Below are positions 1 to 64,000 of a stretch of DNA of 64,000 nucleotides, piece by piece. A program made the position numbers and the translations under genes. Under the pieces are notes generated by a model. The model made no database searches. It saw nothing but the letters and a program-made list of their open reading frames with translations, and was not told the origin of the DNA. Each line of letters begins with the position of its first letter. Position 1 is the stretch's first letter. Location of the stretch: assembly GCF_004010195.1 (NCBI RefSeq), contig NC_057717.1, forward strand, positions 96,930,896-96,994,895, written 5' to 3'. The DNA is from Chiloscyllium plagiosum. Its lineage: Eukaryota.

Positions 1-583
1 CATGTTTGGCATGGGCTGGTTGGACCGAAGGTTCTGTTTCTGTGCTGTATGATTCTATGACTATGAACATGGTTAGCGTGTAAAATGACCTCATCTTAAG
101 GCTGGGGAGGGGGAGATTATAGTGCTGACTATTTCCAATGTATTCGCAAGACGTGAAGGCTACTGACAAGGCCAGGAGCTACTGCCCATTGTTAATGGCC
201 CTTTAGAAAGGTGGTGGTCAGCAGCTTCCTTGACAACTAAGTGACTAGTTAGGTGACTTTAAAGGGCTGTCCAGTCAATCCGATTGCTGTGGGTCTGCAG
301 TCATAGTGTGGGTAAAGTCTGGAAGATCATGTTTCCTAGAGGGTACTACTAAACCAGACAGAGTTCGTTTTTACAACAGCAACCCAGCTGTTACAGGGAC
401 ACCATCACTGATACCAGCTCGATTCTAGATTTATTTCATTCACTGAATTTAAATTTCCTAGTGGTGGTGATAGGATTTGAACTCACGTCTTCAGATCATT
501 GTCCAGTACTGCAGAGGACTGGGGTAATGCAACATTACCACCATGCAACCTTACCCACCAAGTTAAAACAAGCCAATACGTAC

Positions 584-707
584 CTTATGCATGAAGACCA
601 GGGCTCGCTCATGGCAGTTGTTAACCTCCTCAAATGCAGGGTCTGTGATACATTTTCCCTTCACCTGTTTCCGCCTCTGTTTCAGGTAATTGTACCACAA
701 TTTGTAA
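584..707 (-). CDS. XAB2: XAB2 (SYF1 pre-mRNA splicing factor) coding exon 3; gene continues beyond the left edge of the window
   Basis: Minus strand cag|TTACAAA...CATAAG|gtacgt, 124 nt. Encodes (S)YKLWYNYLKQRRKQVKGKCITDPAFEEVNNCHERALVFMHK, matching the XAB2/SYF1 N-terminal HAT region. Phase fits exon 2. Confidence 0.96.
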
Positions 708-1773
708 CTGGGAAAGAATTAGAAGCAGACTTAATATACAAGACCCAATCACAGTACGCAAAATCCCTTGGAAAATTCCAAGAAAAATCTGCAGGCTCTA
801 CTTCTCCCAACTTTATCCCTTTTGTCCTGCAAGTGCTTTCATTGGACTTGTGGAGTCTGACAGCCCTCTGGTGTATTTTATTTAATACCTTTGTTAATGA
901 GTTGGGGCTAGGAGTTACAAGCACAACTGTGAAATCTGCTGAAAGAAACAATGCTCATCAAGTGGGCAGATCTCAAACAGGATAAGCTAAGGAAGGATTT
1001 GGACGTACTTGTGAATTCAGAATATGGGTAACAAGTGTAACACAATGCAATTCAATCGTAAAGCCAACTAGAAAAGGGATGCCCCACTTTGTGTGGGGGA
1101 AGGTTTCTAGCTGTCTAAAACCAGGGGTCATAAATATAAAACAATCATTCATCAATCTATTGATTAATTTAGGAGAAATTCCAGTAACAAAAGACTGAGG
1201 AGAATATGGAACTCACTCTCTCAGATAAGAGCTCAGGTGAACAGAACCAATATCTTTAGAGAGAAGCTGGATAAGAGAATAAATGATACATCGATCAGGT
1301 TCTGATGGGGAAGGAGATTTATACCCAGCCGCAGAAATACCACCATTGACTTGACAGACCAAACAGTCTTGCTTCTGTGCTTTCACGTTACACACAACCT
1401 CTTGTAGTCTAAAATTGACATTTTGTTTATTTCTGATGTGCCCCATAGTTAGTATTTGGTCTGGTACATCATTAAAGTGCTTCACTAGTGAGCTGACTAT
1501 ACACCGCTGAAGTAAATACTCCAAGTACGCAAAGCCTGTTGATTCTAACTACGTTTAAACCAGTGATACCGAGGATTATTAGAAACACCAGCAAATGACA
1601 TGTCCCAAGGGAAAATTCTTTTCCATAAACCGACTGTGTGACGAACACAGACAAGACACAAAACTTTGATCTGTGCTTGATCTTTTGAACAAGCCAGTTG
1701 CTTCCATCAGTTGTTGATCTCAAAAGCCTCAATGCCCCTACTAAAACTTGTTGCGCCCACAAAGAAACAATAC

Positions 1774-1922
1774 CTGCCAGGAAGTTCTTTGAGTGCTCGC
1801 TCATAGATCATATTCACCACATGTTTGGGTGCAGACTGTTTGAACTCTATGTAGCGGATCCAACATTTAACAGAGTAAGGATTGCGAATTATCTCCTCTT
1901 CATATGGCAGATCATCTTCTTC
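1774..1922 (-). CDS. XAB2: XAB2 coding exon 2
   Basis: tttgacag|GAAGAAGAT...CCTGGCAG|gtat, 149 nt. Encodes EEDDLPYEEEIIRNPYSVKCWIRYIEFKQSAPKHVVNMIYERALKELPG(S). Confidence 0.96.
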
Positions 1923-2542
1923 CTGTCAAAGAGATTCAGACAAGTGAACAAACGAAGGGGATGCAAGAAAGTTTCAGACCCTTGGAGAAAGACTGTTGCA
2001 CTGACAACATGCAAAATATTGCTTTTGTCAACACAAACAGCAACTTGGTAAAGCAAAACTTATCTGTGATTATCAAATTATCTATTACAAAAGGTTCCTT
2101 CAAAACTGTTCTTTCCAACATACTTCTGAAAAAACTAAAAGATGATTAGATTAGATTCCCTACAGTGTGGAAACAGGTCCTTCGGCCCAACAAGTCCATG
2201 CCGACCCTCCGAACAGCAACCCACACAGACTCATTTATCCTACACCTAACACTATGGGCAATTTAGCACGGCCAATTCACCTAACCTGCGCATCTTTGGG
2301 CTGTGGGAGAACTTTGGTACTTAGTGATTAATTTGGAATTATACAATTAACTTACTCAGCAACTTGTGGTTGGCTTGGTGCACCTGTAAAAGCCAGGTCC
2401 AAGCTGTAATCAAACGGCATAGCAAGAATGTACAATCCTCACACTCCAAATCTATTTTTGAGAACACGAACAGCAATTTTACAGGCATTTGGCAAGGGAT
2501 GGGCGAAGACACTTGTGTGCTGGGGCTGCCCTGTTTTGTACC

Positions 2543-2687
2543 ATGATTTGGAGATGCCGGTGTTGCACTGGGGTGTACAAAGTTAAAAATCACACAACAC
2601 CAGGTTATAAAAGGAGCATCGCTCTGAAAGCTAGTGCTTCCAATTAAACCTGTTGGACTATAACCTGGTGTTGTGTGATTTTTAACT
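2543..2687. mobile_element. Penelope-derived palindromic mini-element, family B, in XAB2 intron 1
   Basis: Inverted arms gttaaaaatcacacaacaccaggttata / tataacctggtgttgtgtgatttttaac. 12-bp TSD ctgttttgtacc (2531-2542, 2688-2699). Confidence 0.8.
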
Positions 2688-2805
2688 CTGTTTTGTACCG
2701 TGTTTAACAACACAATGAGGTAGCTAACTGGTCTCAAACTTATTGTTTTCAGTAATTAGTTTCTAAGATGTTCATATCTAGTATCAGTCATTATTAAATA
2801 GGCAA

Positions 2806-3059
2806 AAGTGAGGACTGCAGATGCTAGAGATCAGAGTCAAGATTAACGTGGTGCTGGAAAAGCACAGCAGGTCAGGCAGCATCCGAGGAGCCAGGTCAGG
2901 CAGCATCCGAGGAGCAGGAAAGTCGACGTTTCGGGCAAAAGCCCTTCATCAGGAACGAAGCCTCGCTCCTGATGAAGGACTTATGCCCGAAACCTCGATT
3001 TTCCTGCTCCTCGGATGCTACCTGACCCGCTGTGCTTTTCCAGCACCACTCTAATCTAA
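2806..3059. mobile_element. Penelope-derived palindromic mini-element, family A, with hammerhead cores on both strands
   Basis: Inverted arms. 18-bp TSD tcattattaaataggcaa (2788-2805, 3060-3077). Minus-strand core CTGATGA-AGGGC-TTTT-GCCC-GAAA-CGTC at 2925-2952. Confidence 0.85.
2925..2952 (-). ncRNA. Minimal type-I hammerhead ribozyme motif, intact core
   Basis: CUGAUGA, stem II GGGC/GCCC, GAAA, palindromic ACGU in place of stem III, and a GUC cleavage triplet. Confidence 0.75.
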
Positions 3060-3514
3060 TCATTATTAAATAGGCAAGTCACATCACAGAATCAGAAGTT
3101 TGGAGGCCAACTTTCAGCATTCAGTGCAGACATTGTTTTGTTTTTGAGAAGTGTCTTCTTGAAGCTAGGTAGTGCAATGTAAAGAACTGAAGGGTAAACT
3201 ATGGACAAGAATCATCTGTTACCACCTTGTCAGTCCCAAAGTGCTTGCCATCAAATGCATTAATTTTTGAAGCTACTGTTCACTGCAGCTTATGATTTCA
3301 GCAGAAATTATATTTTAAAAATGAACAATGTAGGACGTACAGTTCCTGAAGGGGAGAAAGGGGGCTATAAACCCAAGAAGCTGTCAATGCCCTGGGAGAC
3401 TGACTAGAAAATCGAGACCGAGGCTTTAGCTGAGGCCTACCCGCAAAGACCGGCTCAGCCGGCGGGGAATGTGAGACTGGGAGCCATCACCCCGGAGTGG
3501 TTTGGTTCACTTAC

Positions 3515-3550
3515 AAAAATAACATCGTGCTTCTGCATGGAGCCGTTCAT
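3515..3550 (-). CDS. XAB2: XAB2 coding exon 1
   Basis: ATG at 3550, MNGSMQKHDVIF|gtaagt, phase 0, joins exon 2 in frame. Lies in a GC/CpG-rich stretch next to CCAAT boxes. Confidence 0.85.
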
Positions 3551-3689
3551 TTTTGCCCCCGCGGCCGCAGCCAACACCGAGGCTTACGTCGATTTTCCTG
3601 CTCCTCGGATGCTGCCTGACCTGCTTTGCATTCCCCAGCACCACTCTAATCGAGACCGAGGCTTCGCCAGCGAACCGGACTGGACTGGG

Positions 3690-3910
3690 CCCGAGGCGCC
3701 CTCCCTTCCGCCACTCCGATTGGTGGGCAGGTCGTGAAACGTCACGGAGCCCCCGCCCACCGCAGCCGTTGGTTGGGTAAAGCTATAGATGGACAGGCGT
3801 ATAGACCAATAGACTTCGGGTCTCTCTGCCTTCGCTTGGTGAATGCCTTTGGAAGCTGATTGGACACGGTGCAGGCCCTTTCTGATTGGGTCGTTTCCCC
3901 CACGTGGGAA
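3690..3910 (-). promoter_or_regulatory. XAB2 promoter: CpG-rich with several CCAAT boxes and an E-box
   Basis: GATTGG near 3718, 3858 and 3884, CCAAT near 3806, CACGTG at 3901-3906. Locally high CpG directly upstream of exon 1. Confidence 0.7.
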
Positions 3911-4399
3911 CTAGCTGTCCTGATAAAAGGCTGATGGTGGGCAAGTGGGACAGTGCTGGTCTTGGCATGCACCTTGAGTAGTAGTTCAGACCCAATACAC
4001 AAGAAAGGGAAGCACTCAAAACAAATGATTGTTATCTTAGTTATCTTACCTGCCAAAGGATGTTTGACATTTAAGAGACAAGCTTTTTCCTGGGGTGAAG
4101 GATTCAATAACGAGAGGTCATGCTTTCAGTGTGAGAGGTGGAAAGTTTAAGGGGGATACACGTGGCGAATACTTCACACAGAGGGTGGTGGGTGTTTGGA
4201 ACACGTTGCCAGCAGAGGTAGTAGAGGCTGGCACGGTGGATTCATTTAAGATGCGTCTGGGCAGATGCACGAGTAGGTGGGGAGTAGAGGGGTACAGATG
4301 CTTAGGAATTGACCGACGGGTTTAGACAGTACATTTGAATCGGCTCAGGCTTGGAGGACCGAAGGGCCTGTTCCTGGGCTGTAAATTTTCTTTGTTCTA

Positions 4400-6131
4400 A
4401 ACTGAAGAAGATGACATTGAGAAAGCGAACGTACTGCTTGCAGATACTGACACTTATCAACACGTGGCGATACACCACAATTAGAGAACCGGATCACAGC
4501 CCTACTCAAAAACCTTCAGATATCTGGAGAATTAAACATGACAGATTTCCAAACAAATGAAATCAGACAGATCCAATGCACCACGCTTCTACGGATTACC
4601 CATAATTCCCAAAACCTGAACTCTCCCCCGCCAGATCCATAGTCTCGCTACCCAGAACACCACCGCACAGATTGTTCAAGAAGCTACACCAAAGACTAAA
4701 ACACTTAGTAGAAGACACACTCCACTCCATTGACTCCACCCAAGAATTCCTGAAGACCGTCAAAGACACCAAGGTAGGAGAGGATGAAATAACGATCTCC
4801 TTTGACGTAACAGCCCTGTTCACATCCATCAATATCAACCTGGCCAAGGAAACACTGACTACACTATTAGAAGAACCAAAGACACATACAGCAAACACCA
4901 CCAACTTCATCAGCAAGGACAACATCGTCATGCTGGTGGACCTATGTCTTACCACCCAGTCCACTTTCAATTACATAACCTACAGACAAACCAATGGAAC
5001 ACCTGTGGGATCTCTGACAGCAGGGTTCTTAGCAGAGGCAGTCATGCAAAGACTCGAACAAACAGCTGTACCAACCATCCAACCCAAACTTTGGGTCTGC
5101 TATGTGAATGACACCTTTGTCATCACTAAACGAAACAATTACAAGAAACCTTCAGGACCATCAATAATATCCTTACTGGCATAAAATTCACTAAAGAAGA
5201 GGAAAACAACAACAAACTGCCATTCCTAGCTGTCTTAGTAGAGCAAACAGCCAATGGGGAACTTCAAACCAGTGTCTACAGGAAAACAACATATACGGAC
5301 CAAATATTGAACTATAGAAGCAATCATCCCAACAAACACAAACGAAGCTGCATTAGAATATTATTTCAATGAGCCACCACACACCGCAATGCAGAGGAAC
5401 TACGCAGAGCAGAGGAAAATCACTTATACAACGTATTCAAAAAGAATGGGTACCCAATGAACACAGTCCGCCGATTTCTCAGCAACAAACCCAAACAAGC
5501 AGACAAAACACATCCAGAAACCTTAGCCACTCTCCCCTACATCAAAGGCATTTTGGAAATGACTGCCAGACTACTCAGACCTCTTGGTGTCATGGTAGCC
5601 CACAAACCCTCCAACACTAAAACAGCAGCTAATGAACTTGAAAGACCCTATATAGCCAACAAGCAAAACTAATGTCATTTACAAAATACCTTGCAAGAAC
5701 TGTAACAAACACTACTTTGGACAAACTACCAGAAAACTAGCCACCAGGATACATGAACATCAATTAGCCACAAAACGACATGACCCTCTCTCACTAGTAT
5801 CCTTACATACAGATGAGGAAGGACACCATTTCGACTGGGACAACACATCCATTCTAGGACAAGCCAATCAGAGACACGCACAAGAATTCCTAGAAGCATG
5901 GCATTCCAATCGAAACTGTATCAACAACTCATCGACTTGGACCCCATTTACCACCCTCTGAGAAAAGGAACAGGAAATGACATCACCAACCCAAGGAAAC
6001 CTGAACACATAAAGAGAAAATGGGTTACTAACACCAGCGCTTCCCCGGAGACTCGCTGATGATGTTACCTCATATGGTGTCGAAACGTTTGAAAAATGAA
6101 CCTTCCAGCTCAGCGAGCAAACTTACATCCA
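4400..6131 (+). mobile_element. Penelope-like retroelement (family C): 5'-truncated, frameshifted RT plus GIY-YIG endonuclease, 3' hammerhead
   Basis: RT motifs SFDVTALFT, QTNGTPVGS, YVNDTF (ORF 4672-5184). VIYKIPCKNCNKHYFGQT..LATRIHEH at about 5670-5760. Core CTGATGA-TGTTACC..GGTGTC-GAAA-CGTT at 6056-6089. Confidence 0.92.
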
Positions 6132-6132
6132 C

Positions 6133-7100
6133 AGGTTCATAGTTCCTTGAAAGTGGTGTCACATCTGGTCAGGAGGTGCTTGGTATGCTTACCTTCACTG
6201 GTCAGAGCATTGAGTATAGGAGTTGGGATGTCATGTTGCAGCTGTACAAGACATTGGTGAGACCACTTTTGGAATACTACATACAATTCTGGTCACCCTT
6301 CTATGGGAAGGATGTTAAACTAGAAAGGGTGCAGAAAAAATTTACAAGCATGCTGCTGGACTGGAGTGTTGAGTTGTAAGGAGAAGCTGGGGGATAGGGT
6401 GAATAGTATTTTCTAAGGTAGTGGAGACCAAAACAAGATGTAGCTTTAAGTTGAGATAGGAAAGATTTAATAGGGACCTGAGGGGCAACATTTAGACAAT
6501 AGACAATAGGTGCAGGAGTAGGCCATTCTGCCCTTCGAGCCTGCACCACCATTCAATATGATCATGGCTGATCATCCTTAATCAGTATTTCATGCAGAGG
6601 TTGGCACATGTATGGAATGAGCTGCCAGAGGAAGTGGTAGAGGTGGGTACAAAAACAACATATAAAAGACAGAAGTTACATGACATTAGGTTATAGTCTG
6701 ACAGGGTAAAAACAAGGACTGCAGATGCTGGAAACCAGATTCTAGATTAGACTGGTGCTGGAAAAGCACAGCAGTTCAGGCAGCATCCAAGGAGCAGGAA
6801 AATCGATGTTTCGGGCAAAGGCCCTTCATCAGCAGTGCTCTGAAAACTTGTGATTTTAAATAAACCTGTCGGACTATAACCTGATGTTGTGTGACTTCTG
6901 ACTTTGTCCTTCTCAGTCCAATACCAGCGCTTCCACATCACATATGAAAGACATTTAGATAGGTACATGGATAAGAAAGGTATAGAGAAACATGGACCAA
7001 ATGCAAGCAAATAGGACGAGTTAAGTTTGGAATTCTTGGTCAACATAGACAAGTTGGGCCGAAGGGTCTGTTTTCGTGCTGAACAATGCGACAACTCTCC
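6133..7100 (+). mobile_element. CR1 LINE 3' fragment with nested insertions (another CR1 tail and a Penelope family A/B composite at about 6672-6940)
   Basis: CR1 RT C-terminus LYKTLVRPLLEYYIQFWSP..KLERVQKKFT. Near-duplicate catat(a/g)aaagaca flanks the nested piece. Confidence 0.8.
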
Positions 7101-7334
7101 ATACAATACAGCAACTGTCTTGGAATGGTATGGTCCACCATTTTAATTACATGTCCAAATTACAGTGCATTGGGTTTTCAGGAGCATTGTCTCGATATTC
7201 GTTGATTTCAAGGTTTCTAATCTGGTCTTGCTAGTGAATGTCAAGGAATGAGTGAAGAATGATATTAATACTGAATGGTGCCTGTTGCTAGTTTCAACAG
7301 CCCTCTGTTATTTGTAAAAATGAATGCTTTCCTC

Positions 7335-8480
7335 CCAATACAAAGAACTCCATTTCATTCTCCCAGTTCCTCTGCCTCCGCTGCATCTGCTCAGACAAGG
7401 AGACATTTCACTCCCAACTATCCCAAATGTCCACCTACTTTGAACAACGTGCTTTCACCCTCTTTTGTCATCCAGACAGCCCTCCATCACACCTCCTCCT
7501 CCATTCCCCGCTTCGCTTCACTAAACCCTCCCACTCTAAACACAATAAAGACAGCATCCCCCCCCCCCCCATCCTCACCTACCACCCGAGTAGTCTCAGC
7601 ATTGCCTGTCCTCGGATGCTGCCTGAATTGCTGTGCTCTTCCAGCACCACTGATCCTATCATCCTTAAACAATTCCACCAACTCCAGTTAGATACCTCCC
7701 CTCTCTGCCTTTCACAAGGATCGTTCCCTCCACCAATCCTTGGTTCGCGCCACTCTCCCCACCAACCCCACCCCCCAACCCCCAGATACCTTCCCCTGCA
7801 ACCATAAAAGATGCAAAACCTGCCAGTACACCATTTCCCTCACCTCCATCCAGGGCCCCAAACAGTCGGTCCAGGTGAGATAGAGGTTCACCTGCCTCTC
7901 CTCCAACCCAGTTTACTGTATCCAGTGCTCCTGATGTGGTCTTCTCTACATCAGTGAGACCAAATGTAAACTGAGGGCACATTTCGTCAAGCATCACAGC
8001 CAGGCCTGCAGGGGCCGACCTGACCTCCCAGTCACCGTCCTTCCCAATCCCTTTCTGACATGACCATCCTCGGCCTGCTCCATTGCCACTGCAAATCAGA
8101 CCACAAATTGAAGGAACAACACCTCATCTTCCGCCTGGGCAGTTTACAGCCTGGAGGACTCAATATTGAATTCTCCAATTTCAAATAACCTTCCTTCCCA
8201 TCCCCCCACTCCCTATCCAGCCCCTCCCCCTCCCTTCCATTCCGCTGACTGACTCCTCCTTCCAGCTCCCAACCGGATTCCTTCCTCCCATTGACCAACC
8301 AGGTGTCACCCTCTACCTGTGTTCACCTATCATTACCTCACTACCCTGCCCATCACCCCCTTTATCTGTGGCACCCCTTGCACCCACCCTGAGTCCTGAA
8401 GAAGGGTTTTACCCGACATGTTAACTTCTCCACCTCCTGATGCTGTGCTTGCTGTGTTCTCCCAACCTCCTGCATTTTGT
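7335..8480 (+). mobile_element. Degenerate Penelope-like element (RT thumb, GIY-YIG remnant, 3' repeat with decayed hammerhead)
   Basis: Homologous to 52200-53300 (TFPCN..RCKTC..; VYCIQCS..GLLYISET; EQHLIFRLGSLQP.GLN). Decayed core ctgaagaagggttttacccgacatgtt at about 8396-8421. Confidence 0.85.
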
Positions 8481-9079
8481 CTGAATGAGCCAAAAGCTGG
8501 GATATTATACAAATGACTATTTAAATATTATAGAATAATATGTATGTATATATTCTATATTAACCAATTCATTTTAGCTCAGTTCCAAATTTTCTCTATC
8601 AGTATTACGAAAGTTATTTTGCAAAAGGTTTGGTGTTGGTATACATGGAATATCAAGTGACATAAATTGTCTCAGTGTTGTATATTTTTTGTTGATGCGT
8701 TTTTCCTCGCTGTCATTTAGAATGTATTTTGACAGGCTTTCACCAAGTAGCAACTATATCAACTTGCATTTGTGTGGTGCCTTTCATGTGATGCAACATC
8801 CTCCTGTGTGTTTTACAGGAGCATTAGAAAGCAAAGCGTAACTCTGGACATGAGAGGAGATATTGAGGCAGGTGACCAAAAGCTTGGTCAATTGGCTACC
8901 ATGGAATATCATAAAGGAGGTAAGTGGAATGGGGAGGTGAGGAGGTATAGCAAGGGAACTTCAGGACTCTGGACTCTGACTACATTCCTCTTCAACAGTT
9001 CTCGATCGTAATGAAAGATTGTGTCAAGTATTTAAAAAAATACCATTCTCCAGCAGAATAAGTAACTTTGAGGTTGTGT

Positions 9080-9465
9080 GGGACGGGTGATCTAATTGAA
9101 ACATACAGAATACTGAATAGTCTGGATGGAGTAGATGTGGGGAAGATGCTTCCATTGGTAGGAGAGACTAGGACCCGAAGGCACAGCCTTAGAGTAAAGG
9201 GAAGACCTTTTAGAATGGAGATAAGGAGAATCTTCTTCAGCCAGAGAGTGAATCTATGGAATTCATTGCCACAGAAGGATGTGGAGATCAGGTCATTGGG
9301 TATATTTAAGACGGAGATAGATAGGTTCTTGAGTACCAAGAGGATCAAGGGTTACTGGGAGAGAAAGTGAGAGAATGGGGTTGAGAAACTTATCAACCAT
9401 GATTGAATGGGTGGAGCAGAATCAATGGGCTGAATGGCCTAATTTCTGCACCTGTGTCTTATGGT
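9080..9465 (+). mobile_element. CR1 LINE 3' end
   Basis: GDLIETYRIL..ETRTRRHSLRV..FFSQRV.LWNSLP, followed by CR1 3' UTR. Confidence 0.85.
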
Positions 9466-9521
9466 TGTGTGAGGTTAGACTCTGGCACTTGATGACTGCG
9501 CAAAAATTGAAAACTATTAAA

Positions 9522-9740
9522 CAGAAAAATACAGGGGATGCTGGAAATCAGAAACACCAGCAGAAATTGCTGAAGCAACTCAACAGGTCTGACAACATCT
9601 GTGGAGAGAAAGCGGAGTCAATGTTTCGGGTCCAGTGACACTTCTTCAGAACCTGGACCCGAAATATTCACTCTGTTTCTCTCTCCACATATGCCTCCAG
9701 AGCAGTTGAGATTTTCCAAGAATTTCTGTCTTTGTTTTAT
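9522..9740. mobile_element. Penelope-derived palindromic mini-element, family D
   Basis: Arms tgtggagagaaagcggagtcaatgtttcgggtccag / ctggacccgaaatattcactctgtttctctctccaca. Minus-strand core CTGAAGA-AGTGTC-ACTG-GACCC-GAAA-CATT. Related copies at about 13780, 15884+17118, 28955 and 54550. Confidence 0.7.
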
Positions 9741-9950
9741 GATTACTGTCTGACATTCTGTTGTCTGCTAGTTTATGGCTTTGTCAAAATGACTTTATAA
9801 TGGAGTGTAAGTACAGAACAGTATTTCTTTGCACTGAAGGGTCCTGCATATTGAAATTCCCTATGGCTAAAAATACATGTGAATAGACCTTGAACAGAAA
9901 AGCTGTGAACAAAAATCATTCGTAGGTCAAACAGGAAACATTTAAACATC

Positions 9951-10344
9951 TTTATTAATATTTTGCACCATTTTCAATGAGAACACAGTCAGAGTTTGTT
10001 TCAAAGACAACAAATAAATGATGACTGGTATTATCACGTGTTGGTTCAGAACATATTGGAAGCAACTCAGAAGAGATTCGGATATGTCGTGATAGTTTAA
10101 CAAGAGGGAAGGCCAGGCTAAAGCAACTAAGTCTCTGCCTCACTTTATCAGAGGCTCCAAAAGAAACATAACAGCAAGCAAAGAACGTTGCTTCAAACAC
10201 AGAGTCATCACAAAAATTAATAAGTGAAGGAAATGATTCAGCATTCGCTTTTCCTCTGGTAGTTTCTCACCCACCCTCGGTCAGCCAGGTCAATAGATTT
10301 TCCATCAGGTTCAACTGGAATCCAGCCCTGGGCTTATTCAATCT
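9951..10344 (-). other. PCP2: Probable PCP2 terminal exon (short coding end, 3' UTR, AATAAA)
   Basis: Strong acceptor ctgtcctgttttatttcag| at 10345, unique sequence, AATAAA at 9956-9951. A phase-1 join gives E-I-E-stop (10344-10334). Confidence 0.5.
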
Positions 10345-11024
10345 CTGAAATAAAACAGGACAGAATGATTGATTTGAACATCACAGTAGGTTAATTGGGA
10401 AAAGTTAATGTTTTATGAAATATAGGTAAAACACTTTCAGAAATAAATTACAGAACATTTTTTATTAAAAGTAGTGTTATTTTATCTACCTTACGGTACA
10501 GCTCAATATTTAGAATTTGTTTTGTTTAATGTCTGGTTTACAGGGAGGCTGTATGATGACTAAAATAATTGTGAGACCAGATGCCAACAAGGTTAGTGAA
10601 AGTAGAGATGTCGCTAGCCGTAGAGAGGATGTTTCCTCGTGTGGCGAAATCTAGAACGAGAGGTCATCGTTTGAGGATAAGGGGCGGCAGATTTAGAACA
10701 GAGATGGGGAGGATTACTCCTCTTAAAGGGTTGTGAATGAGCAGAATTCACTATCCCAGAGTGTGGTGGATGCCAAGACATTGAGTAAACCTTTGAAGGG
10801 TTAAGGAATGTGGGCAGGAAAGTGGAGTTGAGGCCGAGATGAGATGAGCCATGATCATATTAAATGGCAGAGCAGGTGCAAGAGGCTGAATGGCCTACTC
10901 CTAGTTGTTATGTGCTCGCTATAGCTCAGCGGATACTTCACTCTCGCCTTTAAGTCCGAAGGTTGTGGGCTGAAGTTTTCAGACCAGAACATTCCAATGG
11001 GGGAGTGCTGGACTGCCTGAGAAT

Positions 11025-11335
11025 GATAGAATCCCTACAGGGTAGAAGTAGGCCATTTGGCCCGTTGCATCCACACCGACCCACTGAAGAGCATCCCACC
11101 CAATCGCTGTAACCCTCCATTTCCCATAGCTAATCCACCTAACCTACACATCCCTGGACTGTATGGGCAACTTAGTATGGCCAATCCACCCTGACCTGCA
11201 CATCTTTGGACTGTGGGAGGAAACCGGAGCCCTCGGAGGAAACCCACGCAGACACTGGGCGAATGTGCAAACTCCACATAGACACCTGAGGGTGAAATCG
11301 AACCGAGTCTTTGGTGCTGTGAGGCAACTGCGCCA
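11025..11335 (-). mobile_element. HE1-type tRNA-derived shark SINE (representative copy)
   Basis: tRNA-like head ggcacggtggctcagtggttagcactgctgcctcacagc..gggttcgattcc and tail ctgtagggattct/aatct. Other copies at about 2147-2310, 14750-15033, 21470-21642, 22875-23185, 23659-23947, 25788-26115, 26380-26657, 27005-27300, 30477-30755, 31057-31768, 35323-35606, 41228-41555, 42000-42240, 48981-49290, 55008-55330, 56030-56288 and 57531-57768. Confidence 0.85.
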
Positions 11336-11529
11336 CGTTGGAGGGAATGAATGTGAGCAATTTGTGCATTAATTTGAAATAGAAGTATTAACTTTGTCAA
11401 TTTTAGATTGATTAAAGCCTCAGCCCAAAGTGCTTAAATGTCAACTAAGTGTTATTTGTTGGCATATTAAAGTGTTACTTTAGCACCAATGAGATCAAAG
11501 ATCCTATATAATCAAAGCTGGGTGATGTA

Positions 11530-11880
11530 GATTTCTAGCTCAGTGTGGTGCTAAGCTGCTGATAGAAAGCTGACTGCACAGGTGCCACATTTTGATCAAG
11601 ATGTTAAACCGAAACCCCACCTGCCATCTGAGGTGGATATAAATGATCCCATGGCATCGTTTCAAAGAAGAGCAAGGAAGTTCTCCTTTGTATATTTATA
11701 TTCCTCAATCAACGTCACAAAAAATAGATGCCATGGTTGTTAGCACATAACTGTCCCACAACAGCTGTGCACAAAATGGCTGCCGAGCTCCCCACAGAAC
11801 AATCGCAAGACTGCTAATTAGTTGTGAAGTGTTTTAGAATAACCTCACACTATGACAGATGCTATGTAAATGTAAGTCTT
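11530..11880 (+). mobile_element. Ancient Deu-domain SINE (SacSINE1/AmnSINE-like)
   Basis: gatgttaaaccga..ccccacctgcc..aggtggatataaatgatcccatggcatcgtttcaaagaagagcaaggaagttctcc resembles the Deu core, with tail gctatgtaaatgtaagtctt. Fragments also at about 44350-44545 and 53470-53590. Confidence 0.65.
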
Positions 11881-12504
11881 CCTCGGCTACTCATTGTAGA
11901 TTTGGAATCAAAAAGTGTAGTGCTGGAAAAGCACAGCAGGTCAGGCAGCATCCGAGGAGTAGGAGAGTTGACATTTCAGGCATAAGCTGTTCATCAGGAA
12001 TGTCTGACTTAATCAGGACTTCATTTGGAAGTTCAGATTAAGATACAATAGGGGCGTTTAAGGTGGTTTTAGCTAAGCACATGAATATGCAAGGAGTGGA
12101 GGGATATGGACCAAGGGTGGACAGAAGGGACTAAGTTAATTTGGTGTAATGGTCAGCACAATACCGTGGGCCGAAGTGCCTGTTCCTGTGCTATTCTGTT
12201 TTATGTTCTATAAGGCTTAACACCTATGTTATGCTTAATTTAAATTGGGGAGGTGGAAAGAAGCTTTCTCTCATGAGATTGAATGATCTGGTAGGATTTG
12301 TGATTGTGGTCTTTATTCATGGCGTGTGGATTAGGATGAATGAATTTTATTTTCTCTTGAGTTCAGTTGGCTACTTTAAGAATCTTGTTTCAAATTACTC
12401 CGAACTGTAATCTGGCCCAGTGCTCATTCATAGATGTGGAGAGAACTACACGTGAGTTACAATATGTCTGGAAGTGTACCACTGCATTGAGGAACTCATC
12501 TTGC

Positions 12505-12648
12505 CTTCACAAGTGGCCTGTATGTAGCACTCGGACAATTGGAGACCTGGTAAATTGTCACAGGTTACTCGTTGGTCATCCAGACGTTGGCCCTGTTTGT
12601 CAGCGAGCATGTCCAGAAGTTCGTTGACTGGACGTTCACAGTTGGTCT
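12505..12648 (-). CDS. PCP2: PCP2 exon with second GoLoco motif
   Basis: ttttatttggcag|AG ACC... encodes (K)TNCERPVNELLDMLADKQGQRLDDQRVTCDNLPGLQL, matching PCP2 GoLoco 2 (LMDMLA.TQGRRMDDQRVT...LPG). 3' boundary uncertain: GC donor AAG|gcaaga at 12504, or read-through to the stop at 12446. Confidence 0.88.
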
Positions 12649-12789
12649 CTGCCAAATAAAAGCCAGGGCACATTTAAACGCAGGGCACATCAATAAACAA
12701 ATTAATACCAAGAGGAAACAAATTCAAAACAACACTTTAGGCATCTCCCTGTTCAGGTGAACTACACTCTCTGTCCGAGATGAGACATG

Positions 12790-13475
12790 GAGTCATACAG
12801 CACGGAAACAAACCCTTCAGTCCGACCAGTCCATGCCGAAACATAATTCCAAACTAAACTAGTCCCACTTGCCTGCTCCTGGCCCATTTCCCTCCAAACC
12901 TTTCCTATTCATGGACTTTTCCAAATGTCTTTTCTATGTTGTAACTGTACCCGTATCCGCCACTTCCTCTGGAAGTTCATTCCACACGTGAACCACCCCG
13001 TGTGTAAATGTTTTGCCTCTCATGTGTTTTTTAAATCTCTCTCCTCTCACCTTACAGTGTGCCCCCTAGTTTCGAAATCCCCCACCCTGGGAAAAGATAC
13101 CTACCATTAACCTTATCTACAATCTTATGATTTTATAAATCTCTATAAGGTTGCCTCTCACCCTCCTACGCTCCAGTGAAAAAAGTCCCAGTCTATCCAG
13201 CCTCTCCTTATAACTCAAACCTTCCATACCCGGCAACATCCTGGTAAGCCTCTTCTGAACCCTCTTCAGCTTAATAATAAGACCATATGACATAGCAGCA
13301 GAAATTAGGCCATTCAGCCCATCGAGTGTCCTCCGCCATTCAATCATGGCTGATAGGTTTCTCAACCCCATTCTCCCGCTTTCTCCCCATAACCCTTGAT
13401 ACTCAAGGACCTATCTATCCTTCCTGTAACAAGGTGTCCAGAACTGCTAAACACCTTCTTAACCACCCTGTCTAC
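12790..13475 (-). mobile_element. CR1 LINE 3' fragment with nested CR1 tail
   Basis: KLKRVQKRLTRMLPGMEGLSYKERLDRLGLFSLERRR.RGNLIEIYKI on the minus strand. Confidence 0.85.
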
Positions 13476-13599
13476 CCAGACTAGGAAATGAATTCAGCTG
13501 ATTGACAGTCACATAATGCTGGTTGGAGTAAGAACAGGCACAGTGTTGTTAGATTTATTGAAACAACTTATTGTGTTTATGACATATGAAAGCAAAATG

Positions 13600-13774
13600 C
13601 AGAGGAACCTCGATTATCCAGCATATGATTATCCAGATATCGGATTATTCAGCAAGATCGCAAGGTCCCGATGCTCGGCTGAACTATGTCATCCGGCATT
13701 CGGTTATCCAGAATTTGATTAACCGAACGAAATGCTCCCTGCCTGTGTCCTTCGGATAATCGAGGTTTCCTCTG
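13600..13774. mobile_element. Tigger/pogo-type (Tc1-mariner) MITE
   Basis: TIRs cagaggaacctcgattatcc / ggataatcgaggtttcctctg. TA on the right flank and TG (mutated TA) on the left. Confidence 0.8.
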
Positions 13775-14214
13775 TACCGTAAATGCTGGAAATCTGAAAT
13801 AGAAATAGCAAGTACTGAAGAGACTCAGCAGGTCTGGCAGCATCTGTGGAGGGAGAAACAGAATTAACTTTACGAGTCCAGTACGTTTCTTCTGCCGAAC
13901 TTGGACCAGTTAAAACAAGTTAACACAAACACATGAGCTTATGGACAATAACAGGAAGCAACATATCCCATGCTTCAGTGATGGGTGCTTCGATCAACGA
14001 TCAGCAAGCAGCACGCACACACATATGTGCACACACATACACAAATGTGCATAACTAGTCTCAAACCCTGGCCGTGGTAGCTTAGAGTGGAACTCATTGA
14101 ATGGAGAGAAGCTGAATTTTATTGCACTTTCTATAATTTTCAAATTCAAATTATTTGCCCTCAGGCTGCACACCTGGAGTGTCTATTATAAGCATTCAAG
14201 TTGTGAAGGTGACG

Positions 14215-14395
14215 TTGCCATAGCCCCACCCTTCCAGGAGAGTGAGAGATGACGGCTGGTGGTTTAACCTGAGGCTCACCTTGCCCCCTGGTGAGGGGGC
14301 TGAGGTAGGACCTTCGGGGTTCCCTCGCCAGGTGCAGGAATTGAACCCATGCTGTTGGCATCGCTCTGTGATTGCGAACCAGCTAACTGACCCCA
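14215..14395 (-). mobile_element. Second tRNA-like SINE family
   Basis: Head ggggtcagttagctggtt..gggttcaattcc and body cctcaggttaaaccaccagccgtc. Further copies at about 14670-15150 (split by an HE1 copy), 23320-23455 and 49526-49720. Confidence 0.6.
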
Positions 14396-15614
14396 ATTGG
14401 AGTGAGGTGCTGGAGGGGAGAAGGGTCGAATGTTTTAGGAACACAGGCTCAGAGGGCAGATGTTGGTCATTCTTTGAGTCTTTTCCACCATTCAGTAGGA
14501 TTCTGATTGATCTGGGTTGTGGTGTACAAAAACATCGGACTTAGGATAATTCTAAGATATTTTCACAATTTTTAATGTATTAATTATAATTTTGGGAGAA
14601 ACAAAATGACAAACTGTGTGGGGGTGCTAATGCCATTCAAATGCTTTCTACCCAATACTACATCCTGGATGGGGACGGCTGGGTTTAGCTTGGACCCTGG
14701 TTTGTCAGCAGTAGTGACACACGCAGAGTGAGTTCAAATCCTGCACTGATTAGATTAGATTCCCCACAATTTGGAAACAGGCCCTTCAGCTGAACAAGTC
14801 CACACCAACCCTCCGAAGAGTAATCCACCGAGACCCATTTCCCTCTGACTAATGCACCTAACACTATGTGCAATTTAGCCTGACCTGCACATCTTTGGAC
14901 TGTGGGAGGAAACCCACGCAGACACAGGGCGAATGTGCAAATTCCACACAGACAGTCGGCCAAGGCTGGAATCGAACCTGGGATCCTGGTGCTGTGAGGT
15001 AGCAGTGCTAACACTGAGCCACCGGGGCGCCCCACTGATCACGGTTACCATGAAGGATTCTCCATTCTAACCTGTCCCCTCACCTGAGACGTGGTGACCC
15101 TCAGGTCATCTCCCTCTAAAAATGGTGCAGGACGATAGTCACTCTACCTTGGGTCATAGAGGCATACAGCACGGAAACAGACCCTTCTGTCCGACTCGTC
15201 CATGCCGACCAGATATCCTAATCTAGTCCCATTTTCCAGCACTTGGCCCATATCCCTCTAAACTTTCCTATTCATATACCCATCCAGATGCCTTTTAAAT
15301 GCTGCAATTGTACCAGTCTCCACCACTTCCTCTGGCAGCTCATTCCATGCATGCATCACCGTCTTCGTGAAAAAGTTGTCCCTTAGTTCCCTTTTAAGTG
15401 TTTCCCCTCTCACTACAAAGTGCCCAGATACAAAATGCAGCAGTACTCCATTTTGAACCCCCTTCCCCAAAGCATATTCCACTGTTCACTAAGATCAATT
15501 ATCTGTTTGTATTTCGAATTCCATATTCCCATCTACCCTCACGTCAGAAGTCAGTCCTGATGTCCACTCCAGGGGACAGCATTCTCTCTGTGTCACATTG
15601 GCAGTGTTATGTCA

Positions 15615-15816
15615 GTTTTGAGAAGATTTGTAGCTCAGGTTGAGGTTCTGGATGTAGGTTTGCTCGCTGAGCTGGAAGATTCATTTCCAGACGTTTCGTC
15701 ACTCTACTCGGTAACATCCTAGTAGGCTTCGTCTGGAGGCCCGCTGAAGATATTACCTAGTAGGGTGACAAAACGTCTGGTAATGAACTTTCCAGCTCAG
15801 TGAACAAAACTAGATC
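15615..15816. mobile_element. Penelope-derived palindromic mini-element, family C
   Basis: Arms match the 3' end of the 4400-6131 element. 13-bp TSD cagtgttatgtca (15602-15614, 15817-15829). Decayed core ctgaaga-tattacc..ggtgac-aaaa-cgtc. Confidence 0.8.
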
Positions 15817-15968
15817 CAGTGTTATGTCAATTAAAATGGTCTAATAATTACTCTTAAGGAAGTGGCTAACCCAGCGGGTTATTAAAACAGAAATTACTGT
15901 AGAAATTCAGCAGGCCTGGCAACAACTGTGAAGAGAAACACACTTAATGTTTCAGGTCCAGTGACCCT

Positions 15969-17117
15969 TAGAGTCATAGAGATGTACAGCATGGAAACAG
16001 ACCCTTCAGTTCAACCCATCCATGCCGACCAGATATCCCAACCCAATCTAGTCCCACCTGCCAGCACCCGGCCCATATTCCTCCAAGCCCTTCCTATTCA
16101 GATACCCATCCAAATGCCTCTTAAATGTTGTAATTGTACCAGCCTCCACCACATCTTCTGGCAGCTCATTCCATACACGTACCACCCTCTGCATGAAAAA
16201 GTTGCCCCTTAGGTCTCTTTTATATCTTTCACCTCTCACCCTAAACCTATGCCCTCTAGTTCTGGACTCCCCCACCCCAGGGAAAAGACTTTGTCCATTT
16301 ATCCTATCCATGCCCCTNNNNNNNNNNNNNNNNNNNNNNNNNNNNNNNNNNNNNNNNNNNNNNNNNNNNNNNNNNNNNNNNNNNNNNNNNNNNNNNNNNN
16401 NNNNNNNNNNNNNNNNNNNNNNNNNNNNNNNNNNNNNNNNNNNNNNNNNNNNNNNNNNNNNNNNNNNNNNNNNNNNNNNNNNNNNNNNNNNNNNNNNNNN
16501 NNNNNNNNNNNNNNNNNNNNNNNNNNNNNNNNNNNNNNNNNNNNNNNNNNNNNNNNNNNNNNNNNNNNNNNNNNNNNNNNNNNNNNNNNNNNNNNTTTGG
16601 TGTCATCTGCAAACTTACTAACTGTACCTCTTATGCTCGCATCCAAATCATTTATGTAAATGACAAAAAGTAGAGGACCCAGCACCGATCCTTGTGGCAC
16701 TCCACTGGTCACAGGCCTCCAGTCTGAAAAACAACCCTCCACCACCACCCTCTGTCTTTTACCATTGAGCCAGTTCTGTACCCAAGTGGCTAATTCTTCC
16801 TGTATTCCATGAGATCTAACCTTGCTAAACAGTCTCCCATGGGGAACCTTGTCAAACGCCTTACTGAAGTCATATAGATAACATCTACTGCTCTGTCCTC
16901 ATCAATCTTCTTTGTTACTTCTTCAAAACACTCAATCAAGTTTGTGAGACATGATTTCCCACGCACAAAGCCATGTTGACTATCCCGAATCAGTCCTTGC
17001 CTTTCCAAATACATGTACATCCTGTCCCTCAGGATTCCCTCCAACAACTGGCCCACCATAGAGGTCAGGCTCACCGGTCTATAGTTCCCTGGCTTGTCTT
17101 TACCGTCCTTCTTAAAC
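15969..17117 (-). mobile_element. CR1 LINE RT fragment containing an assembly gap; splits a family D palindrome
   Basis: [45 protein letters not shown]-run at 16318-16595. Family D arms at 15884-15968 and 17118-17215. Confidence 0.92.
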
Positions 17118-17364
17118 TTCGTTCTGACAAGGGGTCATTGGACTCAAAAACGTTAACACCGTTTCTCTGTCCTGATACTGCCAGAACTGCTGAGGTTAAT
17201 TTGTTTCTGATTTCCATCATCCACAGTTCTATGATTTTCTTTTGAACTTTGTGGGTTAGTTTATTTAAGACAGTAGAACACAGTATGAGTTATGAAGCAG
17301 ACATCAGAGCAAACTGACCCACAGCAGGTTATCTGGCAGACTTACAGCATTATATATGCACACC

Positions 17365-18335
17365 ACACAGAGTCATACAGCGCAGAAAAGGCCTTCGGCC
17401 CACTGTGTCTGCATTGACATAACTACCATTAAAGGCACGCTAATCTCAATTTCCTGCACATGCCCCATATTTGAAGTGCTCATCTAAATTTTTTTTTAAG
17501 GTTGCAAGGTTTCCCGCTTCCACTACCTTCCCAGGCCCTGCTTTCCAAATTCCTACCACTGGCTGAGTGAAAAAGATTTTCTCAATTTTCCTCTGAGTCA
17601 CCTGCCCGTTATTCTAAAACTACATCCCCTGGGGATTGACCCGTCGACCAAGGGGAACTACTGCTCCCCTATGCAGCCTGTCTATTCCCCCCATACTCCT
17701 ATACACCTCAATAATGTCCTCCTTCAGCTTTTGCTGCTCTAAAGAAAAAAGTCCAAGCCTCTGGAATCTCTCCTTACAGCTCAGTTACTGCATCCCAGAC
17801 AACATCCTGGTGAACCTCCCCTGTACTCCCCGAGCGCTACCACATCCTTCCTGCAGTGAGGCAACCAGAACTGCACAATGTATTCCAACTCCAGCATTAC
17901 CTCCTTGCTCTTATACTCTATGCCACGCTTGATGAAAGTGTCCCATTTGCCTTCTTAATTGTCCTATTCTACTGACTTAAGGGATCAGTGAATAATGACC
18001 CCAAGATCCCTCTGCTCCTCTAATCCACCCAGTGTTCTGCCATTCATTGTATACTCCCTTATCTTGTTTCTCCTTCCAAAGTGCATCACCTCGCACTATT
18101 CGGGGTTAAATACCATTTTTGCCACTGGTCTGCACATCCCATCTATATCTTTCTGCAAACTACAAATATCCTCTTCATAATTAACCACCCCACCAATCTC
18201 GGTGTCATTTGCGAACTTGCTTAACATTTACCCCCGCCCCAGCATTTTCATCAGTATTATTTATGTATGTAATGAACAATAAGGGTCCCAGTATTGATCC
18301 TTGTGGTACACTGCTAGCCACTGGCCTCCAGTCAC
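17365..18335 (-). mobile_element. Old degenerate CR1 LINE fragment
   Basis: Minus-strand remnants of [20 protein letters not shown] and the CR1 3' end. Confidence 0.7.
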
Positions 18336-18442
18336 TTGGACTGACTTCCACCATTCCCCTTTATGGTGTCCTTAAGGTGAACTTTGTTAAAGGCAAGGTA
18401 TACATGCAACAGGCAGTGAGATCCTTTTCCCACTCTACTTAC

Positions 18443-18581
18443 TACTTGCATCAAAAATTGGTTTTTTAGAGGGTGTCTCATTCCATCCAAGGTTGCAACG
18501 CTGGTCATCCATTCGGTTCCTTTGAACATGACTCACCATGTTGAAGAACCCTTCATTTTCTGCCTCGTTGGGATCGGTTTC
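18443..18581 (-). CDS. PCP2: PCP2 exon with first GoLoco motif
   Basis: cctcgacag|GAAACC...AGTA|gtaagt, 139 nt, phase 0 to 1. Encodes ETDPNEAENEGFFNMVSHVQRNRMDDQRCNLG..., matching PCP2 EGFFNLLSHVQG.RME.QRC. PCP2 is also near XAB2 in mammals. Confidence 0.92.
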
Positions 18582-19403
18582 CTGTCGAGGAAAAATCACA
18601 GGGTTTGAGATTCTGAGGTAGGACCAGCCCATTCAGCCTCCTCCAACTACCTCCATTACAAATCAGGCCCATTCATGCCCTCCTGAGGTGGCACAACTGA
18701 GGCGTCTGCAAAATGTGCTGCCTTCAGAACTCTTAATGGTCAACATCATTCTGTCGCTCCACTCCCGTGTTAAGGTCGCAGTGATGAACTGTGTGTTTTG
18801 GTCCGTATTAGAACATAGAACAATATAGTGCTGAACAGGCCCTTCGGCCTCAATGTTGCGCCGACCTGTGAACTATTCTCAGCTCGTCCCCCTTACACTA
18901 TCCCATCATCATCCATGTGCTTATCTAAGGATTGTTTAAATCTCCCTAATGTGGCTGAGTTGGCTACATTAGCAGGTAGGGCATTCCACGTCCTTACCAC
19001 TCTCTGCGTAAAGAACCTGCCTCTGACGTCTTGTCTTAAATCTATCACCCCTCAATTTGTAGTTATGCCCCCTCGTACACGCTGACATCATCATCCTAGG
19101 AAAAAGACTTTCACTATCTACCCTATAGAATCCTCTGATCATTAAAGGAAGATTGTGGCAGAAAAAGGGAAAAGGGAGATGGAGCCATTAGATTAGTTCT
19201 CTAAAGGTAGTGGGCTCAATTCCCACTCTTTCAGCTGCAAGATTTGAATTCTGATATGGAGGGGCCTGTGTTGGACTGGGGTGGACAAAGTTAAAAATCA
19301 CCCGACACCAGGTTATAGTCCAACAGGTTTATTTGGAAGCACTAGCTTTCAGAGCGCTGCTCCTTCATCAGATGGATTTGACTGAGTTATTGAATAAATA
19401 AAT

Positions 19404-20485
19404 TGTTATGGACCAGACCAGACCCCTCAAAATATTTTAAGAAGGTAGTCTGAACCCTAACTTTTTCTTATTTTAAAGGCAAATGTAATGTGACAGTCCC
19501 AGATACAATGCGACGGGTCAAACTATGCGACGTTAAGCAGAATACAGTTTATTTAAACACCGTAGTTAAAATACTACCAAAGAAAGAGGAATTTAGAATA
19601 ACAACTCTACTGGAAAACTTAACAGAACAATAGATACAGTAACAATTACTGATTAACTGCTCCAATTTAGTAACATCCCATAAACACACCCTTTGGCAAA
19701 AAGGCAATTACAGAAAACCAGATTTTGTCTCACATGCAATCTGTGGAAGAGAACCCTCAGCCTTTGGCTGTAATCAAGAGAGAGAAAAATAGCTTCCATT
19801 TCTTCAAACCCACAACAGGGTTGGAGGGTTTGAGCTATAGGGAGAGACTGAATAGGCTGGGGCTGTTTTCCCTGGAGCTGAGGGGCGATCTTATAGAGGT
19901 TTATAAAATCATGAGGGGCATGGATAGGGTAAATAGTCAAAGTCTTTTCCCTGGGGTGGGCGAGTCCAGAACTAGAGGGCATAGGTTTAGGGTGAGAGGG
20001 GAAAGATTTAAAAGGGACCGAAGGGCAACTTTTTCACACAGAGGGTGGTGCGTGTATGGAATGAGCTGCCAGAAGACGTGGTGGAGGCTAATACAACTTC
20101 AGTGTTTAAAAGGCATCTGAATGGGTATATGAACAGGAATGGTTTAGAGGGATATGGGCCAGTGCTGGCAAATGGGACTGGATTAGTTTAGGATATCTGG
20201 TCGGCATGGACGAGTTGGACCGAAGAGTCTGTTTCTGTGCTATACATCTCTATGAGTCTATAACAGCAACTGCCTGAATCTAAACCTAAAAACTGTAAAA
20301 AAAAAACTAGAAATCTTAGCTGGCTACACCCATGCAGGCTGCTTCTATTGTTCCAACTTTTAAACACAAGGCTTCCCAAGCTGTTTACTCTCGTGGTTCT
20401 GGTAGACCGTGCTCTACCTCTGCCTTATAACCTCTCTTCAAAGAAAAAGGTCAAAATAAACTCTAAAATCCATATTATTGTCACA
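19404..20485 (-). mobile_element. Solo LTR (TG...CA) interrupted by a CR1 3' fragment (about 19818-20260)
   Basis: Starts tgttatgg at 19404 and ends tgtcaca at 20485. 4-bp TSD aaat on both sides. AATAAA on the minus strand near 19550. Confidence 0.7.
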
Positions 20486-21924
20486 AAATCTAGAATTGGA
20501 AAGCTCATCTCAGTAATGCAGACTGTGAGAATGTTCACAGATTGTTGCTAAAAACCCATCTTTACTTAGCCACTCTGGCCTATATGTGACTCCAGATCTA
20601 TAGCGATGTGTTAGCCTGCTAAAGTAGCTGAGCAAGCTGCTCAGTGACAGCAACCCGCTGCATCCAGTGGTGTGGGTCTACTTACACCACATGCAATATG
20701 TTTAAGAAGATGGATCACTAGCCCCTTTGAAGGCAATTAGGGACTGACGGGCGATTCTGACCTTGCCAATGGGATCCTTATTCCAGAAATTAATATTAAA
20801 ATCATCAGGAGTATAGATAAGGTGAATGGCAGGGTGTGTTTTCCCTAGGGTAAGGGCTTTCAAGACTGGGGACTTCTTTTCAAATGTAGAGGAGAAAGAT
20901 TTAAAAAGGACATAACTGGCAATTTTCTTTTAACACAGAGAGTGTTTTGAGTGTTCAGTGAACTTCCAGAGTGACAACAGTTTAAAAGTGGATAAGTTCA
21001 TGAATAGCAAAGCTTTGGAGGGATACGGACCAGGCGCAGGCAGGTGGGACTAGTTTAGTTTAGGGATTATGGTCAGCATGGACTGGTTGGGCCGACTGGT
21101 TCTGTTTCTGTGCTGTGTGACTCTGTGGCTCCATCTAAAACCAAGAACTGTGGACATGGGAGATCGGAAACAAAAACAGAATATGCTAATGGGAACAGTT
21201 GCTTCCTATCTATCCTGTCCATGGCCCTCATGATCTTATACACCTCTATCAGGTTGCCCCCTCAGCCTTCTCTGCTTTATAGAAACAAGTCAAGTCTATC
21301 CAGACTCTTTAGGTGTGTCATAAAGTAGCCAAAAAGTTGATTATGTATCTGTAAGTCCTCCTGATGCATTTAAGATAGGTGATAAGAGTGAGTTTCTTGG
21401 TCAATCAGAACAATATACTAGCTGCACTGCAACAGTCTCCCCATGTTAATAAGCTGCATGTTTTGATGATTAGGTTAGATTCCCTACAGTATGGAAACAG
21501 GCCCTTTGGCCCAACAAGTCCACACCAACCCGCCGAAGAGTAACCCACCCAGACCCATTCCCCTAACACTACGGGTAATTTAGCATGGCCAATCCACCCT
21601 AACCTGCACATCTTTGGACTGTGGGAGGAAACCAGAGCACCTGGTGATAAAAGCAATGGGTTGTAAAATCAGCAGTAGGTCATGATCATGACATTGAAAC
21701 TGTTAAATGATTGGCTCACTTTTGGTTCCTGTGCCTGAATGAAGATATACTGCCCCATCAGTAAAACTGTCAGCTCGATTTTCTTCAAAAGCCAATCAGG
21801 AGGTCATGGTGTGAGGGTGAATGTCAGCTCAGTGTTCAGTTGTGGAAGTTTAACCGTGATGCCTAGTTAGATCTACCACCATGACAATAAACCTAATTCA
21901 ATTCAATTCAATAGTCCTTAGTCA

Positions 21925-22790
21925 ATAGACAATAGACAATAGGTGCAGGAATAGGCCATTCTGCCCTTCGAGCCTGCACCACCATTCATTATGATCATGG
22001 ATGATCATCCTCAGTCAGTATCCTGTTCCTGCCTTATCTCCATAACCCTTGATTCCACAATCCTTGAGAGCTCTATCCAACTCTTTCTTAAATGAATCCA
22101 AAGACTGGGCCTCCACTGCCTTCTGGGGCAGAGCATTCCACACAGCCACCACTCTCTGGGTGAAGACGTTTCTCCTCATCTCTGTCTTAAATGGCCTACC
22201 TCTTATTTTTAAGCTGTGTCCTCTGGCTCGGGACTCACCCATCAGCGGAAACATGTTTCCTGCCTCCAGAGTGTCCAGTCCTTTAATAATCTCAATCAGA
22301 TCCCCTCTCAGTCTTCTAAACTCAAGGGTATACAAGCCCAGTTGCTCCAATCTTTCAACATAAGATAGTGCCGCCATTCCAGGAATTGACCTCGTGAACC
22401 TGCGCTGCACTCCCTCAATAGCCAGAATGTCTTTCCTCAAATTTGGAGACCAGAACTGCACATAATATTCCAGCTGCGGTCTCACCATGACCCTGTACAG
22501 CTGCAGAAGAACCTCTTTGGTTCTATACTCAATCCCTCTTGTTATAAATGCCAGCATGCTATTAGCTTTCTTCACTACCTGCTGTACCTGCATGCTTACC
22601 TTCATTGACTGGTGTACAAGAACACCCAGATCTCTTTGTACTGCCCCTTTACCTAACTTGACTCCATTTAGGTAGTAATCTGCCTTCCTGTTCTTGCCAC
22701 CAAAGTGGATAACCATACATTTATCCACATTAAACTGCAGCTGCCATGCATGTGTTCACTCACCTAACCTGTCCAGGTCACCCTGTAGTC
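21925..22790 (-). mobile_element. Young CR1 LINE 3' fragment with a 237-aa open RT C-terminus
   Basis: ORF 22015-22728 (DLGVLVH..LYRVMVRPQLEY.VQFWSP..), with (ctattgt)n tail. Confidence 0.93.
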
Positions 22791-23382
22791 AATCAGTCCT
22801 TGTGAATTCAGTCGGTCGTGATATTTGAACATCAAGGTTCAATTCTACTTTCAGACAGTGGTGTTATTATTCTAAGCACAGTAGCTGACTGGTTAGCATT
22901 GCTACATCACAGCACCAGGGATTTGGGTTCAATTCCAGCCTCAGGCAACTGTCTGTGTCTCTGTGGAATTCCCTTGGGTGCTCTGGTTTCCTCCCACAGT
23001 CCAAAGATGCGTGGGTTAGGATGGATTGGCCTTGCTAAATTGTCCACAGCATCCAGGGATGCGCAGGCTAGATATAGCCATAGGAAATATAGTATAGGGG
23101 GTGGGTCTGGGTGGGATGCTCTTCAGAGGGCCATCGTGGACCTGATGGGCTGAATGGCCTCCTTCCACACTGTAGGGATTCTATGTTACAGCGGTGTCTC
23201 TGCTTAATCTAAGGTTGATGAATATCTGACACTTCTGGAGTTCCATCAAACATTCCATTCACAAAATAACAATCTGTCATACAGCTCTCCAGTTGGTCAA
23301 TACCCAAACCGACTGAAGTTAGCCTGAAGGACTCTCCTTCTCTTGAGGAATGGTGACCTTCAGGTTGAACCACTATCAGTCG

Positions 23383-23409
23383 TCTCTCTCTCTCTCTCTC
23401 TCTCTCTCT
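23383..23409 (+). repeat. (CT)n microsatellite
   Basis: tctctctc run. Confidence 0.9.
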
Positions 23410-23947
23410 GTAGTGAAAGAACAGTTCTATGGTCTGGTAGGACTATGACGACTACTTTTACTGGTTACTCTATCCCATCCTCTGAGTCTCAATAGCATAT
23501 GTTAACTGACCTCAGTGTTACATTATGCATTATACGTTGATAGCATTATTATCACTAACATGTACATGCTCATTATACAATAACTCCCTGCTCTGTGGGG
23601 GCTATGGACAGTCCAGACCCCTCTCCTCTCCTCCCGTTCAGAATCTGAGCTATAACTAGGGGTGGCATGGTGGCTCAGTGGTTAGCACTGCTGCCTCACA
23701 GTGCCAGGGACCCGGGTTCGATTCCAGCCTCAGGCAACTGTCTGTGTGGAGTTTGCATGTTTTCCCTGTGTCTGCGTGGGTTTCCTCCAGGTGCTCCGGT
23801 TTCCTCCCACAGTCCAAAGATGTGCAGGTCAGGGTGGATTGGCCATGCTAAATTGCCCGTAGTGTTAGGTGCATTGGTTAGGGGAATGGGTCTGGGTGGG
23901 TTGCTCTTTGGAGGGTCAGTGTGGACTGGTTGGGCCGAAGGGCCTGT

Positions 23948-25194
23948 GGATGTGTTGGTGATTATTTTCCAGAGTTCGATAGATTCGGGATCAGTTCCTG
24001 CGGATTGGAGGGTGGCTAATGTTGTACCACTTTTTAAGAAAGGTGGGAGAGAGAAAGCAGGAAATTATAGACCAGTTAGTCTGACCTCAGTGGTGGGAAA
24101 GATGCTGGAGTCTATTATAAAGGAAGAAATTACTGCACATCTGGATAGTAGTAACAGGATAGGACAGAGTCAGCATGGATTTATAAAGGGGAAATCATGC
24201 TTGACTAATCTTCTGGAATATTTTGAGGATGTAACTNNNNNNNNNNNNNNNNNNNNNNNNNNNNNNNNNNNNNNNNNNNNNNNNNNNNNNNNNNNNNNNN
24301 NNNNNNNNNNNNNNNNNNNNNNNNNNNNNNNNNNNNNNNNNNNNNNNNNNNNNNNNNNNNNNNNNNNNNNNNNNNNNNNNNNNNNNNNNNNNNNNNNNNN
24401 NNNNNNNNNNNNNNNNNNNNNNNNNNNNNNNNNNNNNNNNNNNNNNNNNNNNNNNNNNNNNNNNNNNNNNNNNNNNNNNNNNNNNNNNNNNNNNNNNNNN
24501 NNNNNNNNNNNNNNNNNNNNNNNNNNNNNNNNNNNNNNNNNNNNNNNNNNNNNNNNNNNNNNNNNNNNNNNNNNNNNNNNNNNNNNNNNNNNNNNNNNNN
24601 NNNNNNNNNNNNNNNNNNNNNNNNNNNNNNNNNNNNNNNNNNNNNNNNNNNNNNNNNNNNNNNNNNNNNNNNNNNNNNNNNNNNNNNNNNNNNNNNNNNN
24701 NNNNNNNNNNNNNNNNNNNNNNNNNNNNNNNNNNNNNNNNNNNNNNNNNNNNNNNNNNNNNNNNNNNNNNNNNNAGCGACTTGGCTTGTATACCCTTGAG
24801 TTTAGAAGGCTGAGAAGGGATCTGATTATTAAAGGATTGGACACTCTGGAGGCAGGAAACATGTTTCCTCTGATGGGTGAGTGCCGAACCAGAGGACACA
24901 GCTTATAAATAGGGGGTAGACCATTTAGGACAGAGATGAGGAGAAACTTCTTCACCCAGAGAGTGGTGGCTGTGTGGAATGCTCTGCCCCAGAGGGCAGT
25001 GGAGGCCCAGTCTCTGGATTCATTTAAGAAAGAGTTGGATAGAGCTCTCAAGGATAGTGGATCTCAAGGGTTATGGAGATAAGGCAGGAACAGAATACTG
25101 ATTAAGGATGATCAGGCATGATCATATTGAATGGTGGTGCAGGCTCAAAGGGCAGAATGGCCTACTCCTGCACCTATTGTCTATTGTCTATTGT
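23948..25194 (+). mobile_element. Young CR1 LINE of the same subfamily, inserted into an HE1 SINE; contains an assembly gap
   Basis: VPADWRVANVVPLFKKG..NYRPVSLTSVVGKMLE..QHGFIKGKSCLTNL. N-run at 24237-24774. (ctattgt)n tail, then the SINE tail resumes. Confidence 0.93.
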
Positions 25195-28100
25195 AGGGAA
25201 TCTAATCTAAGAATCTGTGTCTAGAGTAACTCTCTGTTGAATAGTATCATTTGATCTCGCGAGCGTGCTGTATTTTACTTGAATTGCATTCAAAGGCAGC
25301 TCAGAGACAATCCATTCAACTGATTTCTGAATGAAAGATTTTATCAAAAAGTTCAGCAGGTTTGACCTTTACTCATTGGAGTTAAGAATGAGGTGCTCAT
25401 CATATAAGATCCTTGACAAGATGGGTGCAGAGGAGATGTTGCGCTGTGCATGAGAGCACAGATCTAGGGGCCACAGTTTAAAAAGTAGGAGGTCTTCCTT
25501 TGAGATGGCGGTGCAGATGAATTTTGTCTCTTAGACTCTGTGAGACTCTCTTCCCCAAAAAGCAGTGGCAATGAGTTCACTGAATGTATTCAGGGCTGCA
25601 CTCGATCGTGTTTGTGATCATCGGGGCAGTTGCAGAGCTGAAAGTGGAGCAGAGATCACCAAACCGACCATGACCTTACAGATCAGTCCAGCAGACTCAA
25701 GTGGTTGAATAGCCCGCTCCTGCTCTGCGGTCTTCAGCATTCCCCCTATGGTGCAGAGTTTACGTGATTGTCACTTCATTACCATCCTGGGTGGCACGGT
25801 GCCTCAGTGGTTAGCACTGCTGCCTCACAGCGCCAGGGACCTGGGTTCAATTCCAGCCTTGGGTGACTGTGTCAGGAGTTTGCATATTCTCCCCGTGTCT
25901 GAGTGGGTTTCCTCCCACAGTCCACAATGTTCAGGTCAGGTGAATTGGCCATGCTAAATTGCCCATAGTGTTCAGGGATGTGGGCGTTAGGTGCATTAGT
26001 CAGGGGAAATGTAGAATAATAGAGTAGGGGAATGGAACCGGGTGGGTTATTCTTCAGGGAGTCAGTGTGGACTTGGTGGGCCATAGGGACTGTTTCCACA
26101 CTATAGGGATTCAATGATTCTTTGTAATACACTTACCTTCAAAACAAAGACCAATGTTCCACTGCATTCAAGGTAGACCAATGTTCAGGCAGGGTCACAG
26201 CATTTTGTATACACAGCTTTCAATGTGAATTCTCTTCAAGGTAAAGTACACAACACCTTCCTTTCCAAAAGAATGTCCAACTTTAATTGGTTGGACATTA
26301 ATTGGTTCTGCAAAAGGAATTGGTGAGCTATTGCATGTTGAGAATTTTATGCTCGCACATTTCATTACGGTGTCCCTTAGAGTTAGAATCCCAGGACACT
26401 TTGGAAGCAGGCCATTCAGCCCATTGAGTCCATACTAATCCTCTGAAGATGGTTCCACCCAGACCCATCCCACCTCTGCAGTCCTGCATTTCCCATGGCT
26501 AATCCATCTAAATAATAAAAAAAAAACAGAGTACTCACAGGAAACCCCCACAGACACGGGGAGTACGTGCAAACTCTGCACAGTCACCTGAGGGTGGAAT
26601 CAAACCTGGGTTCCTGAGAGGCAGCAGTGCTAACCTCTGAGCCACCGTGCCACCCCACGTTCTATTGAGTTTTGGTGCGGGGGGGGTGGGGGGGGGGGGG
26701 GGAATAATGTGTTACGACATGCTCTTGCATCAGTCAGCCAAGAACATACAGTCATCCGTTTTCTAGGGACAGAGCATTTGAAATTTTGGGAACATTTCAG
26801 ATGTTGCGATGATATTGAGGTTTCCCATGTGACTAAGCGTGAGACATGTTCATCATTCTATCTCAACATCATCATCAGATTCTTGTCTGTCAATCACTTC
26901 ACGTGGACACCTCTGGAGAGATACCAGCTGGTCTTTATTGCAGTTTACAGACACTCCTGGGGGTCAGTGCATTGCTCTTCATTGCTTATTTGCTCTTATG
27001 CACTGATTAGATTAGATTCCCTACAGTGTGGAAACAGGCCCTTCGGCCCAACCAGTCCACACCAACCCTCTGAAGAGTAACCCACCCCAGCCCCATTTCC
27101 CTCTGACTAATACACCTAACACTATGGGCAATTTACCATGGCCAATTCACCTGACCTGCACATCTTTGGACTGTGAGAGGAAACCCACGCAGACACAGGG
27201 AGAATGTGCAAACTCCACACTGACAGTTGCCCGAGGCTGGAATTCAACCTGAGACCCTGGTGCTGTGAGGTACAGTGCTAACCACTAAGCCACCGTGCCA
27301 CTCACTGTCTCTGCCAATGGCCTTTTCTGTTGCTTGCCTTTCCAAATTGATTGAAAGCTGAGCATTTCCTTGTTGCATACAGAAGCCCTCACCCGTCACA
27401 TCTCCTGCTGTCTTTGGGCGCTGTAGTGTTTGTGTCAACCATCAACTTCATACAAGTAAGTTTCTTTCTCACAGACTGGAAATGTCAAGTACTCAGGGAC
27501 ATAGGTTAAAAGTGAGAGGGGGCAAGTTTAAAGGAGATGTATGAGGTCACCTTTTATTTATACAGAGGGTGGTAAGCTGCCTGGAACATGTTGCCAGGGG
27601 AGGTGCCAGGGGATAGCAACATTTAAGAGGAATTTAGACAGACTCGTGGACAGGCAGGGAATAGAGAGATACAGACAATGTGCAGGCAGAGCGGGTTAGA
27701 CTAGAATGGCATCATGGTCAGCACAGACATGGAGGGCTCAAGGGCCTGTCACTGTGCTGTACTGTTCTATACTTGTCGGCCTGTGAAGATTACTTTGTAC
27801 TAAATTCAGCCTCCAATAACCATAGCATATCTCTCTGGGAAGCTGCCCTGGGGGTAGGTGCAATCATCACCTCAACAATCTGTTCACTAACTGCCCATCT
27901 GAAAAAAAATAATCACAGAACGAGCACTCCCCTCTGCATTTGGGTCTACGGCTTCTATACGCTCCTGTTTAAATGACATGAATTCTAGTCTTTGATTATG
28001 AAAATTTAAATCAGACTTTGAATTGGTCTTTTAATGCTGTGAATATCTTTTGGGGATCTTTTAGCTCATAGGCTATTAATCCTGATATGTTAAGTATATG

Positions 28101-28625
28101 TAGACCTCCCTTCCCAAATACAAAGCAAATATTAACGGCTTGCTGTTCCATGTAGGGCACAACTACATCTAGAAACCATAGCTCTTTAAGTGTTTTAATT
28201 TCTGTTAAGAGGTCTGCTGTGTCCCAGTTTAACTCAGAACTTCTGTGGATGTTCTGACAACGTGTTTTTGACCTTCCCTTGCTTACTATTGACCCTGCAC
28301 ATACCCGATCACTTACTTTCTTCAAGTGAGTTAAACTGGACTCTCAATCAGGATTCGCCTGCTTACCAGCAAGCTGTGTTTTGAATATTCTCCAATGCTG
28401 TAACAAGGAAAGACTTTGAGGATTGTCTCATACAATTTGATTTAGCATTGTTCACCATGTGTTTCACCTGTAGATTAACTTGCTTATTGACTGTTCAAGC
28501 ACAATCAATTCTCATGAGTGACTGATCAACTTCATTTCATTTAAAACAGTAGAAGACATAATAAGTTATGAAGCAGACATTACAGTAAGCCAACTGATTT
28601 CTGTGCATGCAATTTATGAATCCAA

Positions 28626-28843
28626 GGAGAAAGTGAGGACTGCAGATGCTGGAGATTAGAATCGAAGTGTGGTGCTGGAAAAGCACAGCTGGTCAGGCAG
28701 CATCCGAGGAGCAGAAGAGTGGATGTTTCAGGCATGAACCCTTCATCAGGTCCTGATGAAGGGCTAATGCCCGAAACGTCGACTCTCCTGCTCCTCGGAT
28801 GCTGCCTGACTGGCTGTGCTTTTCCAGCACCACACTCTTTGAC
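28626..28843. mobile_element. Penelope-derived palindromic mini-element, family A
   Basis: Near-perfect inverted arms meeting at cttcatcagg-t-cctgatgaag. 12-bp TSD ttatgaatccaa (28614-28625, 28844-28855). Confidence 0.88.
28753..28780 (+). ncRNA. Minimal hammerhead ribozyme motif, intact core
   Basis: tc-CTGATGA-AGGGC-TAAT-GCCC-GAAA-CGTC-ga. Flanks tc/ga pair as the base of stem I. Confidence 0.78.
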
Positions 28844-29484
28844 TTATGAATCCAAAGCAGACTATCCGCCTGGCAGAGTCACAACATTATGTACACTTAA
28901 AACATGGAGTCCATAAAGGTCCGCAAACACCACCTAACTGCTTCTGTTTACTGAAAACAAAAAATGCTGGAAATTTCAGCGGGTCAGGCAGCATCCATGG
29001 AGAGAAAGCAAGCTAAGGTTTTGAGTCTTCATCAGAGCATGGGAAGGTCAAAAGCATATTTCCTAGTTGAATTGGGACACAGCAGACCTCCTAACAGAAT
29101 TTAAAATGCTTAAAGAGACATCATTTCTAGACTTGGCCCAATAGAGAAAAGCAAGCCATTAATATTTGCTTTGCATTTGGGAAGGCAGGTAGACAAAAAT
29201 TTAACTGGTCAGGATTAATCACCAAAGAGCTACAAGAGATTCCCAAAAGATACAGACCCATTTTTATTTATTCTTTCATAGGAAGTGGGCATCGCTGCCA
29301 AGGCCAGCATTTGTTACCCACCCCTAACTGCCCTTGAACTGACTGGCTTACTCGGTCATTTCAGAGAACGGTTAAGAGTCAGCCAGATTGAGTCGGGCTG
29401 GAGTCACATGTGAGCCAGACCAGGCAAGGGCAGCAGATTTCCATCCCTAGAGGTCAAAGAGTGACAAATGTTTGGACAAGGTGA

Positions 29485-29704
29485 TGATTTGGAGATGCCG
29501 GTGTTGGACTGGGGTGTACAAAGTTAAAAATCACACAACACCAGGTTAGAGTCCAATGGGTTTAATTGGAAGCACTAGTTTTCGGAGCGCTGCTCCTTCA
29601 CAACCACCTGATGAAGGAGCGTCGCTCCGAAAGCTAGTGCTTCCAAAGCTAGTGCTTCCAATTAAACCTGTTGGACTATAACCTGGTGTTGTGTGATTTG
29701 TAAC
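29485..29704. mobile_element. Penelope-derived palindromic mini-element, family B
   Basis: 14-bp TSD tttggacaaggtga (29471-29484, 29705-29718). Inverted arms. Confidence 0.88.
29608..29636 (+). ncRNA. Minimal hammerhead ribozyme motif, family B variant
   Basis: cac-CTGATGA-AGGAGC-GTC-GCTCC-GAAA-GCTA-gtg. Palindrome AGCU replaces ACGU. Stem I cac/gtg. Confidence 0.72.
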
Positions 29705-31229
29705 TTTGGACAAGGTGAGGACCGGTTAAATCTGGGTTAGGCCCGAAAAGGAGAGCGATAGAACATTGCATTAACAGAATGAACGCAGTTGGCCCTGTTT
29801 TTTGGAGTCCTTATCATATTTAGACAATTGACTTATCAGTAGGAGCTTAATAATTCTGAAATTGCCCTCATTGTGAACATCATAAGCATTTCCATTTTGT
29901 CTTTTGAGTTATTTAATCCTGATGAAAACAAATGCCATTTTAAGATATCTTTATCCGCCATGAAATTGAGTCACACAGGAATTTGCATCACAAGGTTGGC
30001 TGGTTGCTTAATTGTCTTCCCATGAGGGATTGTTAAAGGACCGGGAGGGGCCTGCTGACAGAGATTTACCCAAAAGACAAACAGGAGAGAATGTGTAATG
30101 TGTATAGTTCGTGTCTGAGGGAGGGCTACTTGAGGGAGACACCAGGAAAGGGAGAGGGGGGCATACACACTCTCAGGATCTTCCAGAGCAAAGGGGATTG
30201 AATGTAGATCATTTTCAAGATGAAAAGCAAAACCAAATCTCCAGAACGAACACTACATTTTAAAATTTTAATAATTGCAACTTAGGTGAAAAGGATTTGT
30301 CAGCCTGAAACAGGAGTTATACAGTTATATCACTCCTGGAGTACAGGAGTTATCCCATTATAGAGTCATAGAGATTGACAGCACAAATAAAGGCCCTTCG
30401 ATCCATCACGTCTATGCCAATCAAAAACAACTGCCTAATCATTCTAATCCCATGTTCCAGTATTTGGCCCATTGTAGGGCGGCACGGTGGCTAGCACTGT
30501 TGCCTCACAGCACCAGAGACCCGGGTTCAATTCCCACCGCAGGCGACTGACTGTGTGGAGTTTGCACATTCTCCCCGTGTCTGCGTGCATTTCCTCCCAC
30601 AGTCCAAAAATGTGCAGGTTAGGTGAATTGGCCATGTTAAATTGCCCGTAGTGTTAGGTGTAGGGGAATGGGTCTGGGTGAGTGCGCTTCGGCGGGTTGG
30701 TGTGGACTTGTTGGGCCGCAGGGCCTGTTTCCACGCTGTAAGTAATCTAATCTAATTTAATCATAACTTGGAGTGCACACCTGAATACTTCTTCAATGTT
30801 ATGAGCATTTCTGCCTTGACTACGCTTATTAGTAGCGAGTTTCAACTCCCACAATCCTCTGGGTGAAAACATTTTTCTAAATCTTCTGCCCTTTCCCTGA
30901 AAATGTATGCCCTAGGTCATTGAGCTGTCCATCGGGGGAAAAGTTCATTCGTGTCTACTCTATCAAAGTCCATCACAGTTTTGCACATCTTAATTATGTC
31001 CCCTCTCAATCCCCTCTTCGGTAACAAATCAATCCCAGTCTGTCCAATCATCTCTCCTGGGTTCGATTCCAGCCTCGGGTGACTGTGCAAACTTCACACA
31101 GACATTTCTCCCCCTGTCTGCGTGGGTTTCCTCCAGGTGTTCCGGTTTCCTCCACAATCCAAGATGTGCAGGTTAGGTGAATCAGCCATGCTAAATTGCC
31201 CATAGTGTTCAAGGATGTGTAGGTTAGGT

Positions 31230-31657
31230 CAGAGAGATGTACAGCATGGAAACAGACCCTTCGGTCCAACCCATCCATGCCGACCAGATATCCCAACTCA
31301 ATCTAGTCCCACCTGCCAGCAACCAGCCCATATCCCTCCAAACCCTTCCTATTCATATACCCATGGAGATGCCTTTGAAATGTTGCAATCATACCAGCCT
31401 CCACCACTTCCTCTGGCAGCTCATTCCATACACGCACCACCCTCTGCGTGAAAAAGTTGCCCCTTAGGCCTCTTTTATATCTTGCCCCTCTCACCCTAAA
31501 CGTATGCCTTCTAGTTCTGGACTCCCCCACCCCAGGGAAGAGACTTTGTCTATTTATCCTATCCATGCCCCTCATGATTTTATAGACTTCTGTAAGGTCA
31601 CCCCTCAGCCTCCGACACTCCAGGAAAAACAGCCCTAGCCTATTCAACCTCTCCCTA
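31230..31657 (-). mobile_element. CR1 3' fragment nested in an HE1 SINE, itself within an older CR1
   Basis: ORF 31303-31647 RLGLFFLECRRLRGDLTEVYKIMRG. Confidence 0.88.
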
Positions 31658-31819
31658 GTGTATTAGTCAGGGGTAAATGTAGGGGAATGGGTCTGGTTGG
31701 GTAACTCTTCAGAGGGTTGGTGTGGACTTGGGCTGAATGGCCTGTTTCCACACTGTAGGGATTCTATGAAACATCTATTTACTGCAAAGATAGTGCAATA
31801 AGGGTTTAATTGATTGACA

Positions 31820-32475
31820 ATAGTTCTTTGAAAGTGATGCCACAGGTAGACAGGGTATTGAAAAAGGCATTTGGGAGACTTGCCTTCATTGGTCAGAGCA
31901 CTGAGTATAGGGGTTGGGACATTATGTTACGGCTGTACAGGACATTGGTGAGGTCACTTTTAGAATATTGTGTACAGTTATAGCTGCCCTGCTACAGGAA
32001 GGACGTTATTAAATTGGAAAGGGTGCAGAAAAGGATTTACAAGGATGTTACCGGGATTTGAAAGGGTTTGAGTCATGAGGAGAGGCTGGAAAGGCTGGAA
32101 CTTTTTTCCCTGGAGCGTCAGAAGTCGAGGGGTGACCTTCTAGAGGTTTACAAAACCATGAGGGGGCATGGATAGGGTGAATTGCAAAGTTATTTCCTCT
32201 AGGGTGGGAGTGTTCAAAACTAGAGGGCACAGATTTAAAAGGGAACAAAAGTTTTTTCCTACAGAGAGTGGTGCGTATGTGGAATGAACTGCCAGAGAAA
32301 GTGGTAGATACAGTACAGTTCCAGCACTTATAAGACACTTGGACAAGTGCATGAATAGGAAAGGGTTAGCGGGGTAGGGGCCAAACGCAGTCACATTGGA
32401 CTGATACAGCTTGAGAAACCTGGTCAGCACGGACCAGTTGGGCTGAAGGGCCCTTTTCCATGCTGTATGACTATG
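31820..32475 (+). mobile_element. Degenerate CR1 3' fragment
   Basis: LYRTLVRSLLEYCVQ..KLERVQK and CR1 3' UTR. Confidence 0.8.
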
Positions 32476-32994
32476 AATTATTCTACATGATGAGATGGGC
32501 TGAATGGCCTGTCATCGCCATAGTTTGGAAAAATGTGAAGTGAATTTGTGAAATGACTGCAATTTGAAAGGGGCTGAACCCAGGTTAGAAGCTGAAAGGC
32601 TGTTTGTGCAGTCGGGAGAGTCCTGCAGTGCAGGTCACAGCCTCAATGTGGAGGTGTTCAACCACTTTGGACTGAGCTGAGGAGAAATTTCTGAACCCAG
32701 GGGGTTGTGAATCTTTGAAATTTTCTCCCTGAAGGGTTTGTGGATGGTCATTGAGTATATTCAGGTCAGAGATCAACAGTTTCAATAATTAGGCCATTTT
32801 TGGAATATTGTGTGCAGTTCCCTGCTATAGGAAGGATGTGGCAGCACTTAGTCATAGAGTCATAGAGAGGTACATCACGGAAACAGACCCTTCGGTCTAA
32901 CCTGTCCACGCCGACCAGATATCCCAACCCAATCTAGTCCCACCTGCCAGCACCTGGCCCATATCCCTCCAAACCCTTCATATTCATGTACCTA

Positions 32995-33523
32995 TTCATG
33001 GCATAAGCCCTCCTTCAGGAATGAGGAGGGTGTGCCAAGCAGGCTAAGATAAAAGGTAGTGGGGAGGGACTTGGGGGAGGGGTGTTGGAAATGCGATAGG
33101 TGGAGGGAGGTGAGGATGAGGGTGATAGGCCGGAGAGGGGGTGGGGGCGGAGAGGTCGGGAAGAAGATTGCAGGTCAAGAAGGTGGTGCTGAGTCCGAGG
33201 GTTGGGACTGAGAAGAGGTGGTGGGAGGGGAAATGAGGAAGCTGGAGAAATCTACATTCATCCCTTGTGGTTGGAGGGTTCCTAGGCGGATGATGAGGCG
33301 CTCTTCCTCCAGCCATCGTGGTTGCCATGGTCTGGCGATGGAGGAGGCCAAGGACCTGCATGTCCTTGGTGGAGTGGGAGGGGGGGTTGCAGGGGAAGGT
33401 GCCGGGAGTGGAGGTTGGGTTGGTGGGGATGTGGACCTGATGAGGGAGTTGCGGAGGGAGTGGTCTTTCCGGAACACTGATAGGGGAGGGGAGGGAAATA
33501 TATCCTTGGTGGTGGGGCCTGTT
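32995..33523 (-). mobile_element. Penelope family A 3' fragment, internally deleted
   Basis: FRKDHSLRNSL..EERLIIRLGTLQPQGMN, homologous to 52480-53230. Confidence 0.85.
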
Positions 33524-33973
33524 TAGGATGAGGGGGAAGAATCTAAAAGGGACCTAAGGGGCAACCTTTTCACACAGAGGATGGTATGTGTATGGAATGA
33601 GCTGCCAGAGGGAGTGGTGGACGCTGGTGCAATTACAACATTTAAAAGGCATCTGGGCGGGTATATGATTACGAAGGGTTTAGAGGGATGTGGGCCAAGT
33701 GCTGGCAAACGGGGACTAGATGAATTTAGGATATCTGGTTGGAGTGGACCGAAGGGTCTGTTTCCGTGCTGTCCATCTCTTTGACTCTATGATTCGTAGA
33801 CACTGAGGAAGTCAAAGGATGCAGGGCTAGAGTAGGGAAACTGAGTTGATGTGGAGGAGCAACAATGGTGTTTATTGAATGACGGAGTGGGCTCAAGAGG
33901 GACATGGTCTACCTTCTTTCTGATATGCAGCAGATTGAACAGAGAAACAAGTGACACCAATTGAGGCACTTAC

Positions 33974-34114
33974 CAGCTCAGTATCAATGGCACTGGACAA
34001 TTCCTCAAGCATTTCCTCCTTGCAGTCTGTCCCCGTATCGGGCCTACCTGGGTCGGGGGTGTTGAGATCACTGGTGGGCGAGCTCTGCTGAAGCAGCTTA
34101 CCGCCGTGACTCAT
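33974..34114 (-). CDS. PCP2: Probable PCP2 first coding exon
   Basis: ATG at 34114, 47 codons MSHGGKLLQQSS...AIDTEL|gtaagt, phase 0, joins 18581 in frame. TATA-like box about 290 bp upstream. No sequence homology recognised, so the call rests on structure. Confidence 0.65.
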
Positions 34115-34394
34115 TGTTGAGAGGGACTGGTCACAGCTTACAGAGGAGAAGGCTTGATCAGCGCTTGCTCACGATATCCCGTCCAACTCTTCAACCGCGC
34201 TCTGCTCAATAGATGCTCATCGTCGTTCAGGGGATCTCACTCATCTCCTGCTCACCCCGTTCCACCAGCTCAAACACCACAATCACAGGTGCAGGGCAGA
34301 GCTGGTCAGATCCCGCAACTCTCAGTCTTAGCTCATTGCAAAAAAAAATCCACCCTGGTTCAGGTTTACAAATCCTGCGATCCTCTCCAACGCA

Positions 34395-34500
34395 ATGCTG
34401 CAGCCTATATAGCAAGCGTGAGGTAAACACCCAATATGTTTAATCTGACAGGCAGCTTATCTCCAACGCACAATTGATGAGCTAAAAGAGTGATTAATTC
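34395..34500 (-). promoter_or_regulatory. Putative PCP2 core promoter
   Basis: CTATATAG at about 34406-34413. TAATCT (Otx/Crx-like) at 34441 and TGATTAATT homeodomain-type site at about 34491. Confidence 0.4.
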
Positions 34501-37192
34501 TTTCAGATACACATTAATAAACAGCCTGTACCAAGTTAGACCAGCATCACAGAGTACAGTGCACACAATTTTGATTTCCATTTTCTAAAGAAAAGGTGCT
34601 GAAGGGGATTTTTTTAGGAATTGTTAAACTGAGAGGTTATTACTGTCAGGAAAGATTCAACAGGCTGGGCTGCTTTTCTCTCAGAGAGAGAGAGAGAGAG
34701 ATCAGGAGTGATCTACTGGATATAGGTTTGAGAGAGTACTATACAGAGGGAAACAAAGAGCAATAAAAATAAGATAGTCAGTGGAGATTCAGGAGAAAAG
34801 CCCTTTACCCTGAGTATGGTTGAAATGTAGAACTTGCTTGCACAGGGAGTGGTCAAGGTGAATGGTATTGATACTAGACAGACAGATGTACTGACAAGGA
34901 AGGAAGGAATACAAGATTTTGCTGATCGGAAGAGTCAAAGAGGGAATGAAAGAAAAGGTTGAGTGCAGCATTAACTATAGCATAGACCAGTGGGACCGAA
35001 TGGCCTCCCTTTGTGCTGTACGTTCTGCAACATCCTCTGTCAGTTACAAGGCATTCATTCATTCACTCATGAAGAAGTTTGTTTCCCATTTGCCTAATGA
35101 GGAAGGCAGATCTCTCGAGCTGTCAGGTCCCTTTTACTCAGAAGTTTAAATATAAAAAGAACGCAACAAGCAAAGAGGCCATTACTTTTGCTAAATTTGC
35201 CTATTGCAGACAGACGTATCTGTTCAATTTATTGTTGAAGCCTCCACTGAATCCCAGCAGCACAGGAATCATTGTACCCCTGGGAAGTATTTTATGAACA
35301 ATTACTCAAAACCTTAATAACGGATGGCACAGTGGCTCAGTGGTGCCTCACAGTGTCAGGGACCTGGGTTCGATTCCAGTGTCGGGCAACTGTATGAAGT
35401 TTGCATGTTCTCCCAGTGTCTGCATGGATTTCCTCCCACAGCCCAAAGGTTAGGTGGACTATGTGTTGAATTGCCCATAGCGTGTAGGCTAGGTGGATTG
35501 ACCATGGGGAATGCAGGGATTGGGGCCGGGTGGGATGCTCCTCTTTGGATGGTCATTGCGGACTCGATGGGCTAGGTGGCCTGTTTTTCACACTATAGGG
35601 ATTCTATGAACAACCAAACAGGGGAAGAAAGAAACAGAGACGTCGAGGTATCCATCTTCTATAGCATGTTGTAAATCTCTGACTCAAAGGGATGAGTCCT
35701 CCTCTGCTTGGAGGAGAGCAGATAGTGTCCCTACCTCTGAGCTTGGAGTTCAGAATTTGAATCTCAGTCAAAGAAGGTGTGTTCATCACGTAGTTGATTA
35801 TCAACTTGGAAATCCTTCCAAGACCCACCAAAGGGAGGCGCTAACAGTAGGAGAGATTCCTGGTCAGCATGGAATGGAGAGAGAGTTGGAGTCTTGACTT
35901 TGACCAGTCACAGCTCCAGGCTGCAGCATGTTGCCATGGCAGCCTGGGTATCCTCAGTGGGTCCAGAACACAGCACCATCACTCTTCCCTTACCATGGCC
36001 TTTGTGACGCCATTTTCTGAATGGATTGCAATTTGAGTGAAGACAAAGAGAGCAGATTAATCAGGCCTGCCCAATGCTAGCATCACATTATGACCCATCC
36101 CGCCACATAACTGAATTTAGCAGGGCACAATCAAATGAAGGCTTAAGAATGGTCTATTTTGTGAATAAAATGGACTGATTTGAGATTTGTGAAAGTTGGT
36201 CTGAAATAGGGGGGAACAAGGGTTGATGGAGCTTCTGTGTGAAGTGTTTACGTTTACTGATTTCACCGGCCCCTCACTTTGCAGAGTGATCCTGCAGATT
36301 CTCTCTAGAGATTGAAGATCCAACAGAGTATTTTCATTGAGCACTAGAATCCTGCCCACTCTGGCTGACAGCTGCTGAGTAAAAGATTTTTAATCCCAAA
36401 GCAGTGAAGAAAGGATTGGATCTTTCCCAGAGTTGTAGACTCTCCAATCTCCTCCAGTCGCTCAGTCTTTCTGAAAGATCCTGCAGCCCTCTTCAAATCT
36501 CACTATTGTTAACTTCACTCCAATTCCTTCCGCAAGGCCGCTCAGAGTTCAGCCACTGTTGAAACCTTTAGGTTACTTCCAACATTGCTGACAACAACAC
36601 AGCAATCCTCATCCCCACAAAATATATCCAATCTTGACTGTGAGATGACCTCTTGTAGCACTGCTCATGGGGAGTCAGGACTGAGTAGTCTTCAGGTGAA
36701 GTGTGGTTTGAGTACATGGCTGAATCCTCATTTAAAACAAAAAAAATCATGCATCCTGTCCTTCTTATGTAGAGTTCGATAACATTTATAGCATAGAAAC
36801 ATTACTCAGTTTAACTGATCCATTTAGTGATTATTTTCCATCGATGTCTCATGCCATTCCACTTTATCCAAACATTCTTTTATTCCTTCCTGTGTTTATC
36901 AAGCTTGCTCTTAAAATGTATCTTGGCTGTTATTGAATCATGCAGTTCAGAAGAGGCCATTTTGCCCATCATGTTTGTACCACGAAAAATACCTATGTTA
37001 GTCCCACTTTCCTATAGTAAACCCATAGCCTTGAAAGTTATGACACTTCAAGTGCTCATCCAAGTACATTTTTAAAAGGTTGTTCTCCTTAGTTTCTGCA
37101 AATGGAGGTATCCTGTTCCAAATTTAAATATTCTCTAGGTAACGGAGAGTCTCTTGAATTTACTCCTAGATTTATTAGTAACTTTTTTTTGT

Positions 37193-37608
37193 TCAACACC
37201 AGGTTATAGTCCAGGAAGTTTATTTGAAAGCATGAGCTTTCTAAGCGCTGCTTCTCCATCAGGTGGTTGTGGAGCAGGACCGTAAGACACAGAGTTTATA
37301 GCAGAAGATTACAGTGATAAAATGATACCTTGAACAAACCTAGATTAAGTCTTTCATCTTTTAGAATGGATTTGCTGGTTTCGGTTCTTCTGAAAGATGA
37401 AAGACTCAGCAATCTAGGTTTGTTCAATGTATCACTGTCATCTTCTGCTATCAATTCTGAGTCTTATGTCCTGCTCCACAACCACCTGATGAAAGTGCAG
37501 CCCAAATAAATAGTATTTCCAAATAAACCTGTTGGAACCTTAAACCTGGTGTTGTGAGATTTTTTTACTTGGTCCACCCCATCCCAACACCGGCTCCTCC
37601 AAATCATA
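37193..37608. mobile_element. Longer family B palindrome (about 400 bp)
   Basis: Arms of about 170 bp (ccatcaggtggttgtggagcaggac..aacaaacctagatt..gtctttcatctttt versus aaagatgaaagac..aatctaggtttgtt..gtcctgctccacaaccacctgatga). Confidence 0.8.
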
Positions 37609-38191
37609 ACCTCTTTTTGGCTCTTCCTGCCTTTTCTTTTCAGATAAAAGAGCCCCATTGTGTTCGGAGAGTTAAAACTTCTCAGTTCCGTTCTCATCAT
37701 CTTAATAATTTTCTGCTCTCTCCAGTGGTTTTCTTGTGCTATTGGCACTAGACCTGAACGCAGCATTCCAAGAAAGGCCTAACCAAGATTTTGTAGCAAC
37801 TTAACCATCTCCTGGTATTTCCAATCTATTTCTCTAGAAACGAATCTCTGTGCTCTGTTTGCATTTTCTTGTGGCCTTCTTAAACAGCATTTTTATTTTT
37901 AACAGTGCATTCATGATTTTTAACCCTCGCTTCTATTCTTAAATTTCACAATCAAGCCCCATATCTATATTTAATACCTGACTTGAGAAAGGATGTACTG
38001 GCACTGGAGGGGATGCAGATGAGTTTCACTAGATTGATTCTAGAATGAGAGGGTTAGCTTATGAGGAGAGACTGCATAGACTGGGACTGTACTCGTTGAA
38101 GTTTAGAATTAAGAGGGAATCTTATAGAAACATATAAAATTCTGAAGAGAACAGATAAGATCGAAACAGGGAGATTGTTTCCACTGGTGGA

Positions 38192-39222
38192 TGTACTGTA
38201 CCTTTAAGAGAGTTAAAAGCTATCTCAATGTAAACATGTGGTCCAGCTTCTGGGGTAGCTAGGGTAGCTGGTTGCCTGGAGACATAAACAGATTTGAATT
38301 AGGCCAATCAGTTTAAATATACCCCCCAAAGAAATACCAAACTCCAATCCAGTTTGATTTTAGTACATTGGCAATCTTAAAAGCCAATGACACAATCTGA
38401 TGCTTTGGGGGGTATAATGTCAGGGAAAATTGAACAGTTGGGAGGAGAACTGCCAAGCCAACAACATCTGCAAACAGCCCAGAGAATCGCTCTCTTAAAG
38501 GTACCTTTATCGATCAGTGACCTGTGAGGCAGAATCCCTAACATGAAGAAAAGAAGACCGGAATATAAAGAACCAAAAGCTGCCTGGTTTTGGGGTAAGA
38601 AGTTTTGTTTTGAAAATCTTAAGAGGGGTGGGGGGGCGGGGTTAATCGGACTAGTATTATAGAAGGGAAAGTTAAAGATGGGTTTGAGGAAGGAGTTGTA
38701 AATAGTTGTTAGTTAATTATTCTGTGTTATACTTTAAAAAATAAAGTTATTATTTTTACTTTACTTTTACTGGTCCTTGGCCTACTGAATTTTCAGAGAT
38801 TATTGCACGGGATAAATCTTTTCTGTGTTGCTGGGTTCCAATAAGCAGGAGGGTTTACCCAGTGTTGTAACAGTTTGAGAGCGCTATTTTTTGGGCTGTC
38901 CCTACATGCTGGCTTGGCAGTTCTTCTCCCAAATGTTCAATTTTCCTTGGTCTTCTACCCCCAAAGCATCGAATTGTGTCATTGTCTTTTAAGATTGTCA
39001 ATATACTAAGTTCAAACTGGATTGGAATTTGGTATTTTTGGGGGGTATAATTTAAACTGAGTGGCTTAATTTGAATCTGTTTTTGTCTCTAGGCAACCAG
39101 CTGCCCTAGCTACTCCAGTAGCTGGAGCACATGTTACATTGTATCTTACTGAGAACACTTGATGCTGTCACTGCTAGCTTTTAACTCTCTTAAAGGTACA
39201 GTACACCCACATCTTCATAACA
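38192..39222. mobile_element. LTR plus inverted partial copy of the same LTR family, inserted in a CR1
   Basis: 38192-38872 has CCAAT, TATA-like and AATAAA signals and ends tgtaaca. About 38907-39222 is the reverse complement of its first ~270 bp and ends cataaca. CR1 sequence continues on both sides (37990-38190, 39223-39522). Confidence 0.75.
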
Positions 39223-42200
39223 GTGGGTGGAAGTAGAACTGGGGTGTAGCCTCAAAAGAAGGGAGAGCAGATTTAAGACTGAGTTGAGGAGAAACTCCTT
39301 CATCCAAAGGGTTGTGAATCTGTGGAATTCCCCGCCCAGTGAAGTAGTTGAGGCTACCTCATTGAATGTTTTTAAGGCAAAAGTAAATTTTTGAACAGTA
39401 AAGGAATTAAGGGTTATGGTGGAGCTGACTCCACGAAAAGATCAGTCATGATCTTATTGAATGGCGGAGCAGGCTGGAGGGGTCAGATGGCCTACTTCTG
39501 CTCCTAGTTCCTTATGTTCTTATATCTAGCAGGAAATTGCTATGTAAACGTTCATATTATAATTGCACTCTCCCACCAGTGGTGACACTGCCGAGACCCT
39601 TCCCTCCTAGAATTTCTCATTTACCTCTGCCCTCTCTGTTGGGACTGTGCATGCAGTCAGTGCTGATCAGCAAATAAACAACTCCCCAGTTGTTTCAGGA
39701 GAGGGTGAGAGAGCAAATGAGGGGAAAAAATGTAACAAAACAGCATGACAGCAAACAGTACAACAAGCTTCACTGACAAGTGAGTGTTATACTCTTAGCA
39801 TTGAGAGGTCTGAATGTCCCATAATAGTTCCAGTTTCTCTCGACACTGCACTGAAAATCTTGATTCAAGCAGCTTTACACCCAAACTAATGTAAACTGTG
39901 ATGGTGACTGTACATTTCAGAAGTTTCTAAACCGTGACTTGCTACAATATTCATTTAAGAGGAACAGTCAGCTGGTGAACGAACCTCTGCCCATTCTGAC
40001 TCATTAAATCCCATCTTAAATTCTATGTTTAGCTAATCCTTATTTTTGTATTCAGATTTAGCAAATCCTAGCTTTCGGGTAAACACTCTGCAAATCCTGG
40101 CTTTGAAGCACTTACACTAATGGAAATTGGAAATTTATGCTTTGTTGAGGAGATATTCAACACCACAGTAACGTGGACTCAATCATAATTACCAGCAGAA
40201 CTGTGCTTGTGTCGTCGAGGTTCAGGAAAGAGGCCACTCAGTCCACCGCATAGGAGTGTTCTTCTCCACATACATCAGCTACAGATTTCAAATGGTCTCT
40301 GGTCTGACCATTCCCTGTGGTGAATGATCCCTTATTTCAGCAACTCTAAATCCTCCACCCCGATCATGGTTCATCCCCTTGGTCATCGAGCATCTCTACC
40401 TCTGCCTTAAACATTTCTACGTCCACTCTTGAGGAAGGGAATTCCAAACCCTCTGATTGAATACTTCCATTAGATGTGGGCTTCGCTAGTGAGGCCAGCA
40501 TTTATTAACCTCCCTCTAGACAATTAGGGATAGGTAAGAGTCAGCCACATTGTCTGGAGTTACATGTAGGCGAAAGTGAGGACTGCAGATGCTGGAGATT
40601 AGAGTCAAGAGTGTAGTGCTGGAAAAGCACAGGTCAGGCAGCATCCAAGGAGCAGGAAAGTCGACATTTCAGGCAAAAGCGCTTCATCAGGAATGTGGAG
40701 TGACATTGTAGGCCAGACCAGGTGAGGATCACAGATTTCCTTCCCTAAAAGACCAGATATACTCCTCAACAAAAATTATAGTCACTATTACTGAGACTGA
40801 CTTTACATTCCAAATTTATTCATTGAATTTTAAACTGAGAAGACTACAGTGGTGGGATTTGAACCCATCGATTCATGCAGAGGTCCAGATTAACACTGTG
40901 ACGTTATCAGTTGATCTTCTGTCGTATTTCCAGTTATGGTCAGTGATAAATTCATAAACATTAAAGGCCATCGACTGATCCAATGCGACCCTCTATTTAG
41001 ATTGAGAACTCTATTTTGTTCTGGCAACAGGAGCAGTGTGGACAAGCTACATCTCTTCCTCCTCTCTCCATGGCCCCTAAAACCAACACTCCCCCCAGTT
41101 CCTCACTGCGTGTGGTCTTTTCCTCACACTCCACAGTCCCTTTTGGATCATTCTGCAATCTTGTATGCACCAGGAAGGGGCTGGGTTCAGATCGTTAGAT
41201 TCCTGTGCTTTAAGACTTCAACGTTAGGGCAGCACAGTGGCTCACTGCTGCCTCACAGCGCCAGGGACCCAGGTTCAATTCCAGCCTCAGATGGCTGCCT
41301 GTGTGGAGTTTGCACAATCTCCCTTTGTCTGTGTGGGTTTCCTCCCACAGTCCAACAATTTGCAGGTTAGGGTAGAATGGCTATGCTAAATTGCCCATAG
41401 TGTCTGGGGATGTGCAGGCTAGGTGGGTTAGCCACAGGAAATGCAGGGTTACAGGGATAGGATAAGGAGATGGATCTAGGTAGGCCCCTCGTCAGAGGGG
41501 TAGTGTGCACTCAATGGGCCAAATGGCCTGCTCCCACACTGTAGGGATTCTACGATTCCTGCGCAGTCACCCCTACTCCCAGCTTAGAAGGAACTTTGCA
41601 TACACCCATGTGAAATATTACCCCTCTGATGCTGGCCTTTTGCACATTCCTGTGTGTGTGTGTACGCACATGCACGTAATGAACTGCCAGAGAAAGTGGT
41701 AGAAAAAGACACTTGGACAAGTTCATGAAGAGGAAGGGTTTGGCAGATGGGGCTAGTTTAGTTTGGGAACAAGGACTGGCTGGACCCAAGAGTCTGTTTC
41801 CATGCTGCGTGACTCTGTAACCAAAACCCTGCAGTCTGAAATTCTTCCCTTAAACCTCTTTCCTCCAGGACGTGTTCCCAAACTTCCATCTGCCATCTCT
41901 CCCACCACTTTGTGACTTATTTTAACAGGGGACAATGGATCAGCATTCACACTGCACCTGACCCTCTTCATTACCCAGGGTCCACTGGGGAAACAAACAT
42001 AGAATAGAATCCCCACAGTGTGGAAACAGGCCATTCGGCCCACCAAGTCCACACCGAACCTCTGAAGAGTAACCCATTCAGACCCATTCCCCTACCCTAG
42101 TACTCTATATTTACCCCTACCTCGTGCACCTAACCTACATATCCCTAGACACTATGGGCAATTTAGCACAGCCAATTCACCCTAACCTGCACATCTTTGG

Positions 42201-42559
42201 ACTGTGAGAGGAAACCGGAGCACCCGGAGGAAACCCAGCACAACAGTGGAGTCCAAGAGAAAATTGTGCACCCTTCCCTCCTCCTTTTCCTGTCCCCCAT
42301 CACCAAACCACCAGTCTCTATCCTGGGCAGTCGCTGAGTAAAAAAAAATATCATTTTGATTCAGCTACAGAGTACCTCGGGCCATGTTAGAAAGGACTCT
42401 GAATGCAGGGTGGTTTTTTACTACATTGAGGCTGGAAATGCAGCGACATACATCTAGCTCGGGGTTAACAAGAAACTGGAAGGGAACTTGAAGCTGAATT
42501 CAATCATGTGCTATTGTTCTCCTTTACAGAGATTGCTAGGATGGGAGAAACGACAAGAC

Positions 42560-43660
42560 AACATAGAATATTACGGCACAGTACAGGCCCTTCAGCCCTC
42601 GATGGTTTCACAGGTTGGCACAACAATCTGAAGCCCATCTAACCTACACAATTCCATTATCATCCATATGTTTATCCAATGACCATTTAAATTCTCGGAA
42701 AGTTAGCGAGTCCCCTGTTGCAGGCAGTGTGTTCCACATACTCTGAGTAAAGAACCTATCTCTGACATCTGTCCTATGTCTATCACCCCTCAATTTAAAA
42801 CAATGCTCCCTTGTGCTAGCCATCACCAGCCAAGGAAAAAGGCTCTCACTGTCCACCCTATCTAATCCTCTGATCATCTTGTATGCCTCTATTAAGTCAC
42901 CTGAAACTTCTCTCTAACGAAAACAGCCTCAAGTTCCTCAACCTTTCCTCATAAGACCTTCCCTTCATATCAGCCAACATCCTGGTAAATCTCTTCTGCA
43001 CCTTTTCCAATGTTTCCACATTCTTCTTAGAGTATTGTGTATAGTTCTGGTCTCCATATTATAAGTGCAGCCGCACAAGAGTTGTGTACAGCTGCAACAT
43101 GACCTCATGGCTCCGAAACTCAATCCCTCTACCAATGAAAACTAACACACCATACGCCTTCTTAACAACCATATCAACCTGGGTGGCAACTTTCAAGTAT
43201 CTATGTGCATAGACACAGATCACTCTGCTCATCTACACTACCAATCTTACCATTAGCCCAGTACTCTGTATTCCTGTGACTCCTTCCAAAGTGAATCACC
43301 TCACAGTTTTCCATATTAAACTCCATTTGCCACCTCTCAGCCCAGCTCTGCAGCTTATCTATGTCTCTTTGTAATCTGCAACATCCTTCTGCACTGTCCA
43401 CAACTCCACAGACTTTGGTGTGATCTGCAAATGCACTAACCCATCCTTCTATGCCCTCATCCAGGCCATTTATAAAAATGACAAACAGCAGTGGCCCAAA
43501 AACACATCCTTGCGATACACCATTAGTAACTGAACTCCAGGATGAACACTTCCCATCAACCACCACCCAGTCTTCTTTCAGCTGGCCAATTTCTGATCTG
43601 AACCATTAAATCACCCTCATCCCGTACCATTGTATTTTCTGCAATAGCCTACCGTGGGAG
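42560..43660 (-). mobile_element. CR1 LINE RT fragment
   Basis: VTNGVSQGCVFGPLLFVIFINGLD..FADHTK..WAERWQMEFN. Confidence 0.9.
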
Positions 43661-45303
43661 GGCAGACAGAATTTGCTGACCTTTTCTGAGGCCTGACTTT
43701 TAAAGCAGACCTTCCTCATGTTGTAATCTGCCCAAATTTCCTCCTCTCTGAATCACAGACCCCTTCAGGACTAGTTTCCCTGGGCGTTTGACTGGCTTAG
43801 GACTACTCCATTCCTTAGCCGACACAGCCTCCAAAGTCTCACCCTATCGTGGTGTAATCATGAAAAGGAACTCTACATTGCAAAGTTGGAAACTGCCGTC
43901 TGTCACGGAGTATGTTCTAAGCTCAGAGGTTTCTGTCATAATAAATTGTCAAAAGAAAAATAGGTCATTACATTTCATTGAAAAGTGATGCATTTAGCAA
44001 TCGCATTTGTGAGCAGTAGCAATATTTAAAGCTGTAATGACTAATTCATGAACCAAATAACAAGGGAATTAAAGGCTCAACTCCGCTGTGTGCCCGGAGA
44101 CTCTAGAATTGAAGTCGATGATAATAATGAATCCATTCCGCCATCTGGAAAGGCAATTATTGCAAAGTGCTCTTTGAAACATGACATGGTTAGTTAACAG
44201 AGGATTTCCTGCTTAAAGGGAGCAGAAGGTCATTGAGCTCTTTAATGTTCATTCATAAAATGATTGAAATAACCCAAATTACAGTTGCCCTGTCATAATA
44301 CCTCGATAAATCTAACGGCATTATTTGAAGAGCTGGTGGGAAGGCCTCTCTTTCGGTCTCTCCAGTGTCCTGGCTGATATTCATCCCACCATCCACATCA
44401 CAAAGACGGATAAGGCGGCTATTATTGCAACGGTGTTTGCCAGCCCATTGCGTTCCCTACATTCCAGAGACCAGCTACACTTCATAAAGTACCCTGTCAA
44501 GATTGTTGGCTCGTCCAGAGATGGTGGAAGGCACTATCTAAATGCAAACCCTTCCAACAAGCTGGCTCGAGGCAATCCTCAGTGGGGTTCTCCTAACTCC
44601 GCTGCCTTTCATTCCCATGACGGGGAGTCATCCTGGTTCTTTGAAGTACAGTGCCTAATTGAAGCCAAAATTATCAGCACTCTTCATGCCTTGAATTCAC
44701 ATCCCCAAGAGGCAGAGCTGGTTTGAGGCTGTCCAGACATATTTCACTTGGGACTTTAACAACCAAAGACTACCCTTCATTATAATTACAGAAGAGTAAG
44801 TGCAAACTATTAATGTACAGTTACATTTTGACTTGCTAATTATAACCATGGTTTATTCATTAAGCATCATTAAGAATGATTTTCAAAGGTATTTTTCTTT
44901 TGCCTTGTATACAGCTCTGACAAAATCATATCTTGCATTGGCATTCCCATTAAATTCCATCCCTTCCTTTCCCAGGCACAAAAACTAAGATTCTCGACCA
45001 CCCCACCTTCCCGAGGGATATGCCCCTTAGAATGAGGGTTGCTTCTTAAACCCCAACATTGGGAAGATGCCTTGTCCACTCTCAGTAGATATAGGAAGCC
45101 TCAGTCAGAAAGTTAGAGGTCTACTCCCGAGTCCCAAAGCACTGAATCAAGACACACATTGACAAATAAAGAGATTCATTTAATTCAGTTCAAAAACTTG
45201 CCACGGTAGGATCTGAAGTCTGGGATTGCTAGTCCATTACTGAAACAAAACAACCATATTCACAGTGCGAGCCTTCAGTAAACCCTCTCCTTCACTACAA
45301 CGT

Positions 45304-45708
45304 TCAGCTTAGTGTGGTGAATAGCAGCAGCGCCAGTGCAAGGCAGGGGAGGACCTGCCGCGGATCCCACTGCCGATTGGACAAGTTGCTCCCGAAGACT
45401 ACCTTGTGCGGTCGCTGCTTTTTCCACTTGCGTCTCCGTTCCCACTTCCCCGCCGATTCCCGCCTGGAGTTGCGGTTGACGGAGTGCCTGATTTTCTTGC
45501 AGGACAGGGTGGGCTTAGGGGGCATTTGGACGGGAAGGAACGGCTTCCCCGCCAGGAGGGTGCGGGTTTCCACCCAGTCCAGGTAGTGGGCGTACCTGGT
45601 GAACAGGGCGGTGTAGTTGCACCACTGTTTGCAGAAGCTTGCAGCTCCGGCTATGATCCAAACCTTCGTGCGCTTGTCCTGGCATTCGAGTGGGGCTCCG
45701 TAACCTCC
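45304..45708 (-). CDS. Trypsin-fold pseudoprotease (PRSS54/55-like) exon 5, terminal
   Basis: tttctacttag|GGA GGT TAC GGA GCC CCA gives GGYGAPLECQDKRTKVWIIAGAASF..LFTRYAHYLDWVETRTLLAGKPF.., a basic stalk, then VLPCLALALLLFTTLS*. ATTAAA at 45184-45179. Confidence 0.9.
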   Translation of the reverse strand, partial: GGYGAPLECQDKRTKVWIIAGAASFCKQWCNYTALFTRYAHYLDWVETRTLLAGKPFLPVQMPPKPTLSCKKIRHSVNRNSRRESAGKWERRRKWKKQRPHKVVFGSNLSNRQWDPRQVLPCLALALLLFTTLS

Positions 45709-46269
45709 CTAAGTAGAAAGAAAAACTGGAACCAATATCACTGCAATTACTTGGAGCGTTCATAGTCATAGAGCCAAGTGATAGCCTCAGCAGTAGCTCT
45801 TTAAGTCTGTGTTTTAGTTCAGACAGTGCACATTTCTTGACTATCTGAGCCCCTGCTTGGACAATACCATATTGGCGGCCCCATTAATGTCAGCGGCTTG
45901 GCTGACTGCAACCATTTAGTTGTTGCCTTTCTCAATGACAGTGAAAACCATTCCAGCACTGACCTTCACGAGTGTGACTCAGCAGATAACCATCAATACC
46001 CCATGGCTGTGGGCATCTGCTGTAGGAGTCTACACTGACAAGAAATTCAAATCGGGGGGGGGTGGGGGTGGGAGTACAAATTACGTTCCATTCTTTCTCA
46101 ACATCTATCCTCGAGAACGTATGAAACCTCATGAATCTTCTTTGATTATCTCTGAAATCAGGACAGAGAGACAATATCCGTAGGTCATTTCCTTCAGAAG
46201 ATCCAAGATTAAGGAATAGTCTATATGGCCAATGAAAGGAATGGATTAAATGACTTTAAAAACAAAACT

Positions 46270-47070
46270 AGAGTCGTACGGCACAGAAACAGACCCTTCG
46301 GCCCAACTCGTCCATGCCGAGCGGTTTTCCTAAATTAGACTAGTCTTGTCTGCCTACATTTGGCCTTCTAAAATTTTCTTACCATGTACCTGTCCAGGCG
46401 GCTTTGAACGTTGTAATTGTACCATCCTCCACCACTTCCTCTGGTAGTTAATTCCATACTCTGGGAGAAAACGTTGCCCCTCAGGTCCCTTTTAAATCTT
46501 TTCCCTCTCACTTTAAACCTATGACCTCTAGTTCTGGACTCCCCCACACCAGGGGAAAAGCTATTTAAGCTGCCCCTCATGATTTTATAAAATTCTATTC
46601 TATGAAATAAAGGTCATCCCTCAACCTCTGGACTCTCCAGTGAAAACAGCCCAGCCTATTCAGCCTCTCCCTATCGCTCAAACCCTTCAGTTTTTGTAAG
46701 GATTTTTATGCAGCCTTTCCAGTTTAACAACATCCTTCCTATAGCAGGGAGAACAGAATTGTCCACAGTGCTTCAGAAATGGCCTGGCCAATGTCTCGTA
46801 CAGGTGTAATATGGCACCCCAACTCCTAAATTCAATGCTTTGACTAAGGCAGACTCCCCTTCACTGCTATGTCTACCTGTGAAGGAACTATGTACCTGCA
46901 CCCAGAGACCCCTCTGTTCGACAACGTTAGGGCCCTGGGGAGTGTTAAGTGTATAAATTGTGCCCTGGTTTGCCTTACCAAAATGTAACACCTCGCACTC
47001 ATCTAAATTAAACTCCATCCTCCACTCCTCAGCCTACAGGCCCAGTTGATCAAAATCCTGATGTATTCTT
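46270..47070 (-). mobile_element. Degenerate CR1 3' fragment
   Basis: MEFNLDECEVLHFG..; GESRTRGHRFKVRG. Confidence 0.82.
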
Positions 47071-47624
47071 CTAATAACCTCAATGTTCTAGACCAACAAG
47101 TTCCCTTTAATCCAACATTTCTTGGTCTGGGCCATGGTGACAGAAGGGGTACTGCAACCAGCCTCAGTACTCTGCAATCAGAGGAGAATCAAAACTAGTA
47201 TGGGGACTCCTGAGGGTTTTTCTCTGCAAGAAGCACACAATTGGTTTCAGCTGCCTCCAAAATTGCTCCAAACTCAATTTCTCTAATTGAGAAATCCACC
47301 TGCCTAGATTCAGAGATGAAAAAGTGTCACTTGGATAAGTTTCTGCCGGTTTACTGAGAACTGTAGCAATCATATTGAGAAAGGAGGAACAAACAATAGG
47401 AGAAGCAAGCCATTTGTTCCTTCAAGCCTGCTCTGTCATTCAGTAAGATCTTGTTCTTAGATACATCATCCCACATTATCTCCACATCCCTTTATATCCC
47501 CAAATATCTAGTAAGCTCTCACTTGAATACTCCATGTTTGGGTATCCAGAGACCTTTGGGATAGAGAATTTAAGATTCTTAACCCATTGTGTGAAGATAT
47601 TTTACCTCCGGTCATGGAGAGGAG

Positions 47625-48780
47625 ATTCGAAATCCTTGAAGGTGGAGTCGCAGGTAGAGTAGTGAAGATGGCGTTTGGTACGTTGGCCTTTATTAGTCAG
47701 TGCATTGAGTTGGGAGGCCATGTTAGGGCTGCACAGGACTGTGTGTGCAATTCTTGTCTCCCTCCTATTGGAAGGATGTTATGAAACGTGAATGGGTTCA
47801 GAAAAGATTTACAAGGATGTTGCCCGGGTTGGAGGGTTTGAGCTACAGGGAGAGGCTGAATAAGCTGGGGCTATTTTCCCTGGAGTGTTGGAGACTGAGA
47901 GGTGATCTTATAGAGGTTTATAAAATCATGAGGGGCTTGGATAGAGTGAATAACCGGAGGTCTTTTCCCTAGGATATGGGAGTCCAAATCTAGACGGCAT
48001 AGGTTTAAGGCGAGAGGGGAACATTTAAAAGGTACCTAAGGGACAACTTTTTCATGCAGAGGGTGGTGCATGTATGGAATAAACTGCTAGAGGAAGTGGT
48101 TGAGGCTGGTACAATTATAACATTTAAAAGGCATCAAATGGGTATATGAATAGGAAGGGCTTAGAGGTGCGCCCACACCTCCTCCCTCACCTCTATCCAA
48201 GGCCCTAAAGGAGCCTTCCACATACAAAGTTTCACTTGCATATCCACTAAGATCATTTATTGCATCCGTTACTCCCGATGCGGTCTCCTCTACATTGGGG
48301 AGACTGGGCGCCTCCTAGCAGAGCGCTTTAGGGAACATCTCCGGGACACCCGGACCAATCAACCACACTGCCCTGTGGCCCAACATTTCAACTCCCCCTC
48401 CCACTCTGCCGAGGACATGGAGATCCTGATCTCCTTTTCCACCTATCCACTCCACCCTCTCCTCCCTGACCTATCACCTTCATCCCCTCTCCCACTCACC
48501 CATTGTACTCTATGCTACTTTCTCCCCACCCCCACCTTCCTCTAGGTTATCTCTCCACGCTTTAGGCTCACTGCCTTTATTCCTGATGAAGGGCTTTTGT
48601 CCGAAACGTCGATTTCGCTGCTCCTTGGATGCTGCCTGAACTGCTGTGCTCTTCCAGCACCACTAATCCAGAAGTTAGAGGGATATGGGCCAAGTGCTGG
48701 CAAATGGGACAAGATTAATTTTGGACAGCTGGTTGATGTGGACAAATTGGACCAAAGGCTCTGTTTCTGTGCTGTACACT
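47625..48780 (+). mobile_element. CR1 3' fragment with a nested Penelope family A piece (about 48168-48674)
   Basis: VQKRFTRMLPGLEGLSYRERL. The nested part has IIYCIRYSRCGLLYIGETGR and the core CTGATGA-AGGGC-TTTT-GTCC-GAAA-CGTC at 48583-48610. ttagagg is duplicated at its ends. Confidence 0.85.
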
Positions 48781-49775
48781 AATGATTTTCTCTCAGAATA
48801 AGGGTTTGACTGTAAGCCTGAGGCAGTGTCCTGTTGTTCTACATTCTACAGCTGGGATAGGGGAAAACATATTTCCAGGATCTCAGAGTCACACTTATAA
48901 TCAAGGAAGCCAATTTGAGATCAGAATAAGTTTTTCTTGATAGAGTAGATAAGGGAGAAATTGTTCCTAATCATAAACATGGCAGCACAGTGGTTAGCAC
49001 TGCTGCCTCACAGCGCCAGAGACCCAGGTTCGATTCCCGCCTCGGGCAACTGTCTATGTGGAGTTTGCACATTCTCCCCATGTCCGTGTGGGTTTCCTCT
49101 GGGTGCTCCGGTTTCCTCCCACAGGCTAAAATGTGCAGGTCAGGTGAATTAGCTATGCTGAATTGCCCGGAGTGTTAGGTGAAGGAGTAAAATGTAGGGG
49201 AACGGGTCTGGGTGGGTTGCTCTTCGGAGGGTCGGTGTGGACTTGTTGGGCTGAAGGACCTGTTTCCATAATAACTAATCTAATCTAATCATAAAAGGGG
49301 TCAAGAACAAGAGGTTACAACTTTAGGGTAATGTGCAAAACCCTGTCTCATGATTAGAAAATAGAGGGAGATTCAATTGACCCCTTCAAGAAGGCATTTG
49401 ATAGCAATATCAAATGGAACCAATGTGCAAGGTTATTGATAGGGGAAGGAGATTAGCAGTAATTCACAATGCTCATGTGGAGAGCAGGGACCACCTCCTG
49501 TACCAGCACAGTTCTGTGATTCTATGGGGCATTGGTTTAGTTCAGTTGGCTGGGTTGTTTCTTGAAGCAAAGTAATACCAAGAGCGTGGGTTCCATTCCC
49601 GCACCGGCTGAAGTTACCAGTGGAAGGACTCAACCTTTCCTGTTGCCGGAGGTTGCAGTGGGCCTCAGGTTAAACCACCACCCAATCGTCTCTCTGGAAT
49701 GAGAGCGCAGCCCTTTAGTGACCCGTCACCTGTAGCTCACTTGACAGAAGACACAGCACTGTAAACAAGTTTTAC

Positions 49776-49924
49776 CATACACAAAGACTGCTTCTTGTCC
49801 CAGTTCGTCACGCAAATCAGATTTTTCCTCAGGTTCTGCGGGTAGAACTTCTCACAGGTTGCAAGTGTCTGATGTCCGACATTCTGCTTCACCATGTGGT
49901 AGATCGGAGGCATGGGACCTTGAG
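49776..49924 (-). CDS. Pseudoprotease exon 4
   Basis: tgtgcaaag|CT CAA...TGT ATG|gtaaaa, 149 nt, phase 1 to 0. Encodes (A)QGPMLPIYHMVKQNVGHQTLATCEKFYPQNLRKNLICVTNWDKKQSLCM. Confidence 0.88.
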
Positions 49925-50305
49925 CTTTGCACAGAAAGCAAACATGGTTAAAACCTTAGGAAAACCAGCTCCATTTCAGGCTGAGCCTAACTCAGCAAAA
50001 CTGCTGAGTTTAAGCACACAAGGACAAAAATTGGAATGTCGTACGAGATTTATTCTTCAGTACTTTCCAAACCACCTGTTCAGGGGTGCTATTGCACATC
50101 TCTGGAGCAGGCAAGACCTTACCTCTAGACCAGGGGATCCAGGTTAAGGACACTACCACTGCGAAACAAGCACCTCAAAAGCAAAAGGTTCTCAGATATG
50201 CACTGAAGGCAAGCCCATAAGCTGATTTGGATTGTCCCATTGCCTTTGTACTCTTCCCATTTTGTAACTATTTCTTCAGTAATTATCAGACATCATCTTG
50301 AGGCA

Positions 50306-53300
50306 GAAAGTGAGGACAGCAGATGCTGGAGATCAGAGCTGAAAATGTGTTGCTGGAAAAGCGCAGCAGGTCAGGCAGCATCCAAGGAGCAGGAGAATCG
50401 ACGTTTTGGGCATGAGCCCTTCTTCAGGAATGAGGAAAGTGTGCCCAGCAGGTAGGGGCGTTGGAAATGCAATAGGTGGAAGGAGGCCGGAGTGGGGGTG
50501 GGGGTGGAGGCCGAGAGGTCAGGAAGAAGATTGCAGGTTAGGAAGGCGGTGCTGAGTTCGGATTTGACTGAGACATGGTGGGGCGGGGGGGGAAAGAGGG
50601 GAAATGAGGAAACTGGAGAAATCCGAGTTCATCCCTTGTAGTTGGAGGGTTCCTAGGCAGACGATGAGGCGCTCTTCCTCCAACCGTCGTGTTGCTATGG
50701 TCTAGCAATGGAGGAGTCCAAGGACCTGCATGTCCTTGATGGAGTTGGAGGGGGAGTTGAAGTGTTGAGCCACGGGGCGGTTGGGTTGGTTGGTCCGGGT
50801 GTCCCAGAGGTGTTCGCTGAAACGTTCCGCAAGTAGGCGGTCTGTCTCCCCACTATAGAGGGGGCCATATCGGGTACAGCAAATGATGTGTGTGGAGGTG
50901 CAGGTGAATGTGTGGTGGATATGGAAGGATCCCCTGGGGCCTTGGAGGGAAATGAGGGGGGAGCTGTGGGCGCAAGTTTTGCATTTCTTGCGGTCGCAGG
51001 GGAACGAGCCGGGAGTTGAGGGTGTGGACCTGATGAGGGAGTCACGGAGGGAGTGGTCTTTTCAGAACGCTAATCGGGGAGAGGAGGGAAATATATCCCT
51101 GGTGGTGGGTTCCGTTTGGAGGTGGTGGAAATGATGACGGATGATACGATGTATATGGACGTTTGTCGGGTGGTAGGTGAGGACCAGTGGGGTTCTGTCC
51201 TGGTGGCGATTGGAGGGGCGGGGCTCAAGGACAGAGGAGCGGGAAGTGGAGGAGATGCGGTGGAGGGCATCGTCAATCATGTCTGGGGGGAAATTGCGGT
51301 CTTTGAAGAATCAAACCGGCAGACAAGGCTCGCGGACACCTCCTCCTACTGCCCCCTTGACCATGACCCCACCTCCCACCACCAAACCATCATCTTCCAG
51401 ACCATCCATAACCTCATCACCTCAGGAGATCGCCCATCCACCGCCTCCAATCTCAGTCCCACAACCCCGCACCGCCCGTGTCTACCTCCTGCCCAAAATC
51501 CACAAACCTGACTGCCCCAGCCGACCCATTGTCTCAGCCTGCTCCTGCCCCACCGAACTCATCTCTGCATACCTTGTCCTGTCCCCCTTAGTCCAAGAAC
51601 TCCCTAGGATTTGCGCTTCACCGGCCCCCAATGCCTTATCTTCACCATGGACATCTAGTCCCTGTACACCTCCATCCCCCATCACGAAGGACTCAAAGCC
51701 CTCCGCTTCTTCCTTTCCCGCCGTACCAACCAGTACCCTCCCACTGACACCCTCCTTCGACTGACTGAACTGGTCCTCACCCTGAACAACTTCTCTTTCC
51801 AATCCTCCCACTTCCTCCAAACCAAAGGAGTAGCCATGGGCACCTGCATGGGCCCCAGCTATGCCTGCCTCTTCTTAGGATATGTGGAACAGTCCATCTT
51901 CCGCAGCTACACTGGCACCACCCCCCATCTTTTCCTCCGCTACATCGATGACTGTATCGGTATTGCCTCGTGCTCCCACGAGGAGGTTGAACAGTTCACC
52001 CAACACTCTACCAACACCTTCCACCCCGACCTCAAATTCACCTGGACTGTCTCAGACTCCTCCCTCCCCTTCCCAGACCTTTCCAATTCTAATCTCGGAC
52101 GACCGAATCAACATGGACATTTACTATAAACCGACCGACTCCCACAGCTACCTAGACTACACCTCCTCCCACCCTCACCCTGTAAAAACGCCATCCCATA
52201 TTCCCAATTCCTTCATCTCCGCCGCATCTGCTCCCAGGAGGACCAGTTCCAATACCATACAACCCAGATGGACTCCTTCTTCAAAGACCGCAATTTCCCC
52301 CCAGACGTGATCGACGATGCCCTCCACCGCATCTCCTCCACTTCCTGCTCCTCCGTCCTTGAGCCCCACCCCTCCAATCACCACCAGGACAGAACCCCAC
52401 TGGTCCTCACCTACCACCCGACAAACGTCCATATACATCGTATCATCCGTCGTCATTTCCGCCAACTCCAAACGGACCCGACCACCAGGGATATATTTCC
52501 CTCCCCTCCCCTATCAGTGTTCCGAAAAGACCACTCTCTCCGTGACTCTGTCAGGTCCACACCCCCCACCAACCCAACCTCCACTCCAGGGACCTTCCCC
52601 TGCAACTGCAAGAAATGCAAAACTTGGGCCCACACCTCCCCCCTTACTTCCCTCCAAAGCCCCAAGGGATCCTTCCATATCCGCCACAAATTCTCCTGCA
52701 CATCCACACACATCATTTACTGCATCCGCTGCACCCGATGTGGCCTCCTCTATATTGGGAAGACAGACCGTCTACTTGTGGAACATTTCAGAGAACACCT
52801 CTGCGACACCTGGACCAACCAACCCAACCACCCCGTGGCTCAACACTTCAACTCCCCCTCCCACTCCACCAAGGACATGCAGGTCCTTGGACTCCTCCAT
52901 CACCAGACCATAGCAACACGACGGTTGGAGGAAGAGCGCCTCATCTTCCGCCTAGGAACCCTCCAACCACAGAGATAAACTTGGATTTCTCCAGTTTCCT
53001 CATTTTCCCTCCCCCCACCATGTCTCAGTCAAATCCCTCGAACTCCGAACCGCCTTCCTAACCTGCAATCTTCTTCCTGACCTCTCGGCCTCCACCCCGG
53101 CCTATCACCCTCACCTTGACTTCCTTCCACCTATCGCATTTCCAACTCCCCTCCCCCAAGTCCCTCCTCCCTACCTTTTATCTTAGCCTGCTGGACACAC
53201 TTTCCTCATTCCTGAAGAAGGGCTCATGCCAGAAACATTGATTCTCCCGCTCCTTGGATGTTGCCTGACCTGCTGCGCTTTTCCAGCAACACATTTTCAG
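50306..53300 (+). mobile_element. Penelope-like retroelement (family A), 3 kb: inverted 3' copy, RT, GIY-YIG, terminal repeat; in intron 3 of the pseudoprotease
   Basis: YLLPKIHKP..RPIVS, GVAMGTCMGPSYA, LRYIDD, IYCIRCTRCGLLYIGKT. 50306-51310 is the reverse complement of about 52280-53300. 14-bp TSD atcatcttgaggca (50292-50305, 53301-53314). Confidence 0.95.
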
Positions 53301-54198
53301 ATCATCTTGAGGCATAATTGATACATCAATGTATAAGGCATTGCCTACAGCACCAGGAACTTCAGTTTAGAAAGGAAGTCAGTGGGATAATGAAATCAAA
53401 AATAATGACTTAAAAAACCAAACATCCATTGGGAGTGTGGGCTGTGTACCGGTGGCAACCCAGAAGGTACATTCCCAGTCCAACACTGAGGCAGTGCAGT
53501 ACTGTCAGAGATGCCATCTTTTGGCAAACTAAGGCCCAATCCATCTGGTGCAGTAGGTGCTAAAACATCAAAATAACCAGGTTTGGTATTCCAGATGGAC
53601 ATTTTTCCCCAAGGACCATAGGTAGTTGAAAGGTGAGCTTATAGAAATTTAAAAATAGTGAGGGGTATAGATAGAGTTGAGGGTAGTTGCCTTTTCCCTA
53701 GGATGGGGGATTTCAAGACTAGGGGCACATTTTTAATGATGACGGGAGAGATTTAAAAAAAAGACAGGAGGGGCATTTAAAAAAAATACAGAGATCAGTT
53801 TGTACATGGAATAAACTTCCTAAGTGGTTGATGTGGGTAGAACTACAGTAGTGGATAAGTACATGAACAGGAAAGGTTGGGAGGGATATGGGCCAGATGG
53901 GACTAGTTTAGTTTGGGATTATGGTCGGCATGGACTGGTTGGACCAAAAGGGTCTGCTTCCGTGCTGCATGACTATGACTCTAGCACGTCAAACTCTCCG
54001 GCAGCATCCCACTCCCTAGATAGGATATAGCCCAGAAGGTATTAGAGAGAGAGATGTTCTGCCCAGGCAGGAAGGGGAAATGTGAGATAGGGACACACCA
54101 ATATTTCCTGCAAAAACCACCACTGGCCTAGGGTGCCAGTCATCAGTGTGTCTATAAGGGAAACAAACATAGACATCTTTGAAAAACAAGTTAATTAC

Positions 54199-54479
54199 CT
54201 ACACTTTTCAGTTGCCATCCAGTAACCCAGCAATTTTCTAGTGTATCCATGTCAAGGTGCCGATCATCTGGGAAACAGATTGGGGACACCAGGTTGTTGA
54301 AAATAAATGGCTCTCGCACCAGAACAAGGGCGATATCATGGTCTGGAATTTTAACCCCAAACAGATCGTACGCAAAATATTTGTGCAAAATGATTTTGTG
54401 GACGTTATAAATGATTTGCACGTCGTCTTGCTGAAGGGTCCCAGCAATGATGACCAGGTTCGGATAGAGTTCACTGGAG
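54199..54479 (-). CDS. Pseudoprotease exon 3 (Asp102 motif)
   Basis: catccaacag|C...GTA G|gtaatt, 281 nt, phase 2 to 1. Contains HKIILH..DHDIALV..LVSPICFP..LENCWVTGW. Confidence 0.93.
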
Positions 54480-55696
54480 CTGTTGGATGATTTGAAAAGC
54501 AGGAATGAAATCAGGTGTCAGTATATAAAAAAAACTGAATTAAAAATGAACAAACTGTAGGTACTGGAAACCGAAAATAAAGTATAACCTGCTAGAAACT
54601 TGCAGCAAGGGAATTCAATAATTTTGGACCAACACATTTTTACTCCCTATATCCCTGTCCACTTAACTCTCTACAATTTGGGAAGATTTGACCTCTTCTC
54701 TTTTAAATGTCTGTACATTACTCCTTAGGTGTTCTTACCGTCTAGCACTTAAATCTTTTTTTAAAAAAAATTCAATTGCCTCTGACAAAAAGTAGTTTAC
54801 ACTCTTGGCTTTTTGTCTTTACCTGCTTCAATAGTTTTCAAAAGGGACTGTGACTTTTCTCTGAACACAGATCAAATAAAAGGTACACCAAACATTAACT
54901 TCAGATAAAAGGTTAGTTTAATGCACTTTCAGCGTTTTCCCTTTTTAGGGGTTTTAAATGTCCAAAAGTAACCCAATTGTGGTTCCCAAACAGCATATTG
55001 GTGTCTCATAGAATCCCTACAAGTGTGGAAGCTGGCCATTCAGCCCATCAGGTTCATACTGACCCTCCCTCTCAAGAGCATTCCCACCCAAACCACAATT
55101 CTCTAACCCTGCATTTCCCATGGCTAACCTCTCCAACCCTCACCCCTAGTCTGCACACTGTGGGCAATTTAGCATGGACTATCCACCCAACCTGTACATC
55201 TTTGGACTGTGGGAGGAAACCCACGCTGACAGAGCACGCATATTCAACGGTCACCCAGAGTCTGGAATCGAACCCAGGTCCCTGGCGCTGTGCAGCAGCA
55301 GTGCTAACCACTGATCCATTGTGCTGCCCACAAGTACCCTTGTACATATTCTCAATCTTGCAAGGTGCTGGACATGTGGTTTTATCTTGGTTCTTAGCTT
55401 AACAATCAGCTCTTCAAGCATCAAGAAAACAATACTATCTTTCAAAAATTACTTCCCAATTAATTTGTGAAGAGGCATCCTTGAGAGACTATGCCTGCTG
55501 CTTAAGTTTCTTGTCAAGACTACACAACTACTGCAGAGCAGAAATATAATCTCCCAGCTGAACTATCCCCTTTGGAAGGCCATCGTACAATTAGAAATCA
55601 GTCCCTTTCGCTTGGGGAAGCTTAACTCAGGACTGCCGTCACTCAGTGCCCAGCAGGCGAGAACGATGAAATTGCATGAGAGAGAGAGATACTTAC

Positions 55697-55862
55697 AACA
55701 TGAAAACACAATGTGCTGTTGTCAAAACCCACCATCTGTTCAGAATAATACCACCACACAAATACCTCCAGTTAAACTGCAATTGGACTTGCCATGGGAA
55801 CTCTCCAGGGCGTATCTCTCTGGCAAAGTTGTTTTTATATTTTATGCTTGGCACACCACACC
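55697..55862 (-). CDS. Pseudoprotease exon 2 (His57 motif)
   Basis: ttttacag|GG TGT...ATG TT|gtaagt, 166 nt, phase 1 to 2. Encodes [54 protein letters not shown]. Confidence 0.93.
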
Positions 55863-56916
55863 CTGTAAAATAAATTACAACGGATTTGTAGATTCAAGGC
55901 CTGTGGCATCAGACCTTGCTTCCCAGTAGCTCGTTCAGGCACTCCCGTGCCAAAACATTTGCAACTGCCACATCAGAATTACGATGCACTGTATTTAGTC
56001 TTGCATCTAACTAATTGTGCTGGTTTAAGGTTCCATTAGCACTGGTTTGATTCCAGCCTTGGGACAACTGTGCGCACACTCTCCCAGTGTCTGTGTGGGT
56101 TTCCAATTTCCTCCCTCAGTCCAACGATATGCAGGTTACGTCAATAAGCCGTAGTAAATTGCCCATAGTGTCCAGGGATGTGCAGACTAGGTGGGCTAGC
56201 CATGGGAAATGCAGGAATAGAGGAGGAGGATGGGTCAGTGTAGACTCATTGTGCTGAATGGCCTGTTTCCACACTGTAGGAATTCTATAGATAGATACAC
56301 TGGCATTGGGAGAAGGCTGATCCCAGGTTTGGAGAAGTTTCCTCATGAGGGAAGGTTGACCAGGTTGGGCTTGTACTCCTTGGATTTTAGGGAGAATGAG
56401 TGGTGGCCTTACTGATACATACAAGAGTCTTAGAAGACTTGACAGGGCAAATGATGAAAGGTTGCTTCCTTTGTGACAGTCTAGGACCAGAAGACAAATC
56501 TCAGAGTAAGGAGTTGCCTACTTGAGGCAAAAATAGAGAACAACTTCTTTCCTGAGGAATGCGATTTGGTGAAATACTTTATTGCAGAGGGCATTTGAGA
56601 CGGCGTAATTAAATATGCCCAATGCAGAGACAGATAGATTTCTCAAAGGGTCCAAATAGTCTATTATGCCTTCTGGGTTTGGTATTTTTGCTCGGTTCCT
56701 GCTCAAAAAGGGACAGATGCTGCGTGTCTCCTGATTCTAAATGACAGATGTGATGTGAAGGGATATTTAATTGCATTTTGTGGCAAAAGGAATAGAATAC
56801 GGAGGTACAACATAGAGAACAAAAGTTCATGCTGGACAACAGCCCCACTGTGCTAAACTCTGCCCCACATACACACATTCTAAATATTAACTGAAGTGAT
56901 GAGAAACCATACTTAC

Positions 56917-56980
56917 CAGGGTAACACCAACCTCCTAACAGATTCCAAACAAATATACAAATATAAACTAATTTCATCAT
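56917..56980 (-). CDS. Pseudoprotease exon 1 (signal peptide)
   Basis: MMKLVYICIFVWNLLGGWCYP G|gtaagt, phase 1. Preceded by a likely 78-nt 5'-UTR intron (gtaagc at 57062, tttttag at 56985). Confidence 0.85.
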
Positions 56981-57884
56981 TTTTCTAAAAATACAGGGAC
57001 AGTCATTTTAAAAACGCCCACCTCCAACAGTTTCTTTATTGCATTTCAATGCAATTGCTTACCCTATTGTGACATCGCCAGTTTCCTTTGCAGCATGAAG
57101 TGATTGTTTTAGAAATAAAATCATGACAATTACTTTCTGTCGCTCTTTAATTGGTCTATGGCTCACTTTTGTGCACTAAGAGCTCTAGGCAAGAAAGGTG
57201 ACCAAATGGTGCTCATAACACACCCAACACTTTGAATTTGACTGTCGTGCAAGGCTGAGGTTTAGAGGAAGGATCTCTTGTTTAAATATCAAAAAGGGCT
57301 GCACCATTAAAATTTCAAAAGGGCTAGTGAAGTTATAATAGCAAAGTTGGATATCTTGGGTAGAATGCTACAATCAGTCCTCCTTCCTGTCTCAGTCTAA
57401 GGATTTTATAGTAATTAGTGATGAAGAATCAGCCACGACCAAGTCTCAGCATAACAGGAATCCATCTTGGGCTAACAAGGTAAGGTTTATTACTACCATA
57501 TGCAAGCTAAATTATACTGATGGTTATGCAAGGGTGGCACAGTGGTTAGCACTGCTGCCTCACAGTGCCAGGGACCCAGGTTTGATTCCAGCCTCAGGCA
57601 ACCGTCTGTGTGGGTTTCCTCTGGTTTCCTCCCAGAATCCAAAGACGTGCAGGTTAGGGTGCACTGACCATGCTAAATTGCCCATTGTGTTCTCTGGGTG
57701 GGATAGTCTATGGAGAGTCGATGTGGGCTTACTGGGATGAAGGGCCTGTTTCCACACTGTAGGGATTCTTTGTTTACAAAGTAGCAGACACCTGTCGCCA
57801 AATAAACTGCCCAAGACTCATTTTGACTGCCCAATCACATCGAGACCAACCTCAGCTTAGTTCCTAGACTAACACTTCCATTTT

Positions 57885-58312
57885 AGAGGGTATGAGCTAT
57901 AAAGCAGAGGCTAGAAAAACTCAGGTGGTTTTGCCTGGAACAACAGAGGCTGAAGGGTGACTTGATAGAAGTTTATAAAATTACAAAAGGCACAGATAGG
58001 GTTGACAGTCAGAATCTTTTTCCCCAGAATTGAAATGTCTTTATTAGGGGGCATGCATTTAAGAAGGTGAGAGGGGGAAGTTCAAAGGAGATGTGAGGGG
58101 AAAGATTTTTTTTTTGAAACAGTGGTAGGAATGTGGAAAGTGCTGACAGAGGTGGTGGTGGGGGCAGATACAACAGGGGTGTTTAAGGGACTTTTAGATA
58201 AAGGAATAGAGGGATATGGACCAAGAGCATGCAGAAGGCATTAATTTAATTTGAATAATTTTGAGCACAACATGGTGAGCGAAAGGCCTGTTCTTATGCT
58301 GTACTGTTCTAT
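57885..58312 (+). mobile_element. Degenerate CR1 3' end
   Basis: RLKGDLIEVYKI.. and CR1 tail ctgtactgttcta. Confidence 0.75.
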
Positions 58313-58591
58313 ATTTATGACCATTTTCAACAAGCAAGCTGATCAAGGGTCACTCAAATATCTGCCATGGCTCCGTTGGTAACACTGGAATCAACAAGAT
58401 TTGAGCACAAAATCTAAGTGCGTTACTGAGGGAGTACTGAACCAGAGGGATTATTTTTTTGGAACAATATGAAAGAGATGATAATTTTATTCCAAAAGCA
58501 GGGGAATGCTCAAGTCAACACACACAACACAAAACTTGGCTCACTGGTCCCTCTTCCCCGTCTAACTTTCAGGACACTTCATATCCAGTAA

Positions 58592-59609
58592 TGTCTTATC
58601 TGGTACTTTCCAGGCTGGAAACAATCAAATACTAGAAGGAATTTTATTGAACAAAAACTGATTAACTGTAGGTCAATAAACTTGCTACAATACACTGGGT
58701 CAGCATGCTGGAAATTGAACTCACAGAATCGTTAACTTTTTGTGATAGTACTAACAAGTACATAAAGTTTCCCAATTTACCAAGTTTTCAGCCCCATATT
58801 GATAGAAAGCATGGACCAGATTTCTGTTCTGAACTAGAGTAACTATTAATTGCAAGTAGCCAGACAAGCTACAGGTAAACAGTTATAAACAATCAGCATT
58901 TAATACTAATTAAAATGCCTAAATTCCCTTATCTCCCTCCCTCTTTTACACACACACACACCTAATCTGTTATGAACAGAGGGTAAAGACAGTCCAGTAG
59001 TCTTTGTTTCCAGGTTCTGTTGTTGAGATGATCTTTACGACCCTTTCGCTGACCAGCACGTAACTTCAGTTATCTTTCTCCAGATGTTTCTGATGGTTGC
59101 CAAGACACACAAGGTGGTTGGTTCTGCTTCAAAAAAAGTCTGACTTAACAGTTAAAAGACACAGCAGACAACAATTGTTGCAGGCAAGATAAACTGGGTT
59201 TTCACATCACTGCAGGAAACAGGGAGGTTGCTCTCGAGCTGGGAAGAACTGCACACTTAACCCCTGTGAGAATTTGTCCCAGCTCCATGTTATTCAATTA
59301 CCAGAGAACCAATCTCACAGTTAATGGCAGACAAAAAAAAAAGTCCCTGTCATTGGTCTATGGACTAGTGACCAGTTATCAATCAACTTCTCATTGCCAA
59401 CACAAACTGCTAATGAACACTCCCCCTCTTCTGCACCAGTCTACAATCACAAACTTCACTTACAGCTTGTTCAAACAGTTACTTACAATGCCTGCTATCA
59501 ATGTTGAGTTACTTGCTTCTGAAACTTCAGTCACTCAAAAAAACAACAACAATTCTCTCATCTCAGTCCACACAGTTTTAAAAACAAAACAAAAAGATAT
59601 TGTCCGACA
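58592..59609 (-). mobile_element. Possible old solo LTR
   Basis: tgtc...gaca termini, minus-strand AATAAA near 58645, composition similar to the 19404 LTR. No clear TSD. Confidence 0.3.
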
Positions 59610-60719
59610 AACTGAACGCTGACCTTTTGGGCCTCTTGTTACATTATTAATACAATGGCAAGTTGAAATTTTTATTGCAATAGCACTAGAGAAATTCCTC
59701 AGAGTAACATTGAAGCTTCAGTTGCTTCAATGACCTTCCCTCCAACAAAAGCTCAGAACTGGGATATATACTGGTGATTAGTGTTCAGTTCCATTTACAA
59801 TTCTTTAATGAAGTAGCCAACACCTACATGCAGGAAGAATAATACAACATTCGGAGCTTGGGCAAGTGACTTTACACTACATAAATAACATGTCACAAAT
59901 CATCTTCACCGAAGAGAGTCCAACCATCTTCCCTAAGCAGTTCACATAAATATTTGTGTGGCTACAAGAGTAGGTCATAGGCTGTGGCGAGTGAGATTCA
60001 TCTGACTTCCAAAGCCCTTTAATCACCTGCAAGGTAAAGTCAGGATATAATGCCCCCATTTGTCTGGATGAGCACAGTTCTATCACCACACCAAGCAGCT
60101 TGACAACATTCAGTAATGCATAGCCCTAGTGGCTGGTATTCCATCCAACACAGATGCAGGGGAGTTGGTTACAATATGCACCATCCACAACGTACATTAC
60201 AGCTACTCAGCAAGTCTTCCACTATGCCTCCTGGGAAGGTATCTTCAAGGGCCTCCCTTGCTAACTCAGAAGCTTACTGACATAACAAGGACCATAATGG
60301 GTCAAGTGGACAGCTCACTACCTCCTTCAAGGCCAACAAACCCCAGTAACAGCTTCACATACAGATTTCCCTCAAACACTTCATAAGATGCAAATCTACA
60401 ATTGAATACAGAACTGCAGAGAAAGGAAGCAATGAGTTGAAGGGAAAACTAGCCCACGCAGGAGGCTTTTCAATGCAGGAACGGGGGACCAAGGAAGACA
60501 GTCACATTATTTGGCTACTTAACAGCAGACTAGAGCAGTAATTCTATGCATTACTATAGTGAATATACTTCAAAGTGGATGGGAGATACTGTAAAAGATC
60601 CTGAGGTGACAGAAGCACTACATAAATGCAGTGTTTAAACAAACTACAAATACATTACATGCTAGGAATGGAATCAAATAAGTGTTGAAAATGTAAATGA
60701 AATAAAAACATACATAAAC

Positions 60720-63700
60720 TGAGAGAGTTTCTAGGACTTTAATTATTCAATGCATATACATATAAAAGATACACTGACTACAACTATTAAAAGGTGAAAT
60801 ATTTACATCAACTTTTGCCATCTAGTTAAATCATGAATACAATGAAATTAAACTCACTGAAATGATCAAAAGGTAGATTACATGTTGGAAACAAAAGATT
60901 CAAACAGGTCAGAGAATTAAGTTAATTAGCACACCCCTCCACCCAGTCAAAGTCTGCAATGAAGGGGTCTGCAGCAAGACATGCTTAAATGTCTGCCCGC
61001 AGCCACTTCATAAGGGCTCAGACCTAATAGTGAAGGTAGGTCTGGTTTACATACAGAAATCCTGGCTGATATTAAGGTCGCAGTGACATATGCAGACACA
61101 TACCCCCTCTCTAATATAAAGTGGTAGGTGGACCACAGAGCCAGAGGTACTCATTGGATTCCAGATGCAACGTTAAAGCCAAATGGTGAGAGATAGCCAC
61201 TTGGAAAAGCAGAAGGAAGGAGGGGGTTGCAACAGGGTCTTACGACTACACAGAGCATGGGACCATATGGAATACACCCAGTATGAAACCAGTTGGAGAA
61301 GTGCAGAGGGGTTCCGATAAACCTAGAAGCTCACTACAGAACCTGCTCAAGTATCGTGAGCAAGATAGGTTATCCAAGCTGGTCTTAAGCACACTCTTCA
61401 GACCAGGAGCATGCATGTGGAAAAGCATCCTCTTGGCTAGAAGAGGGTGACTGACAATCAGATACCACTGACAACACATCCTGTATTTGCCCAGATGTGA
61501 CAGATCTGCCAAAGCGTGCCTCAAGCTATGAACGGTGCGTAAACTATCAGGTGCTTACCCCCAAGTATAACACATTTCTTAAAATAAGCCACAATTCAGG
61601 AGATTCCCTTTTCTTGAATCTGAACACACTTAAGAGCCCAGAGTGCATACGCCATCCTTTCAGAACTGCTGCTGGGTTAGGGCAAGAGCATGTCATGCTG
61701 TTTGAAAGGTGCATTTTAACAAAACACACAAAGCATAGATCAATGCACAAATATTAAAGAAAAAGCACACAGATATTGTCAATCATTCTTTAAACAAAGA
61801 TTGTATCACAGTATCATCCAAAACTAGAATGTTCCATCAAAAACATTGACAAAGCAAGATTTTTAAAGAGAGATTTCAAAGTGGACTAATGAACGTGTTT
61901 ACAGCTTTCATTTAAACAAAATTTACAAACATCTACTCCATTGAAAAATGTTTAAAAACCACACAAACTGGTGACAGGAACTTATGCAGAGGTTGCATTT
62001 AATTAGTGCAATAAAGCTTAAAAAAGTGAACTCATGCAAATCTACACAGACGGTCTCAGAGGATGTAGCCTTGACCAAAGAGCTTTGTCACCCTCCTGTG
62101 GAAACCCTGGGATGCTGAGTTCTTGCAAATACCTTTTGCCAGATTAGTTTTATTGCTGCAATAGTTTAAATATCTCCTCCAGCGTGAAGCAGTGCAGTTT
62201 TCACAACCAGGAGTTCTTTTTGAGTCAGACAAAAAGGGAACAGTATTATGTAATACCAGGGACTGTTATGGCTGATCAAGAACATAAAACAGTGCTGTAC
62301 ATCTCAGGGAAAAACTGGATGCTACTGAGGATAGGGGAGAGATGAAGTCTCCAGGCACCATATAGTGTAGTGAGTTTACAAACAAATTAACTCTAACATA
62401 ATCCCTAAAGGCAAGCCTTCGTTCTAGCAATACAAATTCCTCTTCTTTCTCCACTGATGATTTGTCTTGAGGTAATAAGTGTTTACTTGTAAATATAAAT
62501 GTTATTAAAACATCGTTGGATATAAAGGTTAGCATTACAAGGTTATATGATCTAGAAACTAATTCAACATCTCTTATTTTACAATGATGGGATATTGTGC
62601 CGTGCCAGTTGCTGCAATACATGGTGCCATCCAGTCGGAGGATGAAAGTTTATGCCATGATTCCACATACAACAGTACAAATTTGGCAATGTTAGTGGGG
62701 GAGGGGACAAGGTGGTGAAGAAACTCATGCCCACCCTGAGAGAGCAGGTAACAAAAAGTTCCAGAGCAAGTCTCTCGGATTTTTATGTATTTACCTCAAG
62801 CAGCCGAGTAAAAAGTAGTAGTAAATGAGTCGCTCACTGCAGGAGTAAGGGAGAGAACCTGCCAGGTGAGGAGGAGGAGGGGGGCATTGGTTGGGGGGGG
62901 GGGGGGGGAAAAAGAGAAAAGGAGGTTGGAGGAAGAGGAATGACAACACTCTTAAAAGTTCTGAATAGGTCAGATAGATCACAACACTGATATTGCCATC
63001 AACACATGCATGCAAACCACCTGGCTTGTTAAGTAAGGAGGATTACTCGTGACGGAAAATTTCACAGATAAGAAAACCGTTACCTATAATCTGTGATTGT
63101 TTTTGGACCTCAGATTAATATCAGATTATGATTACCATGGCCAAACTCAGCATCTGTCCCATTGAGACCTGATCTTAAAACATAATTGTGTCCTAAATTT
63201 GCTTTTTCATTATTTAATGTAATTTGATAAATGTTAATCAGAGGTCCATTTGCCTACAGAAAACAAACCATGGAAAGGCTTAGCATTGATATTCTGCAAG
63301 GATCAGCTCAAATGGATCTGAAGGACATTCAGCTCAACCTCTCAGATCGAAATAATTAAAACGTTTAACTGCTTATTCAGATTGCAGAACAACTGCAACA
63401 AAAAAAAAGGTGAAGTAAATGATACAATACACCACAAATATACAATTTCTATGATTTGGTCCTTGCTTCCAGTTTACAAAACAATGCAAAGTGCATTAAA
63501 ATGTACAGTAAAACAATACAGGGGGGTTTCCATATGTTGAGGGGTATGCTAAATGATTATACACTAACAGAAAGGCTTAAAACCTCATTTCTAACAGATG
63601 AGCAACTCCAGGAGAAAAAGTTGCTTATCAGCTTTGGTTGAGCTCAAAATCAAAGCACTTCAAAAGTTAGTTGGTAGCATCAGTGTAATTTATCTTTCTA

Positions 63701-64000
63701 TCTTCAATTGTTTAATTGTATTCTGGCTCTTTAATTATTGTAACTCACGCCACGTCCAATGAATCAGCTCCTCGTCCTGGCCAAAAGGTGCTTTTTGGAT
63801 CTTCTGGAGCTTTATTTCTGCAGTTTAAGGTTTTAATGCTAATGAAAGGAGTCAACTACAACAGTTTTACAACATGAAGGCTTAAAGTCCAGGAAAGGGC
63901 GAGGTACTGCCTCCAATTAAAACCAAATATTCTCACCTTTGTTTGAGAAAGGGAAAATGGCAAAACTCAATCCACACTTTATGACCCGAACGTTAAGGTC
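60720..64000 (-). other. Probable 3' UTR and last exons of an unidentified minus-strand gene entering from the right
   Basis: About 3 kb free of transposons in a TE-dense window. U-rich on the minus strand, ATTAAA near 60740 and 62000, several acceptor/donor-like sites at 62737-63937. No recognisable protein. Confidence 0.4.

Follow-up and report, generated by a model that had tools for sequence, protein, structure and literature searches.

In mammals, the sperm S1 pseudoproteases PRSS37 and PRSS54 matter for fertility; so far, tetrapods are the only group within which their origin has been followed. One mouse knockout study found PRSS54 to be dispensable, and another, according to a review, reported reduced fertility. 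PRSS55 is a GPI-anchored testis protein of family S1A. PRSSLY (PRSSL) is Y-linked in eutherians and is reported to lie in the X-homologous region of mammals and to originate in the tetrapod ancestor (Hughes et al., 2022; PMC9178871); outside eutherians, expression of its homologues extends to somatic tissues and to females. A use of a dead trypsin fold in binding is known from the beta-chain of HGF: its pseudo-triad ends in Tyr673, and the mutation Y673A cripples MET binding.

The gene described here lies on the minus strand of a 64,000-nucleotide stretch of Chiloscyllium plagiosum DNA (the window). According to our analysis, it belongs to an old, little-studied branch of vertebrate proteases and is not a new type of system. 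The overall reading that we somewhat prefer is that of a selected elasmobranch S1A pseudoprotease acting as a membrane-tethered binder, possibly on sperm. Splicing yields five exons with AG/GT sites at 4/4 introns, intron phases 1-2-1-0 and a coding sequence of 1065 nt for 354 amino acids, with the terminal stop as the only one. This bore out the five exons and uninterrupted frame of the first-pass annotation, and the protein motifs and hydrophobic tail that it had listed were all found where it had placed them. Exon 1 is backed by the catshark model P0007, in which 11 of the 20 aligned N-terminal residues are identical. The RefSeq protein XP_043550789.1 (201 aa, C. plagiosum) is identical to residues 154–354 and its model does not include exons 1–2 and most of exon 3; in several species, RefSeq models are either partial or fused. 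The five-exon model corrects partial RefSeq models. A gene model artefact was considered and rejected. Among the papers listed by the literature searches, two of which were dominated by unrelated work on sharks, lungfish or evolution, there was none on the shark gene, and the supplement of PMC12318234 gave no match.

Table 1. Features of the pseudoprotease gene and its neighbours (positions within the window; residue numbers of the 354-aa protein).
Feature	Position	Strand	Remarks
Coding portion of exon 1, with start codon and signal peptide (aa 1–21)	56917..56980	-	64 nt; GTAAGT donor
Exon 2: pro-segment with Cys1, degenerate activation region, Cys42-Cys58, His57	55697..55862	-	166 nt
NNFA where the IVGG new N-terminus is expected; no Ile16/Val17	55822..55833	-	alignment with active relatives
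His72 (chymotrypsin His57), kept	55711..55713	-	TTAHC
Exon 3: Asp102 region, Cys122, Cys136 (CWVTGW)	54199..54479	-	281 nt
Asp125 (chymotrypsin Asp102), kept	54335..54337	-	DIAL
Exon 4: Cys168-Cys182, Ser189, Cys191, Met192; residues 1–5 of the invariant 20-mer	49776..49924	-	149 nt
Coding portion of exon 5, with the dead catalytic loop, the last part of the protease domain, the basic stalk, the GPI-like signal and the stop codon	45304..45708	-	405 nt
Last 15 residues of the invariant 20-residue stretch (aa 216–235)	45664..45708	-	shark-skate comparison
Gly222-Tyr223 (Asp194 to Gly, Ser195 to Tyr)	45700..45705	-	alignment with active relatives; 7/7 covering species
Extra Cys246 at chymotrypsin position 216, S1 pocket rim	45631..45633	-	invariant in alignment A6; active relatives without it
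Extra Cys290 in stalk	45499..45501	-	invariant in alignment A6; inferred candidate partner of Cys246
Polybasic stalk (aa 291–322)	45403..45498	-	di- and tribasic sites
Candidate GPI omega region, Gly326-Asn331	45376..45393	-	small-residue cluster; S-N-x-S-N invariant in A6; simple rule
C-terminal hydrophobic tail (aa 339–354), no cytoplasmic residues beyond	45307..45354	-	hydropathy
ATTAAA polyadenylation-type signal, about 120 nt past the stop, then a TG-rich tract	45179..45184	-	inferred
PCP2-type GoLoco exons	18581-18450, 12655-12512	-	
XAB2/SYF1 exons	1925-1710, 718-566	-	

The Pfam Trypsin family matches P0006 with E 8e-32, and the predicted structure models reach pLDDT values of 80 and 77. 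Residues 24–274 of the catshark model correspond to residues 1–245 of chymotrypsinogen A (Z 29.7, rmsd 2.4, 232 aligned), in a type of search that cannot tell zymogen from active conformations. The window protein has the ten canonical cysteines, and in the models the two-barrel chymotrypsinogen fold of peptidase family S1A is retained with its five canonical disulfide pairs.

In a 36-row tree, the window protein formed a core clade of 10 rows (support 100/98) with lungfish (XP_043916183.1, XP_043927059.1), coelacanth (XP_014345810.1) and axolotl (XP_069462987.1) proteases and a second chondrichthyan paralogue; its best match outside the elasmobranchs lies among these lungfish, coelacanth and axolotl proteins (40%, E 7e-49), which, with the paralogue, are among the nearest relatives found. 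The members share an indel in the Cys220 loop, with one residue more before and three fewer after. This indel was found in 19 of the 49 domains matched by the pattern, all of them from the core clade and PRSSLY, and in 0/30 others (77 domains in total, 28 unmatched by the pattern). The lungfish and coelacanth proteins also have the QD[KR][KR]T[KQ].W loop of the window protein, all three lineages have its W..T..G.P[FL] extension, and the lungfish and axolotl relatives have a similar hydrophobic tail. Unlike the window protein, these uncharacterised proteases have an Arg-Ile activation site, intact His/Asp/Ser and Asp194, no Cys216/Cys290 pair and a stalk that is not basic, and they offer a natural before-and-after pair for the loss of catalysis. 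The second chondrichthyan paralogue, represented by XP_038642875.1 of catshark and XP_007909718.2 of elephant shark, shares about 35% identity with the window domain. It is likewise dead, has no IVGG and ends in a hydrophobic tail; His57 is replaced by Gln or Arg and position 195 is Ala, so catalysis was dismantled there by a different route.

The PRSSLY protease-like domains, also among the nearest relatives found, share the Cys220-loop indel and the C-terminal extension with the window clade and have no Ser195; together they form a 31-row group with support of 98/95 (inner grouping 81/59). These relationships suggest that the domain family of the Y-linked PRSSLY is as old as the jawed vertebrates. 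Unlike the product of the window gene, PRSSLY is a huge protein of several domains, up to three of them dead and with His57 lost. Direct orthology was rejected, since the window gene is single-domain and lies beside PCP2 and XAB2, not in the X-homologous synteny.

The likeness to PRSS54 proposed by the first-pass annotation held in part. In the ESM Atlas, the top-ranked cluster for the catshark orthologue was "Inactive serine protease 54", but its value of 0.97 was equalled by two generic S1 clusters; for the axolotl relative this cluster ranked third, again tied at 0.97. Mammalian PRSS54 is also a single dead S1A domain, presumably with the same loop spacing; positions 57 and 195 carry other substitutions there, and its gene neighbourhood is a different one. 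RefSeq applies its name to the skate orthologues; as a guide to orthology such names were rejected, the coelacanth "inactive serine protease 54-like" protein retaining His, Asp and Ser. The proposed link to PRSS52/55 has become weaker. The mole PRSS52-like protein, the one row representing this side in the trees, falls within the group in one tree (98/95), has W..T..G.PY and 85/215 domain identities in common with the window protein, and ends in a hydrophobic tail, but falls outside in another tree and has an ordinary Cys220 loop without the indel. AU tests rejected neither the window clade with the intact clade (p 0.314), nor the window clade with the mole protein (0.276), nor the core clade with the mole protein (0.406). 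PRSS55 keeps its catalytic triad, unlike the window protein. No PRSS54, PRSS55 or PRSS51 occurred among the 62 of 6480 candidates from the alignment search, which were mostly PRSS27/33/44 and testisin; the profile search, considered for the best 150 of 47,342 matches, was crowded by multi-domain proteins and likewise listed no PRSS54. The link to mammalian testis proteins is drawn from PRSSLY, automatic names and the tied Atlas match.

The likeliest setting would be male germ cells or sperm, where the protein may serve in chaperoning or as a scaffold for adhesion, much as PRSS37 and PRSS54 in mammals; we lean slightly towards such a role and offer the reproductive setting as a hypothesis. The same dead, anchored protein could instead be somatic, serving as a ligand, co-receptor or protease-inhibitor decoy on epithelium, brain or oviducal gland, which we consider possible but rather unlikely. 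The somatic, two-sex expression of non-eutherian PRSSLY homologues would fit this, as would the instability of the PRSS52/55 link across trees and a shark-skate domain identity of 70% with an invariant site, conservative for what is expected of a sperm-surface protein. Against it, the characterised relatives near the group are all testis-specific or mostly highest in testis, and the core-clade members found, in a search that was non-exhaustive for teleosts, come only from lineages reported to keep the acrosome.

As to its location, the window protein would enter the secretory pathway (the hydrophobic core of the signal peptide has KD 2.7 across 9 aa) and would be held at the membrane by a basic stalk and a GPI anchor. 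By a simple sequence rule, the full GPI-signal layout is present: signal peptide, omega site, spacer and terminal hydrophobic stretch. The tail has KD 2.86 across 11 aa and no charged residue in the final 14, and is modelled as a helix; among the group proteins examined, hydrophobic C-tails occur in 12/12 and omega-like sites in 11/12. Signal peptide and GPI-like tail are conserved in orthologues, in agreement with the membrane anchoring that the first-pass annotation had thought probable, and the protein is probably GPI-anchored. The 77 residues past AGKPF contain 18 Lys/Arg against 3 Asp/Glu; the corresponding stalk has 16–19 Lys/Arg in 5 orthologues, and the two proteins from lungfish have 4 and 8. 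Such a stalk may permit shedding or polyanion binding. It is also what speaks for a secreted or luminal protein, with the tail unused as a GPI signal or the stalk cut to give a soluble form in seminal fluid or the acrosomal matrix: basic residues at these counts, with di- and tribasic sites, occur in all six elasmobranch sequences, and the catshark tail is short and contains a Lys. We regard this as unlikely, given that the hydrophobic tail and the S-N-x-S-N cluster are conserved from shark to skate and that the lungfish, chimaera and mole relatives end likewise. It is partly compatible with the tethered binder, in that a cut past Cys246-Cys290, if this bond is formed, would still free a soluble form.

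The S1A activation switch requires Asp194 and Ile16. In the window protein both are missing, with NNFA for IVGG and Gly for Asp194, and the triad is incomplete, with His57 and Asp102 present and Tyr for Ser195. The first-pass annotation had recognized both the dead trypsin-like site and the missing R-IVGG. TTAHC is also present in P0001, P0006, P0007 and P0009, and the skate models leave His57 uncovered; the Lys preceding NNFA is Glu in whale shark and catshark. Because the nucleophile and the activation switch are lost, the protein is almost certainly unable, judging from its residues, to form an oxyanion hole or to cut by the serine mechanism, and would remain uncleaved and zymogen-like. Instead, a partner may be bound through the altered face of the active site, comprising Tyr195, the invariant stretch c188-c207 and Cys216. 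The stalk may be fastened across the rim of the cleft by the extra pair Cys216/Cys290; a prediction of domain and stalk as a complex scored 0.02 and counts neither way. That the remodelled cleft is a binding surface appears fairly probable by analogy with the HGF beta-chain, a trypsin fold that likewise has Tyr in place of the nucleophile and uses this residue for receptor binding. Unlike the window protein, HGF keeps Asp672, needs cleavage and N-terminal insertion, has Gln at 57 and is a soluble kringle protein. HGF is absent among our matches and the likeness is one of function; the comparison draws on papers because a 22-residue query around the dead site matched 0 solved structures. An enzyme still active by an unusual mechanism, through a Tyr195 nucleophile or cofactor activation, would fit the retained His57 and Asp102 and the invariant catalytic loop, but is very improbable: with Asp194 and Ile16 both lost the activation switch cannot work, the HGF pseudo-triad has the same Tyr, and Cys at 216 narrows the S1 entrance.

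In place of an intact GDSGGP, the same dead site occurs in 7/7 sharks and skates with a model that covers this region; in 3/10 species the models miss it in frame (C. punctatum, white shark and basking shark), both lamniform models being without exons 1, 2 and 5. Residues 216–235 are identical (20/20) in whale shark, catshark and two skates, in which the shared domain is invariant at 108/182 positions, and form the longest invariant run (permutation p 0.0011). Among pairs of active S1 proteases at 64–76% identity, 0/42 reach 20/20 there (range 13–19; the pairs are not independent). That the dead site has changed less than live sites have in enzymes of equal divergence points to a specific ligand that can be found. 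Exons 3–4 are 86–92% identical to those of two lamniform sharks, against 76–84% for the adjacent PCP2 exons. With purifying selection judged from such protein-level proxies, and because the 20 residues around the dead site are invariant from shark to skate, the gene is a selected pseudoenzyme and not a decaying one, and functionality, as the first-pass annotation had claimed, is close to certain on this comparison. Only the partial or fused RefSeq models would suit a non-functional remnant yet to acquire a stop codon, which is extremely improbable; a pseudogene was rejected, as the frame and all cysteines are kept from sharks to skates, neutral simulations stayed stop-free in only 3/600 and 2/600 runs, and conservation is at least that of PCP2.

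A more far-reaching scenario, doubtful as a whole, would be an S1A subfamily of gnathostome age, enzymatic in lungfish, coelacanth and salamander, that has repeatedly yielded germ-cell pseudoproteases: two in chondrichthyans, the PRSSLY domains and probably tetrapod PRSS54. The elasmobranch member would then be an HGF-like receptor-binding module of sperm, with a Tyr195 contact, a stalk tethered by a disulfide over the rim of the cleft, a sheddable basic linker and a conserved partner during the storage of sperm or their contact with the egg. If true, the Y-linked PRSSLY domain of mammals would have its root before the tetrapod ancestor.

The mammalian gene order is XAB2-PET100-PCP2-STXBP2, and the first-pass annotation had placed the gene where mammals have STXBP2 next to PCP2. 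A Pfam scan of 147 of the 258+ open stretches outside the gene gave no STXBP2/Sec1 match.

According to our analysis, the trypsin-like gene is a real, conserved elasmobranch pseudoprotease. Its five exons are joined across four introns, all bounded by AG/GT sites in phases 1-2-1-0, into a frame of 354 aa with no internal stops, which bears out the intact gene proposed in the first-pass annotation; an ATTAAA lies ~120 nt past the stop codon. This model is fuller than the 201-aa RefSeq model of Chiloscyllium plagiosum, which is identical to residues 154-354. A second in-frame AG occurs at 49919-49924 (minus strand), six bases inside exon 4; the orthologues take the upstream acceptor.

Features of the stretch and their positions
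Feature	Position	Strand	Basis
Exon 1, coding part	56980-56917	minus	spliced window model
Exon 2	55862-55697	minus	spliced window model
Exon 3	54479-54199	minus	spliced window model
Exon 4	49924-49776	minus	spliced window model
Exon 5, coding part	45708-45304	minus	spliced window model
Exons matching the P0010/P0237 fusion	54479-49776 and 18581-12512	minus	RefSeq models
Candidate first PCP2 coding exon	34114-33974	minus	141-nt open stretch, ATG to GTAAGT donor, phase 0
XAB2/SYF1 exons	1925-1710 and 718-566	minus	Pfam HAT_Syf1_CNRKL1_N

The residue register, in conventional chymotrypsin numbering, was set by alignments with plasma kallikrein and elastase. His57 and Asp102 are retained, but after Cys191-Met-Gly193 come Gly194 and Tyr195, so that Asp194 and Ser195 are both replaced, and NNFA stands at the site of IVGG in active relatives; the catalytic site is dead, as had been claimed. 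Position 189 is Ser and position 216 is Cys. None of the ten cysteines that form the five usual disulfides is missing; the further ones are Cys246, Cys290 and two within the terminal signals. Proteolysis by S1A enzymes depends on Ser195, Asp194 and Ile16, and their joint loss rules out normal proteolysis.

Database searches returned orthologue models from ten elasmobranch species. In RefSeq the gene is already represented by incomplete models named “serine protease 52-like” or “inactive serine protease 54-like”; no paper on this shark gene was found in literature searches. The motif CMGGYGAP occurs in all seven species whose catalytic loop is covered in frame (two bamboo/epaulette sharks, whale shark, two catsharks and two skates). 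The skate models begin in exon 3, so the His57 comparison covers sharks only. The loop is uncovered in C. punctatum, whose model skips exon 4 and shifts frame, and in the white and basking shark models (P0010 and P0237), which lack protease exons 1, 2 and 5 and run from exons 3-4 (phase 0) directly into the first PCP2 GoLoco exon (phase 0). This fusion may represent a read-through transcript, lineage-specific breakage or a model artefact. Catshark isoform X1 carries the same signal exon as the window gene (11/20 identical). In its place, the epaulette model P0006 has an N-terminus matching 64000-63935 (minus strand; 16/22), which is probably a model artefact.

Selection was judged by protein-level proxies. 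Domain identity to the window protein is 233/240 in epaulette shark, 222/240 in whale shark, 198/240 in catshark, and 128/182 and 127/182 in two skates. When the coding sequence was randomly substituted (substitutions only, one lineage), it stayed stop-free in 3 of 600 runs at 75% identity and 2 of 600 at 62%; every cysteine survived in 9 and 3 of 600, respectively. In comparisons with two lamniform sharks, identity is 86–92% for protease exons 3-4 and 76–84% for the PCP2 exons. The longest invariant run shared by whale shark, catshark and both skates comprises aa 216-235, the 20 residues round the dead nucleophile (invariant background 108/182; permutation p 0.0011). In a control set of 50 active S1 proteases, 42 pairs were 64–76% identical over the same span; these pairs, which share sequences, scored 13–19 at the 20 positions concerned. 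Because none reached 20, the dead site is held tighter than live sites at equal distance.

The best non-elasmobranch match was a lungfish protein (40%, E 7e-49), and a mole PRSS52-like protein was found at E 2.5e-23. A profile search added another lungfish protein and one set of proteins from coelacanth and axolotl, each of them with an Arg-Ile site and His/Asp/Ser. It also brought in a second chondrichthyan paralogue that is likewise dead, and PRSSLY-type proteins from newt, axolotl, caecilians, lizards and echidna. The paralogue (P0135, P0169 and P0171 in catsharks, P0138/P0172 in elephant shark) lacks His57 and Ser195, has a hydrophobic tail, and is named CTRL-1-like or chymotrypsinogen-like in RefSeq. 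Coelacanth P0089/P0168 is named “inactive serine protease 54-like” yet keeps the Arg-Ile site, His, Asp and GDSGS; its tail is long, acidic and repetitive. The PRSSLY-type proteins P0039/P0177, P0043, P0144, P0100, P0088 and P0092 (newt, axolotl, echidna, lizard) have up to three dead protease domains each, with His57/Ser195 absent wherever aligned.

From 49 of 234 proteins, 77 domains were taken for a quick tree; a careful tree used 49 rows, the 28 left out being mostly redundant outgroup repeats. Both grouped the window clade, the paralogue, the intact proteins and PRSSLY. In the careful tree, a 98/95 branch separates these and the mole PRSS52-like protein (31 rows) from 18 ordinary proteases; support for the order within is weak (81/59, 86/73). 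In a 36-row tree, with PRSSLY-type rows removed and outgroups added, ten rows form one clade at 100/98 and the mole protein shifts beside PRSS44 (90/92). AU tests rejected none of three placements: window clade with the intact clade, window clade with the mole protein, or core clade (window clade, intact proteins and paralogue) with the mole protein. The core clade is supported by an indel in the Cys220 loop, with one residue more before Cys220 and three fewer after. Of 49 pattern-matched domains, 19 carry it and belong without exception to the core or to PRSSLY; the other 30, the mole protein among them, lack it. Plain identity of the mole protein (85/215) is about as high as that of lungfish (89/222), which counts against a clean split of mole from core. 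PRSS54 presumably has the same indel; no PRSS54 or PRSS55 sequence was among the proteins retrieved. The suggested likeness to the PRSS54/PRSS55 group stands only in part: the top ESM Atlas cluster for the catshark protein was “Inactive serine protease 54”, which came third for the axolotl one, tied at 0.97 with generic clusters, while the mole PRSS52-like protein is unstable across trees and lacks the indel.

The structures predicted for the catshark and epaulette orthologues (mean pLDDT 80 and 77) are confident across the domain and AGxPF extension and low in the stalk, with a helix at the end. By Foldseek and VIA-align, the catshark model has the chymotrypsinogen fold in full, its residues 24-274 matching 1-245 (Z 29.7, rmsd 2.4, 232 aligned), with active forms scoring equally. 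Cys246 and Cys290, invariant in the elasmobranch alignment and missing from intact relatives, may pair with each other. In each of the six elasmobranch sequences counted, the stalk contains 16–19 Lys/Arg, versus 4 and 8 in lungfish. The claimed membrane anchor is probable: the N-terminus is signal-like, and the C-terminus passes from a small-residue cluster, in which S-N-x-S-N is invariant across the elasmobranch alignment, through a polar spacer to an uncharged hydrophobic end with nothing beyond. A hydrophobic end occurs in 12/12 group proteins examined, and a simple rule finds an omega-like site in 11/12. What our analysis adds to the first-pass annotation is a Tyr195 site that does not vary, two extra cysteines, a basic stalk, sister proteins with catalysis intact and a link to the PRSSLY domains.

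The protein has kept its fold and lost the nucleophile and activation switch, and the site is under tight selection. We propose that it may be a GPI-tethered, uncleaved domain whose old active-site cleft would bind a partner. The place on sperm suggested in the first-pass annotation is a possible setting. HGF offers a precedent for cleft binding, with Tyr at the nucleophile position in both: in the available parts of the sources, its pseudo-triad is Gln534, Asp578 and Tyr673 (PMC11399343), and Y673A strongly impairs MET binding (PMC8249616). HGF retains the activation switch, whereas the window protein has lost it. As far as the accessible text of the cited papers goes, PRSS55 is GPI-anchored (PMC6208766) with its triad kept, and PRSS37 is a sperm pseudoprotease that helps ADAM3 transport (both PMC9114714). 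Loss of PRSS54 left fertility intact in one knockout study (PMC7013879), whereas another, as reviewed, found subfertility and acrosome defects (PMC13184221; excerpts of both). Acrosomes are retained in chondrichthyans, sarcopterygians and tetrapods, according to part of PMC13762310; these lineages match those in which core members were found, the absence from teleosts being provisional. The excerpts of PMC7401375, PMC12318234 and PMC11979771 contained nothing on this gene.

Downstream of the gene, on the same strand, lie exons of XAB2 and PCP2-type GoLoco exons; a scan of 147 open stretches gave no match to STXBP2. The candidate first PCP2 exon is compatible in phase (0) with the GoLoco exon at 18581. 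Assembly gaps are two N runs (16318-16595 and 24237-24774). Intron 3 holds an inverted pair of ~1-kb retroelement fragments, 84% alike (50336-51310 and 52277-53303), which by their motifs look Penelope-like, and a retroelement with broken reverse-transcriptase and endonuclease-like frames lies at 4606-5958 (plus strand).
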